Assembly (NCBI GenBank): GCA_036675285.1
Contig: JAKFFK010000245.1
Location: forward strand, 8,589 to 72,588
Direction: 5' to 3'
DNA length: 64,000 bases
Origin: Paucimonas sp.
GTDB lineage: Bacteria; Pseudomonadota; Gammaproteobacteria; Burkholderiales; Burkholderiaceae_D
Under the pieces are notes generated by a model. That model did not search any database and was not told the DNA's origin. It saw nothing but the letters and a program-made list of their open reading frames with translations. Positions within the stretch are counted from its first letter, which is position 1. The number at the start of each line of letters is the position of its first letter. Below are positions 1-64,000 of this stretch, in pieces. Made by a program: the position numbers and the translations under genes.

Positions 1-431
1 TCGTTGATGCCAAAAAATTCCGGCAATTCCTTTATCTTTTGCCGAATGGCTTTTCCTATCCTACGACTATCACCATGAGCTTTTTCCGGGCAGGCTACAG
101 CGTTGCCTATGTTCCGATTCATGCCCCCAAACGAACAGGCGGCAGCAGCCATGTCAATCCATTGCGTGACGGTATACGCTTCATGTTGATCATTATAAAA
201 ATTGGTACGCTCTATTCTCCGCAAAAACTTTTCCTGCCAATTAGCGCGGCCTTTTTCCTGACAGGATTCAGTTATTATTTGTACACGTATCTGACTATCA
301 ATCGGTTTACCAATATGAGTGCATTGCTTTTTATTTCAGCAATACTGACTTTCCTTATTGGTATCGTTTCGGAACAGATCTCGGCGTTGCATTATAAAGA
401 CATCGAGGATACTGAAGAAAAAGGAAAGTAA
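1..431 (+). CDS. Glycosyltransferase family 2-like protein, C-terminal part (5' end lies outside the window)
   Basis: Frame is open from base 3 (VDAKKFRQFLYLLPNGFSYPTT...). C-terminal transmembrane helices resemble those of DPM-synthase-like GT2 proteins. Confidence 0.75.
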   Translation, partial: VDAKKFRQFLYLLPNGFSYPTTITMSFFRAGYSVAYVPIHAPKRTGGSSHVNPLRDGIRFMLIIIKIGTLYSPQKLFLPISAAFFLTGFSYYLYTYLTINRFTNMSALLFISAILTFLIGIVSEQISALHYKDIEDTEEKGK

Positions 432-432
432 T

Positions 433-1542
433 TTGAATATCCTCATGACGAGTACGTCTTATCCAGAAAATCTTCAAGATTGGCACGGGCGCTTCATCGC
501 CAATCTCGTAGACGGACTTGGGCGCAGGACTGACATAAGCCTCTCGTTGTGGGCCCCTCCTGGAGACTTACCTTCGGCGATTACAGATATCACATCCACA
601 GCGGAAAAGGCCTGGCTTCGAAGCATGTCCCAACGTGGTGGCATTGCACACCTGTTGCGCCGTCATCCACTCGAAGCGATCCCTGCAGCAATCAACTTAT
701 TGAGCGCTTTACGTCGAACTTACCGTAGCAATTTTCCTGACGTGGTGCATGTCAATTGGTTGCAAAATGCGTTACCACTTTGGGGCTCGACGACGCCTGC
801 AGTGATTAGCGTACTCGGTACAGATTTCGGCTTACTGCGTCTGCCAAGCATGAAGTCGTTACTGCGTTCGATCTTCAAACAACGCCGCGCCATTTTGACA
901 CCAAATGCTGAGTGGATGGTGCCAGAACTAGAACGCATCTTTGGCGATGTTGCCGAAATCTGTCCGGTAGTCTTTGGTGTTGACGATGCCTGGTTTGAAA
1001 TAAATCGGCAACCTGCGAAAATAATCCCGCATCATTGGCTGGCAATCACGCGCCTGACCACTAATAAAATCGGAGACTTGTTTACATGGGGGGAAGGCAA
1101 GTTCGGGAATCAACGCATCCTGCATCTGTTTGGTCCAATGCAGGAACAGATCAATATACCGCCCTGGGTTCAGTATCACGGCCCCACTCACCCAGCAGAT
1201 TTGGTAAAAAATTGGTTTCCCCAAGCAAGCGGCTTAATTACCTTGAGTCGCCATGATGAAGGCCGCCCTCAGGTAATGCTGGAAGCAATGGCGGCCAGCC
1301 TGCCCATCATTGCCTCGGATTTATCTGCCCACCGCGACATTATCCAGCACCGCCAGACCGGATGGCTGGCTACATCCAGTGAAGACTTTGGCCATGCACT
1401 TATCCACATGGAGCATACAAAACACAACCATGATGTGGGACAGCAGGCACGCGAATGGGCCAAGCAATACGTCGGCAGCTGGGACGACTGTGCAGCACGC
1501 TATGCCTCACTCTACAGAAAACTGCTGGAGCCGCAACCATGA
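433..1542 (+). CDS. Glycosyltransferase family 4 (GT-B)
   Basis: Likely TTG start giving (M)NILMTSTSYP; contains VHVNWL and the GT4-type motif EGRPQVMLEAMAASLPIIASD. Confidence 0.85.
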   Translation: MNILMTSTSYPENLQDWHGRFIANLVDGLGRRTDISLSLWAPPGDLPSAITDITSTAEKAWLRSMSQRGGIAHLLRRHPLEAIPAAINLLSALRRTYRSNFPDVVHVNWLQNALPLWGSTTPAVISVLGTDFGLLRLPSMKSLLRSIFKQRRAILTPNAEWMVPELERIFGDVAEICPVVFGVDDAWFEINRQPAKIIPHHWLAITRLTTNKIGDLFTWGEGKFGNQRILHLFGPMQEQINIPPWVQYHGPTHPADLVKNWFPQASGLITLSRHDEGRPQVMLEAMAASLPIIASDLSAHRDIIQHRQTGWLATSSEDFGHALIHMEHTKHNHDVGQQAREWAKQYVGSWDDCAARYASLYRKLLEPQP

Positions 1543-2453
1543 GTCGGAATAGCATTTTACTATTGGGTGGTGGCGGATTCATTGGCAGCGCACTACGCCG
1601 GCAGTTAGCAAAGCAGGGGCAACATATACACGTAATTGCTCGCACAATCGGCAACAGCACTGAATCCGGAATTACCACACATACAGGCGATTTGGGCGAT
1701 AAAGCCTTGCTTACTGAATTGCTGGCAGAGTGTGGTACGGTTATACATCTTGCCTCAGCTACCAAACCGGGTACATCTGGCCGACACCCGACGCTGGAAC
1801 TTGGCAATCTAGTGCCTACTCTGCAGCTTCTGGAAGTGTTGGATAGCTGGCCGGAGACGCGGTTAGTTTTCCTTTCGTCTGGAGGAACTGTGTATGGCAA
1901 TCCGCTCCAAAACCCTGTTGTCGAAACTGCTCCATCCTCACCACTTTCTTACCATGGAGCAGGGAAAGTGGCGATTGAAGCATTTTTAAACGCCTTTCGA
2001 ACGGCTGGACATGCCGTCACAATTCTCCGTCCGTCTAATGCTTATGGCCCAGAGCAAAAATTAAATCAGGGATTCGGACTAATCCGCACAGTACTGCAAC
2101 ATATCTTGCACGGGTCTACTTTAGAAATTTGGGGTGATGGCGAAAGCGTGCGTGATTTCATTTATGTAGACGATGTCGTAAACGCTATTAATGTCGTGTT
2201 GAATGCACCAACCAAGAGTGCCACTTATAACGTCGGAAGTGCAGCAGGACATTCCCTTAATGAAGTACTGACAGTTGCACAGAAAGTTTGCGGAATGCCG
2301 CTGCATATTCACTATCGACCGGCACGAAGCATGGATGTTCGCGCAGTGGTCCTCGACATATCCCATATTGAGTCCGATCTTAATTGGCGTCCGAGCGTCA
2401 CTCTGGAAGAGGGTATTCTACGGACTTGGGATTGGCTAAAAAATCATGCATGA
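1539..2453 (+). CDS. NAD-dependent epimerase/dehydratase (extended SDR)
   Basis: GGGGFIG Rossmann motif, YxxxK-like YHGAGK, RPSNAYGP, RDFIYVDD. The ATG overlaps the upstream stop (ATGA). Confidence 0.9.
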   Translation: MSRNSILLLGGGGFIGSALRRQLAKQGQHIHVIARTIGNSTESGITTHTGDLGDKALLTELLAECGTVIHLASATKPGTSGRHPTLELGNLVPTLQLLEVLDSWPETRLVFLSSGGTVYGNPLQNPVVETAPSSPLSYHGAGKVAIEAFLNAFRTAGHAVTILRPSNAYGPEQKLNQGFGLIRTVLQHILHGSTLEIWGDGESVRDFIYVDDVVNAINVVLNAPTKSATYNVGSAAGHSLNEVLTVAQKVCGMPLHIHYRPARSMDVRAVVLDISHIESDLNWRPSVTLEEGILRTWDWLKNHA

Positions 2454-3465
2454 TTCCACGCCTGTCGTTTCAGTTTGTATCGCCAACTACAATGGGATGG
2501 CAATCATCGATGCTTGCCTGGAATCGGTACTGGCTCAGGATAGCGATGTTGAAATAGAAATTATTGTTCATGATGACGCATCCACCGATGGGTCGGAGTC
2601 ATATATTCGCACACACTTTCCTAAGGTGATACTGCTAGAAAGTACGGAGAACGTCGGCTTTTGTATTGCCAACAACCGCATGGCAAAGATAGCACGAGGG
2701 GAATATCTGCTACTTCTAAACAACGATGCGGAATTATTCTCGGATGCGATACGGACGTTGTTCAAAGCAGCACAATCAGCCAAGCAGCCTGCAATTCTTG
2801 GGCTGCCGCAATTCGACGCATCCAATGGCGACCTAATCGATCGCGGCAGTCTATTCGACCCTTTTTTGAATCCCCTACCCAATCTTGAACTACAGCGTAC
2901 CGACGTCGGCATGATTATCGGTGCTTGTTTATGGATTCCGAAAAAACTCTGGGTAGAATTCGGGGGATTTCCCGAATGGTTCGGTAGTATGGCAGAGGAC
3001 ATGTACTTATGCTGTATTGCAAGGCTGCAAGGGCACCAGGTACGCGTACTTCCTGATTCGGGTTTCCGGCATTGGGTCGGCACGAGCTTTGGCGGCGGCA
3101 AAGTACATGGCAATCGCTTGATCACCAGTACCAAGCGGCGCGGCTTAAGCGAGCGCAACAAGACATTCGTGATGGTCCTTGCTTATCCCCCAGTGCTTTT
3201 TCATTTAATCCTGCCATTGCATCTTGCCTTGCTTGCATTAGAAGGTGTCATGCTTACACTGATCAAATGCGACTCGAAAGTGTTGAAAGAAATTTACCTG
3301 AACTGTTTCAGTCAACTCTGGCAGGAACGTTCCCGCCTTTCCCAATTGCGCCGACAGGTACAGACAAGTCGGAACATTAATATCACAAATTTTTTGAAGG
3401 TTTTTACACTAATTCCTCACAAATTAAGAATGCTTATCCGGCATGGCTTGCCAAAAATTTACTGA
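2446..3465 (+). CDS. Glycosyltransferase family 2
   Basis: VSVCIANYN, VHDDASTD, NVGFCIANN, LLLNND and EDMYLC motifs. Confidence 0.9.
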   Translation: MHDSTPVVSVCIANYNGMAIIDACLESVLAQDSDVEIEIIVHDDASTDGSESYIRTHFPKVILLESTENVGFCIANNRMAKIARGEYLLLLNNDAELFSDAIRTLFKAAQSAKQPAILGLPQFDASNGDLIDRGSLFDPFLNPLPNLELQRTDVGMIIGACLWIPKKLWVEFGGFPEWFGSMAEDMYLCCIARLQGHQVRVLPDSGFRHWVGTSFGGGKVHGNRLITSTKRRGLSERNKTFVMVLAYPPVLFHLILPLHLALLALEGVMLTLIKCDSKVLKEIYLNCFSQLWQERSRLSQLRRQVQTSRNINITNFLKVFTLIPHKLRMLIRHGLPKIY

Positions 3466-3519
3466 ATTACGGCTGGCCTGTACACAAGTCTATTCAGGGC
3501 GATATGGACGATCCAAAAA

Positions 3520-4509
3520 TCACTTGATTTTTAATGAGCTGTGAGAACGGATAAGTAAATCTTTAACCGCAACTTGCCATCCAAAAGAATATTGGAAATA
3601 CCCAAAATTTAACAATTCTAACAAGATGAATGGTAATCGTAGCGGACGCCAATCAGGAAGTGTAGCTCGAAAGCGCAAATGATCAAGTTTACAATCGAAT
3701 TGGCGTAAAGCCTTCGGTGATATAAATTCGGGAAACTTTGAAAGTCTCTCTTTTGCAGAAAAATATCGTGCAATTTCATCACCATAGTAACTTGACCTAT
3801 TGAGGTCAAGCGCTTCTTGAATCCGTGTTAGCAAATCAAATTTTTTAGCACCAATCTGATTTTGTGAATGTTGACGGTAAAGAATTTGCGGTTCTTCGAG
3901 CACTCCCAATCGAGCACAGCCAGAAATCAACAATGCGATCCAAGCATCGTGTATCCAGTTGGATGGAATAGGTAAAAGCAAATCACGAAAACTACTCCTA
4001 AAAGCTAATGTAGCTCCTGTCACAACCACATGTTTGAGCAAAACATTCAATTCTTCACCGTGCATCATTTTTTCTTGGCTACGTCTGGAAAAACCCACAT
4101 GCTCCCACATCGTATAACCCCAAGGCTTCAAATCTTCATCAACTAATTTTGCATCAGAAAAAACAGCTCCGACACTCAAGCTCACCTCAAAACTACGTTC
4201 CAACATGCTCAATTTTGATGGCAGCCATATATCATCCTGATCAGAAAGGACAATTACATCTCCATCGCACATCCTGATAGCTTGTTCAAAATTGGCGGTC
4301 GATCCAAGGTTATTTGGATTAGCTTGAAGGCGAACTGGGAAAGTTACTTTTTGAGCAAACTCAGTTATGATTTCAACAGTGTTATCGGTAGAAGCATCAT
4401 CACAAATCACCAATTCATCAGGCAGCCTGCTTTGAGAGGCGATACTATCAAGCTGTGATCGGAGATAGCGCGATCCGTTGTATGTACATAGTGCCACCGA
4501 GAATTTCAT
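3520..4509 (-). CDS. Glycosyltransferase family 2 (rhamnosyltransferase-like)
   Basis: SVALCTYNG, ICDDASTD, LSDQDDIW, WIHDAW and YRQHSQNQIG motifs. Confidence 0.9.
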   Translation of the reverse strand: MKFSVALCTYNGSRYLRSQLDSIASQSRLPDELVICDDASTDNTVEIITEFAQKVTFPVRLQANPNNLGSTANFEQAIRMCDGDVIVLSDQDDIWLPSKLSMLERSFEVSLSVGAVFSDAKLVDEDLKPWGYTMWEHVGFSRRSQEKMMHGEELNVLLKHVVVTGATLAFRSSFRDLLLPIPSNWIHDAWIALLISGCARLGVLEEPQILYRQHSQNQIGAKKFDLLTRIQEALDLNRSSYYGDEIARYFSAKERLSKFPEFISPKALRQFDCKLDHLRFRATLPDWRPLRLPFILLELLNFGYFQYSFGWQVAVKDLLIRSHSSLKIK

Positions 4510-4603
4510 TCTACATATTCCATTGATTTTATAGCTTAAAAGTCAGCTGTAAAAACAGATGAGAAAATTATTTATATAATTATATTAAGCAATATGTCAT
4601 TCA

Positions 4604-5458
4604 TCACTGAGTCTGATCTGCCTTCTCACGCGATGCAAAAATCAAGACACGAGGGCCATTTCTTTCCTGACGCTTTTGAACAACTTCAATTTGAGTGAAG
4701 CCGCCCTCCTTAAGCAAACTAAAAATATCATTCAGCCGCAGCCATTTAGAATGATCGTACATTCCAGAAAACACTTCATCCCGTCCATATTCCTTGTACG
4801 GCTTATAATCATAGACCCTTCCATTTACCGTATAGCTGTGTGTCGCATCTGAATCTTCAGAGTAATGTGTATCCAGCATTATGCCTTCTCGAACATATTG
4901 AACAATATCCAGCAAATGCCGAACCGGATCTTTTAGGTGGTATAAAACTCCGACATGATGTGCTAGATCAGCCTGCAGTAAACTTACATCTGCCAGCGCA
5001 TCTTCTAAATTAAATAAAAATACGGCAGGAGACTTTCCAAGCATTGCGCACCGAACAATTGTCTTCACAACATTCTCTATGCGAGCATCAATAGCTTTCA
5101 CATTGTTGCAATATTGCATAAGGCCTGCTGTGTGTATTCCTTCAAAACATCCAATCTCCAGCACGCTTTTGTTCGAAAGGTTGAATCGCTCATGCATCTG
5201 AACTATTCGCAGATCAGGAATTGTCTGAGGTGTATTTCTTTTACCATCCCAAGCGCAATTTCCGAATCGGCGGCCATTACCGTCAACCGTAAATGCCTTC
5301 CATGGCAACATTTTATTGAGGCGCTCTAGATCTTTGTCATCTAATAAATTTAGAAATGGTGCGTGGATTCCGACATGGGGATAGCCTGATAATGGAAAAT
5401 CTGATGTAAAAAATCTATTCGTCAGATACGATTTCAATTTCATTAGCTTTAACAGCAT
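4604..5458 (-). CDS. Class I SAM-dependent methyltransferase (start uncertain: 5443, 5458 or 5545)
   Basis: Motif I VLEIGCFEG, followed by AIDAR and HVGVLYHL. Confidence 0.8.
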   Translation of the reverse strand: MLLKLMKLKSYLTNRFFTSDFPLSGYPHVGIHAPFLNLLDDKDLERLNKMLPWKAFTVDGNGRRFGNCAWDGKRNTPQTIPDLRIVQMHERFNLSNKSVLEIGCFEGIHTAGLMQYCNNVKAIDARIENVVKTIVRCAMLGKSPAVFLFNLEDALADVSLLQADLAHHVGVLYHLKDPVRHLLDIVQYVREGIMLDTHYSEDSDATHSYTVNGRVYDYKPYKEYGRDEVFSGMYDHSKWLRLNDIFSLLKEGGFTQIEVVQKRQERNGPRVLIFASREKADQTQ

Positions 5459-5622
5459 AAGGATTTTTCTATTAATTATGTAATTTGGACTAAAGCTTAA
5501 CCAACATGTTATGAATATGAAGTCGTCAATAAAAATATAAGGCATATTATGCCGAAGAGGGTTAATTACTCGATCACTCTTTTGAAGAGTAGTGGAACAA
5601 ATAGGGGAAATTCATTATGAAA

Positions 5623-7164
5623 TTAAGCGATATATCTTCGTTTGATACGACGAAGATATATGGAGAAAGCTGATTTTTGAAAAAAATGCCTTGCAGCCGC
5701 ATTTAGGTACGCTTTACCATAAATCCATGGCGTACGACTGTGACGTTTAATTTTATGATACGGAGGCGAAAAACCTTTGTCGAGATCAAGTATATGTCGC
5801 GGCAGTAAAAAGGCGTCCTCAAGCTTATTCTCTAACTGATAGGCAAGAGAAGGGCGAATCCATCCTCTTTGTATATGTTCAAAAACATATTCTGATTCAA
5901 TAAATCCATCTTGTATTGCCGCCAAAAGATCGCGTACCCATACATAACCTAGCGGATGCCCAGCATATATCCAAGGCTGTGTATTCATATCTGTATAGTG
6001 CACTAGCTTTGTTTTTCCGGGAATATACTGCTCCAGGGAATTCCATTCAAATGGAATATCAGCTTGCTGTGTTGGGGCGATGACCATATTATTCATAAGC
6101 CCTTCATAAGTAAATTCCGATGCGTTCAATGAATTTACAATGTCAGCAATTTCCCAATCTAGTTTTGCACAATCCATGAGCATGACACTGTATTGTGGAT
6201 TTCGTCCACTTTGCTGATCGGATGCAACTGAAAGCAACTGATTATTATGCATTTCACATTTCCAAAGCTCGCGAATATCCGAGAACACTTGCATATCCGA
6301 GTCTAAATAGATAGCACGACCAGAATAACCAGCAACTTGGGGAATGATAAACCGCTGAAAAGAAAATGGCGTGCGCGGCCAATTGATAGAATCTTGTGGC
6401 ATAGGAATCACTACATCTGATGTATGTAGAGGAGTGAATTCAACAGTCATGCTTGCATGTTTACGAATCGAATACTCCAGTACTTTTACAGAAAGCATCT
6501 GCTCTTCCGTTGTCGCGACATAAATTCGTACTGGCGACTCGATATCTAAAGGAGATGCATTAATTTGATATGTCATAATTGATCTCGCTATGCCTAGGAA
6601 CTGCTTATCAAATGATGACTGGCGATTAGAAAGCAAAGTTGGCAATGATTTGAAATTAGATGCGTAAGTCGCACCACCATCAATTCCCAACGAACGAATG
6701 TTTTTTACGCCTACCATACCAAGCAGCGCATAAGGCGCCTCAGCGCTAAAATGATGAATAAAAATTGATGGCGAAACTCCATTTATTTTACTGCCTACTT
6801 TGTTATACCAAAGTAATCTGCCTTTCTCTGCAAAAAATGCCAAAACTGGCTTGAGTAAAACTAGTTCTGCCAAACAGAGTTTTCCAGGTCTATGCCGAAC
6901 GTGGGGAAACCAAGGCATTAATAAATAATTCGCATTCGTGGCTAATGCCTTTTCACAATGCTCAATAACATCTAGATCAATTGCATGAGCTATTTCAACT
7001 TTTTTTTCTAAAACAACATGATTTAAACCGAATATATTAAATTGAGTTGTATCGAATTCTTTTACCTTAGCAAAAGATGGCCCCTTCCCAAGAACAAGCC
7101 AAGGGCGTTCTCGCCATGCCTCATTTTGCGATGCATACCATGTAAAAAAATCCTGCAAAATCAT
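5623..7164 (-). CDS. Two-domain glycosyltransferase: N-terminal GT42/DUF115(Maf)-like Rossmann domain plus C-terminal GT8-like GT-A domain
   Basis: N-terminal LVLGKGPS...GVKNIRSLGID; C-terminal FSFQRF and the DxD motif YLDSD. Confidence 0.65.
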   Translation of the reverse strand: MILQDFFTWYASQNEAWRERPWLVLGKGPSFAKVKEFDTTQFNIFGLNHVVLEKKVEIAHAIDLDVIEHCEKALATNANYLLMPWFPHVRHRPGKLCLAELVLLKPVLAFFAEKGRLLWYNKVGSKINGVSPSIFIHHFSAEAPYALLGMVGVKNIRSLGIDGGATYASNFKSLPTLLSNRQSSFDKQFLGIARSIMTYQINASPLDIESPVRIYVATTEEQMLSVKVLEYSIRKHASMTVEFTPLHTSDVVIPMPQDSINWPRTPFSFQRFIIPQVAGYSGRAIYLDSDMQVFSDIRELWKCEMHNNQLLSVASDQQSGRNPQYSVMLMDCAKLDWEIADIVNSLNASEFTYEGLMNNMVIAPTQQADIPFEWNSLEQYIPGKTKLVHYTDMNTQPWIYAGHPLGYVWVRDLLAAIQDGFIESEYVFEHIQRGWIRPSLAYQLENKLEDAFLLPRHILDLDKGFSPPYHKIKRHSRTPWIYGKAYLNAAARHFFQKSAFSIYLRRIKRRYIA

Positions 7165-8135
7165 TTGTTAACTTTTTTACGCAAAAACGAAGCTAATTTC
7201 CTGATATCTCTTAAGCAGCGTGACATTATCCAAGTACGAGCCAGCCATTGTTTAAACAAATAGAATTTAATTGCTCTATTGGCTTTTCGTACATTTTCCC
7301 ATGCGTTCATTTCATATTGAGCCTTAGTGTGGCCTATACTTGAGCTGCTATCTTTCTTTTCTGCTAAACAAAAAACTGAAGCAGGATGATGTGGTGGAGC
7401 ATGAGATTTTGTTGTCTGAATCGAGAATCCAGCCTTTTCGACTGCTGCGACAAGGGTGCGCTGTGAAAAATGAAACAAGTGCCCAATGTGTAGGTTTTCA
7501 GCATGCCCATAATGCGCTATGTCAGGTACATCAATGTAAATTCTTCCGCCAATAACCGTCAGTTCCTTTAAGGATTTTATAAAAGTTACTGGGTTATTAA
7601 CATGCTCTAATACGTGATTCACGAGCACTAAATCGAATTTATCCTCACGGCTTAGAATTAATGCATTTAAGTTCGAGTAAGTTGTACAACCTGTTTCCTT
7701 TCTCGCATAAGCGGCGAAACTTTCAGAAGGCTCTACACCAACCAACACAAGCTCCTTACAGTGCGATTTCAAATTGGATAATAACGTACCTTCTGCGCAT
7801 CCAATGTCGAGCACCCGCATGCCCTTGAAAAAATTAATACGGCTGGCAATCAGCTTAGCTGTGTAAGAAAGTCGTTCAACCTTATGATATCGAGCCACGT
7901 ATTTGGCATCTGGCGTTACAGCTGCCTGATAAACTTGGCGATAGGCGTAACTATAAAATGCATCCATTTCTTCCGGCGTAGGTCGCGGCCAAGTTTGCAC
8001 CAATCCACATTGTAAGCAGCCAGCAGTTTGGACGCCCATACCATAGCGGTCATTAGTAGCAAGTTTTTGAAATACCTTTCCCTCACACAAAGGGCAAGGG
8101 GGCGATTCTTTAGCTAGGTTGCGATAACCAATCAT
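7161..8135 (-). CDS. Class I SAM-dependent methyltransferase with N-terminal Zn-binding CxxC pairs
   Basis: CPLC...CLQCGL; VLDIGCAEG; GVEPS; NHVLEHV. Confidence 0.85.
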   Translation of the reverse strand: MIGYRNLAKESPPCPLCEGKVFQKLATNDRYGMGVQTAGCLQCGLVQTWPRPTPEEMDAFYSYAYRQVYQAAVTPDAKYVARYHKVERLSYTAKLIASRINFFKGMRVLDIGCAEGTLLSNLKSHCKELVLVGVEPSESFAAYARKETGCTTYSNLNALILSREDKFDLVLVNHVLEHVNNPVTFIKSLKELTVIGGRIYIDVPDIAHYGHAENLHIGHLFHFSQRTLVAAVEKAGFSIQTTKSHAPPHHPASVFCLAEKKDSSSSIGHTKAQYEMNAWENVRKANRAIKFYLFKQWLARTWIMSRCLRDIRKLASFLRKKVNK

Positions 8136-8140
8136 ATATT

Positions 8141-9424
8141 TTAATTTCCAATCGACTGATTAGTGCTTCTATGTAAAGTACGAACCGCAACCTTATGAAG
8201 AAAAAACCAGTTCAGACATTGATAAAGAAAAATTCCTCCAACTATAGCGTAAGCGCCAATATACAAAAACCCGAAAACCTTAAATATGGAACTAAGTATA
8301 AAACTTACCATAGCGAGGCGATTAATTGATGAGATATCACCAATTGCATACATAAGCCCAGAAGACAATTGCCCTGCTGCCGCCGGAATAATTGTCCATA
8401 TTATTAAGAGAATTAAATCTGTTCGACCAAACACATTTAGGTCAATCACGTCGAATATTTTCCCTCCGCGAAGAACAAAAAATGTAATTGGTATGGTGAT
8501 ACAAAAAATACAGCCTACAACAAGTGAAAGAGTACGCAGCTGCTTGTAATACATAACTAGAAGTTCACTTCCATTACTTGAAGCAAGGCACTTCCCAGCA
8601 TTTACCAATAGTGGCCTTGCCAAAACGCGCTCACTCACACTTAGAGAAGCCGTTGCTAATTGCTGTCCAATGCCTAGGGAAGTTAAAACACCCGGCTGAC
8701 AAAAACTACCAAGTACACGATCAATAATCGAGCCCGTTTTATAGATGGATGAAATAGATATGACTTGGCTTGTTTTTTTCCAAAGTTTTATTGTCAAGTC
8801 ATTTACTGTGGTTCGACGCGCGGTTATGAAATGATAATTAATAACGAGCAGCGAAACCACTGATCGGGCGAAAAGTAGCCAAGCGAAACCTATTATTCCG
8901 AAATTATTTATAATAGGCGAGACCAAACCTAATGCTACCAAAGTTGTAAGCATCTGAACTACTTCAACGAATACAAATTTTTTGTTTGCGCAGTGTCCTG
9001 CCACACCAATTGCAAGTAAAACCTGAGCCACAGCACTTGCGCAGAATATCTGCGCAAGATTTGTAGATAATTGGTCATTTATCGCTAGGCCAGTAAAAAT
9101 TACTGGCATCCACCATTGCGCAGAAAAAGCCAAAGCCCCGAACAATATTAGCAAAGGTAATGTGATTTGAAATAGCGTTGCTTGCACAAATGCTTGCCCA
9201 CGAACGCCATCAAGACCTGCGACTGCAGGCATAAGGTTATTTACTAATGCGCCACTAAGAAGTGCGCTAATAAACATAGGAATGCTTTGCGATGCAAAAT
9301 AAGCATCCGTTGCCAAACCTGATCCTATCAAGACAACGCAAGAAAAATGAAGCATCAGCCCGAGTGCCACGCTCGTCACTGATAGCCACATTAACGAAAT
9401 AGCAGAGTTGTCTTTTACTGGCAT
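8141..9424 (-). CDS. MOP-superfamily (MurJ/MviN-like) glycan flippase
   Basis: Many transmembrane segments. GSGLATDAYFASQSIP resembles the MurJ motif GAGxxxDAFFVAFxIP. Confidence 0.7.
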   Translation of the reverse strand: MPVKDNSAISLMWLSVTSVALGLMLHFSCVVLIGSGLATDAYFASQSIPMFISALLSGALVNNLMPAVAGLDGVRGQAFVQATLFQITLPLLILFGALAFSAQWWMPVIFTGLAINDQLSTNLAQIFCASAVAQVLLAIGVAGHCANKKFVFVEVVQMLTTLVALGLVSPIINNFGIIGFAWLLFARSVVSLLVINYHFITARRTTVNDLTIKLWKKTSQVISISSIYKTGSIIDRVLGSFCQPGVLTSLGIGQQLATASLSVSERVLARPLLVNAGKCLASSNGSELLVMYYKQLRTLSLVVGCIFCITIPITFFVLRGGKIFDVIDLNVFGRTDLILLIIWTIIPAAAGQLSSGLMYAIGDISSINRLAMVSFILSSIFKVFGFLYIGAYAIVGGIFLYQCLNWFFLHKVAVRTLHRSTNQSIGN

Positions 9425-9601
9425 ATTCTTAACTCTTAAAATAACATAGAAGATATGCCGTTCGAATAGCCAGAACTTCTATCAAAATGGTGACATAGTT
9501 AGATGATAAAGCAAGCGAAATGAATGAAATTATTAAATCGATTGCCTCCCTATTCTAACGAGTCAATATTCTGCAGATCTACTCCCAAGGCTATCCGTCA
9601 T

Positions 9602-10267
9602 CTAGCCAAACACGATTCGAGTCCCTGACATTTCAATAACATCACCGTACGTCAAAAAATAAATACTTTCACCTATGGAGTCGCCATTTACCAACGGATA
9701 AATCGTGCCTTCAACATGCGTGAGGTGATAACCCTGAGTAGTGTTGCTAACGACAGCAACCTGCACACCAGGCCGTCCAATTGTGGTCAAGGCTCTTGTC
9801 AATGCAATTACTTTTCCGGAGCTGGCACCATTGAGCACCTTGATGACAGCAGCGCCGTGGGCAACTGTATTGACACTCAATCCCGAGTCAGGATTACGTC
9901 GGCCAGGGTCTTGATCGACTGATTGCTTATGCGCTGATATCGATGGCAGCGCACTTCTTGCGACGTCCACTGTCTGCGTTTCGTTGACAACGTATCTTAT
10001 TTTATATTTTGTCAGTTCGATCACATCATCATGTTGCAAAAAATGCTTCCTGACCGGCTGACCATTGACCTTGGTACCATTGGTGCTTCCTAGGTCTTCC
10101 AGAAACACGTCGTTTGACGTCATGACAATCACTGCATGCTTGATGCTGACGGCAATATGGTCGATGACCACATCATTTTGCGTGCACCGGCCGATGGTAA
10201 TGCGATTTTTCACCAGCGGAATTTCCCGCTGTGGCGCGCCATCGGTGCTGATGATGATCCTTGCCAT
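9602..10267 (-). CDS. FHA-domain protein (two FHA-like domains)
   Basis: ITIGR...VSIKHA...DLGSTNGTKVNG is a canonical FHA; a second TTIGR segment marks a degenerate FHA. Confidence 0.88.
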   Translation of the reverse strand: MARIIISTDGAPQREIPLVKNRITIGRCTQNDVVIDHIAVSIKHAVIVMTSNDVFLEDLGSTNGTKVNGQPVRKHFLQHDDVIELTKYKIRYVVNETQTVDVARSALPSISAHKQSVDQDPGRRNPDSGLSVNTVAHGAAVIKVLNGASSGKVIALTRALTTIGRPGVQVAVVSNTTQGYHLTHVEGTIYPLVNGDSIGESIYFLTYGDVIEMSGTRIVFG

Positions 10268-10287
10268 GCCGGCCCCCGCCCAATGTT

Positions 10288-11106
10288 TTACTTCATCCAG
10301 TTACGCATGCGGTCGAATAGGTTCTTTGGCTTGCTGTTGACCGAAATTACCTTGACCAGGATCACCGAAATATTATCCTTGCCGCCATGGGTGTTGGCGC
10401 GCTGGATCAGGGTGTTGCAGGTGGAATCGAGATTCGAGCCGAATTCGTTCAGGGTGGCGGTTAACTCATTGACCGGCAGCATGTCGGACAGGCCATCCGA
10501 GCACAGCAAGTACAGGTCGCCCGGCTTGGTGACGTGGTCGTGTACCTCGATATCCAGTTCAGGGTCGACCCCGACCGCGCGCGTGATCAGGTTGCGGTTC
10601 GGAGAAAACTGCGCCGCTTCCGGCGTGATCAAGCCGGCATCGATCTGTTCCTGCAACAGCGAATGGTCGCGCGTGATCTGCTCCAGCCGGCCGTCGCGCA
10701 AGCGGTAGGCGCGCGAATCACCGACGTGGGCCAGTACCAGCTGGTCCTGGTGGAATACGCCCACTACCAGCGTGGTGCCCATGCCTTCGAATTGCGGCTC
10801 ATTATGGGCCGCATCGATGATTGATGCGTTGGCGCGACTGACGGATTGCACGACCAGTTGCTGCAGCTGCTTGTCGCTGTGGCGTCCCCATTGCTTGAAC
10901 TGCGGCGGCAATTGCTCTTCGAGCGATTCCTGCACCACGGTAACCGCAATGCTGCTGGCGACTTCGCCGGCGCTATAGCCACCCATGCCGTCGGCAAGAA
11001 TCACGAATCCATGCTCGGGGCTGACCGCAATGAAATCTTCATTATGCGATCGCACCAGACCGGTATCGGTTTTTGCAGCGAATTCGAGCGCGACGTGATA
11101 GGCCAT
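10288..11106 (-). CDS. Stp1/IreP-family PP2C Ser/Thr phosphatase
   Basis: RSHNED, ADGMGG, GMGTT, HVGDSRAY, LCSDGL, GGKDNIS. Confidence 0.92.
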   Translation of the reverse strand: MAYHVALEFAAKTDTGLVRSHNEDFIAVSPEHGFVILADGMGGYSAGEVASSIAVTVVQESLEEQLPPQFKQWGRHSDKQLQQLVVQSVSRANASIIDAAHNEPQFEGMGTTLVVGVFHQDQLVLAHVGDSRAYRLRDGRLEQITRDHSLLQEQIDAGLITPEAAQFSPNRNLITRAVGVDPELDIEVHDHVTKPGDLYLLCSDGLSDMLPVNELTATLNEFGSNLDSTCNTLIQRANTHGGKDNISVILVKVISVNSKPKNLFDRMRNWMK

Positions 11107-11296
11107 GGGCAGTTTATGCGGCCAAGTCGAAATAGGGTGGATACAAAGTCACAAAGCCTCTTTTTATAGCGTCTGGTCGAAAATCATACCTAAAAATTAT
11201 GATTGTTGGCAGTTTTATACAATATTTTGCGATTCGACCGCGCTTGGCACATGCTTCGAACGCGGCAAACAAGGCGCGGCTTCACCCACCTTGCGG

Positions 11297-11325
11297 AAAA
11301 AACGACGGGGAGCCGAAGCTCCCCG
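11297..11325 (-). terminator. Rho-independent terminator downstream of sucD
   Basis: Hairpin CGGGGAGC-CGAA-GCTCCCCG (11306-11325) followed by a T-run on the minus strand. Confidence 0.75.
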
Positions 11326-11366
11326 CAAGTCTGCGATTGCAGGTATTTAGCCGGCAATCACGATCA

Positions 11367-12248
11367 TCACAGCACCGATTGTAACAAACGCGCCATCTCC
11401 GATGGATTTTTAGTCACTTTGATGCCGCAGGCTTCCATGATTTCCAGCTTGGCCTGCGCGGTATCCGCCCCACCCGAAATCAAGGCGCCGGCATGGCCCA
11501 TGCGCTTGCCCGGCGGCGCGGTGACACCGGCAATAAAGCCGACCACCGGCTTTTTCATGTTGTCCTTGACCCAGTACGATGCATTGGCCTCGTCCGGACC
11601 GCCGATTTCGCCGATCATGATGACCGCGTCGGTATCCGGATCGTCATTGAACATCTTCATGATGTCGATATGCTTCAAGCCATTGATTGGGTCGCCACCG
11701 ATGCCGACTGCCGACGACTGGCCCAGTCCCAATGCTGTCAGTTGGCCGACCGCTTCATAGGTCAGTGTGCCGGAACGCGATACCACGCCGATGCGGCCCT
11801 TCTTGCAGATATGGCCGGGCATGATGCCAATCTTGATTTCGTCCGGCGTGATCAGGCCCGGGCAGTTCGGCCCCAACAGCAGGGTCTTGCTGCCAGCCTT
11901 GGCCATCCTGTCTTTCAGCGCCATCATGTCACGCACCGGAATGCCTTCGGTGATGCAGATCGCCAGGTCGAGTTCGGCTTCAACCGCTTCCCAGATGGCA
12001 GCAGCGGCGCCGGCCGGCGGCACGTAGATCACGGATACGGTGGCGCCGGTCTGCGCCTTGGCGTCCTTGACGGTGGCATAAATCGGGATGCCTTCGAAGT
12101 CTTCGCCAGCCTTTTTCGGGTTGACGCCGGCGACGAAGCAGTTCTTGCCATTGGCGTAGTCGCGGCACATCCGGGTGTGGAACTGGCCGGTCTTGCCGGT
12201 GATGCCTTGGGTGATGACTTTGGTGTCTTTGTTGATCAGGATACTCAT
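11367..12248 (-). CDS. sucD: Succinyl-CoA synthetase alpha subunit
   Basis: MSILINKDTKVITQGITGKTG; phospho-His motif RMGHAGA. Confidence 0.98.
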   Translation of the reverse strand: MSILINKDTKVITQGITGKTGQFHTRMCRDYANGKNCFVAGVNPKKAGEDFEGIPIYATVKDAKAQTGATVSVIYVPPAGAAAAIWEAVEAELDLAICITEGIPVRDMMALKDRMAKAGSKTLLLGPNCPGLITPDEIKIGIMPGHICKKGRIGVVSRSGTLTYEAVGQLTALGLGQSSAVGIGGDPINGLKHIDIMKMFNDDPDTDAVIMIGEIGGPDEANASYWVKDNMKKPVVGFIAGVTAPPGKRMGHAGALISGGADTAQAKLEIMEACGIKVTKNPSEMARLLQSVL

Positions 12249-12265
12249 ATGATTCCTTTTTTATC

Positions 12266-12293
12266 CGTCATTCCCGCGCACGCGGGAATCCAT
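12266..12293. repeat. CGTC-tagged REP-like palindrome, left copy
   Basis: CGTCATTCCCGCGCACGCGGGAATCCAT, with an ATTCCC-N8-GGGAAT hairpin core. Confidence 0.85.
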
Positions 12294-12294
12294 G

Positions 12295-12582
12295 TTAATT
12301 CACTACATCAGTGTAAAGGTCGCGCCAATCCGGATTTAACTTTTCGACAAGATCGATTTTCCAGAGTCGATTCCATTTTTTCAGCTGTTTTTCGCGCTTG
12401 ATCGCTTCATTGATGTCTTCATGTGTTTCAAACCACACCAATGTCTTCAAACCATACTTTGCGCTAAACCCATCCACAAAAGCTTCTTTGTGTTGCCAAA
12501 CCCGTTTGATCAAGTCGGACGTCATGCCGATGTAGAGTGTTCCACGGGGCTGGTTCGACAAGATATAAACGTAGCTTTGCAT
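12295..12582 (-). CDS. Small stand-alone GIY-YIG nuclease family protein (95 aa)
   Basis: YVY...LYIGMTSDLIKRVWQH...EAIKREKQLKKW: the GIY-YIG motifs plus the conserved Arg and Glu are present. Confidence 0.92.
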   Translation of the reverse strand: MQSYVYILSNQPRGTLYIGMTSDLIKRVWQHKEAFVDGFSAKYGLKTLVWFETHEDINEAIKREKQLKKWNRLWKIDLVEKLNPDWRDLYTDVVN

Positions 12583-12590
12583 TCATTAAA

Positions 12591-12618
12591 ATGGTTTCCC
12601 GCGTTCGCGGGAATGACG
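12591..12618. repeat. CGTC-tagged REP-like palindrome, right copy (inverted)
   Basis: Reverse complement CGTCATTCCCGCGAACGCGGGAAACCAT is 26/28 identical to the left copy. Confidence 0.85.
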
Positions 12619-12662
12619 TACCTTTTATCTTTGTTTGAACCAAAACGCTCTCAACAGCAATG

Positions 12663-13829
12663 TTACTTGCCGTTGGCCGCTGCAACTACCTTTTGCGCAG
12701 CTTCTTCCATCGAGTCGGCCGAGATGATCGGCAGGCCGGAGTCGGCCAGCATTTTCTTGCCGATATCCTCATTCGTGCCCTTCATGCGCACCACCAGCGG
12801 CACGGTCAGATGCACCGCCTTGGAGGCGACAATCACGCCTTCGGCAATCACGTCGCAGCGCATGATGCCGCCGAAAATATTGACCAGAATCGCTTTCAGG
12901 CCCGGGTTCTTCAGCATGATCTTGAAGGCTTCGGTGACTTTTTCGGCGGTGGCGCCGCCGCCCACGTCCAGGAAGTTGGCCGGCTCGCCGCCGAACAGCT
13001 TGATGGTGTCCATGGTGGCCATGGCCAGGCCGGCACCGTTGACCAGGCAGCCGATGTTGCCGTCCAGGGAAATGTAGGCCAGGTCGAACTTGGAAGCCTC
13101 GACTTCGGCCGGGTCTTCTTCATCCAGGTCGCGGTAGGCGACGATTTCCGGTTGGCGGTACAAGGCGTTGGAATCGAAATTGAATTTGGCGTCGAGCGCG
13201 ATGACCTTGCCGTCGCCGGTCAGGATCAGCGGGTTGATTTCGGCCAGCGAGGCATCGGTTTCCCAGTAAGCCTTGTACAAGCCCTGCAGCTGCACGCGCG
13301 CGTCGGCAATCGATGCCGGCGGAATGCCGATCTTGGCCGAGATCGCATCGGCTTCGGCATCGGTCAAGCCGACTGCCGGATCAATCGCCACCTTGTGGAT
13401 CAGTTCCGGATGGCTCTCCGCTACTTCTTCGATATCCATGCCGCCTTCGCTTGATGCCATCAGGACTACCCGCTGACTGACGCGGTCGGTAACCATCGAT
13501 ACGTACAGTTCCTTCTTGATGTCGGCGCCCTCTTCAATCAACAGGCGCCGCACTTTCTGGCCTTCCGGTCCGGTCTGATGGGTGACCAGTTGCATGCCCA
13601 TGATGGCGTTGGCATACTCCTTGACCTGCTCGATCGACTTGGCTACCTTGACGCCGCCGCCTTTGCCGCGGCCGCCGGCGTGAATCTGCGCCTTGACGAC
13701 CCATACCGGACCGCCGAGCGTTTCGGCGGCCTTGACGGCCTCGTCGACCGACATGCATGGAATGCCGCGAGGCACAGTCACGCCGAACTTGCGGAGGATT
13801 TCCTTGCCCTGATACTCATGGATTTTCAT
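12663..13829 (-). CDS. sucC: Succinyl-CoA synthetase beta subunit (ADP-forming)
   Basis: [36 protein letters not shown]. Confidence 0.98.
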
Positions 13830-13874
13830 GCGAACTTCCCTTCAGACGCTTAGTGAACAAATATACGGAGATAC

Positions 13875-14453
13875 TTAACTGGATTGCTGTCCGGCCGGCT
13901 TGATTGCCCAGCGCGGATAATACTTTTCAACAGCCGCGCCATCGCTGCGCAATGCATGACAACGGTCCAGCTGGAACGGCTTTTTGCCTTGCGTATCGTC
14001 GCTGGCAGCGTCGCCGGTACTAAAGACCTCGCCGGAAAATGCCTGGATGGCGGCGGTCGGCAAAACTTGCGCGAGTTCGGTCAAGTGGGTGCAGCCATGC
14101 GCACCGGCCAGTCGCTCCTGCAGCTGGCGCCGAAAGCCCTGCATCAGGTTCAAACCGACCAGTTTGCGGTAATCAGGCCCGATCGTGTCGCAGTAGCCGT
14201 AATACGGCACTGCATCCGATGCGGCTTGCACATCGACGATATTTAACTGCCGGTCAATGGTCAGACGCAACCAGATATCATGCATTGCATCGCCGGCGCT
14301 ACGCGTGCCCGAAGCCAGTGCGACATCACCGGTCTTGACATCAGTGATACGGGCATCCAGATCCCACAAACCATCTTCGCGCGCATATGCCTCGACCTGA
14401 ATGGTCCGGGTATGCTTCAGGGCGCGGCGGGGGCTGGAGGGTAACAGGGGCAT
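13875..14453 (-). CDS. DUF2889-type protein
   Basis: RALKHTRTI...DGLWDLDA...GAHGCTHLTEL...DRCHAL; usual position between recX and sucC. Confidence 0.75.
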   Translation of the reverse strand: MPLLPSSPRRALKHTRTIQVEAYAREDGLWDLDARITDVKTGDVALASGTRSAGDAMHDIWLRLTIDRQLNIVDVQAASDAVPYYGYCDTIGPDYRKLVGLNLMQGFRRQLQERLAGAHGCTHLTELAQVLPTAAIQAFSGEVFSTGDAASDDTQGKKPFQLDRCHALRSDGAAVEKYYPRWAIKPAGQQSS

Positions 14454-14657
14454 AAGCGCCGATGAATCGGCCAAAATTAATGCCGCATGCGCGACGCTAC
14501 TGCAAACACTGCAACAGCTCCTGCATACGGCTTGGAAAAATGTGGCAAAAGTGTAGCACAGCTAGGCATGGACTCGCCAGCCTAGTAATTCTACCGGCCA
14601 GCCAATCCGTAAACCCACGTCATGCCCCAACGGCATGCTCAATGCGGTACGACCGCC

Positions 14658-15125
14658 TCACATTTCTTCGTCATCATCAGGTTGACCGATGCTGCGCATG
14701 GCGGATTGGATGGCCCGATGGGAAAAGCCACGCTGTTGCAAAAAACGCATTTGCTTGGCACGCTCGGCTGCATTTGCTGGCGCTTGGCCGTATTTCCTGA
14801 CCCACACCGCACGGGCCCGCGCCACTTCATCCTTAGCCAATCCTTCCTGAATGCCGGCCAGCGCTTCACTGTCAAGATGATGGCTTTGCAGCTCGGAGAG
14901 GATGCGGTTGTTGCCGAACCGGGCGGCGCGACGGTGCACCAGCGATTCGGCAAAGCGGCTTTGGGACAAGAGTTTGGCGGCTTCCAGCGCATCCAGCAGT
15001 GCTTCCACATTATCTTGCTCTTGAGCATGACGCGACAGCTTGCGTGCCAGCTCAAGCCGGCTGTGCTCACGGGCGGCCAGATAACGCAGCGCGCGCGCTT
15101 TCAGGCTGATTTGCAATTTTGCCAT
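14658..15125 (-). CDS. recX: Recombination regulator RecX
   Basis: [15 protein letters not shown]...RFLQQRGF; lies directly downstream of recA. Confidence 0.93.
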
Positions 15126-15227
15126 GGCATGCAGTAAACAGGAATGTCGTTGAATGACTGGAAAAGGAAGTAGAAAAGGCCATGGTTGCGCACCATGGCC
15201 TTGATCCGGTTGGAACACCGAATGGAC

Positions 15228-16349
15228 TTATTCGACTTCCTTGCTTTCTTTATTGCTTTCTTTGCTTTCTTTGCTTTCCTTGGCTTCTTTGCCGGCCTTC
15301 TTAGCTACCGGCTCAGTGCCTTTGGCCGCTTCCAGCTCAGGCACGCCCAGGGAGACGCGCACCTTGTTTTCAATTTCACGTGCCAGCGCCGGATGTTCCT
15401 TCAGGTAATTGCGTGCATTATCCTTGCCCTGCCCGATCCGTTCGCCGTTATAGCTGTACCAGGCGCCGGATTTTTCGACGATCTTGGCTTCCGAGCCAAG
15501 ATCGAGGATTTCGCCTTCACGAGAAGTGCCTTCGCCATACAAGATATCGAAATGGGCTTCCCTGAACGGCGGCGCGATCTTGTTCTTGACGACCTTGACC
15601 TTGGTTTCATTGCCGATCACTTCGTCACCCGACTTGATCGAACCGGTGCGGCGAATATCCAGACGCACCGACGCATAGAATTTCAGCGCATTGCCGCCGG
15701 TCGTGGTTTCCGGGTTGCCGAACATGACGCCGATCTTCATGCGGATCTGGTTGATGAAGATAACCAGCGTATTGGTGCGGTTGATCGAGCCGGTCAGCTT
15801 GCGCAATGCCTGCGACATCAGACGTGCCTGCAGACCAGGCAGCGAGTCGCCCATGTCGCCTTCGATTTCGGCGCGCGGCGTCAAGGCTGCCACCGAGTCG
15901 ATCACGATCAGGTCGACGCCGCCCGAGCGCACCAGCGCATCGGTGATTTCCAGTGCCTGCTCGCCGGTATCCGGCTGCGAAATCAACAAATCCGACAGGT
16001 TGATGCCGAGCTTTTGCGCATAGGTGACGTCAAGCGCATGCTCGGCATCGATAAAGGCGCAGGTGCCGCCCAGTTTTTGCATTTCGGCAATTGTTTGCAG
16101 CGTCAGCGTGGTTTTGCCGGACGATTCCGGGCCATAGATTTCCACTACGCGGCCGCGCGGCAATCCGCCCACGCCCAGCGCAATATCCAGACCGAGCGAA
16201 CCGGTCGACACCACTTGCACTTCCTCGACCACGGCGCCGTCTTCCATGCGCATCACGGAACCCTTGCCGAATTGCTTTTCGATCTGGGCCAAGGCGGCCG
16301 CCAGTGCCTTGCTCTTGTCGAGATTCGGTGCGTATTTCTTGTCGTCCAT
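15228..16349 (-). CDS. recA: Recombinase RecA
   Basis: Walker [10 protein letters not shown]; DSVAAL; GGNALKFY. Confidence 0.99.
15237..15290 (-). repeat. Imperfect 9-bp coding tandem repeat in the recA 3' end ([19 protein letters not shown])
   Basis: Units of AA(A/G)GAAAGC read directly from the sequence. Confidence 0.85.
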
Positions 16350-16463
16350 AAGGTTTCTTTCGAAATGACAGATATTGATAATTCGTCAAAAGCGGGGCTT
16401 GCTAATCATTACCGCCATATAGAGACTGTGTCTGGAAAATCGCTTTTGACCGCAGAATCAGTA

Positions 16464-16479
16464 CTGTATAAAAAACCAG
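16464..16479. promoter_or_regulatory. LexA (SOS) box upstream of recA
   Basis: CTGTATAAAAAACCAG matches CTG-N10-CAG and lies about 115 bp upstream of the recA start. Confidence 0.85.
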
Positions 16480-16750
16480 TGCTTTATGCAAGCGGAATTT
16501 GCAGGAATTTTAAAAATATCGATGTACGCAAGAAAGCCTTCGGAAACAATGCTTTATCACAACAAATCGCATCACTGTTTCCCAAGCCCATCCGACAGCC
16601 GCAGCTAAATCAGTAAGCAATCGAGCGATGTGCCGCCCAACAATCTATCGCCCTAGCTGCTGCCTGTCATGCATGGTTCTGTATGGCTTAATCGATCTTC
16701 GGCTATATAAATACGGGAACGTTCCTCATGCCCGATGCGATTTCCAGCTT

Positions 16751-16792
16751 AAAAAAATGGCTGCAAAGCCGAAACCTTGCAGCCATTTTTTT
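16751..16792. terminator. Bidirectional intrinsic terminator downstream of purM
   Basis: AAAAAAATGGCTGCAA-N10-TTGCAGCCATTTTTT. Confidence 0.75.
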
Positions 16793-16803
16793 ACCATTCC
16801 GGC

Positions 16804-17847
16804 TTACACCACAATCGTTTGCGCCTCGCCAGCCTGGCGTTCGCGGATTTCGCCGATCCGCATCACGGTTTCACCGGCGGCCTGCAACTGGGCTTGTGCC
16901 GCTGCAGCATTTTCCTGTGACACGATGACGGTCATGCCGATGCCGCAATTGAATACCCGGTGCATTTCGGCGTCGGCTACGCCGCCATGCTGCTGCAGCC
17001 AGCCAAACAGCGGCGGCATGTTCCAGGCATCGCGGTGCAATACCGCCGTCAAATTATCCTTTAATACACGCGGCACGTTTTCGACCAGTCCGCCGCCGGT
17101 GATATGCACCATGCCCTTGACCTCCATGGCTTCCATCAGCGCCAGCAAGGGCTTCACATAGATACGGGTTGGTTCGAGCAACACGTCGGCCAAGGTGCGG
17201 CCATGGAAATCGGCGTTCAGGTCCGGATGCGCGACCGAGAGGATCTTGCGTACCAGCGAATAGCCATTCGAATGGGCACCGGACGAAGCCAATCCCAGCA
17301 CCACATCGCCGGGCACGATTTTGCTGCCGTCGATCAGTTTCGATTTTTCCACTGCGCCGACGGCAAAACCGGCCAGGTCGTATTCGCCGGCCGGATACAT
17401 GCTCGGCATTTCCGCGGTTTCGCCGCCGATCAATGCGCAGCCGGCCAGCTCGCAGCCCCTGGCAATGCCCTTGATGACATCGGTGGCGGTCGGCACATCC
17501 AGCTTGCCGCAGGCGAAGTAATCAAGAAAAAACAAGGGTTCCGCGCCCTGCACCAGGATATCGTTGACACTCATCGCCACCAGGTCGATACCGACCGTGT
17601 CATGCTTGTCCAACTGAAAAGCCAGTCTGAGCTTGGTGCCGACGCCATCGGTGCCGGACACCAATACCGGTTCCTTGAATTTCTTGCTGACCTCGAACAA
17701 TGCGCCAAAGCCGCCGATGCCGCCCATGACGCCTTCGCGCATAGTGCGCTTGGCAAATGGCTTGATGGCTTCGACCAGGGCATCGCCGGCATCGATATCG
17801 ACACCGGCATCGCGGTAGGACAGGGAAACGCTTGAAGGGAAACTCAT
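16804..17847 (-). CDS. purM: Phosphoribosylformylglycinamidine cyclo-ligase
   Basis: [34 protein letters not shown]. Confidence 0.97.
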
Positions 17848-18134
17848 GATGTAATTGGCGTCAGAGACGGTAAAATAGCGGGTTGTGACCGCACGAAAAC
17901 ATGAAAACGCCATGAAAACGCGCGGCAAAGCCGTATTTTAACAAAATCGCCCCGCTTTCCCGACCTGTTGATGCCATTTTCTTTACCGTCGCTGTATCGA
18001 TGCCACCGCCGGCCGCAGATTTTTGTCGTCGGCTCGTCCGCTTTGGTCGCCGCCAGTTGCGTTTCAGTGATGGCAAAACCGGGACAGACAGATTATCCTT
18101 GTGGCCCGCTCGGCAAGTTTACCTCCTGATTTTG

Positions 18135-18839
18135 ATGAAACAGTTACTGCTGGATCTCGATACCCACCAAACCCCTACCCTTGCCAGGTTCGTGGTGGGC
18201 CAGAATGCTGAATTGATTGCCTTGCTGTCGCGCGTGGCGGCACGCACCGTCGACGGCTTGAGCGAACGTTTTATTTATCTGTGGGGCGAATCCGGCGCCG
18301 GCAAGACCCATTTGCTGCGTGCCCTGGCCAGCCAGGATGCGGCGCGTTACCTCACAGCCGATGCCGATGAAGCTGCATTTACCTACCAGCCGCAGACCAG
18401 CCTGTACCTGATCGACGACTGCGCCGGATTGGGTCCGGCCGCGCAAATCGCCGCCTTCAACCTGTTTAACCAGGTGCGTGAACAGGGCGGCGTGCTGGTG
18501 GCAGCCGGACCGCAGCCGCCGGCGGTACTGAACGTGCGCGAAGATTTGCGCACGCGACTTGGCTGGGGCCTGATTTACCAGGTGCACGGCTTGACCGATG
18601 ACGCAAAAATCGCCGCGCTGGAACAGGCCGCGCATGCACGCGGGTTGACGCTGTCGAACGGCGTGCTACCCTATCTGATGACCCATTTCCGGCGCGACAT
18701 GCCCTCCCTGACTGCAATGCTCGATGCGCTGGACCGCTATTCGCTGGAAACCAAACGCCCGATCACCTTGCCGCTGCTGAAAACCCTGCTGCAACAGGAA
18801 GGCGATCCGCAACTCCACGACACCCTGCATACTCCATGA
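18135..18839 (+). CDS. hda: DnaA regulatory inactivator Hda
   Basis: YLWGESGAGKTHLL; DLRTRLGWGL; RPITLPLL. Confidence 0.93.
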   Translation: MKQLLLDLDTHQTPTLARFVVGQNAELIALLSRVAARTVDGLSERFIYLWGESGAGKTHLLRALASQDAARYLTADADEAAFTYQPQTSLYLIDDCAGLGPAAQIAAFNLFNQVREQGGVLVAAGPQPPAVLNVREDLRTRLGWGLIYQVHGLTDDAKIAALEQAAHARGLTLSNGVLPYLMTHFRRDMPSLTAMLDALDRYSLETKRPITLPLLKTLLQQEGDPQLHDTLHTP

Positions 18840-19510
18840 TGAACCTGGCTCTTTTCGATCTCGACCATACCCTGCTGCCGCTTGACTCGGATTTCGAGTG
18901 GGGACAGTTCCTGGCGCGCACCGGCGCGGTTGACGCCAAGGCGCTGGAAAAGCGCAATGCCTATTTTTACGAGCAATACCAGGCCGGCACGCTGGATCCG
19001 GTAGCGTATCTGGAATTCGCCTTCGGCACGCTGGCGCAATTCCCGCGCACCCAACTGGATGCCTGGCATCGCCAGTTCATGGCCGAAGTGATCGAGCCGG
19101 CGATCCTGCCGACGGCATGTGCATTAGTCAAAAAACACCAGGATGCCGGCGACCTGGTGGCAATCATCACCGCCACCAACCGCTTTGTGACTGCGCCGAT
19201 CGCCAGCGCATTCGGCGTCGAACACCTGATCGCCGCCGAGCCGGAAGTCGCTCCCAATGGCGACCTGACCGGCAAACTGATCGGCACGCCGCCCTACGGC
19301 CCGGGCAAGGTGATCAACGCCCATGCGTGGCTGGCCAGCCTCGGCAAGACACTGGGCGACTTCGAGTCCAGCCATTTCTATAGCGATTCCCAAAACGACA
19401 TCCCCTTGTTATCCGCGGTCACCCACCCGGTAGCAACCAACCCCAATGCCCGGCTTGCAGAACATGCGCAAGTTCACGGCTGGCCCATCCTGAAACTGTT
19501 CCATGATTAA
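18836..19510 (+). CDS. HAD-IB family hydrolase (SerB-like)
   Basis: FDLDHTLL, ITATN, YSDSQNDIPLL; conserved hda-HAD-pcnB gene order. Confidence 0.88.
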   Translation: MMNLALFDLDHTLLPLDSDFEWGQFLARTGAVDAKALEKRNAYFYEQYQAGTLDPVAYLEFAFGTLAQFPRTQLDAWHRQFMAEVIEPAILPTACALVKKHQDAGDLVAIITATNRFVTAPIASAFGVEHLIAAEPEVAPNGDLTGKLIGTPPYGPGKVINAHAWLASLGKTLGDFESSHFYSDSQNDIPLLSAVTHPVATNPNARLAEHAQVHGWPILKLFHD

Positions 19511-20867
19511 AAAATTCATCCGCCGCATGCTCGGCGTCAAGAACGCTCCCGCCGACTTCACCAAGCCGGTGGTGCTGGGCGCCAAGGAACACAAGATTGA
19601 CCCGAAACTGGTATCGCCGAATGCGGTACGAGTGACGCAAGCCTTGCAGGAAGCCGGCTTCAAGGCATTCCTGGTGGGCGGGGCGGTGCGCGACTTGCTG
19701 CTGGGTATCAAGCCGAAGGATTTCGATGTCGCCACCAATGCGACGCCCGAACAGGTCAAGAAGCTGTTCCGGCGTGCCTTCATCATTGGCCGGCGCTTCC
19801 AGATCGTGCACGTGATGTTTGGCCAGGAATTGATTGAAGTCACCACGTTCCGCGGCCCGGCCACCGAATCCGCGCCCAAGGATGATCATGGCCGGGTCTT
19901 GCGCGACAATACCTTCGGCCTGCAGCATGAAGATGCGATCCGGCGCGATTTCACGATCAATGCGATGTATTACGACCCGGCCAGCCAGGAGGTACTCGAT
20001 TACCACAAGGGCATGACCGATATCCGCGACAAGACCCTGCGCATCATCGGTGTGCCGGAAGCGCGCTTCCGGGAAGACCCGGTGCGCCTGCTGCGCGTGG
20101 TGCGCTTCGCGGCCAAACTGAAATTCACTATCGATCCGACCACCAGCGCACCGATTGCAGTGATGGCGCCGCTGATCAACAATGTGCCGGCGGCGCGCGT
20201 GTTCGATGAAATGATCAAACTTTTGATGAGCGGTCATGCGCTGGCCTGCCTGCAGCAGTTGCGCAAGGAAGGCTTGCACCACGGCTTGCTGCCGCTGCTG
20301 GATGTGGTGCTGGAACAGCCGCTCGGCAAGGAATTCGTGCGGCTGGCCCTGTCCAATACCGACTTGCGCGTGCGCCAGGGCAAACCGGTGTCGCCCGGCT
20401 TCCTGTTTGCGGCGCTGCTGTGGCATCAGGTGCTGGAAAAATGGAATGCCTACAAGGTGGCCGGGGAATCGGCGATTCCCGCATTGCACCTGGCAGCCGA
20501 CGATGTACTCGAGTCGCAGGCGGAAAAGCTGGCACTGCAGCGCAAGATCACCACCGACATGCGCGACATCTGGGCGATGCAGCCGCGCTTCGAGCGGCGC
20601 ATCGGCAAGTCGCCATACAAGTTGCTGGAACATCCGCGCCTGCGTGCCGGTTACGACTTCCTGCTACTGCGCTGCGAATCGGGGGAACTGGACGCTGAAC
20701 TGGGCGAGTGGTGGACGGCCTTCATGGACGCCGATGGACCGAACCGTGAAATCCTGCTGGCGCAAAAACCGAAGGGCGACGCTGACGCCGCCGCACCGAA
20801 AAAGCGCCGGCGGCGCAGCAACCGCAGCCGTGCCAAGCCAGCCGACGATACCGGTACCGGCGACTGA
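19503..20867 (+). CDS. pcnB: Poly(A) polymerase I
   Basis: LVGGAVRDLLLGIKPKDFDVAT, RRDFTINAMYY, EDPVRLLR. Confidence 0.95.
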   Translation: MIKKFIRRMLGVKNAPADFTKPVVLGAKEHKIDPKLVSPNAVRVTQALQEAGFKAFLVGGAVRDLLLGIKPKDFDVATNATPEQVKKLFRRAFIIGRRFQIVHVMFGQELIEVTTFRGPATESAPKDDHGRVLRDNTFGLQHEDAIRRDFTINAMYYDPASQEVLDYHKGMTDIRDKTLRIIGVPEARFREDPVRLLRVVRFAAKLKFTIDPTTSAPIAVMAPLINNVPAARVFDEMIKLLMSGHALACLQQLRKEGLHHGLLPLLDVVLEQPLGKEFVRLALSNTDLRVRQGKPVSPGFLFAALLWHQVLEKWNAYKVAGESAIPALHLAADDVLESQAEKLALQRKITTDMRDIWAMQPRFERRIGKSPYKLLEHPRLRAGYDFLLLRCESGELDAELGEWWTAFMDADGPNREILLAQKPKGDADAAAPKKRRRRSNRSRAKPADDTGTGD

Positions 20868-20869
20868 CC

Positions 20870-21349
20870 GTGGCTGGCGTGACGGCGTACATTGGTATCG
20901 GCTCGAACCTGGGCGATGCCCGCGCGCAGGTGGAACAGGCGCTGGCTGCGCTGCAGCACTTGCCGCACACGCGCCTGAGCGGGCAATCGAGCCTATTTCA
21001 AACCGCGCCGGTCGAGGCTGCAGGCAATGACTTCATCAATGCCGTCGCCTGCCTCGAAACCCAATTATCGGCACAGGTGCTGCTTGAGCATCTGCAGGCG
21101 CTGGAACAGGCAGCCGGGCGCGAACGCACTTTTGTGAATGCGCCGCGCACGCTCGACCTGGATTTGCTGCTGTACGGACAGCAAGCCATTGATACGGCAA
21201 CGCTGACGGTGCCGCATCCGCGCATGACCGCGCGCGCCTTTGTGCTGATTCCGCTGTTGCAACTCGACCCGTTCATTGCGATTCCCGGCCGCGGTGCGGC
21301 GCATCAGTTCGCGCCGCAGGTGGCCGGGCAAACGATCCGCAAGCTCTGA
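20870..21349 (+). CDS. folK: 2-amino-4-hydroxy-6-hydroxymethyldihydropteridine diphosphokinase
   Basis: AYIGIGSNLG, FINAV, PRTLDLDLLLY, PHPRM. Confidence 0.95.
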   Translation: MAGVTAYIGIGSNLGDARAQVEQALAALQHLPHTRLSGQSSLFQTAPVEAAGNDFINAVACLETQLSAQVLLEHLQALEQAAGRERTFVNAPRTLDLDLLLYGQQAIDTATLTVPHPRMTARAFVLIPLLQLDPFIAIPGRGAAHQFAPQVAGQTIRKL

Positions 21350-21485
21350 CCGAACATCCTTGCCGTTAATCCTGAAACAGGCAACCATGTTCAAGCACTG
21401 CACACACAAGCAATCCGACAGAACAGATGGTGTGTGCCGCGTGCACGGGACCGTCCTCGATTCACATTGACCAGCGACCAAGGCC

Positions 21486-21833
21486 ATGCAAATTCCCGTT
21501 ACCGTGCAAACCGTCGCACTACTGAGCCTGTCGAACGTCTTCATGACGATTGCCTGGTATGGCCATTTGAAAAACCTGGCCAGCAAACCATGGTGGATCG
21601 CGGCGCTGATCAGCTGGGGCATCGCCTTGTTCGAATACCTGCTGCAGGTACCCGCCAATCGCATCGGCTTTACTGTAATGAGCCTGGCGCAGCTGAAGAT
21701 TATGCAGGAAGCGATTACACTGACAGTCTTCGTGCCGTTTGCCATGCTGTACATGGGCCAGCCGTTCAAGCTCGATTATGTGTGGGCCGGCTTGTGCCTG
21801 GTGGGCGCAGTTTATTTTATTTTCCGTTCATGA
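21486..21833 (+). CDS. DMT-family small membrane protein (DUF486-like)
   Basis: SNVFMTIAWYGHLK...SWGIALFEY...PANRIG. Confidence 0.85.
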   Translation: MQIPVTVQTVALLSLSNVFMTIAWYGHLKNLASKPWWIAALISWGIALFEYLLQVPANRIGFTVMSLAQLKIMQEAITLTVFVPFAMLYMGQPFKLDYVWAGLCLVGAVYFIFRS

Positions 21834-21834
21834 G

Positions 21835-22473
21835 ATGAGTTCCAGATATAAATACGTGGTAGTGGAAGGACCGATCGGCGCCGGCAAGACGTCGCTGACG
21901 ACCAAGATTGCGGCAAGCTGGGGCGCGCAAACGCTGCTGGAACAGCCGCTGGACAATCCGTTCCTGGAAAAGTTTTACCGCGACCCGACCCGCCATGCAC
22001 TGGCAACCCAGATGTTTTTCCTGTTTCAGCGCATGAACCAGTTGCGCGATCTGACTCAGGCCGACTTGTTTGCCGGTCCTGTTGTGTCGGATTTTTTGCT
22101 GGACAAGGATCCGATTTTTGCGCGGCTGACCTTGGGCGACGAAGAATTGCAGCTGTATCGGCAGTTGTATGAACACCTGAAGCCGCAAGCCGCTACGCCG
22201 GACCTGGTGATCTACCTGCAGGCGCAGCCCGAAACCCTGATCGAACGCGTGAAAAAGCGCGGCATCGGGATGGAGGCCGGCATGTCGGAAACCTATCTGT
22301 ACCGGCTGTGTGAAAGTTACAGCCGTTTCTTTTATCATTACGATGCAGCGCCGCTGTTGATCGTCAACACCGAGCACTTGAATCCGATCGAACGCGACGA
22401 GGATTTCACCCTGTTGATGATGCGCATTGCCAACATGCGCGGCAAGCGGGAATTTTTCAATCTTGGGGAATGA
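21835..22473 (+). CDS. Deoxynucleoside kinase
   Basis: [13 protein letters not shown]; PDLVIYLQA; RGIGME. Confidence 0.92.
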
Positions 22474-23303
22474 GTATGGCCGACTACTTGCAGGACAATG
22501 ATGCAACCGGGCGCAAGAAAGCCGTCACCATTCCGGCACTGATGGCGATGCGCACAGCCGGCGAAAAAATCACGATGCTGACCTGTTATGACGCCAGCTT
22601 TGCTGCCTTGATGGATCACTGCGGTCTGGATGTGTTGCTGGTCGGGGATTCGCTCGGCAATGTCTGTCAGGGCCACAGCTCGACACTGCCGGTATCGATT
22701 GGCGACATGGCGTACCATACGGCCTGCGTTGCGCGTGGCAACCGGACCGCATTTCTGGTTGCCGATATGCCATTCGGCACTTATGCCACCCGGGAATCGG
22801 CATTCAGCCATGCCGTCACACTGATGCAGGCCGGCGCGCAAATGGTCAAACTGGAAGGCGGCGCCTGGTTGGCCGACACCGTTGTATTCCTGGTCGAACG
22901 TGGCATTCCGGTATTCGCGCATCTCGGCTTAACGCCGCAATCAGTGCATCAACTTGGCGGATTCAAGGTGCAGGGCAAAACAGCTGAAAGTGCGGAGCGA
23001 CTGAAAGCCGATGCATTGGCGCTTCAGGCAGCGGGCGCCTCGTTCCTCCTCCTTGAAGCGATTCCGGCGGCACTGGCACAGGAAGTCACCAGCCTGCTGG
23101 CTATTCCGACCATTGGTATTGGTGCCGGCGTACAGTGTTCCGGACAAGTGCTGGTCATGCATGACATGCTGGGTCTGGGCAGCCGCAAGATGCGCATGGT
23201 CAGAAATTTCATGGAAGGTGCGCCCAGCATCGAAGCCGCCGTGCGCGCTTATATTGGGGCAGTCAAGGACCAGTCTTTCCCGGCGACGGAACACAGTTTC
23301 TGA
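22470..23303 (+). CDS. panB: 3-methyl-2-oxobutanoate hydroxymethyltransferase
   Basis: [28 protein letters not shown]. Confidence 0.96.
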
Positions 23304-23396
23304 ACGTATCTCGGCTTGATTGATGGGCACTGGCAGCGCCATCAATAGCCTGACTGCGGCGAAGCGTGGCCAGGCCCCCAGATGCAGGCAGGAGGT

Positions 23397-24071
23397 TCAA
23401 GTCGGGCAGTAATCCTCATAACGGGCATAACTGGCCTGCAGCTTTTCCGAGAGTTCGTCCGGATTGCTGACGGTTACGCCCAAATCGCGCAACAAACCAT
23501 CATGCAAGCCATAAATCCAGCTATGGATCGTCAGCGTCTGGCCGCGCTCCCAGGCATCGCGCACGGTGCTGGTCTGGCAGACATTGGCCACTTGCTCGAT
23601 CACATTCAATTCGCACAGGCGGTCCTGCTTGGCGCGCGTGGGCAAGGTATCGCCCAGATAACGCTCATGCTTTTGATGCACATCCTGCACATGGCGCAGC
23701 CAGTTGTCCGCCAGGCCAATGCGCCGGCGCGTCAGTGCTGCATGCACACCGGAGCAACCATAGTGGCCGCAGACGATCACATGCTTGACCCCCAGCAAGT
23801 CAATCGCGAACTGCAGCACCGACAAGCAGTTCAGGTCAGTATGCACCACTACATTGGCAATATTGCGATGAACGAATAATTCGCCCGGCAACAAGTCAAC
23901 GATTTCATTGGCCGGCACGCGGCTGTCGGAACAGCCAATCCATAGATATTGCGGCGACTGTTGCGCTGCAAGCTTTTTGAAAAAATCGGCATCTTGCCGC
24001 ACCATGGAAGCTGCCCATTCGCGATTATTGCGAAACAGCGTTTCCAGCCCATCATTCTTTTCGGTTGTCAT
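23397..24071 (-). CDS. can: Beta-class carbonic anhydrase
   Basis: Zn-ligand motifs WIGCSDSRVP and VCGHYGCSG; HRNIAN. Confidence 0.95.
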   Translation of the reverse strand: MTTEKNDGLETLFRNNREWAASMVRQDADFFKKLAAQQSPQYLWIGCSDSRVPANEIVDLLPGELFVHRNIANVVVHTDLNCLSVLQFAIDLLGVKHVIVCGHYGCSGVHAALTRRRIGLADNWLRHVQDVHQKHERYLGDTLPTRAKQDRLCELNVIEQVANVCQTSTVRDAWERGQTLTIHSWIYGLHDGLLRDLGVTVSNPDELSEKLQASYARYEDYCPT

Positions 24072-24331
24072 ATCCAAATCCATGTCTGTCAAAAAAGTGT
24101 TACCCATTCATGGGAGGCAGGAAATTTACTTTCCGAACGCATCCGCGCTACGCCTTGCGTCTGTGGCAAGACGAGGCATAGGCATGCAAATTTACAGTAA
24201 TCAGTTCTGAATTTTCTATATACTCACGCCGCGCGGAAACCGCGTGCCATGGGTTTCATTGTCACGTCAATGCGTGACAGCGGCGCCACGACATTTGCAA
24301 TCGACGTTTTCTTCATCAAGGCAGGAAACCA

Positions 24332-25075
24332 ATGGCAGGGCAGATCATAACCCAACACCTGAGCCTGCTGACGATCCTGTTTTGCGCCTACTTTATTCGC
24401 GGCATTGCCGGCTTCGGTTCCGGATTGATCGCCATCCCGCTGCTGGCACTGTCGCACCCACTGCCGTTTGCAGTGCCGCTAATCCTGGCCCTAGATTTTA
24501 TCGCATCCCTGGCGTTGACACGCACCGATCAAAAACTTGCCAGCTGGCCTGAAGTGCGATCGCTGCTGCCATTTGGCCTGCTTGGCGGTTTGCTGGGGGC
24601 ATTTTTGCTGATGCGGTTTCCCGCATCGGGATTGATGCTGCTGCTGGGAATGCTGGCAGTGCTGGTCGGCTTGATGGATGTACTCGGCTTGCGGCCCAAT
24701 ACGCCAATTTCGCGCCGCTGGGCGATTCCCACCGGGCTGCTCGGCGGCTGCGCCGGCGCCTTGTTTGGCACCAGTGCGCCGCCTTACATCATTTACCTGT
24801 CGCAGCGCCTGCCGGACAAGAGCGCGCTGCGCGCGACGTTTTCCTTGCTGTTCCTGATCGATGGCAGCTTCCGCTTACTCTTGTTTGCCGTGGCCGGCTT
24901 GTTGCTGACATCCGATACGCTGCGGGCAATCTGTCTTGGCCTGGTGCCGATGGCGATCGGCCTTTACCTGGGCCATCGGGTGCATGTCGACCTGACGCAA
25001 AAAAGCATGCAGCGCTTGATCGGTATCATTTTGCTCGGCAGCGGCAGCGCGCTTTTGCTCAAGGCGCTCGCCTGA
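24332..25075 (+). CDS. TauE/SafE family anion exporter
   Basis: GIAGFGSGLIAIP; about 8 transmembrane segments; GALFGTSAPP. Confidence 0.88.
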   Translation: MAGQIITQHLSLLTILFCAYFIRGIAGFGSGLIAIPLLALSHPLPFAVPLILALDFIASLALTRTDQKLASWPEVRSLLPFGLLGGLLGAFLLMRFPASGLMLLLGMLAVLVGLMDVLGLRPNTPISRRWAIPTGLLGGCAGALFGTSAPPYIIYLSQRLPDKSALRATFSLLFLIDGSFRLLLFAVAGLLLTSDTLRAICLGLVPMAIGLYLGHRVHVDLTQKSMQRLIGIILLGSGSALLLKALA

Positions 25076-25322
25076 TGGGGTGCTGCATCAGGCAGCTTGT
25101 CGCACACGCATATTGCATAAAAACAACACTTTATTGCAAGTTTGCAAAAGATAAATGATAGAGTAGCAATCCATTTAACAATTCCATGAATTGCTTGTAA
25201 CAAGCCTTGGTCGAACACGGCATGTGATTGTCTTGCTATTCTGCGCAGGCCCGGGCTGCATCGCGGCAAGCACAGACAGTCACCAGGCAGACCGGATAAA
25301 GCTGGCGCAAGCAACATCATTC

Positions 25323-26198
25323 ATGGATGCGAAGGGAGCAAGATTGATATTGCCACGCGCACTGGCTTTCGCCATCCTGAGCTGCCTGCTGGTGCGGCCG
25401 GCAGCTGCGACCGACCCGGCAGCAGCCTTGTCATTTGGCGTGATCAGCCAGCGCAGCGCCGTATTGACCGCGCAGTACTGGAATCCGATCCTGCGCTATG
25501 TCAGCCGGCACAGCGGAGTGCCGCTGCAAATCAAGCTGGCCAAAAACGCCCCTGAACATGCAGCCATGATCGGCCGCAGCGAGCTTGACTTTATCTATTC
25601 GAACCACCATCTCACGCCGGAAAATGATGCGGTCGGCTATACGGTATTTGCGCGGCCGATCGACGCCGCCATTCACGGCCAGATCATTGTGCTGGCCAGT
25701 TCGCCGATTCGCATCCTGGCGCAATTGCAGGGCCGTGAAGTCACATTTCCTTCGAGGGTCGCGTTCGTCGGCTATCACGTACCGATGGATGCATTGCTAC
25801 GTGCCGGGATTTCAGTCAAGCCGCAATTCTCCGGCAACCAGGAAGGCGCGCTGGGCCAATTGCTGTCGGGGCGAGCCGAGGCGATCGCCGTGAATTCCCA
25901 AGTCGCCAGGAACTTTGCCGAGCGCCAGCACGTCGACTATCGCGTGCTGTGGAGTTCCGGGGAATACCTGAATATTCCGATTGCAGCGCATCCATCGGTG
26001 CCAAAATCCCAGGTGCAGGCGGTGCAGGCTGCGCTGCTGCAGATGGCGGACGATCCGGAAGGCAGGGCTATTCTGACGGCCAGCGCTGCGCTGATTCAGC
26101 AAGCTCCGCCGTATGGCTTTGTTTCCGCAAGCGATCAGGAGTTCGGCAATGTGCGCCGATTTTATAAAAACAGCCTGGTGACTCTGTCTACCCAATGA
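25323..26198 (+). CDS. PhnD-like phosphate/phosphite/phosphonate-type periplasmic binding protein (start uncertain)
   Basis: Signal peptide followed by LSFGVI...WNPILRYVSR...GRSELDFIYSNH...IAAHPSVP. Confidence 0.8.
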   Translation: MDAKGARLILPRALAFAILSCLLVRPAAATDPAAALSFGVISQRSAVLTAQYWNPILRYVSRHSGVPLQIKLAKNAPEHAAMIGRSELDFIYSNHHLTPENDAVGYTVFARPIDAAIHGQIIVLASSPIRILAQLQGREVTFPSRVAFVGYHVPMDALLRAGISVKPQFSGNQEGALGQLLSGRAEAIAVNSQVARNFAERQHVDYRVLWSSGEYLNIPIAAHPSVPKSQVQAVQAALLQMADDPEGRAILTASAALIQQAPPYGFVSASDQEFGNVRRFYKNSLVTLSTQ

Positions 26199-29008
26199 AA
26201 TTTGTCTTGATCCATAAGCTATGGCAAAAGTTAAGCCTTGCCGCGCGCATCATGCTGGTGTCCGGCACGCTCCTGTTAATTACCGGCGCCGCCTATTTCA
26301 GTCTGGCCTTGCGCAGCGAAATCGATTTTTACCGCAACGACCTGCAGCAAAGCCTGCAGTATGAACTGGATTTTCTTGCCCCGGCGGTCGCGGAACCGGC
26401 CATCACTGGCGACTATGCCCTGATCCAGCAAATGCTGGCGGCACGGGTACGGCAGCCAGCCATGTTGCAAATCACCTGGACTGCCTCGGGCGGCAGCCGC
26501 CTGCAAAGCGCAAGCGATGGCGGCAGCGATGCGGCGCTGGCGGCACCTGGCTGGTTCGTGAGCTGGCTGGATTTTCCGCGCCTGGAAGACAGCAGGGAAA
26601 TCAGCATCGGCGGCGAATCCTATGGCCGGGTCCAGGTACAGTTGACGCCGGCGCCGGCCATCAACAAGATCTGGCAGGTGATGCTCAACACATTCGGCGT
26701 TTTATTGCTCGGCATCGGCATCCTGTTTAGCTTGATCGGCGCCATTCTGTCGAACGGTTTGCGCCCGCTGTATGCACTCCAGGCCGCCGCTCAGCAGTTC
26801 GGACAAGGCAAACATTCGCTGCGCATGATTGTGACCGGCCCGCCCGAAATGCAGGCATGCATCCATGCGTTTAACAGCATGGCCAGCAATATCGAGCGAC
26901 TGTTCGGGTCGCTGCGCGACAGCGGCGCGCGCAATCGGCTGCTGGGCATCATCGTCGAGCAGTCGAATGTGCCGATCATCACCAAGGATTTGAACGGCCT
27001 GATCACCAGCTGGAACGCGGCCGCGGCCGCGCTGTACGGCTATTCGGCGGAAGAAATGCTCGGACAGCCGACCAGCATATTGCATGTGCCGGGGTCGGGT
27101 CGCGAATTCGAGGAAACCCTATCGCGGGTCAATTCGGCCCAGTCCACCAATTTTGAAACCAGGCGTATCGCCAAAAATGGCGCGATGCTCAATGTGTCGA
27201 TCAGCGTCTCGCCGCTGTACGACGAGGAAAACCGGCACATCGGCGAAATCGGCATTTCACGCGACATTACCCGGCAAAAACGCGCAGAAGCCGCGTTGTC
27301 GAAAGAAAAAGAACGCGCCCAGGTGACGCTAGCGTCGATTGCCGACGCCGTAATTACCACCGATACCGATGGCAATGTCGATTACCTGAACCCGGTCGCC
27401 GAAAAACTGCTGGGCTGGCGCTGCGCAGAAGCTTGCGGCCAGCCTCTGACCGCCATTTTCCATGGCGTTAATGAGGCCAGCGGCCAGACCATCGATAATC
27501 CGGTGCACCAGGTTTTGCATGACCGGCAACGGCTGGAAGTGCGCGGCGACGCCGTGCTGGTGTCAAGAAACGGCGTGCGCTTCCCGATCGAGCATTCGGC
27601 CGCGCCGATTTCCGGCATGGATGGCGGCATCACCGGCGTGGTGCTGGTTTTCCGCGATGTCAGCGCCTCGCACAATATGGCGCGCCAGTTGTCGTGGCAA
27701 GCCAGCCACGATGCGCTGACGGCGCTGGTCAACCGGCACGAATTCGAGCGACGGCTGGATCTCCTGATCGACACCGCCCACGATCACGACCGCACGCATG
27801 CGCTGCTGTACATGGATCTGGACCAGTTCAAGATCGTCAACGATACCTGCGGCCATGTCGCCGGCGATGAATTGCTGCGCCAGCTAAGCGCCTTGCTCAA
27901 CAGCCGGATCCGCGGTTCGGACACCGTGGCGCGCCTGGGCGGCGACGAATTCGGCGTGTTGCTGGCCGACTGCCCGCTGGAAAAGGCAATGGAAGTGGCC
28001 GAAACACTGCGCCTGACAGTGTCCGAATTCCGCTTTATCTGGCAAGACAAGACCTTCGCAATCGGCGTCTCGATCGGCGTGGTCGCGATTGCCGGCGCGC
28101 GCGACAACAATACCGACGTAATGGGCGTGGCCGATGCCGCCTGCTATGCAGCCAAGGACAAGGGCCGCAACCAGGTGCAGGCCAGCCCGAATGCACGCGA
28201 ACTGTCGCAGCGGCGCGGCGAAATGCTGTGGATCGCGCGCATCAACAGTGCATTCGAGGAAAACCGCTTCCGCCTGTACTATCAGAAAATAGTGCCGATC
28301 GGCGCCGACGGCGAAGCCGCGCATCACTATGAAGCGTTGCTGCGCATGCTGGACCAGGAAGGCAATGTAATCCCGCCGATGATGTTCATTCCGGCAGCCG
28401 AGCGCTACAACCTGATGCGCACACTGGACCGCAAGGTCATCTGCATGGCGTTCGAGGAGTGCGAGCAGCGCAGGCAGCGTCAGTGGCCGGGTGACACGCC
28501 GACGATTTCGATCAATCTGTCAGGCGACTCGCTCAGCGATGCGCTGTTCCTGGATTTCCTGAAAAAGCAGTTTGTCATTTATCAGATCAATCCACAGGAA
28601 ATCTGTTTTGAAGTCACCGAAACGGCAGCGATTGCCAACCTGTCCGATGCGGTTGCGCTGATCCGCGAATTGAAGGAAATGGGTTGCCGCTTTTCCCTGG
28701 ACGATTTTGGCAGCGGCCTGTCGTCGTTCGGCTACCTGAAAAACCTGCCGGTCGATTACCTGAAAATTGACGGCAGCTTTGTGCGTGACATGGCGACCGA
28801 CCGGATCGACGCGGCGATGGTCGATGCGATCAATAATATCGGCCATGTGATGGGCATCAAGACGATTGCCGAATGGGTGGAAAACCAGGAAACGCTCGAC
28901 CTGCTGAAAAGCATCGGCGTCGATTACGCGCAAGGTTATTTGTTCGACCGGCCCAAGCCGATGTCGGAAATTTTCCCCGATACACCGGAGATCATGGCAG
29001 GGTTTTAA
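26195..29008 (+). CDS. Membrane diguanylate cyclase/phosphodiesterase: TM-periplasmic-TM-HAMP-PAS-PAS-GGDEF-EAL
   Basis: ARLGGDEF with an RxxD I-site (RGSD); HYEALLRM; LDDFGSG; KIDGSFV. Confidence 0.92.
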   Translation: MKFVLIHKLWQKLSLAARIMLVSGTLLLITGAAYFSLALRSEIDFYRNDLQQSLQYELDFLAPAVAEPAITGDYALIQQMLAARVRQPAMLQITWTASGGSRLQSASDGGSDAALAAPGWFVSWLDFPRLEDSREISIGGESYGRVQVQLTPAPAINKIWQVMLNTFGVLLLGIGILFSLIGAILSNGLRPLYALQAAAQQFGQGKHSLRMIVTGPPEMQACIHAFNSMASNIERLFGSLRDSGARNRLLGIIVEQSNVPIITKDLNGLITSWNAAAAALYGYSAEEMLGQPTSILHVPGSGREFEETLSRVNSAQSTNFETRRIAKNGAMLNVSISVSPLYDEENRHIGEIGISRDITRQKRAEAALSKEKERAQVTLASIADAVITTDTDGNVDYLNPVAEKLLGWRCAEACGQPLTAIFHGVNEASGQTIDNPVHQVLHDRQRLEVRGDAVLVSRNGVRFPIEHSAAPISGMDGGITGVVLVFRDVSASHNMARQLSWQASHDALTALVNRHEFERRLDLLIDTAHDHDRTHALLYMDLDQFKIVNDTCGHVAGDELLRQLSALLNSRIRGSDTVARLGGDEFGVLLADCPLEKAMEVAETLRLTVSEFRFIWQDKTFAIGVSIGVVAIAGARDNNTDVMGVADAACYAAKDKGRNQVQASPNARELSQRRGEMLWIARINSAFEENRFRLYYQKIVPIGADGEAAHHYEALLRMLDQEGNVIPPMMFIPAAERYNLMRTLDRKVICMAFEECEQRRQRQWPGDTPTISINLSGDSLSDALFLDFLKKQFVIYQINPQEICFEVTETAAIANLSDAVALIRELKEMGCRFSLDDFGSGLSSFGYLKNLPVDYLKIDGSFVRDMATDRIDAAMVDAINNIGHVMGIKTIAEWVENQETLDLLKSIGVDYAQGYLFDRPKPMSEIFPDTPEIMAGF

Positions 29009-29110
29009 AGTGGGTAGCGGCTTAACCCCGAAGGTAGCGTGCCAAGGTCCCGCGCAGCACCACTTCGCCAATTTGGCGACATCAACTGGATGCGATGCCA
29101 GCTTCAAAGT

Positions 29111-29144
29111 AAAAAATCGCCGGCGATGAAGCCGGCGATTTTTT
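29111..29144. terminator. Bidirectional terminator between the convergent DGC and dnaJ genes
   Basis: AAAAAATCGCCGGC-GATGAA-GCCGGCGATTTTTT. Confidence 0.85.
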
Positions 29145-29165
29145 ATTGATCAAGCGAGTTGCGAA

Positions 29166-30302
29166 TTACTCGAAAAAACCCTTGACCTTGTCTTTCCAGG
29201 ATTTCGATTGCGGGCTGTGCTTGGCACCGCCTTCCGCCGTCAGGCGGTCGAGTTCGCGCAACAAGTCTTTCTGGCGCTCGGTCAGCTTGATCGGCGTTTC
29301 GACCACGACGTGGCAGAACAAGTCTCCCGGATAGCCGGAACGCACACCCTTGATACCCTTGCCGCGCAAACGGAAGGTCTTGCCGGTTTGAGTTCCTTCC
29401 GGCAAGGTGAAGGAAGCCTTGCCACTCAGGGTCGGCACTTCGACTTCGCCACCCAACGCCGCCTTGGCAAAGGAAATCGGTATCTCGCAATGCAGATCGT
29501 CGCCATCGCGCTGGAATACCGCATGCTGCTTGATATGGATTTCGACATACAGGTCACCTGGCGGGCCGCCATTCATGCCGGGCTCGCCATTGCCGGAGGA
29601 GCGGATCCGCATACCGTCGTCGATACCGGCCGGGATCTTCACTTCCAGTGTCTTGTTGCGCTTGATGCGCCCGGCGCCGCCGCAGGCGGTACACGGTTCC
29701 GGAATGATCTTGCCGGTGCCGTGGCATTTCGGGCAGGTTTGCTGAATACTGAAAAAACCTTGTTGCATGCGCACCTGGCCATGCCCGCCGCAGGTCGGGC
29801 AAGTGGTCGGCTGGGTGCCGGGCTTGGCGCCGCTGCCGTGGCAAATGTCGCAGCCATCCCAGCTTGGCACGCGGATCGTGGTATCGAAACCGTGCGCCGC
29901 CTGTTCCAGCGAGATATCGAGGTTATAGCGCAAATCGGCGCCGCGATAGACTTGCGGTCCGCCGCCGCGCTGGCCGCCGCCACGTGCATTGCCGAAAATA
30001 TCGCCGAAGATATCGCCGAAGGCATCGGCAAAGCCAGGCCCGCCTGCGCCGCCAAAACCGCCGCTACCCATGTTCGGATCGACACCGGCATGACCATAGC
30101 GGTCATAGGCTTCGCGCTTTTGCGGATCGGACAGCATCTCGTAGGCTTCCTTGGCCTCCTTGAATTTATCTTCCGCGCCTTTGCTATCCGGATTGCGGTC
30201 CGGATGGTGTTTCATCGCGAGCTTGCGATATGCTTTCTTGATGTCATCATCCGAAGCATTTTTCGCTACACCCAGTATTTCGTAAAAATCGCGCTTTGCC
30301 AT
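29166..30302 (-). CDS. dnaJ: Chaperone DnaJ
   Basis: J-domain HPD motif, G/F-rich region, four CxxCxGxG repeats. Confidence 0.98.
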
Positions 30303-30577
30303 CTTGTCGGCACCTTGTTATATCTCGAATGGATTGCATGCACAAAGGCATGTGCCGGCATTCATGCAATCCGTTCTATTCAACCCTGAATACTCATCAT
30401 CGAACCGATTTTTGCCTACGCCTGGATTCGCAGCGGAACCAGGTCACCATGACAAAAGCCGCCATTATCATGCGCTGGATGCAACGGAAAACGCCGAGTG
30501 GAGGGCCGGCCGCAAGGCCACCCCAACTCGGCGCGTCGTAGCGATATTCAAGCATACCGCCCGACCGGGGACGCAGC

Positions 30578-32515
30578 TTACTTGTCCTTGACTTCCTTGA
30601 AGTCCGCATCCACCACGTCTTCTTCGGCAGGCCGTGATTCCGATGCACCGCCAGCAGCGCCGCCTTCGGCAGCACCTGCTGCCTGTTGCGCCTGCGAACC
30701 GGCATACATCGCTTCGCCCAGCTTTTGCGCTGCCGATGACAGCGCGGCCACCTTGGCATCGATGTCGGCTTTGTCGCTGCCTTTCAGGCTAGCTTCCAGG
30801 TCCTTGATTGCGGCTTCGATCTTGTCCTTTTCACCGGCCTCGAGCTTGTCACCGAATTCCGCCAGTGCCTTGCGGGTCGAGTGCACCAGCGCATCACCCT
30901 GGTTATGGGTCTCGGCCAGTTCCTTCAGGCGCTTGTCATCCTCGGCATTGGCTTCGGCATCGCGCACCATCTTCTGGATTTCTTCCTCGGTCAAGCCGGA
31001 ATTGGCCTTGATGGTAATCTTGTTTTCTTTGCCGGTGGCCTTGTCCTTGGCGCTGACATGCAGGATGCCGTTGGCATCGATATCGAAGGTGACTTCGATC
31101 TGCGGCGTGCCGCGCGCGGATGGCGGGATGCCTTCGAGATTGAATTCGCCAAGGCCCTTGTTGCCCACCGCCATTTCGCGTTCGCCCTGATACACCTTGA
31201 TGGTCACTGCCGGCTGGTTATCGTCGGCAGTGGAAAACACCTGGCTGAACTTGGTCGGGATAGTGGTGTTTTTCTGGATCATCTTGGTCATCACGCCGCC
31301 CAGGGTTTCGATACCCAGCGACAATGGCGTCACATCCAGCAGCAGCAAGTCCTTGCGGTCGCCCGACAGCACCGAGCCCTGGATCGCCGCGCCAACTGCC
31401 ACCGCTTCATCCGGATTGACGTCCTTGCGCGGATCCTTGCCAAAGAATTCCTTGACCTTTTCCTGCACTTTCGGCATGCGGGTCTGGCCACCGACCAGAA
31501 TGATATCGTCGATATCGGAAACTTTGACGCCGGCATCCTTGATGGCGATATTGAGCGGCACCAGCGTCCTGGTGATCAAGTCCTCAACCAGAGATTCCAG
31601 CTTGGCACGGGTAATTTTCAGGTTCAGGTGGACCGGCGCGCCATTGGCCATGGCGATGTACGGCTCATTGATTTCGGTTTGCTGCGACGACGACAGTTCG
31701 ATCTTGGCGCGCTCGGCGGAAGCCTTGATACGCTGCAGCGCAATCGCATCCTTGCCCAGGTCCAGACCATTGATCTTCTTGAATTCGTCGATGATGTAAT
31801 CGATCATACGCTGGTCGAAATCTTCGCCACCCAGGAAGGTGTCGCCATTGGTCGACAAGACTTCGAACTGCTTTTCGCCGTCGACATCAGCAATTTCAAT
31901 GATCGAAATATCGAAGGTGCCGCCGCCCAGGTCATACACGGCAATCTTGCGGTCGCCCTTTTCCGTCTTGTCGAGACCAAATGCCAATGCGGCTGCGGTC
32001 GGCTCATTGATGATGCGCTTGACGTCCAGACCGGCGATGCGCCCGGCATCCTTGGTGGCCTGGCGCTGCGCATCGTTGAAATAAGCAGGCACGGTCACCA
32101 CGGCTTCGGTGACTTCTTCGCCGAGATAGTCTTCGGCGGTCTTTTTCATCTTGCGCAAGACTTCAGCGGAAATCTGCGGTGGCGCCAGCTTCTTGTCGCG
32201 CACTGCAATCCAGGCATCGCCATTGTCTGCCTTGACAATCTGGTACGGCATCAGGCTGATGTCCTTCTGCACTTCCTTTTCATCGAACTTGCGGCCGATC
32301 AGGCGCTTGACTGCATACAAGGTGTTTTTCGGATTGGTCACGGCTTGGCGCTTGGCCGGTGCGCCGACCAGGATTTCGCCATCTTCCTGATATGCAATAA
32401 CCGACGGCGTAGTACGCGCACCTTCAGAGTTTTCAATGACTTTTGGCACGCCGCCTTCCATGATTGAAACGCAGGAATTGGTCGTGCCCAAATCGATACC
32501 GATGATCTTGCCCAT
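30578..32515 (-). CDS. dnaK: Chaperone DnaK
   Basis: [25 protein letters not shown]; ends [10 protein letters not shown]. Confidence 0.99.
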
Positions 32516-32557
32516 AATTTTGTTCCTTTAAACGGGATAACTGAAACTGTTGTTGTC

Positions 32558-32586
32558 AATATGTGGAAAAAATCCGTACTTTCAAG
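32558..32586 (-). promoter_or_regulatory. Sigma-32 (RpoH)-type promoter of dnaK
   Basis: Minus strand reads CTTGAAA...CCACATAT, matching the CTTGAA / CCCCATnT consensus. Confidence 0.7.
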
Positions 32587-32600
32587 CACTTCCAACCAAT

Positions 32601-33149
32601 TTATGTCGATTTTTCCTGCGCCACCGTCACCAATGCAGGCCGCAGCAAGCGGTCGGCGATCATATAACCTTTTTGCAGCACGCTGACGATGGTATTGGCT
32701 TCCTGATCGGCCGGCACGATGGAAATCGCCTGATGCCGCATCGGGTCGAGTTTTTCGCCCGGCTGCGGATTCACTTCCAGCAGGCGACCCTTGTCGAACG
32801 CCGCGATCAATTGCTTCAGGGTCATTTCGACGCCCTCCTTCAGCGATTCGACTGACGGCGTTTCAACCTGCAATGCCATTTCCAGACTATCCTTGACCGG
32901 CACTAGCGCCTCGGCAAACCCTTCGATCGCAAATTTGTGCGCCCGGGCAATATCTTCCTGCGCCCGACGCCGGAAATTCTCGACCTCGGCCTTGGCACGC
33001 AAATAGGCGTCTTGCATTTCCGCTGCTTTCGCTTCGGCTGCTGCCAACCGCTCTTCCAACCCCGGCTCGGCAGCGATGTTGGCAGCTTCGGCTGCCATGT
33101 TTTCTGCCGCTTGTGGATCCAGATCCGCTTGCTTTTCCTGATCTTGCAT
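32601..33149 (-). CDS. grpE: Nucleotide exchange factor GrpE
   Basis: [12 protein letters not shown]; LDPMRHQAI; [16 protein letters not shown]. Confidence 0.97.
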
Positions 33150-33192
33150 TAAAAAACCTCCAACAATCAATGACTTAACTTGTGATTTTGAC

Positions 33193-33221
33193 CATGTGAG
33201 GTTATTTGCCTTGTTTTCAAG
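33193..33221 (-). promoter_or_regulatory. Sigma-32-type promoter of grpE
   Basis: Minus strand reads CTTGAAAA-N12-CCTCACATGG. Confidence 0.6.
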
Positions 33222-33434
33222 AGGCAAATTATGTTCCGGCAAGCACAAAAGCTGCCGGCTTGACAGTGCTCACACAGCTTCCAGAGTTTCTCAACTTGCC
33301 AGCACGCCGCTGTTACTCTTTGATCTAAAATATGCCATCAAGGAACTTGGCTATTTCATCAGAGGTCTTATTGTATTAAAGACCTGTTTCGCGACATAGA
33401 TCGGGTCAATCGACAGGTTTGCAAGGAGAAGATC

Positions 33435-33545
33435 ATGAAGCTATCTCTCATTTCCGCCTCGGTTATTGCCTATACGGCGCTGGCAGCAGCATGGATTTGC
33501 GACGCTCGATTAAATACGCTATTCCAGGCTGGAGCGCCATTTTAA
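33435..33545 (+). CDS. Putative 36-aa small hydrophobic protein (not in the ORF track)
   Basis: AAGGAG Shine-Dalgarno, then ATG MKLSLISASVIAYTALAAAWICDARLNTLFQAGAPF*. Confidence 0.45.
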   Translation: MKLSLISASVIAYTALAAAWICDARLNTLFQAGAPF

Positions 33546-33636
33546 CAGTGGCAATGCTGCTTGAATTTACGCAAGCGCAGACCGGCGCTTACTGTTGCAT
33601 GAGGCTTGGCTAGTTCAGCCTATGTTGCACAAGCTG

Positions 33637-34743
33637 TTATTTGGCGGCGCCCAGGCGATGTGCTTCCTTGCGGCTGATATCCAGTTCTTTTTTTTGCAAA
33701 TCGCGTTCGGTACCCGATAGTTGGGTCGGCCAACCTGATAAGTGTTGCTCGGCAATGTCTGCCAATGCGCGTATCCAGGCCGGGTTCTCGTTCAGGCAGG
33801 GGATGTAATGGAATTCACGGCCACCGGCAGTCAGAAAGTCTTGCTTGGCCTCGATTGCAATTTCCTCCAGCGTTTCCAAGCAATCGCCGGTAAAACCCGG
33901 GCACATCACATCAACCCGCTTGATGCCTTGTCTGGCCAGTTTTTGCAAGCTCGGGGCGGTGTATGGCTGCAACCATTCCGCCTTGCCAAACCGGGATTGG
34001 AAACTGACCAGATACTGGTCTTGCGACAAGCCTAGCTGCAGCGCGAGCAGGCGCGCGGTTTTGTGGCATTCGCAGTGATACGGGTCGCCCAGCAGTAAGG
34101 TGCGTTTCGGCACCCCGTGAAAGCTCATTACCAGTTTTTCTGGTCGGCCATGTTTTTCCCAGTGAGCAAGCACTGACTGCTTCAGCGCATCGATATAGCC
34201 GTCATGGTCATGATAATGCTTGACGAAGCGCAATTCCGGCAGGTTGCGCTGGCTGGCATAGTGCGCAAATATCTTGTCGAATACTGACGCAGTGGTGGTG
34301 CCGGAATACTGCGGATAGGCCGGCAAAACCAGAATCCGCTCGCATTTTTGCTCTTGCAGCTTTTGCAGCACCTGGGGCAGTGATGGTGTTCCGTAGCGCA
34401 TTGCATATACGACCTGCACCTGATGCCGGCGCTCGCCCAGATAACCGCGCAACAATGCCGTCTGCTGTTCGGTATGGCGTTTCAGCGGCGATCCCTCCGC
34501 GCTCCAGATCGATGCATACTTGGCGGCGGATTTGCTAGAGCGCAGTGGCAGGATCACGCCGTACAGGATCAGCCACCAGAGTGCTTTCGGGATTTCCACC
34601 ACCCGCGGGTCGGACAGGAATTCCTTCAAATAGCGCCGTACCGCTGCTGCTGTCGGCGCTTCCGGCGTACCGAGATTGACCAGCAGCACTGCCGTTTGAC
34701 TGGCAGTACCATGGGTATGGACAGGTTCTTTGCGAAAAGCCAT
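33637..34743 (-). CDS. hemH: Ferrochelatase
   Basis: LLVNLGTPEAP, FLSDPRVVE, SFHGVP, FQSRFG, DCLETLEEI. Confidence 0.96.
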   Translation of the reverse strand: MAFRKEPVHTHGTASQTAVLLVNLGTPEAPTAAAVRRYLKEFLSDPRVVEIPKALWWLILYGVILPLRSSKSAAKYASIWSAEGSPLKRHTEQQTALLRGYLGERRHQVQVVYAMRYGTPSLPQVLQKLQEQKCERILVLPAYPQYSGTTTASVFDKIFAHYASQRNLPELRFVKHYHDHDGYIDALKQSVLAHWEKHGRPEKLVMSFHGVPKRTLLLGDPYHCECHKTARLLALQLGLSQDQYLVSFQSRFGKAEWLQPYTAPSLQKLARQGIKRVDVMCPGFTGDCLETLEEIAIEAKQDFLTAGGREFHYIPCLNENPAWIRALADIAEQHLSGWPTQLSGTERDLQKKELDISRKEAHRLGAAK

Positions 34744-34804
34744 AGTTTTGCCTGATCGTTAAATAATAGAGGTCGGCCTGCTGGCCAATGGCCATGCCCG
34801 GGGA

Positions 34805-36454
34805 TTAAAGCGCAAGCAATTCGCGGGCATGCTTGCGGGTGGTGGCGGTAATTTCCAGGCCGCCGAGCATGCGGGCGATTTCCTCGATCCGCTGCTTCGC
34901 GTCCAGCATGTCGATACTCGACACGGTCTTGCCCGAGAGATTGCGCTTGCTTACCTGGAAGTGCTGGTTGGCCTGGCTGGCCACTTGCGGCAAATGGGTC
35001 ACGCACAATACTTGCCGGTCTTGGCCGAGGCGACGCAACAGGCGCCCGACCACTTCGGCGACGCCGCCGCCGATACCGCTGTCGACTTCGTCAAAGATCA
35101 GCGTGGGCGTGGCAGTCGCGCTGGAAGTGATTACCGAGATTGCCAGTGAAATACGCGCCAGTTCGCCGCCGGAAGCGACTTTTGCCAGCGGCCGCGGCTG
35201 GGTGCCGGCATGGCCTGCCACCAGGAACTCGACTTGTTCGAGACCGTATGCAGCCGGCTCACAGGCATTCAGGGCCACCACGAAACGCCCGCCTGCCATG
35301 CTCAATTCCTGCATCGCGACAGTCACCGCATCGCTCAGCGCCTTGGCGGCCTTGGTGCGCGCCTTGGTCAGCTTGTGCGCGGCCGCCATGTAATTTGCCT
35401 TGAGCTGGGCTTCCTGGGCTTTCAACGCATCCAGATCGCTGGCGTCGGCCAACTGCCGTAGTTGCGCCGACAGCGATTCCAGTTCCGCCGGCAAGGCGTC
35501 CGGCTCGACATGGAATTTGCGCGCAGTCGCATGCAGCTCGCCGAGCCTGCTTTCGACAGTCTGCAGGCGGCGAGGATCGAGCTCCAGCCGCCCCAGGTAA
35601 TCGTTCAACGCATATACCGCTTCCTGCAACTGGATTTGCGCCGGTTCCAGCACGTCCAGCACCGGTTTCAAGGCTTCATCGATATCGACCAGCTTGCCCA
35701 GTTTCTGGTTGAGCGCCGCCAGCCGCGTCAGCATCGGGTTGTCGTCCGATTCGGAAATCGCGACCAGCGCTTCCTGCGCACCGTCGATCAGGCTGGCCGC
35801 ATGCGACAGCCGGCTATGCTCATGGTTGACTTCATCCCATTCGCCCGGCTTGGCTGCCAGCTTTTCCAGCTCGCCCACCTGCCACTCCAGCCGCTCGCGT
35901 TCCAGCAGCACATTTTTGGCATTGGTCTCGAATTCTTCGCGCTGCCTGGCCAGCGCGCGCCAAGCCTTGTAGGCAGCGGCAACGGCCTTGGCCTCGCCTT
36001 GCAAGCCGGCCTGACTGTCGAGCAACACGCGCTGCGCATCGGCTTTGAGCAGCGACTGATGCGCATGCTGGCCATGGATATCGACCAGCATTTCACCCAG
36101 ATCGCGCAACTGGGTGGCGGTGGCGGCAATGCCATTGATGAAAGCCTTGGAACGGCCGGCGTTGTCGATCACGCGCCGCAACAGGATTGCGCCATCCTCA
36201 CCCTGGAATTCATTGTCCGTCAGCCAGGCAACAGTTTCCGGGGCGGCGGCAAATTCCGCGCTGATATCCGCTTTGGGAGCGCCGTCGCGCACCACGCTGG
36301 CGTCGCCGCGACCGCCCAGCGCCAGCGCCAGCGCATCGATCAAAATCGATTTGCCGGCGCCGGTTTCACCGGTAAATACGGAAAACCCGGCGCCCAGTTC
36401 GAGCTCGATGGCGTCGACAATGACAAAGTCGCGAATGGAAAGTGTGCGCAGCAT
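34805..36454 (-). CDS. recN: DNA repair protein RecN
   Basis: FTGETGAGKS; VASGGELARI; LIFDEVDSGIGG; VTHLPQVA. Confidence 0.97.
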   Translation of the reverse strand: MLRTLSIRDFVIVDAIELELGAGFSVFTGETGAGKSILIDALALALGGRGDASVVRDGAPKADISAEFAAAPETVAWLTDNEFQGEDGAILLRRVIDNAGRSKAFINGIAATATQLRDLGEMLVDIHGQHAHQSLLKADAQRVLLDSQAGLQGEAKAVAAAYKAWRALARQREEFETNAKNVLLERERLEWQVGELEKLAAKPGEWDEVNHEHSRLSHAASLIDGAQEALVAISESDDNPMLTRLAALNQKLGKLVDIDEALKPVLDVLEPAQIQLQEAVYALNDYLGRLELDPRRLQTVESRLGELHATARKFHVEPDALPAELESLSAQLRQLADASDLDALKAQEAQLKANYMAAAHKLTKARTKAAKALSDAVTVAMQELSMAGGRFVVALNACEPAAYGLEQVEFLVAGHAGTQPRPLAKVASGGELARISLAISVITSSATATPTLIFDEVDSGIGGGVAEVVGRLLRRLGQDRQVLCVTHLPQVASQANQHFQVSKRNLSGKTVSSIDMLDAKQRIEEIARMLGGLEITATTRKHARELLAL

Positions 36455-36473
36455 AATGGAGCTATTTTTATTG

Positions 36474-36520
36474 CCACGGCGGGCGCGGCAAAATCAGGGA
36501 TTTTGCCGCGCCCGCCGTGG
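36474..36520. repeat. Perfect 22-bp inverted repeat with a 3-nt loop between nadK and recN
   Basis: CCACGGCGGGCGCGGCAAAATC-AGG-GATTTTGCCGCGCCCGCCGTGG. Confidence 0.9.
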
Positions 36521-36564
36521 TCAGGATTGGAGTGAGTGTGCCACCAAAACCGGACGGCAGACCT

Positions 36565-37476
36565 TTATTTTAACTGTCCCTCGACCGATGGGTATTCATT
36601 CCAGTGCAACTTTTCGCGCAGGGTATCGTAATAACTCCAGCCCAACGGATGCAAGAAGGTAATTGTATGTTTCGAGCGACGGATGATAACGCGGTCATGA
36701 TGCTGCAGGCTGGCCAGTGATTGCATATCGAAATTGACGCTGATGTCACGTCCATTGATGATTTCGATCAAGATTTCACTGTTATCGGATAACACGATTG
36801 GCCGGTTCGACAAGGCATGCGGTGCAATCGGCACCAGCACAATGCCTTGCAGGTTTGGATGCAGCAACGGGCCGCCGGCCGACAACGCGTAAGCCGTCGA
36901 GCCGGTCGGGGTAGCCACGATCAAGCCGTCGGAACGCTGGTTATACATGAAGCGGCCATCGACGGTGACTTTCAATTCGACCATGCCGGAACCGGCGCCG
37001 CGCGACACCACCACATCATTGAACGCCAGTGCATGAAAAATACTGGCAGTGCCGCGCACTACCTCGCCTTCCAGCAGCGTACGCTGTTCGGACTCAACCT
37101 TGCCTGCCAGCATGTCGGCCAGCAGCGGCATCATGCGTTCGACTGGAATATCGGTCATGAAACCGAGCCGTCCCTGATTAATGCCGATCAAGGGAACGTC
37201 ATACGGCGCCAGCTGGCGCGCAATGCCCAGCATGGTGCCATCGCCGCCCACCACAATCGCTGCGTCCGCCTGTTGCCCGATCTGATCAGGCGACCAAGCC
37301 GCCAGGCCCGGTTGTGCCACATGGCGCGCGGTTTCAGCTTCGAATACGACTTGATGGCCGCTTTGAGTAAGGAAATCGGCAATTTCCGACAAGGAATCGG
37401 TAATACCTGCAGCCATCGGCTTGCCGACGATCGCAATGGTCTTGATCACAGTGGAAGAGAACTTGTTGGATAGCAT
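36565..37476 (-). CDS. nadK: NAD kinase
   Basis: [35 protein letters not shown]. Confidence 0.96.
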
Positions 37477-37543
37477 GGTATTGATTAGACCATAATTACA
37501 GGCGATCTTGAAAGATGCATTACCAGAACCAATCTATAAGAAT

Positions 37544-38263
37544 ATGCATACTGCCCCGATTAAAGCGATTTTATTTGACCTGGACGACACCCTGTGGCCG
37601 ATAGCGCCAGCAATTGCGCGCGCCGAAATCCTGATGCACGACTGGCTGCGCATCCATGCGCCAGGTGTTGCCAAACAGTTCAGCAGTGACCAGTTGCGCG
37701 CCCGCCGGCTGCAGTTATTGGATCGGCAACCGGATTACAGGATCAATTTATCGGCATTGCGGCATGCCGCGCTGACAGAGGTTTTCCTGGAAATGGAGGA
37801 AGAACCGGTCAAGGTCGATGCTGCGATGGCGGTTTTTTTGCAAGCCCGCAATGCGGTGACCTTGTACGAGGATGTATTGCCGGCGCTGCTGCAGTTGCGC
37901 GGGCAGATTGCATTAGGCGCGATTTCCAATGGGGTGGCAGATCTTGAAACCATCGGCCTTGCTCACTATTTCGATGTAGCGCTGGCCGCTCACCGGTTTG
38001 GCGTGTGCAAGCCGGATTCGAGCATTTTCCAGGCTGCCTGCGATGCTCTGCGCATCGCGCCGGCCAATGCAGTCTACGTTGGCGATGATTTGGAAATTGA
38101 TATCCTTGGCGCACAAAATGCCGGCATGCAGGCAATCTGGATCAATCGCACCAACCAGACCTTGCCCTCGCATATCAGCCCACAGGGAATCTGCACCAGC
38201 TTGCATGAATTGCATGCATGGTTGCAATGTCGTACAGCGGACTGTAGTCAGAATGATGAATAG
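37544..38263 (+). CDS. HAD-IA hydrolase (YigB-like)
   Basis: FDLDDTLW, ISNG, KPD, YVGDD...DILGA. Confidence 0.88.
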   Translation: MHTAPIKAILFDLDDTLWPIAPAIARAEILMHDWLRIHAPGVAKQFSSDQLRARRLQLLDRQPDYRINLSALRHAALTEVFLEMEEEPVKVDAAMAVFLQARNAVTLYEDVLPALLQLRGQIALGAISNGVADLETIGLAHYFDVALAAHRFGVCKPDSSIFQAACDALRIAPANAVYVGDDLEIDILGAQNAGMQAIWINRTNQTLPSHISPQGICTSLHELHAWLQCRTADCSQNDE

Positions 38264-38321
38264 AATCAAGAATGTCCAACAAACGCTAGCGCCATGGTGG
38301 GCTGCTCGTTAGAATACTTCC

Positions 38322-39344
38322 ATGCAACTTGATCGTCGTGCCCAAACCCTGTTAAAAGCCCTGGTGGAACGGTATATCGCCGACGGCCAGCCGGTCGGTT
38401 CGCGTGCACTCTCCAAAATTTCCGGACTGGAGCTCTCACCGGCGACCATCCGCAACATCATGGCCGATCTGGAAGAAATGGGCTTCGTTTCCAGTCCGCA
38501 TACTTCTGCCGGCAGAATTCCGACGCCGCGCGGCTACCGGGTGTTTGTCGATACCTTGCTCACGGTCGCATCAATCGATGAATCGGCGCTGGAGTCGAAG
38601 ATGCAGCCGCGGCTGCAAACCCATTCGCAACAAAAGCTGCTCGCCAACGCGGCGCAAGTCTTGTCGTCGCTGTCGCAATTCGCCGGCGTGGTACTGACGC
38701 CGCGCCATGAATCGGTATTTCAGCAAATCGATTTCCTGCGGCTGTCGGAAAAACGCATCCTGCTGGTCATCGTGGCGCCCAATGGCGATGTGCAAAACCG
38801 CCTGCTGCTGACCGATGTCGACTACACGCCCAGCCAGCTGACCCAGGCCGCCAATTACATTAACCGTCACTATGGCGGCTTGAGTTTCGATGATGTCCGG
38901 ATGCGGCTGCAAGGCGAATTGCGTCAATTGCGCGACGACATGACGCGCCTGATGCAGGCCGCAGTCGAAGCCGGCAGCGATGCCATGACCGACAACGGCG
39001 AAGAAGTGGTGATTTCCGGCGAACGCAACCTGCTATCGGTGTCCGACCTGTCGTCGAACATGGCCTCGCTGCGCAAGCTGTTTGACATGTTTGAGCAAAA
39101 AACCGGCCTGATGCAATTGCTCGACATTTCCAGTAAGGCCACCGGCGTACAGATTTTCATTGGTGGCGAATCGCAACTGGTGCCGATGGATGACATGAGC
39201 GTGGTGACCGCGCCCTATGAAGTCAATGGCAAGATTGTCGGCACGCTGGGCGTGATCGGTCCGACCCGGATGGCCTATGAACGCGTGATTCCGATCGTCG
39301 ACATCACGGCAAAATTGTTGTCGAACGCCCTAAGCCATCATTAA
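38322..39344 (+). CDS. hrcA: Heat-inducible transcription repressor HrcA
   Basis: [39 protein letters not shown]. Confidence 0.96.
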
Positions 39345-39398
39345 GTCGGAACGGGTTAAGGAGCATCGCCCTGCAAGGACGGCGCGCCCTTGCAGTAC

Positions 39399-39830
39399 TC
39401 AGTGTTCGCGGTGCGGGCAGTTTTCCTTGGTGCAGTGGGCATACAGCGCCAGCGCATGGTCGGCAATCTTGAAGCCGCGATCGAGGGCGATTTTGTGTTG
39501 CCGCTGTTCGATTTCTTCATCAAAAAATTCTTCTACCCGGCCGCAATCCAGACACACCAGGTGGTCATGGTGCGATCCTTCATTCAATTCGAACACGGCC
39601 TTGCCGGTTTCGAAATGATTGCGATGCAATAATCCGGCTTGCTCAAACTGCGTCAGCACGCGATACACTGTAGCAAGCCCGACATCCATGTTTTCGGCCA
39701 GCAAAATCTTGTAAACGTCTTCCGCGCTCAAATGACGCACCGCGCTGTTGTGGAAAATATCCAGGATTTTCAGGCGCGGCAGCGTCGCCTTCAAGCCACT
39801 GGCTTTCAAATCGGGAGGGTTGTTCTGCAT
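39399..39830 (-). CDS. fur: Ferric uptake regulator
   Basis: [24 protein letters not shown]. Confidence 0.97.
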
Positions 39831-39911
39831 GTTTATGGTCGGTTTACGAGTTCTGCTTTATCATATAGTGTTTTTGTAAAAATTTCCTTACTCGATTAAT
39901 AAGACTTATCT

Positions 39912-40433
39912 ATGCGACTGCTGTCCCCCATTTTCGTTTCAGCATCGGCATTGAAGCATGCCTTTTGCTTGGCTGCCGCCCTCAGCCTGATGGCTTGTGC
40001 AGCCAAAAATCCGCGCCTGGAAGCGCCGGCCGCCGCCGGCACCACGGCGAATCAAGCTTCCAGCGGCGTACAGACCAGCAAGCAACGGCGTCTGTTCGGG
40101 ATTTTTTCACCTTATCGGATCGATGTCCAGCAAGGTAACTTTATCTCCCAGGAAATGGTCAACCAGCTCAAGCCCGGCATGACTGAGGATCAGGTCCGGT
40201 TTGTTCTGGGAACCCCGTTGCTAACCGATATTTTCCATGCCGACCGCTGGGATTACGTATTCCGTCTCGAAAAAGGCAATGGCGACGTATTCCGCAGCCA
40301 TGTCATTGTGCATTTCAAGGATAAGCGCATGGACAGGGTGGATGGCGGCGACTTGCCAAGCGAGCAGGATTACCTGGCCCTGATTGCCGGCACCAAGGCA
40401 ACGCCGAAAGCGCCGACAGCAACTGTAAAATAA
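39912..40433 (+). CDS. bamE: Outer membrane protein assembly factor BamE
   Basis: Lipobox LMAC; YRIDVQQGN; [16 protein letters not shown]; RWDYVF; divergent from fur. Confidence 0.93.
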
Positions 40434-40458
40434 TAAATTGACAACACCAACCAGCCTC

Positions 40459-41262
40459 ATGACTCCATTAAAAATCGCCATTGCCGGCGCTTCCGGCCGC
40501 ATGGGTCGCATGTTAATCGAAGCCGTGCAGGAAGCCGATGACGCGATCCTGGCCGGCGCGCTCGACATTCCGGGCCCCAATATCGGCCTTGATGCCACCG
40601 CTTTTGCCGGCCAGCCCTGCGGCGTGGCGATCGAGTCCGAGCTTGCCAAAGGCTTGGCCGACGCAGACATCCTGATCGATTTCACGCGTCCCGAAGGCAC
40701 GCTGCAGCACCTGGCATATTGCGCCGCGCACGGCATCAAGATGATTATCGGCACCACCGGCTTCGATGAAGCCGGCAAGGCGGCGATTGCCGCTGCCAGT
40801 CAAAAAACCGCGATCATGTTTGCCCCTAACATGAGTGTCGGCGTGAATGTGACGATGAAGCTGCTGGAGATGGCGGCCAAAAGTTTTTCCGAAGGCTACG
40901 ATATCGAAATCATCGAAGCTCACCACCGCCACAAGGTCGATGCGCCGAGCGGCACCGCGATCAAGATGGGCGAAGTGGTCGCCGGCGCGCTCGGACGCGA
41001 CTTGAAGGAAGTTGGCGTCTTTGCGCGCGAAGGCGTGACCGGACCGCGCGACCCGTCGTCGATCGGCTTTGCCACGATCCGCGGCGGCGACATTGTCGGC
41101 GACCATACTGTGCTGTTTGCTGGCATCGGCGAACGGATTGAAATTTCCCATAAATCGTCCAGCCGGGTCACCTATGCACATGGCAGCCTGCGGGCGGCGC
41201 GCTTTTTGGCCGACAAGCCAACCGGGCTGTTCGACATGCAGGACGTCTTGGGACTGCGATAA
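40459..41262 (+). CDS. dapB: 4-hydroxy-tetrahydrodipicolinate reductase
   Basis: [31 protein letters not shown]. Confidence 0.97.
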
Positions 41263-41374
41263 GCCAAAGAGCGCGGTTGCGGCGCCAAGCTGGCGCAGCG
41301 CCTGCGCCAGAAACCCATGGTTTGCGGTTTTTCCGGTATAAGTTAACACCACCAACTTTCGGCAGCAGACAGAC

Positions 41375-42067
41375 ATGAATCCAAGCACAGCCAGTTCCAA
41401 CCTCGGTTTTGCCCATTACTGGGCGCAGGGCGATGCCGTCTCGCATGCGGTCGCCTATGCGCTGCTACTGATGTCGATTGCCAGCTGGTATTACATCCTG
41501 TCCAAGGCATGGAGCTCCTGGCGCATCCGCAAAAGCGCCAAAACCCTGGAGGCCTTCTGGACTGCACCGACCCTGAATGACGCAGTGGCGCTGATCCGCA
41601 AGGCTGACCCGGAAAACGTCTACACGCCGCTGGCTGCCCAAGGCGCCCAGGCCGCCAATGTCAACGCCCAGGCCGGCTCGCTGAATGCCAATACCGATCC
41701 GGGCGAGCTGATCACCCGCACACTGCGCCAGGAAATCAACCGGGTCGCCGCGCGCCTGGAAAACGGCTTGACGCTGCTGGCTTCGGTCGGCTCGACTGCG
41801 CCTTTCGTCGGCCTGTTCGGCACGGTCTGGGGCATTTACCATGCGCTGATGGCAGTATCGTCCACCGGCACGGTACAAATCGACAAGGTCGCCGGACCGG
41901 TCGGCGAAGCGCTGATCATGACCGCGCTCGGCCTGGTGGTGGCGATTCCGGCAGTACTGGCCTACAACGCCTTTACCCGCGTCAACCGGGTCACGCTGGC
42001 GGAACTCGATGGCTTTGCGCATGACCTGCATGCCTACCTGACCACCGGCACGCGGGTCGGAAGGTAA
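41375..42067 (+). CDS. exbB: MotA/TolQ/ExbB proton channel protein
   Basis: STAPFVGLFGTVWGIY; EALIMTALGL. Confidence 0.88.
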   Translation: MNPSTASSNLGFAHYWAQGDAVSHAVAYALLLMSIASWYYILSKAWSSWRIRKSAKTLEAFWTAPTLNDAVALIRKADPENVYTPLAAQGAQAANVNAQAGSLNANTDPGELITRTLRQEINRVAARLENGLTLLASVGSTAPFVGLFGTVWGIYHALMAVSSTGTVQIDKVAGPVGEALIMTALGLVVAIPAVLAYNAFTRVNRVTLAELDGFAHDLHAYLTTGTRVGR

Positions 42068-42069
42068 CT

Positions 42070-42178
42070 AATTGCGGGACAGAGTTTATGAGGCGCCGCC
42101 GTGCGCCGAATTACTCTGTCCCCAACTGACTAGAATGCGGGAAAGAGTTAAGCGCAGCGTTACTCTGTCCTCAACTGA
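42070..42178. repeat. Two tandem inverted-repeat doublets (GGGACAGAGT.../...ACTCTGTCCC) between exbB and exbD
   Basis: Left arms AATTGCGGGACAGAGTT and AATGCGGGAAAGAGTT; right arms TTACTCTGTCCCCAACTGA and TTACTCTGTCCTCAACTGA. Confidence 0.8.
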
Positions 42179-42191
42179 TTAAGGAAACCCC

Positions 42192-42623
42192 ATGGCATTC
42201 GGCGGATTCAACAACAACCAGCAAGCCGGCCCGATGGCCGACATCAATGTCACGCCGATGGTCGACGTGATGCTGGTGCTGCTGGTGATTTTCATCATCA
42301 CCGCGCCGCTGTTTACCCACGCCATCAAGCTCGACCTGCCGACCGCCCAAGCCGCACCGGCGCCGCAAAAACCTGAAACCATCTCGCTATCGATCAATGG
42401 CGAAGGCGCAATCTTCTGGAATAACGACACGATCACGCTCAAGGATCTCGATACCCGATTGCAAAGCGCAGCCAAGAGCGCGCCGCAGCCGGAATTGCAG
42501 CTGCGCGCCGACAAGGCAACCCGCTACGAAATGATTGCCCAGGTCATGTCGGCGGCCCAGTCCAATGGCCTGACCAAGATCGGTTTTGTGACCGAGCCCC
42601 AGCCAGACCAGCCGAAAAAGTGA
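42192..42623 (+). CDS. exbD: Biopolymer transport protein ExbD
   Basis: INVTPMVDVMLVLLVIFII; LRADK. Confidence 0.9.
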   Translation: MAFGGFNNNQQAGPMADINVTPMVDVMLVLLVIFIITAPLFTHAIKLDLPTAQAAPAPQKPETISLSINGEGAIFWNNDTITLKDLDTRLQSAAKSAPQPELQLRADKATRYEMIAQVMSAAQSNGLTKIGFVTEPQPDQPKK

Positions 42624-42627
42624 CGCC

Positions 42628-42954
42628 ATGGCCCAAGTCCAGTTAAACGGCGCAGGCATCACCGACTGGTCCTCCTTCCATGCGGCTTGCAAGGAGGCGT
42701 TCGGCTTTCCGGATTTTTACGGCAACAACATGGATGCCTGGATCGATTGCCTGAGTTACCTGCGCGATGACGAAGGCATGACGCGTTACCGGCTGGCGCC
42801 GGATGAAATACTGGAAATCGAGGTGAGCCATTCCGCGCTGCTGCAACAGCAGGCGCCGGAAATCGCCGGGGCACTTGCCGACTGCGTCGAGTTTATCAAT
42901 GACCGCTACGCCGATTACGGCGAAAAACCCGCATTGAAACTCGTACTGCGCTGA
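42628..42954 (+). CDS. Barstar-family protein
   Basis: FGFPDFYGNNMDAWIDCL matches the barstar FPxYYGxNxDALWDCL-type motif. Confidence 0.8.
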   Translation: MAQVQLNGAGITDWSSFHAACKEAFGFPDFYGNNMDAWIDCLSYLRDDEGMTRYRLAPDEILEIEVSHSALLQQQAPEIAGALADCVEFINDRYADYGEKPALKLVLR

Positions 42955-42965
42955 TTTCTCAGTAA

Positions 42966-45791
<2,826 letters not shown>

Positions 45792-45793
45792 GG

Positions 45794-46342
45794 ATGAGGA
45801 TGAAGATGCCGATGAAACGCCGCACTGCGCTCACCCTGCTGGCCAGCTTGGCCGGCGCCTCCGTGCTGTCTGCCTGCGGCTTTCGCTTGCGCGGCGCCGA
45901 CGGCGCGGCCAGCCTGCCGTTCAAGACGATTTACCTGGGCTTTGCAGAGAATTCGGCGCTGGGTACGGAATTGAAACGCTATATTCGCGCCGGCAGCGGC
46001 ACCCAGGTCGTAGCCGACCCCAAGGCCGCCGAAGCCATTCTGGAAGTCTTGTCGGAATCCCGGGAAGAAACCATCCTGTCGCTCAACAGCCAGGGCCGTA
46101 TCCGTGAGCTATCGCTGTTTTACAAGTTCGGCTTCCGGGTCAGGGATGCCGGCGGCAAGGAATTGCTGGCGCCCACCAACGTCGTGCTCAAGCGCGACAT
46201 GAGCTTCAATGAAGCGCAGGTGCTGGCCAAGGAAGGCGAGAAAACCATGCTGTACCGCGACATGCAGTCGGACCTGGTGCAACAGATTCTGCGCCGGCTT
46301 GCCGTGCTTAACCCGGCGCAAGCTGCGCCAGCGAAAAGTTAA
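45794..46342 (+). CDS. lptE: LPS assembly lipoprotein LptE (start may be a few codons downstream)
   Basis: Lipobox LSACGFRLRG; leuS-lptE-holA synteny. Confidence 0.92.
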   Translation: MRMKMPMKRRTALTLLASLAGASVLSACGFRLRGADGAASLPFKTIYLGFAENSALGTELKRYIRAGSGTQVVADPKAAEAILEVLSESREETILSLNSQGRIRELSLFYKFGFRVRDAGGKELLAPTNVVLKRDMSFNEAQVLAKEGEKTMLYRDMQSDLVQQILRRLAVLNPAQAAPAKS

Positions 46343-46399
46343 TCATCCGTACCGGACACGAAATACGCTGTATACACACCATTGACGAGAGGATGGGCT

Positions 46400-47419
46400 A
46401 TGCAGTTGCGCATCGATGCCCTTGAGCCGCATTTAGGCAAGCCGCTGGCGCCGCTGTATGTGATCAGCAGTGACGAGCATTTGCTGGCGCTGGAAGCCGC
46501 CGACAAGATCCGCAAGACTGCGCGCGCGCAAGGCCTGTCGGAACGCGAAGTGCTGGTGGTCGAGCGCAGCTTCAAATGGGGCGCCTTGTTGGAAGCAAAC
46601 CAGTCGCAATCGCTGTTCGGCGACCGCAAGCTGATCGAATTGCGCATACCGACCGGCAAGCCGGGCAAGGATGGCGGTCAAGCCTTGCAGCAATATGCGG
46701 CCAGCCTGAGTCCCGACAATGTCACGCTGATTACCTTGCCGAAACTGGATTGGGCCACGCAAAAGGCGGCTTGGGTTGCCTCCCTGCAGCAAGCCGCCGT
46801 GTATATCGATATCCCGATGATCGAGCGCGCGCAATTGCCGGCCTGGATCGGTGCCCGGCTGGCTGCACAGCGCCAAAGCGCCGATCGCCAGAGCATCGAT
46901 TTCATAGCCGAGCGGGTCGAAGGCAATCTGCTGGCTGCGCACCAGGAAATCCAGAAGCTGGCGCTGCTGCATCCGGAAGGCAAGTTGAGTTTTGAGCAAA
47001 TCCATGATGCAGTATTGAATGTTGCCCGCTACGATGTGTTCAAGCTCAATGAAGCGATGCTGGCCGGCGATGCGCCCCGCTTGACGCGCATGCTGGATGG
47101 CTTGAAAGGCGAAGGCGAGGCATTGCCGCTGGTATTGTGGGCGGTTGCCGAAGAAATCCGCACCTTGCTGAAATTAAAATCTGGCACGGCGCAAGGACGA
47201 CCGCTCGGCATGCTACTCAAGGAATACCGGATCTGGGGGCCGCGTGAGCGCTTGATGGAACCGGCCGTGCGACGCCTGAGCCTGGCGACGCTGCAGCAAG
47301 CGCTGCAGGAAGCCGCGCAAATCGATAAGATGGTGAAAGGCTTGCGCGCCAAGGCCTTCGCCGGCGATGCCTGGGATGCGATGCTGCAGCTCGGCTTGAA
47401 AATCGCCACCGGCAGGTAA
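46400..47419 (+). CDS. holA: DNA polymerase III delta subunit
   Basis: [26 protein letters not shown]; synteny. Confidence 0.95.
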
Positions 47420-47462
47420 GGTCCCGCGCTGCCCGTTTGAATTACCGTTATTAATTTTTAAG

Positions 47463-48740
47463 ATGCCAAACATCATGGATATCAAGCAATACATGAATGA
47501 AGTCGGCCAGCGTGCCCGCGCTGCATCGCGCGCGATGGCCAGTGCCGACACCGCTGCCAAGAACCGCGCGCTGACCTTGATCGCCGCCGCCATCCGGCGC
47601 GAATCAACTGTGCTGCGCGCCGCCAACCTGCAGGACTTGGATGCGGCACGGGCCAATGGCATGGAGGCCGCGATGCTCGACCGGCTGACGCTGTCCGACC
47701 AGGCCATCGTCACCATGGCCGAAGGCCTGGAACAGATCGTCGCACTGCCGGACCCGATCGGCGAAATCTCCAATATGAAATACCGCCCGACCGGCATCCA
47801 GGTCGGCCAGATGCGCGTGCCGCTGGGCGTGATCGGCATCATTTACGAAGCCCGCCCGAACGTGACGGTGGATGCGGCCGGCCTGTGCATCAAGAGCGGC
47901 AACGCCACCATCCTGCGCGGCGGCTCGGAAGCGATCCACTGCAACCAGGCGCTGGCGGCGCTGGTCAAGGAAGGCCTGGCCGGTGCCGGCCTGCCGGCCG
48001 ATGCAGTGCAGATTGTCGAGACCACCGACCGCGCTGCAGTCGGCGAGCTGATCACCATGCCGCAGTTTGTCGACGTGATCGTGCCGCGCGGCGGCAAGGG
48101 CTTGATCGAACGCCTGATGCGCGAATCCAAGGTGCCGATGATCAAGCACCTGGATGGCATCTGCCATGTGTATATCGACGACAAGGCCGATATCGACAAG
48201 GCCCTGAAAATTGCCTTCAATGCCAAGTGCCACCGCTACGGCACTTGCAATACGATGGAAACATTACTGGTGGCGCAAGGCATCGCGCCACAGGTGCTGC
48301 CGGCATTGGCCCGGCTGTACGCCGAGAAACAGGTGGAACTGCGCGCCGACGACCAGGCGCGCGCCATTCTCGCCGGCTATCCGCAACTGGCTGCCGCCAC
48401 CGAAGAAGACTGGGGCACCGAATACCTGGCCGCCATCCTGGCCGTCAAGATCGTGCCCGGCATCAATCAGGCAATTGCCCACATCAACACCTATTCGTCG
48501 CAGCACACCGATGCGATCGTCACCGAAGACTACAGCCGTGCGATGCGCTTTTTGCGCGAAGTCGATTCGGCCTCGGTGATGGTGAATGCCTCGACCCGCT
48601 TTGCCGATGGCTTCGAATACGGGCTGGGCGCGGAAATCGGCATTTCCAACGACAAGCTGCATGCGCGCGGGCCGGTCGGCCTGGAAGGGTTGACCTCGCT
48701 GAAGTACGTGGTATTTGGCCATGGCGAAGTACGGAATTAA
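47463..48740 (+). CDS. proA: Gamma-glutamyl phosphate reductase
   Basis: [43 protein letters not shown]. Confidence 0.97.
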
Positions 48741-48909
48741 GTTTGCGAGTCAACGGAGTGTCGCCTTGCAGGGCGACACCGTTACGCAGGCGTGCGGCAT
48801 GCCGCACGAAATCCCTGCTTCACCCTCGCTGAAGTACGTGGTATTCGGGCATGGCGAAATTCGTCAATAAATGCCATGTTTACGGAGTGTTGCCTTGCAA
48901 GGCGACACC
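48694..48909 (+). repeat. Tandem duplication (period about 130 bp) of the proA 3' end plus a downstream hairpin
   Basis: 48694-48740 is repeated at 48824-48870; ACGGAGTGT(C/T)GCCTTGCA(G/A)GGCGACACC occurs at 48753 and 48882. Confidence 0.88.
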
Positions 48910-48968
48910 TCTGCTCCACCATAGCGAAGTACCGCCAATAAAAATTTTACAACAACCGGAAAGCCTCC

Positions 48969-49391
48969 ATGCTCTGGGTTAAATCGCTGCACATCGTATT
49001 TGTCGTGTCCTGGTTCGCCGGCCTGTTTTACCTGCCGCGCATTTTCGTCAACCTGGCAATCGAAAACGACACCGCCACCACTGAACGCCTACTTCTGATG
49101 GCGCGCCGGCTGTACCGTTTCATGACGCTGCTGGCTGTGCCGGCACTAGTGTTCGGCCTATGGCTATGGCTGGGTTACGGCATCGGCAAAGGGCCGGGCA
49201 ATGGCTGGCTGCATGCCAAGCTGACCATCGTGGTGCTATTGATCGGCTACCATCATGCCTGCGGGTCGCTGCTGAAGAAATTCGAAAACGGCGTCAATGC
49301 CCGCAGCGAAAAATGGTATCGCTGGTTCAATGAAGTGCCGGTCATCGGCTTGCTGGCGGCTGTGATCCTGGCGGTGGTCAAGCCGTTTTGA
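48969..49391 (+). CDS. hemJ: HemJ/CopD-family (UPF0093) membrane protein, probable protoporphyrinogen IX oxidase
   Basis: WVKSLHIVFVVSWFAGLFYLPRIFV; WLHAKL; RWFNEVP; VVKPF. Confidence 0.85.
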   Translation: MLWVKSLHIVFVVSWFAGLFYLPRIFVNLAIENDTATTERLLLMARRLYRFMTLLAVPALVFGLWLWLGYGIGKGPGNGWLHAKLTIVVLLIGYHHACGSLLKKFENGVNARSEKWYRWFNEVPVIGLLAAVILAVVKPF

Positions 49392-49422
49392 ACGCTGTGC
49401 TAGCAGCATTTCTATAAAAATC

Positions 49423-49443
49423 CCTTCCCCTTGAAAGGGAAGG
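49423..49443. repeat. Degenerate third copy of the leuS-repeat hairpin core
   Basis: CCTTCCCCTTGAAAGGGAAGG differs by 1 nt from CCTTCCCCTTGAAGGGGAAGG. Confidence 0.6.
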
Positions 49444-49485
49444 AGTTGTAAAGCAGCTTACGCTGTTACGGATAAAGGGTTCCCC

Positions 49486-50694
49486 ATGAATTACTCGTAT
49501 TTCTGTCCCTGCCCGCGCGGCATGGAAGGTCCATTGGCCGAAGAGCTGGCCGAAATCGCCCAGCAAGGCGCCAGCCTCAAAGTCCATAATCAGGTGCCTG
49601 GCGGCGTGCATTGCTCGGGCACGCTGGCCGATGCCTGGCGCATCAACCTGCATTCGCGCATCGCCTCGCGCGTGTTGCTGCGCATGGCCCAGTCCAGCTA
49701 TGCCAATGAAAACGATATCTACGACCTGGCGCTGGCGCAGCCGTGGGAAGACTGGTTTTCCGTCGAACACACGATCCGCGTCGATATCACTGCGATCAAG
49801 TCGCCGCTGAAAAGCCTGGAATTCACAACGCTCAAAATCAAGGATGCGGTGTGCGACCGTTTCCGCGACCAGTTCGACCAGCGCCCTTCAATCGATACCA
49901 AGACGCCGGACATGCGCATCGTCGGCTTCCTCGACGCGCGCAATTTCACACTGTACCTGGATACCTCGGGTGAAGCGCTGTTCAAGCGCGGCTGGCGGCT
50001 CGATACCGGTGACGCGCCATTGCGCGAAAACCTGGCCGCCGGCCTGTTGCGGGTGGCTGGCTGGAAGCCGGGCATGGTCTTGTTCGACCCGATGTGCGGC
50101 TCCGGCACGATCCTGGCGGAAGCTGCGCAAATGCTGGCCGGCATTCCACCCGGCGCGCGCCGCTCGTTCGCGTTTGAAAAATTTCATGATTTCGACCAGG
50201 CTGCATGGGCCACGATCAAGGGCAGCGTCAAGCCCAATCCGCTGCCGGATACGCCGACGATTTTCGGCAGCGATATTTCCGGCGACATGGTGGCCATGAC
50301 CCGCAGCAACCTGAAGCAGGCCGGCATCCTGTTCGAGGTGCCGCTGAAACAGATCGAGGCGCAGGAAGTCAAGCCGCCGACCGACGTGCCTGGCATCCTG
50401 CTGACCAACCCGCCGTATGGCGAGCGGATCGGCGTGCGCGGCGACAGCACACTTGCCGACGATGAATTGGCGCAATCCTTTTTCAGCGCCTTCGGCACCA
50501 CGCTGAAACAGCGTTTCGCCGGCTGGTCGGTATTCCTGTTTACTGCCGACCTGGGCGTGCCGAGATTGTTGCGCCTGAAAGAATCGCGCAAGACACCGTT
50601 TTTCAATGGCGCACTGGAATGCCGCCTGTTCCGCTTCGACATGGTGGCAGGCTTCAACCGGCGCGAAGGCGCGCTGCCGAAAAATCCCCAGTAA
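49486..50694 (+). CDS. rlmL: THUMP-domain class I RNA methyltransferase (RlmL/UPF0020-like)
   Basis: LHSRIASRVL, LFKRGWR, APLRENLAAGLL, DPMCGSGT, TNPPYGER. Confidence 0.8.
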   Translation: MNYSYFCPCPRGMEGPLAEELAEIAQQGASLKVHNQVPGGVHCSGTLADAWRINLHSRIASRVLLRMAQSSYANENDIYDLALAQPWEDWFSVEHTIRVDITAIKSPLKSLEFTTLKIKDAVCDRFRDQFDQRPSIDTKTPDMRIVGFLDARNFTLYLDTSGEALFKRGWRLDTGDAPLRENLAAGLLRVAGWKPGMVLFDPMCGSGTILAEAAQMLAGIPPGARRSFAFEKFHDFDQAAWATIKGSVKPNPLPDTPTIFGSDISGDMVAMTRSNLKQAGILFEVPLKQIEAQEVKPPTDVPGILLTNPPYGERIGVRGDSTLADDELAQSFFSAFGTTLKQRFAGWSVFLFTADLGVPRLLRLKESRKTPFFNGALECRLFRFDMVAGFNRREGALPKNPQ

Positions 50695-50695
50695 T

Positions 50696-50821
50696 CGCGC
50701 CAATTACTTCTGTCCGTGCGATACCGGCGGCATCTGGCGCGTCACCGAGCAGTTCGAATACGGCATGGCCGGCATCAAACCCGGCCTGATCTCGAATCAA
50801 GTCGCGCCGTTTGGCAACATC
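50696..50821 (+). pseudogene. Relic fragment of an aldehyde dehydrogenase gene (GabD-like succinate-semialdehyde dehydrogenase)
   Basis: Translates to YFCPCDTGGIWRVTEQFEYGMAGIKPGLISNQVAPFG, close to GabD [37 protein letters not shown]; no start codon and no upstream body. Confidence 0.7.
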
Positions 50822-50870
50822 CGAGCTGCTCGTGCAGTCATGGCGGATGGCCGGTCATAGCCCGCCATGA

Positions 50871-53549
50871 TCAAAGCGACTTTTTGGTATACAGCCGGCC
50901 GCGGCGCACCAGCCATTTCTCGATTTCGACCAGAATGAACACGACGGTCGACAAAGCCAGGCAAAACCCGAGCTCGGCCATGCTCAGCGGCGCGGTATTG
51001 AAAATCGGATTCAGCCACGGTATGTAAATCGTCGCCATCTGCAACACGAAGGTCAGCGCAATCGCGCCGAGCAGCGGCTTGTTCGACAGCAAGCCTTGGG
51101 TAAACAATGAATCGCGTTCCGAGCGGATCGCCAGCACATGTCCCATCTGCGACAGCGTCAAGACGGTAAACACCATGGTTTGCCAGTTCGCAGAACCAGT
51201 GCGGATTGCCCAGGCTTGGGCGAACAGCGTCACGCCGCCCATCGCCAGGCCGATCCACATGATGTGCTGCCACATGCCGCCCGCAAAAATACTTTCGTAG
51301 GGTGCGCGCGGCGGACGCCGCATGATACCTTTTTCGGCCGGCTCGACCGCCAGCGCCAAACCCGGCAAGCCGTCGGTCAGCAGGTTGACCCACAGGATGT
51401 GAATCGGCAGCAGCGGGATCGGCAAGCCCAGAAACGGCGCCAGGAATATGGTCCAGATTTCAGCCGAATTGCTGGTCATCGTGTAGCGGATGAACTTGCG
51501 GATATTGTCGAAAATGCGCCGCCCCTCGCGCACTGCGCCGACAATCGTCGCAAAATTGTCATCCATCAGCACCAGGCTGGCCGCTTCGCGCGCCACATCG
51601 GTGCCGCCCTTGCCCATGGCCACGCCGATATCGGCGCGCTTCAATGCCGGCGCATCGTTGACGCCGTCGCCGGTCATTGCGACAAATTCGCCCTGCGCCT
51701 GCAAGGCTTCGACGATGCGGATTTTTTGCGCCGGGTCGACCCGTGCATAGACCCGCACCTGCTTGACCTGCTGTGCAAACGCCTCATCGCTCAGGCTGGC
51801 CAGCTCAGGCCCGGCCAGCACGCGGCTGGTAGCAGTGGCAATCCCTAACTGACAGGCTATCGCATGGGCAGTGGCGGCATGGTCACCGGTGATCATCACC
51901 GGCGTGATGCCGGCGGTCTGGCACATGGCAACCGCATTTTTTGCCTCGTCGCGCGGCGGATCCATCAAGCCGACCAGGCCGATGAAGACCAGTTCATTTT
52001 CAATATGCTCGACTGCGTGGTGATGCGGCAAGGCCGGCCAGTTGCGGCAGGCCACCGCCAGCACCCGCAAGCCTGCCGCTGCCATGCTTTCCGCCTTGGC
52101 CAGGATGGCCTCGCGCGGCAGCGCCACTTCGCCCTGCTGCGTCAAGGCTGCCGTGCACAGCGGCAACACGCCCTCCGGCGCCCCCTTGGTAAATGCGGTG
52201 ACGCCCTGTTGCTGATGGTGGAAGGTGGTCATGCGCTTGCGCTCGGAATCGAACGGCAGTTCGAAGATGCGCGCCGCAGTCAGCTCCAGCACAGTCTTGT
52301 CATAGCCGCACGCCAGCGCCGCCAGGTACAGCGCCACCTCGGTCGGGTCGCCGGTGGTTTCACCCTGGTGGCTGCGACTGGCATCGTTCGACAGCGCCAG
52401 CGCAGTCAGCAGATTGGTCCATGGCGCATGCGCCGGCGCGACCTCGCCCTGCTGCAGCGTGGCATCGACCACATAGATTTGCTCGACGCGCATCTTGTTC
52501 TGGGTCAGCGTGCCGGTCTTGTCGGAACAGATATAGGTGACCGACCCGAGGGTTTCGACTGCGGGCAGGCGCCGGATCAGCGCATGCTGCAGCACCATCT
52601 TGCGCGCACCCAGCGCCAGCGAAATCGTCACCACCGCCGGCAGCGCCTCCGGAATGGCTGCCACGGCCAGACTGACTGCCGTCAGAAACATCATGACCAC
52701 CGCTTCGCCGCGCAGCAATCCCACGACAAAGATGATGGCGCAAATGGCCACCACAATCAGGCCCAGGCGCTTGCCAAATGCCGCCAGCCGCCGTTGCAGC
52801 GGCGTTTTCATTTCTGCGCCGCTGTCGAGCAATTGCGCGATCCTGCCCAGTTCGGTGGCCATGCCGGTGGCCACCACGATGCCGGTGGCGCGGCCATAGG
52901 TGACAGTGGTGCCCTTGTAAGCCATGTTAGTGCGGTCGCCTATCGGCAAATCGGCATCGGCCAACACCTCGCTGCGCTTTTCCGCAGTCACGGCTTCCCC
53001 GGTCAGCAGCGCTTCATCAATCTTGAACTGTGCCGCCTCGATCAGCCGCACATCGGCGGGCACTGCATTGCCCGCTTCCAGCAGCACGATATCGCCCGGC
53101 ACCAGATCCGGAGCGTTGATATTGACGCGTTCGCCGTCACGCAGCACCAGGGCGCTGGTGGCCGCCAACTGTTTCAATGCCGCCATCGCCCGTTCGGCGC
53201 GTATTTCCTGGATGAAGCCGATCACTGCATTCAGGATCAGGATCACCACGATGGCCAGCGCATCCTTGATGTCGCCGACAATCCCGGAAATGACCGCTGC
53301 GCCGATCAATACCAGCACCATGAAATCGGTGAACTGGTCGAGCATCTTGCGCCACAGCGGACGCGGTGGCTTTTCCCGGATTTCGTTGGCGCCGACATGC
53401 TGCAGGCGCTGCGCCGCCTCCGCCTGCGGCAAACCTTGGCGATGATCGACATTCAATTCGACGGCAATCGCCTGCGCTTCGCGCACATGCCATGTTGCAG
53501 CCATGCTGCCAGCCGATGCCGTCACTGTCGGGCCCTGATTATCGTTCAT
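50871..53549 (-). CDS. Cation-transporting P-type ATPase (type II, Ca2+-like)
   Basis: LTGE, AIPEALP, DKTGTLT, KGAPE, MITGD, TGDGVNDAPAL. Confidence 0.95.
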   Translation of the reverse strand: MNDNQGPTVTASAGSMAATWHVREAQAIAVELNVDHRQGLPQAEAAQRLQHVGANEIREKPPRPLWRKMLDQFTDFMVLVLIGAAVISGIVGDIKDALAIVVILILNAVIGFIQEIRAERAMAALKQLAATSALVLRDGERVNINAPDLVPGDIVLLEAGNAVPADVRLIEAAQFKIDEALLTGEAVTAEKRSEVLADADLPIGDRTNMAYKGTTVTYGRATGIVVATGMATELGRIAQLLDSGAEMKTPLQRRLAAFGKRLGLIVVAICAIIFVVGLLRGEAVVMMFLTAVSLAVAAIPEALPAVVTISLALGARKMVLQHALIRRLPAVETLGSVTYICSDKTGTLTQNKMRVEQIYVVDATLQQGEVAPAHAPWTNLLTALALSNDASRSHQGETTGDPTEVALYLAALACGYDKTVLELTAARIFELPFDSERKRMTTFHHQQQGVTAFTKGAPEGVLPLCTAALTQQGEVALPREAILAKAESMAAAGLRVLAVACRNWPALPHHHAVEHIENELVFIGLVGLMDPPRDEAKNAVAMCQTAGITPVMITGDHAATAHAIACQLGIATATSRVLAGPELASLSDEAFAQQVKQVRVYARVDPAQKIRIVEALQAQGEFVAMTGDGVNDAPALKRADIGVAMGKGGTDVAREAASLVLMDDNFATIVGAVREGRRIFDNIRKFIRYTMTSNSAEIWTIFLAPFLGLPIPLLPIHILWVNLLTDGLPGLALAVEPAEKGIMRRPPRAPYESIFAGGMWQHIMWIGLAMGGVTLFAQAWAIRTGSANWQTMVFTVLTLSQMGHVLAIRSERDSLFTQGLLSNKPLLGAIALTFVLQMATIYIPWLNPIFNTAPLSMAELGFCLALSTVVFILVEIEKWLVRRGRLYTKKSL

Positions 53550-53793
53550 AAGAATCGGTGATTGACAAATAAAGGAGGTATCGCTGCGGCTGGCGCATTG
53601 CCGACCATTTTCACATGCTGCCCGGCGCACGAAAAGACCACGGCGCCAGTGACGATTGGGCCGGTCTCCATGCCGGCATACCAGACTGCAGTTTGCATGC
53701 AAGCCGCACAGCCCGGTGCGCCGGCATGGCGTCAGGCTTGATTTGAATCAAGCAGTGCTGTGCGTCATCCGGCAAATCGGGCGACGTTCATAG

Positions 53794-53816
53794 AAAAAGG
53801 GAGCCGCAGCTCCCTT
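53794..53816 (-). terminator. Intrinsic terminator downstream of the lipoprotein gene
   Basis: AAAAAGGGAGC-CGCA-GCTCCCTT. Confidence 0.7.
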
Positions 53817-53868
53817 CAGTTCATTTCAGTTCATTTCTTGCCGCGCGACTTTGCGGCAATGTCTGCAA

Positions 53869-54294
53869 TTAGCGCTTGACGGTCAACGGGCCGCTATAGC
53901 CGCTGGCGCTCCAGGTGCCGGACATCGCATTGTCGCCTTTCGGGCTCAGCTTGAAGCTGATCGTAGGTTGCTCTGCGACAAGCACGCCGTTTTGCACTAC
54001 AGCCTTGGTCAGCGGGCTCTTAGTATCGCCGGTTGCAGTGCCGTACCAGTTGGCGCTGCCGGTCACATTGGTGCCGTTGGCGCCGGTGACGATCAATTCA
54101 AACTTGCCGCCGCCAAAGCCTGGCAGCTCCCAATTACCGGTCCAGTTGCCTTTCAGCTTGCCGGCAAGCGCGCCATCATTGGCTGCGGCAGCAGCCGCTG
54201 CGGCTGGCGAAACTGGTGCGGCAGGTTGCGAAGCACAACCGGACAATACGAGAGCTGCAGTCAAACCGGTAAGAACCAACAGGGAACGGATCAT
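53869..54294 (-). CDS. Hypothetical lipoprotein with a poly-Ala linker and a beta-rich domain
   Basis: Lipobox LSGC; AAAAAAAA; Gly/Trp-rich beta strands. Confidence 0.75.
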   Translation of the reverse strand: MIRSLLVLTGLTAALVLSGCASQPAAPVSPAAAAAAAANDGALAGKLKGNWTGNWELPGFGGGKFELIVTGANGTNVTGSANWYGTATGDTKSPLTKAVVQNGVLVAEQPTISFKLSPKGDNAMSGTWSASGYSGPLTVKR

Positions 54295-54395
54295 AGTAAG
54301 TCGCCTTAAAATTGATAAAAAGAATCTGAAGTATAAGCAGATTACACAAAAACAACAATTCTCCGAATGGAGAGGATTTTGTTATTTCGAGGAAA

Positions 54396-54521
54396 GCAGG
54401 TGCCTGCCAGCGCCTCGCCCGGAGGCGACGCCTGTGCGCTCGCGAACCGAGCGCAGCCGGCGCCTCCGGCCGGCCCTAGCTAGGGCCAGCGCCGGGAAAC
54501 TGGTTGAATTTGCCGGCAAAT
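54396..54521. repeat. String of back-to-back short hairpins and palindromes
   Basis: Five adjacent stem-loops at 54396-54487 plus ATTTGCCGGCAAAT at 54508-54521. Confidence 0.7.
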
Positions 54522-54574
54522 GCTACAACAGCACCCGTCAATTGCGCGCAAGTATGAGCGCATCGGCGCTTGCG

Positions 54575-55021
54575 TCAGGCAGCGGGCCGGGGCCGCTCCG
54601 GCTCGGAAGGCATTGAAATGTCTTCCAGCGTCCGGCCGACTTCTGCCGAATGCTTGGTTGCCAGGTCACCCAAGGAGACGATGCCCACCAGCTTGCGGGA
54701 TGCGGAATCGATCACCGGGACGCGGCGGATCTGCACATCGCGCATGGTATCCATGACTTGATTGACTTCCTGATTGTCAAAACAATATTGGACATCGCGC
54801 GACATGACTTCCTGTACTTCGACATCTTCCGGCAGCTGGCCGGCTGCAGTGGCACGGATGGTGATGTCGCGGTCGGTAATCATGCCGACCAGTTTTTGGC
54901 CATCACAAACCGGGATCGAACCGATATCCAGTTCCTCCATGATCTGTGCTGCACGGCGGATACTTTCGTGCGGCGCAATCACCACCACATCACGTGTCAT
55001 GATTTCGGAAATTAACTGCAT
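54575..55021 (-). CDS. CBS-domain protein
   Basis: IMTRDV...IGSIPVCDGQKLVGMITDRDI...IRRVPVID...VGIVSLGDL. Confidence 0.92.
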   Translation of the reverse strand: MQLISEIMTRDVVVIAPHESIRRAAQIMEELDIGSIPVCDGQKLVGMITDRDITIRATAAGQLPEDVEVQEVMSRDVQYCFDNQEVNQVMDTMRDVQIRRVPVIDSASRKLVGIVSLGDLATKHSAEVGRTLEDISMPSEPERPRPAA

Positions 55022-55077
55022 TACATTCTCCTTGCACGGAACACCATGCCAACCGGCCAATCCGGTCGGCACTGCCC

Positions 55078-55240
55078 TAGTGGGTCACTTGGCAACTGAT
55101 GCAGTATAAAAGCACGTCTTTTTGCGCCAGACGGTGTTGCAAATCCTCGCGATAGTCCCGCTATCGCTGCGGTTTGCGCCTTGTCTGGCGCAAAAATCCA
55201 TCGCTTTTATTTGCCACACCAGTTGCCAAGCGACCCACTA
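55078..55240. repeat. 163-bp imperfect palindrome (MITE-like or structured-RNA-like)
   Basis: Arms of about 78 bp with matched blocks TAGTGGGTC, CTTGGCAACTG, ATAAAAGC, TTTTTGCGCCAGAC, GCAAA and GCGATAG; loop TCCCG. Confidence 0.85.
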
Positions 55241-55475
55241 ACATGCAAATGAATGCAATAAAAATGCCGGCCCATCAAGATCGCTTGATGACTGGCCAAA
55301 ACGCTCCCGGCATTTGCCAAATGCCGGGTTTGCAAGTAATTTCCCGCGCGCCGCCGGATTCAGCGGCATGCGGCACATTGGATGCAAGACCGCACAAGCG
55401 CCAGACCGAAGCTGGAACGACGTGCCACTCAGGCGATCGACCCCCGCTAAAAATGCATGGCATGCTGTAGAAAAT

Positions 55476-56312
55476 CTAGTTCCCCGAGTAACTGCTCCAG
55501 TTATAAACCGGAATTTCACCCAGCCGCGTGCCGATCTGGATTGTGATCGATCGATGCGAACTCAATTCGATATCGCCCGGATCCCCTTCATGCTGGCGCA
55601 ATGCGCCGTTATCCTCGACATAAATCACCACCGGCTGATCGGTAAAGCCTGCCACGTTATTCCATGACAGCGGCTGCCCCCAGACCGCGAACAGATCACC
55701 GAGCGTCAAGCGCTTGTAGGCATTTGAAAAGGCATCGACCACTCCCGACATGTTATCGGTATTGACTTCATACAGGCAGTCGGCGGCCATGCCGATGTAC
55801 TGTGGAATGGCAAGCCGCTGCCCATCCCTGAAAATCGATACGTGCGCATGCACGAAATAATTTGTCGACAGCCATTCATATTTGATGCAATTGGCATTGC
55901 CGACCGGCGCGCCCTTGCCGCCGCTGGCGGTATTGCCGTCGGCCCAGGCACGCACGCCCAGCGTGCCATTCGGTCCGGCGTCCAGCACAATCGGCGTGCC
56001 GGAAAGCGGCGGCAGATTCGGATTGGCCGTGGTCGTGGTGCTGGAACTGGTCGTGGTAGTCGTGTCGCCGTATGTACTGGTGGTCGTGGTGGCGGCACTT
56101 GTGCTGGTGGCGCCGACCATGGTCGTGGTGGTGGTGCCTGCCAACGAGCTGGTGGTGGTCGTGCCAGCAGTGCTGGTGCTCGCCGTGGCGCCGGCCGTGT
56201 TCGATGCACCGTCCGTACCGGCACCGGCCAAGCCATCTCCGCCGCCACCGCAGCCGGTCATCAACACAAAAGACAACACGGACAGCGTTTTAGAATGCAA
56301 CAGTTGCGGCAT
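55476..56312 (-). CDS. Hypothetical lipoprotein with a long Thr/Ser-rich linker and a conserved C-terminal domain
   Basis: Lipobox MTGC followed by GGGG; T/S-rich stalk; C-terminal HAHVSIF...CLYE...LTLGDLFAVWGQPL. Confidence 0.75.
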   Translation of the reverse strand: MPQLLHSKTLSVLSFVLMTGCGGGGDGLAGAGTDGASNTAGATASTSTAGTTTTSSLAGTTTTTMVGATSTSAATTTTSTYGDTTTTTSSSTTTTANPNLPPLSGTPIVLDAGPNGTLGVRAWADGNTASGGKGAPVGNANCIKYEWLSTNYFVHAHVSIFRDGQRLAIPQYIGMAADCLYEVNTDNMSGVVDAFSNAYKRLTLGDLFAVWGQPLSWNNVAGFTDQPVVIYVEDNGALRQHEGDPGDIELSSHRSITIQIGTRLGEIPVYNWSSYSGN

Positions 56313-56819
56313 GGATTTTCCTTTTGAATGGGTGCATGCTCGGCGTAAATAAAATTTACCGAGAGAAGCATGACGTCCTAGCAATTTATCCAAGCCAGCC
56401 GCTCGCACCCTGATGCGGATCAAAAGAAAAACGGCAACAAATTCTTTGAATCAAGTCATAGAAAGTTTATGAATTTAAATATGAGAAATCACAAATGCCT
56501 CACCACATGATGAAATTGAGTGTCTCCAAAAAATGAGGTATTGCTTCAAAATTGATGGGCATGGCGATGGCAGCATTGCTGTTTTTTGAATGAGCCCGCA
56601 AACCTCGCACGATAGCGGCAGGAATTTCCTGCGGGCTCAAAATTTGCGCAAACATGTAAGATTGTCTGGCGTTGCCAAGAGTTACAAAAATAATGGAACG
56701 CAATCAAGATGCCAACATGCCGGATGCCGTTGCTTTAGGCGCGTGTATCCGGCGAATCGCTGCTTCAAGTCGCCAACCTGAGATTCGCCCCGGATCGACA
56801 GTCCGGTTTCCAAGCGTGA

Positions 56820-57344
56820 CTAGCGTTTGACAATCACGCCGCAGGCAAGCCGTGCGCCGGAATTGCCGGTCGGCTGAGTCTTGAAGTCATCCGGTGCGGC
56901 ATGGACAATCACGGCGCGGCCAATGATGCCGGATTCGCCGCTGCCGAGGCTCAGTCCGGATAGAGTTGTTGTCAGGCTAGCCTTGCCATTCTGATCGGCC
57001 TGCAACATCGGCAAGTCGCCTACATGGTGTTCGCCCTTGCCGGGATGCCCATGCTTTTTGTCGCCGGGATTGAAATGACCACCGGCGCTGGTGCCATCCG
57101 GTGCACTGCAATCACCCTTTTCATGAATATGGAAACCATGGCCACCCGGCGTCAAGCCACTGAACGAAGCGACTACCTTGATCAGTTCATTTTGCTGTGT
57201 AAAAGTAACTGTGCCGCGCACATCCTGTCCTTCGGTCGGCTGCATGCGTGCTTGCGCCGTGGCGCCACCGCTTGGCATCCACGCACAGCCGGTGGCCAGC
57301 AACAGCGTCAGCAGCGAGGCGAAAAGCAACTGATAGGTTTTCAT
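56820..57344 (-). CDS. sodC: Cu/Zn superoxide dismutase (lipoprotein)
   Basis: HGFHIHE, GGHFNP, HVGDLP, RAVIVHA, GARLACG. Confidence 0.95.
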   Translation of the reverse strand: MKTYQLLFASLLTLLLATGCAWMPSGGATAQARMQPTEGQDVRGTVTFTQQNELIKVVASFSGLTPGGHGFHIHEKGDCSAPDGTSAGGHFNPGDKKHGHPGKGEHHVGDLPMLQADQNGKASLTTTLSGLSLGSGESGIIGRAVIVHAAPDDFKTQPTGNSGARLACGVIVKR

Positions 57345-57823
57345 GTTTTTCTCCTGTAAATTTTATCCAAGAAATACTGTTTCACACTGCGTCGCCTATG
57401 CCAGCATCGCGGCGATTTTCAGACGCCCAGATTGCGCACGCAGTGAGGCTCGTCATGCGTACTTTGAACCAGGCAACTTGTGCAAGCATGCCGCAGTATC
57501 GCGATTGCCGGTTCGATGACAGCAAATTGGATCAACAAGACCGCTCTTCGTTGCACACGCATCAAGATACTTTGGATGGTCGGGGAAATTTCATATAGAG
57601 ATGCTGCGCGAAACGATGGTCAACAAAACCGATTGTCTTGATTGTCTTCGGGAAGCAAGCAAGGTTCAGACAACAATTCGATTGGGCTGGATCGCATGCG
57701 CTTATCACGACAATCGCTGGACCGCGGCCATCGCTGGACTGCAGCGGCTGGATTGAGAGCATGCTGCCGGCTAAATCCGCATGCCGCGTGACATTACGCT
57801 GCCGATGCTGCTGGTGATAAATA

Positions 57824-58585
57824 TTAGCTCTTGAGCCGGTATCCGGTCTTGAACACCCACCACACGGCGGTGAGGCACAGCATCAGAAATACCAGGGTCA
57901 TGCCGATGCTGAGCCCGACACTGACGTCGGCGACGCCATAAAAACTCCAACGGAAGCCGCTGATCAGATAGACCACCGGATTGAACAATGCAATTTTTTG
58001 CCACAGCGGCGGCAGCATGTTAATCGAGTAAAAGCTGCCCCCTAGGAAAGCCAGCGGCGTCACGATCATCAGCGGGATGATCTGCAGCTTTTCAAAACCG
58101 TCGGCCCAGATGCCGATCAGAAAACCGAACAGGCTGAAGGTCAACGCAGTCAGCAGCAGGAACACGATCATCCAGACCGGATGCGCAATGCCAAACGGCA
58201 CAAAGATCCGTGCGGTAGCCAGGATCAACAATCCCAGGATGACTGACTTGGTGGCGGCGGCGCCGACATAACCGATCACGATCTCGAGGGCCGAGATCGG
58301 CGCCGACAGGATTTCATAAATGGTGCCGGTAAACTTCGGCATATAAATCCCGAAGGAAGCATTGGAGATGCTTTCCGTCATCAGGGACAGCATGATCAGG
58401 CCGGGCACGATGAATGCACCGTAACTGACGCCGTCGATCGCGACCATGCGCGAACCAATGGCTGCGCCGAACACCACAAAGTAAAGCGATGTCGAGATCA
58501 CCGGCGAGGCAATGCTTTGCATCAGGGTTCGCCATGTGCGGGCCAGCTCGAACAGATAAATGGCGCGGATGGCATGGAAATTCAT
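57824..58585 (-). CDS. ABC-2 type permease (YadH-like)
   Basis: [12 protein letters not shown]; [10 protein letters not shown]; [11 protein letters not shown]. Confidence 0.92.
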
Positions 58586-59508
58586 GACGGCACTTTCATC
58601 AGGTTGACAAAAATTTCTTCCAGCGAGCTCTGGCTGGACTGGATATCCTTGAATTCGATCCGATGCTCGTGCAGTAGCCGCAGCAAATCGGCCACCCCGG
58701 TTGGTTGGCTATGCGCATCGAAGGTATAAATCAGTTCACTGCCGTCTGCAGACAACTCAAGCTGCAGTCCGGCGAGTGGTTCCGGCACCTTGTCCAGCGG
58801 GTGCTGCAGGTGCAGCGTCAATTGTTTCTTGCCGAGTTTTTCCATCAGCGCCATCTTGTCTTCGACCAGCAGGATCTCGCCTTTGCGGATGATGCCGATC
58901 CGGTCCGCCATCTCTTCGGCTTCCTCGATATAGTGGGTGGTCAGGATGATGGTCACGCCGCTGGCGCGCAAGCCGCGCACCATTTGCCACATGTCGCGCC
59001 GCAATTCGACATCGACACCGGCGGTAGGCTCGTCGAGAAACAGAATCTGCGGCTCGTGCGACAGGGCCTTGGCGATCATCACCCGGCGCTTCATGCCGCC
59101 CGACAGCATGATGATCTTGCTATCCTTTTTATCCCACAGCGACAGGTCGCGCAGCACCTTTTCGATATACGCAGGATTGCGCGGCTTGCCGAAAATGCCG
59201 CGGCTGAAGTTCACCGTGGCCCACACGGTTTCAAAGGCATCGGTCGACAATTCCTGCGGCACCAGGCCAATTCTGGAGCGCGCCGCGCGATAGTCGCGCA
59301 CCACATCATGGCCGTCGGCCAGGATGACGCCCTGGCTGGGTGTGACAATGCCGCAGATGATGTTGATCAGCGTGGTCTTGCCGGCGCCGTTCGGGCCAAG
59401 CAGCGCCAGAATCTCGCCGCGGCGGATATCCAGATCGATCCCCTTGAGCGCCTGAAAGCCGGACGCATAGGTCTTGGTGAGATTCCTGATTGTGACGATT
59501 GGCTGCAC
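58582..59508 (-). CDS. ABC transporter ATP-binding protein (YadG-like), GTG start
   Basis: [31 protein letters not shown]; AGGAG Shine-Dalgarno before the GTG. Confidence 0.93.
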
Positions 59509-59837
59509 CCTGTCTCCTGATCCGTAACGATAAAATGCCTGGCGTGTATGACGCATGGCTTCTTGCCTTGACGACCCGGTGGCGTAACTGGAAGCCGAGT
59601 GCCCCTGGCAAGGGGCCGCAAGCAAGCGCAAGAAAAATGCAAGAAAGTCATGACCCGGGCCCCATCAGCTTGGCCACCAGTACCGATCCGGCTGGGAATG
59701 CCTGACCGGCATGTGCCATGCAATGCCGCCCTGCCCTGCGCCGCAGTATATGCCGAGAGGAGAAAAATGTTCAAGCTAATCACGGCCATGCGGCGGCTGG
59801 TGCGGCGCGCAACCGTACCGTGGCGTCGGAGGTCGCG

Positions 59838-62132
59838 CTAAAAGCGGTAAGCTGCGCTCAGGCCGGCGCTCCAGTTGCGCCCGGGGGCCGGTTCGAAGTA
59901 GCGGCCATTGCCGTCATTGATGATGGCCGAACCGGCGTACTGGCGATCGAACAGGTTGTCGAGCCGGGCAAAGGCATGCAAGGTCCAGCGCTGATGCTGC
60001 AGCAGATAACCGGCTTGGGCCGCAGCGACGAAATAGCCGGGCGCGGCAGCATCATTTTCATCATTCACATAGATCTTGCTCAGGTACCGCCCTTCAACGC
60101 CGGCGCGCCAGCCTTGCGGCGGCGCCCAGGCCAGCGAGGCAAACGCCATCTGACGGGCAATCCCGGGAATCCGGTTGCCGGCAGCCACCGGCACCGTCGC
60201 AGCACTGCACACCGGCGAACAAAAGCTGTCGCGATATTTGGCATCGAGCCAGGTATAGGCCGCCTGGGTACGCCAGTGCTGCGCCAGTTCTCCTTCCCAG
60301 CCCAGCTCCAGGCCATTGCGGCGCGTGCGGCCGGCATTCTGGAAAGTGCCGCGCCCATTGTTGCTGCCGGCGCTGACGATTTCATCCTCGGTACGGGTCT
60401 GGAACAGCGCCGCCGTCAGCATGCCGCTACTCAAGCGCAGCTTGGCGCCGGCTTCTGCGCTCAGATTGACCGATGGCTGCAGGCCGAAATTCAAGCCTGG
60501 CAACCCGTCGCTGCGGTAAGAGATTTCGCTGAAGGTCGGCGTCTCGAAACCGCGGCCGAGCGCCGCATACAGGTTCAGGTCGGGCCGGGCCTGGTAGCGC
60601 AATGCGGCCATCGGCAGCGCCTTGCGATAGCGCGCGTCGCCGCTGTCGTCGCCATTGACGCCAACGATGTAATCATCATCGGAAGAAAAGCGCACCGTGC
60701 TGTAGCGCACGCCCGCGTCCAGCGTCCAGCGTCCAGCGAATTGCCAGGATGCCTGCAGGTAGGGATCGATATTCCACAAATCATTGCTTTCATTGCGGCG
60801 CAAGCCGCCCTGCACGCCGAGTTGCTGAGTGACACCGGTGCCGATGAAGTTTTCATAGCCCTGGCGCTGCTCGGTCAGCGTGTCATAGGCCAGGCCGCCG
60901 ATCACGGTCAGTGGCCGGCCAGCCAGCGTCAGGCGCGAAGTCCAGCGCGCATCGATGCCGCCGTAATCGCGTCTCAGCACAATCACGCCGCCCGCATGGC
61001 GCGGATTGGCTTGCGGTCCGGGCGGAATCGACTGGAACTGCACGGTTTCGCGCTGGCCGTAGTAAGCCACCAGCCGCAACTGGTTGCTCGCATCGATGCG
61101 GCGTTCATACACCATTCCGCCCTGATTCTGCTGCACGGTCTTGCGCGTGTTGAACTGGGTCGCGACTGCCGCGACACTGCGCGGATTGGCCCGGAACTGC
61201 GCAAAGTTCAGTCCCAGCGGATCCTGCGCCTTCAAGTTCACGCTATTGACCACGAAGCTCAGCTTGCTGTCATCATCGAGCTGGATGCCAAGCTTGCCGT
61301 TCACCAGGTTTTTGCTGGCGGCGCTGTGCTCGCGATAGCCATCGGTGGTGAACCGGCTGCTACTGATCAGGTAATCGATCGCGCCAATGCCGCTGCCAGT
61401 TGAGCCGCTGGCCTTGAGTCCGTAGCGGCGCATGCCGTCACTGCCCAGCGTAAAGCTCGGCGTCACCAGCGGCGGCCCGCTGCCCTCTTCGGTAAAGACC
61501 TGGATCACGCCGCCGGATGAATTGCCGTACAGCGCAGAAAAAGGCCCGCGCAATATTTCAACCCGGTCGATCGAGGCAATATCGATGTTCGAACTCTGGC
61601 CCTGGCCATCCGGCAGCGTGGCCGGAATGCTATCCACATACAGGCGCACGCCGCGAATCCCGAAGGTCGAGCGCGCGCCGAAACCGCGTATGGCAATCTG
61701 CAAGTCTTGCGCATAATTTTGCCGGTTCTGGATCAGCAGCCCCGGCACGCCGCCCAAGCCTTCCGACAGGTTGACCTGCTGCCGGCTGTCGCGCATCGAC
61801 GCGCCGCTGACCACGTCAACCGATGCCGGCGCATTGAAAGGCGACACATCGATGCGCGTGCTGGTCACCACCACCGGTTTCAGTGTAGCCGCAGCCGAAG
61901 CCGGCGCAGCATCCTGCGCCTGCGCTGCGGCCGGGCCGCAAGCAGCCAGCACTGCGCCGGCTACCAGGGAATGGCCAAACATGCGTGGATTGCGAACTGC
62001 CGTGGCGTTGCATTTTCTGTTACGCAAATGAAGTAGTCGAGCGGAAAAAGACATCATGGTTTGGTTTTCTCGCCAGCATGGCGTTCGAACGGTAGCATCC
62101 GGCATAGTGAACACATTTGCAGACTGGTTCAA
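59838..62132 (-). CDS. TonB-dependent receptor, YncD/PqqU-like (start uncertain)
   Basis: Plug NRQNYAQDLQIAIRGFGARSTFGIRG...PDGQGQ...LRGPFSALYGNSSGGVI closely matches the E. coli YncD type; C-terminal YRF. Confidence 0.88.
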   Translation of the reverse strand: MNQSANVFTMPDATVRTPCWRENQTMMSFSARLLHLRNRKCNATAVRNPRMFGHSLVAGAVLAACGPAAAQAQDAAPASAAATLKPVVVTSTRIDVSPFNAPASVDVVSGASMRDSRQQVNLSEGLGGVPGLLIQNRQNYAQDLQIAIRGFGARSTFGIRGVRLYVDSIPATLPDGQGQSSNIDIASIDRVEILRGPFSALYGNSSGGVIQVFTEEGSGPPLVTPSFTLGSDGMRRYGLKASGSTGSGIGAIDYLISSSRFTTDGYREHSAASKNLVNGKLGIQLDDDSKLSFVVNSVNLKAQDPLGLNFAQFRANPRSVAAVATQFNTRKTVQQNQGGMVYERRIDASNQLRLVAYYGQRETVQFQSIPPGPQANPRHAGGVIVLRRDYGGIDARWTSRLTLAGRPLTVIGGLAYDTLTEQRQGYENFIGTGVTQQLGVQGGLRRNESNDLWNIDPYLQASWQFAGRWTLDAGVRYSTVRFSSDDDYIVGVNGDDSGDARYRKALPMAALRYQARPDLNLYAALGRGFETPTFSEISYRSDGLPGLNFGLQPSVNLSAEAGAKLRLSSGMLTAALFQTRTEDEIVSAGSNNGRGTFQNAGRTRRNGLELGWEGELAQHWRTQAAYTWLDAKYRDSFCSPVCSAATVPVAAGNRIPGIARQMAFASLAWAPPQGWRAGVEGRYLSKIYVNDENDAAAPGYFVAAAQAGYLLQHQRWTLHAFARLDNLFDRQYAGSAIINDGNGRYFEPAPGRNWSAGLSAAYRF

Positions 62133-62418
62133 TACGGATGCAATTCTGCGGCAGTCTTTAGCCGATTTTTGACAGGAAGCGATTAATTTACAATGTCGTG
62201 CGCGTTAAGTGATTGCGTGTAGTCAAGAAATCTGCTTCCTCATCGAAACAAATCTGGTTTTCCCGTGCAGTTGCAACAAGCTGCCATGGTGATCGGCGAA
62301 CAACCCGGCTTGAGTCAGACGCTTGATTTGTTTAACGCTGCACACCAGAATGCGGATACAGCCAGCATGGATCATCAGCCTGACGCTTCTCTACTGGAAC
62401 AAACCAACAGGATAAAAC

Positions 62419-62859
62419 ATGAACAGCGACGTTGCGCACACAAGTTACCGAGACGTGCTTGAATGCATGTCCGAAGCACTGATCTTTGCCGACCCGGAAG
62501 GCATCATCCGGATCTGGAACCAGGGCGCCGAAGCTGTGTTCGGCCATGCTGCAGCCGACGCGCTTGGGCGCAGCCTCGATCTAATCATCCCGGAGCCATT
62601 ACGCAAAGCCCACTGGGACGGCTTTTATCAAGCCATCCGCCGCGGTGCCACCCTGCATGGCCGGCGCTCGATTGTCACGCGCGCGCTGCACCAGAGCGGC
62701 CGGCAGCTGTATGTCGACATGAGCTTTGCGATCGTCAAGGATCAGGCGGGCGCCATCACCGGCTCGATGGCAGTGGCGCGCGACGCCACCGAACGGCATC
62801 TGGAACAGAAAAGCCTGCGCCAGCAGCTAGCCGCATGCCTGGCCAAGCCACCGGCATAG
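62419..62859 (+). CDS. Stand-alone PAS-domain protein
   Basis: ALIFADPEGIIRIWNQGAEAVFG...LGRSLDLIIP...ARDATER. Confidence 0.88.
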   Translation: MNSDVAHTSYRDVLECMSEALIFADPEGIIRIWNQGAEAVFGHAAADALGRSLDLIIPEPLRKAHWDGFYQAIRRGATLHGRRSIVTRALHQSGRQLYVDMSFAIVKDQAGAITGSMAVARDATERHLEQKSLRQQLAACLAKPPA

Positions 62860-62947
62860 CGGCTGCTGCGCAAGCCATGTACGACACTCGCAACGGCAAA
62901 CCGGGCCCTGGCCCGTGAAGCCGCAGCCGCATCGACCGGCCGGCGCT

Positions 62948-63076
62948 TCAGCACATCGAAAATGCGCGCAGGAAGTCGAGCGTATTACCCGGCTCCAGCA
63001 ACTTGCTGACCGCCCAGCCGCCGATCAGCACACCTGCCGCCAGCAGCAAGGCCGCGCCGAGGTGAAATCGTTTCAT
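62948..63076 (-). CDS. 42-aa membrane peptide downstream of the MFS gene
   Basis: MKRFHLGAALLLAAGVLIGGWAVSKLLEPGNTLDFLRAFSMC; starts 11 bp after the MFS stop. Confidence 0.55.
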   Translation of the reverse strand: MKRFHLGAALLLAAGVLIGGWAVSKLLEPGNTLDFLRAFSMC

Positions 63077-63087
63077 GCTTTCCCCCA

Positions 63088-64000
63088 TCAGGCAGGCTGC
63101 AGGCGCGCCAGCTGGCGGTCGTCGATCGGCCAGTGCAAGGCCGCGGCCATCAAGCCCAGCCCGATTGCGCCCAGCCACACCAGATCGTACGAGCCGGTTG
63201 CATCGAACACAACGCCGCCCAGCCAGGCACCCATGAAACCGCCGACCTGATGGCCGACGAATACGAAGCCAAACAGGGTGGTCAGGTACTTTACGCCAAA
63301 CACTTGCGACACCAGCCCGTTGGTCAGCGGCGCGGTGCCCAGCCACAGCAAGCCCATGACGAAGGAAAAGACATACAGGGTCCATTCGCTGATCGGCAGC
63401 AGCACGAATGCCGTAATCGCGACCGAACGCATCAGGTAGTTATAGGCCAGCAAGTGCTTGCGCCGGTACTTGGTGCCCAGGATGCCAGAGTAATACGTGC
63501 CAGCGATATTGGCCAATGCGATCAGCGACAGCGCAATCACCGCGCTGCGCCCGGTCATGCCCTTGTCCATCAGGTAAGCCGGCAAGTGGCCGGCGATGAA
63601 GGCCAGTTGGAAGCCGCACGCCAGAAAGCCCAGGTTCAGCAGCCAGAACCCCTTGTGGGCAAACGCCTCAGCGAGCGCCTCGCGCAGCGACTGGTGCTGC
63701 TGCCCTTCGCGTACCAGATTGGCCGGTTCCGCCAGCGCGCCCGACAAAGGCGCCGCCGCCAGCATCACGCCGCCCAAGATCACCAGCGCGATCAGCCAGC
63801 CATAGCCGGCGATGAAAACTTGCGCCGCCGGCACCAACGCAAATTGCCCCAGTCCGCCGACCGCACCGGCCAGGCCCAGCGCCCAGCCGCGCCGCTCCGG
63901 CGCCACCAGGCGGCTCAGCGCGCCATACACGGTGCCGAACGAGGTGGCCGACAATCCGGCGCCGATCACCAGGCCGCAGCTCAGCAACAGCTCGAGGCTG
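63088..64000 (-). CDS. MFS transporter, 5' end outside the window
   Basis: Multiple transmembrane segments; PERRGWALG; FLACGFQLAFI; HQVGGFMGAWLGG. Confidence 0.9.
   Translation of the reverse strand, partial: SLELLLSCGLVIGAGLSATSFGTVYGALSRLVAPERRGWALGLAGAVGGLGQFALVPAAQVFIAGYGWLIALVILGGVMLAAAPLSGALAEPANLVREGQQHQSLREALAEAFAHKGFWLLNLGFLACGFQLAFIAGHLPAYLMDKGMTGRSAVIALSLIALANIAGTYYSGILGTKYRRKHLLAYNYLMRSVAITAFVLLPISEWTLYVFSFVMGLLWLGTAPLTNGLVSQVFGVKYLTTLFGFVFVGHQVGGFMGAWLGGVVFDATGSYDLVWLGAIGLGLMAAALHWPIDDRQLARLQPA

What the first reader, a model, noticed from the sequence alone, without database searches (positions are those of the whole stretch)
12266..12618. GIY-YIG nuclease tightly bracketed by inverted CGTC-tagged REP palindromes inside the sucCD operon: candidate nuclease-driven REP element
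Seen: a 95-aa GIY-YIG gene has a 28-bp palindrome 8 bp before its ATG and an inverted copy 1 bp after its stop. The two copies are 26/28 identical, have an ATTCCC-N8-GGGAAT stem, and carry unpaired CGTC tags that both face outward. The 353-bp unit lies between sucC and sucD on the same strand. Established: sucC and sucD are normally adjacent. An enzyme flanked by inverted REPs with outward tags is the RAYT/REP architecture of GTAG-type REPs. As I recall, CGTC-tagged REP families were described as lacking a dedicated transposase. ATTCCC-N8-GGGAAT is also the Neisseria dRS3 core. Inference: this may be the autonomous form of a CGTC-REP family, with a GIY-YIG nickase rather than an HUH transposase as mobiliser. 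That would be a minimal selfish element that hides in essential operons.
Basis: partly seen in the sequence, partly recalled or inferred. Interest (0 to 1): 0.9.

Follow-up and report, generated by a model that had tools for sequence, protein, structure and literature searches.

The report
Known Ssn nuclease cassette in sucCD

Summary
A 95-aa GIY-YIG gene (12295-12582, minus strand) lies between sucC and sucD. It is bracketed by two inverted 28-nt hairpin repeats, 26/28 identical, with CGTC tags facing outward.

This is a member of a published system. Chenal et al. 2025 (PMC11893778) described Ssn nucleases flanked by NTS/SRM hairpins (consensus CGTCATTCCCGCGMAVGCGGGAATCYRG). The two copies here match that consensus 27/28 and 26/28. 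The protein aligns without gaps to the Neisseria gonorrhoeae ortholog (53% identity, E 1e-29) and keeps Y6, Y17 and E64. That paper already raises the IS/RAYT analogy.

New here:
- This 4.1-Mb genome has only these two hairpins and one gene copy, so it has no REP family.
- All 8 congeners have an empty 12-15-nt sucC-sucD spacer.
- 17 of 400 other Oxalobacteraceae genomes carry an Ssn cassette at this same site, interleaved with empty relatives and incongruent with the sucCD tree.
- The exact tag-to-tag 353-bp unit recurs beside conjugation genes in an unrelated contig.

The cassette is therefore a discrete, horizontally exchanged module. I think it most likely entered by homologous recombination through the conserved sucC and sucD flanks. 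Nuclease-driven transposition is neither shown nor excluded.

The parts
12663..13829 (-). sucC (succinyl-CoA ligase beta subunit), the upstream operon gene
   Evidence: Pfam ATP-grasp_2 E 4e-77 and Ligase_CoA.
12619..12662 (-). 44-nt left spacer between the sucC stop codon and the upstream hairpin. It is absent from congeners. It contains GATAAAAGG (12621-12629), a degenerate direct copy of the sucD RBS region.
   Evidence: It partly resembles the long left spacer of Collimonas arenae-type loci. A target-duplication reading is inconclusive.
12591..12618 (-). Upstream NTS/SRM hairpin. It reads CGTCATTCCCGCGAACGCGGGAAACCAT on the gene strand, with the tag pointing outward.
   Evidence: It matches the published NTS consensus at 26/28. 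DNA fold is -7.9 kcal/mol.
12295..12582 (-). ssn, a 95-aa single-domain GIY-YIG nuclease of the Ssn family
   Evidence: PF01541. 53% identity to the 94-aa N. gonorrhoeae ortholog, gapless, E 1e-29, with Y6, Y17 and E64 conserved. dN/dS is about 0.06 against relatives.
12266..12293 (+). Downstream NTS/SRM hairpin. It reads CGTCATTCCCGCGCACGCGGGAATCCAT on the plus strand, with the tag pointing outward.
   Evidence: It matches the NTS consensus at 27/28. DNA fold is -8.0 kcal/mol.
12266..12618 (-). The whole 353-bp tag-to-tag cassette, a discrete module
   Evidence: BLASTN against a cassette beside TrbI/VirB11-like genes (L070) aligns exactly 12618..12266 (74.5% identity, E 6e-69) and nothing beyond.
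12249..12265 (-). Junction that carries the sucD ribosome-binding site (gataaaaaaggaatcat)
   Evidence: 16/17 identical to the junction of occupied Collimonas silvisoli and unlike the spacers of congeners.
11367..12248 (-). sucD (succinyl-CoA ligase alpha subunit). Codon 2 is AGT, as in the 17 occupied family genomes fetched; the one known exception among occupied loci is L072 (TCG).
   Evidence: Pfam CoA_binding and Ligase_CoA. Codon 2 is AGY in those 17 occupied genomes and TCN in all 8 congeners and in the empty Collimonas genomes.

Best explanation
This is an NTS-ssn-NTS cassette of the published Ssn family. It consists of a 95-aa single-domain GIY-YIG endonuclease gene and two inverted copies of its cognate hairpin, inserted in the sucC-sucD spacer and probably co-transcribed with the operon. 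By homology to the Neisseria enzyme (inferred, not tested here), the protein should bind the hairpin only when the DNA is single-stranded and only in the CGTC-first orientation. It should then cut about 3 nt 5' of the tag, which falls just outside the cassette on each strand. It would therefore act on ssDNA that carries such hairpins, such as transforming, conjugating or replicating DNA. The cassette is accessory and was gained horizontally in this lineage. The most likely route is homologous recombination of an already occupied sucC-sucD allele through the highly conserved flanking genes. It has not seeded any dispersed repeat family in this genome.
For: Family identity:
- Pfam GIY-YIG hit.
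- Gapless 53% identity, E 1e-29, to the 94-aa N. gonorrhoeae ortholog, which sits inside an NTS array; Y6, Y17 and E64 are conserved.
- The hairpins match the published NTS consensus at 27/28 and 26/28.
- The enzymology and the NTS-ssnA-NTS architecture come from PMC11893778.

Functional constraint:
- dN/dS is about 0.06 with synonymous sites saturated.
- Compensatory changes occur in three stem pairs across 69 distinct hairpins.

Operon context: no promoter-like or terminator-like site lies in the spacer on the gene strand.

Accessory status and horizontal exchange:
- 0 of 8 congeners have the gene, and all 8 have a 12-15-nt spacer.
- The window genome is sister to congener G003 and nested within the empty congeners in the sucCD tree.
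- 17 of 400 other family genomes in 7 other genera are occupied at the same site.
- Occupied and empty genomes interleave within Collimonas, and sister Undibacterium species carry different Ssn classes.

Linkage to the flank:
- sucD codon 2 is AGY in this genome and in the 17 occupied family genomes fetched, but TCN in the congeners and in empty Collimonas.
- The right junction is 16/17 identical to that of occupied Collimonas.

No repeat family here: only 2 hairpins and 1 gene in 4.13 Mb.
Against: - No biochemistry was done on this protein. The direct comparison was with the N. gonorrhoeae ortholog, not the assayed N. meningitidis protein, and CDD cd10448 could not be run.
- The recombination route is inferred. 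The AGY link has at least one exception: L072 is occupied but has ATGTCG and a different junction.
- The apparent breakpoint in sucD is confounded. Against Collimonas G309 there is 1 mismatch in the first 75 nt and 46 in the next 225, but the 5' end of sucD is conserved in all taxa.
- ssn synonymous sites are saturated against every sampled relative, so no recent donor is known (best hit 85% aa).
- The same unit also occurs at an unrelated locus, which homologous recombination through sucCD flanks cannot explain.
Confidence: 0.75

Rival explanations
1. The 353-bp unit is an autonomous, nuclease-driven mobile element. Ssn would cut 5' of each outward tag, and host replication or repair would complete excision and insertion. 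Gene-less hairpins would be its non-autonomous offspring.
For: - The unit has exactly the same tag-to-tag boundaries in an unrelated context beside TrbI/VirB11-like genes.
- All congeners have empty sites.
- Hairpin copy number tracks gene presence in 401 family genomes: 32 of 40 genomes with at least 50 copies carry Ssn, against 69 of 361 others (odds ratio 17, p 1.5e-14).
- Homologs about 60% identical, with near-identical hairpins, occur across phyla including Patescibacteria and Planctomycetes.
- A degenerate direct repeat, GATAAAAGG / GATAAAAAAGG, flanks the unit.
Against: - The gene is single-copy in 89 of 101 carrier genomes and in this one.
- The hairpins have not multiplied here.
- From established knowledge, GIY-YIG enzymes hydrolyse DNA and form no covalent intermediate, so they cannot do strand transfer alone.
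[quoted passage not shown] With inverted copies, only one end is cleavable on any single strand, unlike IS200/IS605.
- Occupancy recurs at one locus and is linked to a flanking allele.
- The direct repeat is absent from most other class-A loci.
Confidence: 0.15
2. The cassette is an ancient resident of the sucC-sucD spacer. It was inherited vertically from an early Oxalobacteraceae ancestor and lost many times, with no horizontal transfer into this lineage.
For: - It sits at the same site in 8 genera.
- Synonymous sites are saturated and purifying selection is strong, which implies old lineages.
- Decay and loss stages exist: pseudogenes in G041 and G187, solo degenerate hairpins in G103 and G180, and a clean loss in G157 that keeps the occupied-type junction.
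Against: - The window genome is nested among empty congeners, all of which carry the 'never-occupied' TCN codon 2 and a different spacer.
- Sister Undibacterium species carry Ssn classes only about 57% versus 80% identical to this one.
- A genome with a g46-like sucCD backbone (L027) carries a class-A Ssn, while its relatives carry class B or none.
Confidence: 0.07
3. The hairpins are operon regulatory or RNA-stabilising elements (REP-like attenuators between sucC and sucD), and the small ORF is incidental.
For: REPs can act on mRNA (Di Nocera 2013). The hairpins sit inside a transcribed operon.
Against: - Congeners do without them.
- The ORF is under strong purifying selection.
- The ORF travels with the hairpins across phyla and contexts.
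- No terminator-like U-run follows the hairpins.
Confidence: 0.03

Closest known systems
Ssn nucleases with NTS/SRM hairpins (SsnA of Neisseria meningitidis, NMB0047; CDD cd10448; Chenal et al., Nat Commun 2025, PMC11893778)
   Same: It is a single-domain GIY-YIG protein of about 95 aa with Y6, Y17 and E64. It has the same 28-nt hairpin with a CGTC tag and a trailing CC(A), and the gene is bracketed by inverted copies. It is 53% identical to the gonococcal ortholog.
   Different: This genome has only the two flanking hairpins, where pathogenic Neisseria have hundreds. The cassette sits inside the sucCD operon. Activity is untested here.
RAYT / REPtron (REP-associated tyrosine transposases; Nunvar 2010, Bertels & Rainey 2011, Ton-Hoang 2012)
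   Same: A single-copy enzyme gene is flanked by inverted copies of a tagged hairpin repeat. The enzyme recognises the repeat as ssDNA, and repeat abundance correlates with the gene.
   Different: The enzyme is a hydrolytic GIY-YIG nuclease, not an HUH/Y1 transposase. The tag is CGTC, not GTAG. There is no covalent intermediate, so no intrinsic strand transfer.
CGTC-tagged REPs / Neisseria dRS3 (Di Nocera et al. 2013, PMC3733652)
   Same: The repeat is the same (CGTC-1 = dRS3, core ATTCCC-N8-GGGAAT).
   Different: That paper found no dedicated enzyme for these repeats. The enzyme partner has been known since 2025.
Free-standing GIY-YIG homing endonuclease genes
   Same: It is a small selfish-looking nuclease gene inserted between conserved genes and spread horizontally. 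Presence/absence polymorphism is found at one site.
   Different: Homing enzymes cut the empty dsDNA allele and carry a DNA-binding domain. Ssn has no extra domain and cuts ssDNA next to its own hairpins, which means the occupied allele.

Membership tests
Ssn nuclease / NTS system | Single-domain GIY-YIG protein of about 90-100 aa | tested here: met
   95 aa; PF01541 covers residues 3-75 and no other domain is found.
Ssn nuclease / NTS system | Sequence homology to Neisseria SsnA (the paper used E < 1e-10) | tested here: met
   tblastn against an N. gonorrhoeae chromosome: 53% identity over residues 1-94, E 1e-29, gapless. This is the gonococcal ortholog, not the assayed meningococcal protein itself.
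Ssn nuclease / NTS system | Catalytic residues Y6, Y17 and E64 (their mutation abolishes cleavage) | tested here: met
   All three are present at the same numbering (sequence).
Ssn nuclease / NTS system | Gene flanked by the oriented hairpin matching CGTCATTCCCGCGMAVGCGGGAATCYRG | tested here: met
   The two copies match at 27/28 and 26/28, one on each side, with tags pointing outward.
Ssn nuclease / NTS system | Assignment to CDD cd10448 (GIY-YIG_unchar_3) | not testable with these tools
   No CDD library is available. NCBIfam gives only a sub-threshold intron-endonuclease hit.
Ssn nuclease / NTS system | Binding and cleavage of the hairpin as ssDNA only | not testable with these tools
   This needs the purified protein and oligonucleotides.
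Ssn nuclease / NTS system | Dispersed hairpin copies elsewhere in the genome (frequent but not obligatory) | tested here: not met
   Only the 2 flanking copies exist, allowing up to 4 mismatches, in 4.13 Mb. Relatives carry 0-370 copies.
RAYT / REPtron | HUH / Y1 tyrosine transposase | tested here: not met
   The protein has a GIY-YIG domain, and no Y1_Tnp family is hit.
RAYT / REPtron | Gene flanked by inverted tagged REPs | tested here: met
   The tag is CGTC rather than GTAG.
Insertion sequence / transposon | Multiple copies per genome or occurrence at different sites | tested here: inconclusive
   The gene is single-copy here and in 89 of 101 carrier genomes. However, the identical tag-to-tag unit occurs beside T4SS genes in another contig.
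Insertion sequence / transposon | Target-site duplication | tested here: inconclusive
   GATAAAAGG / GATAAAAAAGG flank the unit here, but not in most other class-A loci.

The most novel reading that the evidence does not exclude
The tag-to-tag NTS-ssn-NTS unit is a self-promoting mobile module of a kind not yet demonstrated. A hydrolytic, ssDNA-specific GIY-YIG nuclease would mark the 5' edge of the unit on each strand, and host replication, repair or recombination would finish the move. Spacers between highly conserved essential genes, such as sucC-sucD, would be preferred or favoured landing sites because their flanks also act as long homology arms for spread between genera.
Probability: 0.15. 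Interest if true: 0.65.

Novelty: new member of a known kind. Interest (0 to 1): 0.3.

Why it matters
The question left open in 2013, which enzyme partners the CGTC-tagged REPs, was answered in 2025, so this finding does not open a new field. Its modest value is as a natural experiment on a point the 2025 paper left as a hypothesis: whether NTS-ssn-NTS behaves as a mobile unit. In Oxalobacteraceae one well-defined site shows every state. There are occupied alleles of two co-evolved nuclease/hairpin classes, pseudogenised copies, solo hairpins, cleanly emptied sites and never-occupied sites. The same unit with identical boundaries also sits next to conjugation genes. This genome is the minimal case, with a nuclease plus only its two own hairpins, which separates carriage of the cassette from expansion of the repeat. 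That gives concrete substrates and allele pairs for testing transposition against recombination-mediated spread.

Tried and rejected
- Chance palindromes: rejected. The pattern is expected 0 times in the window, and the reversed control pattern is almost absent from 401 genomes.
- A REP family in this genome: rejected.
- Extra gene copies in this genome: none.
- Solved structures by sequence: no hit.
- NCBIfam: only a sub-threshold hit.
- PADLOC defence models: none.
- Phage genomes: no homolog.
- Plasmids: 33 records, mostly chromids or mislabelled chromosomes, 32 of them non-mobilizable. Plasmids are therefore not an obvious vehicle.
- Target-site duplication: considered but inconclusive.
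- A recombination breakpoint about 65-75 nt into sucD: suggestive, but I do not rely on it. The 5' end of sucD is conserved in all taxa, and ssn itself is saturated at synonymous sites against the same genome.
- A perfect AGY/TCN link with occupancy: rejected as absolute because of L072.
- L030 (same protein, different upstream flank) as evidence of recent movement: set aside. The contig breaks inside a repeat module and could be an assembly chimera.
- Structure prediction: not run, because the Pfam hit and the ortholog alignment already settle the fold.

Full report
**1. Observation**

The region holds three same-strand (minus) genes: sucC (12663-13829), a 95-aa ORF (12295-12582) and sucD (11367-12248). 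Pfam assigns the small ORF to GIY-YIG (PF01541, E 1.5e-12) and confirms the two succinyl-CoA ligase subunits.

The ORF is bracketed by two 28-nt elements:
- 12266-12293 reads CGTCATTCCCGCGCACGCGGGAATCCAT on the plus strand and lies 1 nt after the stop codon.
- 12591-12618 reads CGTCATTCCCGCGAACGCGGGAAACCAT on the minus strand and lies 8 nt before the ATG.

The two are 26/28 identical, and both CGTC tags face away from the gene. The repeat finder extends the inverted repeat to 34 nt at 91% complementarity. The ATTCCC-N8-GGGAAT pattern is expected 0.00 times by chance in the window. Each copy folds as a DNA hairpin of about -8 kcal/mol. The only detail to add is that one copy has an imperfect outermost stem pair (GGGAAA).

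**2. It is a member of a published system**

A literature search found Chenal et al., Nat Commun 2025 (PMC11893778). They define the Neisseria Transformation Sequence, CGTCATTCCCGCGMAVGCGGGAATCYRG, which contains the dRS3 core. They show that it is spatially associated, across phyla, with a small single-domain GIY-YIG gene (ssnA, NMB0047, 94 aa, CDD cd10448).

Their main results:
- Purified SsnA binds the hairpin only as ssDNA and only in one orientation, and cuts a few nucleotides upstream of it.
- It does not act on dsDNA or RNA.
- The mutations Y6A, Y17A and E64A abolish cutting.
- 71% of homologs have at least one such motif nearby, and 42% have one on both sides.
- 81% of genomes with more than 200 motifs encode an Ssn.
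- The discussion states that the NTS-ssnA-NTS architecture looks like an insertion sequence, compares it with IS200/IS605 and RAYT/REP, and proposes domestication.

The window's hairpins match the NTS consensus at 27/28 and 26/28. The window protein aligns without gaps to the 94-aa ortholog in an N. gonorrhoeae chromosome (53% identity, E 1e-29). That ortholog sits in a dense NTS array, and Y6, Y17 and E64 are at the same positions.

It was published a year and a half before this scan.

**3. What this genome adds: no repeat family here**

The assembly (4.13 Mb, 301 contigs, 56% GC) contains exactly two copies of the hairpin, even when up to 4 mismatches are allowed, and one copy of the gene. 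The cassette is therefore not the 'autonomous form' of a resident REP family. It is a nuclease with only its own two hairpins.

**4. Empty sites and distribution**

None of the 8 same-genus genomes has the gene. All 8 have sucC-TAA, then 12-15 nt, then the sucD ATG, against 414 nt in this genome.

A DNA search of 401 family genomes found 17 further genomes with a contiguous match across sucD-ssn-sucC, in 7 other genera. The family is Oxalobacteraceae, judging by named relatives such as Collimonas silvisoli, C. arenae and Undibacterium baiyunense. Nearly all the other genomes have two adjacent HSPs, meaning an empty site.

All 17 occupied genomes show the same layout, tag + hairpin, ssn, inverted hairpin + tag, in two co-varying classes:
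- Class A has CGTCATTCCCGCG..., and its Ssn is 72-81% identical to this one. The one exception is the decayed pseudogene of Collimonas G187, at about 52%.
- Class B has TGTCGTTCCCGCG...GGGAAC, and its Ssn is 40-62% identical to this one.

The A:T to G:C switch at the outer stem pair is compensatory. Across 69 distinct hairpins, three stem pairs show compensated changes. For example, pair 4-23 is A:T in 46 copies, G:C in 15 and mixed in 8 (Fisher p 6e-9).

**5. Horizontal exchange at one locus**

In a sucC+sucD tree, this genome is sister to congener G003 and is nested among empty congeners. Occupied and empty Collimonas genomes interleave. The sister Undibacterium species G378 and G298 carry class A and class B respectively. 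A genome with a g46-like backbone (L027) carries class A, while its relatives carry class B, a solo degenerate hairpin (G103, G180), or a clean loss that keeps the occupied-type junction (G157). The ssn tree is thus incongruent with the backbone.

A marker links the cassette to its flank. sucD codon 2 is AGT or AGC in this genome and in all 17 occupied family genomes. It is TCG, TCC or TCT in all 8 congeners, in empty Collimonas and in other empty genera. These two serine codon families cannot interconvert by a single substitution without passing through a non-serine codon. The 17-nt junction carrying the sucD RBS is 16/17 identical to that of occupied C. silvisoli and unlike the spacers of congeners.

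The simplest reading is that occupied and empty sucC-sucD alleles are exchanged between lineages by homologous recombination through the very conserved flanks. sucC and sucD proteins are about 90-96% identical to this genome's in six of the seven other genera, and about 80% in the seventh, g10. On this reading the window's lineage gained an occupied allele.

Three caveats apply:
- One metagenomic locus (L072) is occupied but has ATGTCG and a different junction.
- The apparent breakpoint in sucD (1 mismatch in the first 75 nt against G309, 46 in the next 225) is confounded by general conservation of the 5' end.
- ssn synonymous sites are saturated against every sampled relative (dN 0.12-0.19, dS above 2, omega about 0.06). 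The lineages are therefore old, and no recent donor has been sampled (best hit 85% aa).

**6. Evidence that the unit is a discrete module**

Most close homologs (P0003, P0004, P0005, P0006, P0012) are also in sucC-sucD. P0010 (77% identical) is different: it lies beside TrbI and VirB11-like type IV secretion genes in a 34-kb metagenomic contig. BLASTN of the window against that locus aligns exactly 12618..12266 and nothing outside (74.5% identity, E 6e-69).

Across phyla, 64 of 76 homolog loci have an NTS-like hairpin within 200 nt. 47 have one on both sides, and 41 have the tags pointing outward. This reproduces the published association.

**7. Repeat abundance tracks the gene, but the gene itself does not multiply**

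In the 401 family genomes, the hairpin pattern (1 mismatch or fewer) occurs 0-370 times per genome, while a reversed control pattern occurs about 0 times. Ssn is present in 101 genomes, with one copy in 89 of them. Of the 40 genomes with at least 50 hairpins, 32 have Ssn, against 69 of the 361 others (odds ratio 17, p 1.5e-14). The median hairpin count is 17 with Ssn and 0 without (not corrected for phylogeny). This is the RAYT-like pattern of a single-copy gene with variable repeat load. It is correlative only.

**8. Mechanism**

Shown by others for orthologs: hairpin-specific, orientation-specific, ssDNA-only cleavage just 5' of the tag, and reduced integration of hairpin-bearing transforming DNA.

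Inferred here: the same activity for this protein. The predicted cuts would fall near 12262/12263 on the plus strand and near 12622/12621 on the minus strand, give or take a few nucleotides. That is just outside the cassette on each strand.

Because the two hairpins are inverted, only one end is cleavable on any one strand. From established knowledge, a GIY-YIG enzyme hydrolyses DNA without forming a covalent intermediate. IS200/IS605-style single-strand 'peel and paste' is therefore not available to it, and any mobility would need host replication, repair or recombination.

No promoter-like or terminator-like site lies in the spacer on the gene strand. The gene is therefore probably read through from sucC, and sucD keeps an AAGGAA ribosome-binding site.

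**9. Verdict**

This is a new member of a known kind. The useful extra is the allele series at sucC-sucD and the identical unit boundaries in a second context, which make the transposition-versus-recombination question directly testable.

Earlier reports of this scan on other genomes reached the same identification. I did not use them as evidence.

Noticed in passing
window about 43812, 45252 and 49425 (contig C91 52400, 53840, 58013), plus about 9 more places in the genome: A second, unrelated REP-like palindrome family (…CCTTCCCCTT[C/G]AAGGGGAAGG…, often next to TCCCCATCCC/GGGATGGGGA) has about 12 copies in the assembly. Another first-reader note says two of them lie in frame inside leuS.
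   Followed up: no
L070 1453-1821 (ENA k141_2555219, 34-kb contig): A class-A NTS-ssn-NTS cassette (Ssn 77% identical) sits beside TrbI and VirB11-like type IV secretion genes, with further hairpin copies nearby. It may be a conjugative vehicle, and conjugation transfers ssDNA.
   Followed up: partly
L052 (G103), L054 (G180), L053 (G157): sucC-sucD spacers: One genus shows a decay series at the same site: occupied, a solo degenerate hairpin in a 56-57-nt spacer, and a clean loss that still keeps the occupied-type junction and the AGC codon.
   Followed up: partly
L032 (G041) and L041 (G187): The ssn gene at the sucC-sucD site is a pseudogene in these two genomes. G041 has one in-frame TAG. G187, a 1.7-Mb Collimonas-genus genome, has four stops and decayed hairpins.
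   Followed up: no
L072 about 1400-1500: The upstream hairpin of this sucC-sucD cassette is split by an insertion of about 57 nt in its loop (CGTCATTCCCGC…57 nt…GCGGGAATCC). This locus is also the exception to the AGY codon-2 link.
   Followed up: no
L074-L153: Ssn homologs 55-67% identical, with almost unchanged CGTCATTCCCGCG..GCGGGAATCCA hairpins, occur in Patescibacteria, Planctomycetota, Bacteroidota, Chloroflexota, Cyanobacteria and Spirochaetes. They are as similar to this protein as class-B copies within its own family, which suggests cross-phylum transfer.
   Followed up: partly
L007 (G024): A family relative carries its single ssn between purH and ruvC, with variant hairpins (GTCCCAG…CTGGGAC / ACCCCAGC…GCTGGGGT). 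This is another spacer between conserved housekeeping genes.
   Followed up: no
PLSDB record NZ_CP119140.1 (L065): A 2.17-Mb N. gonorrhoeae chromosome is filed as a plasmid in the plasmid collection. This was convenient here, but it is a labelling error. The ssn ortholog in it is not annotated.
   Followed up: no
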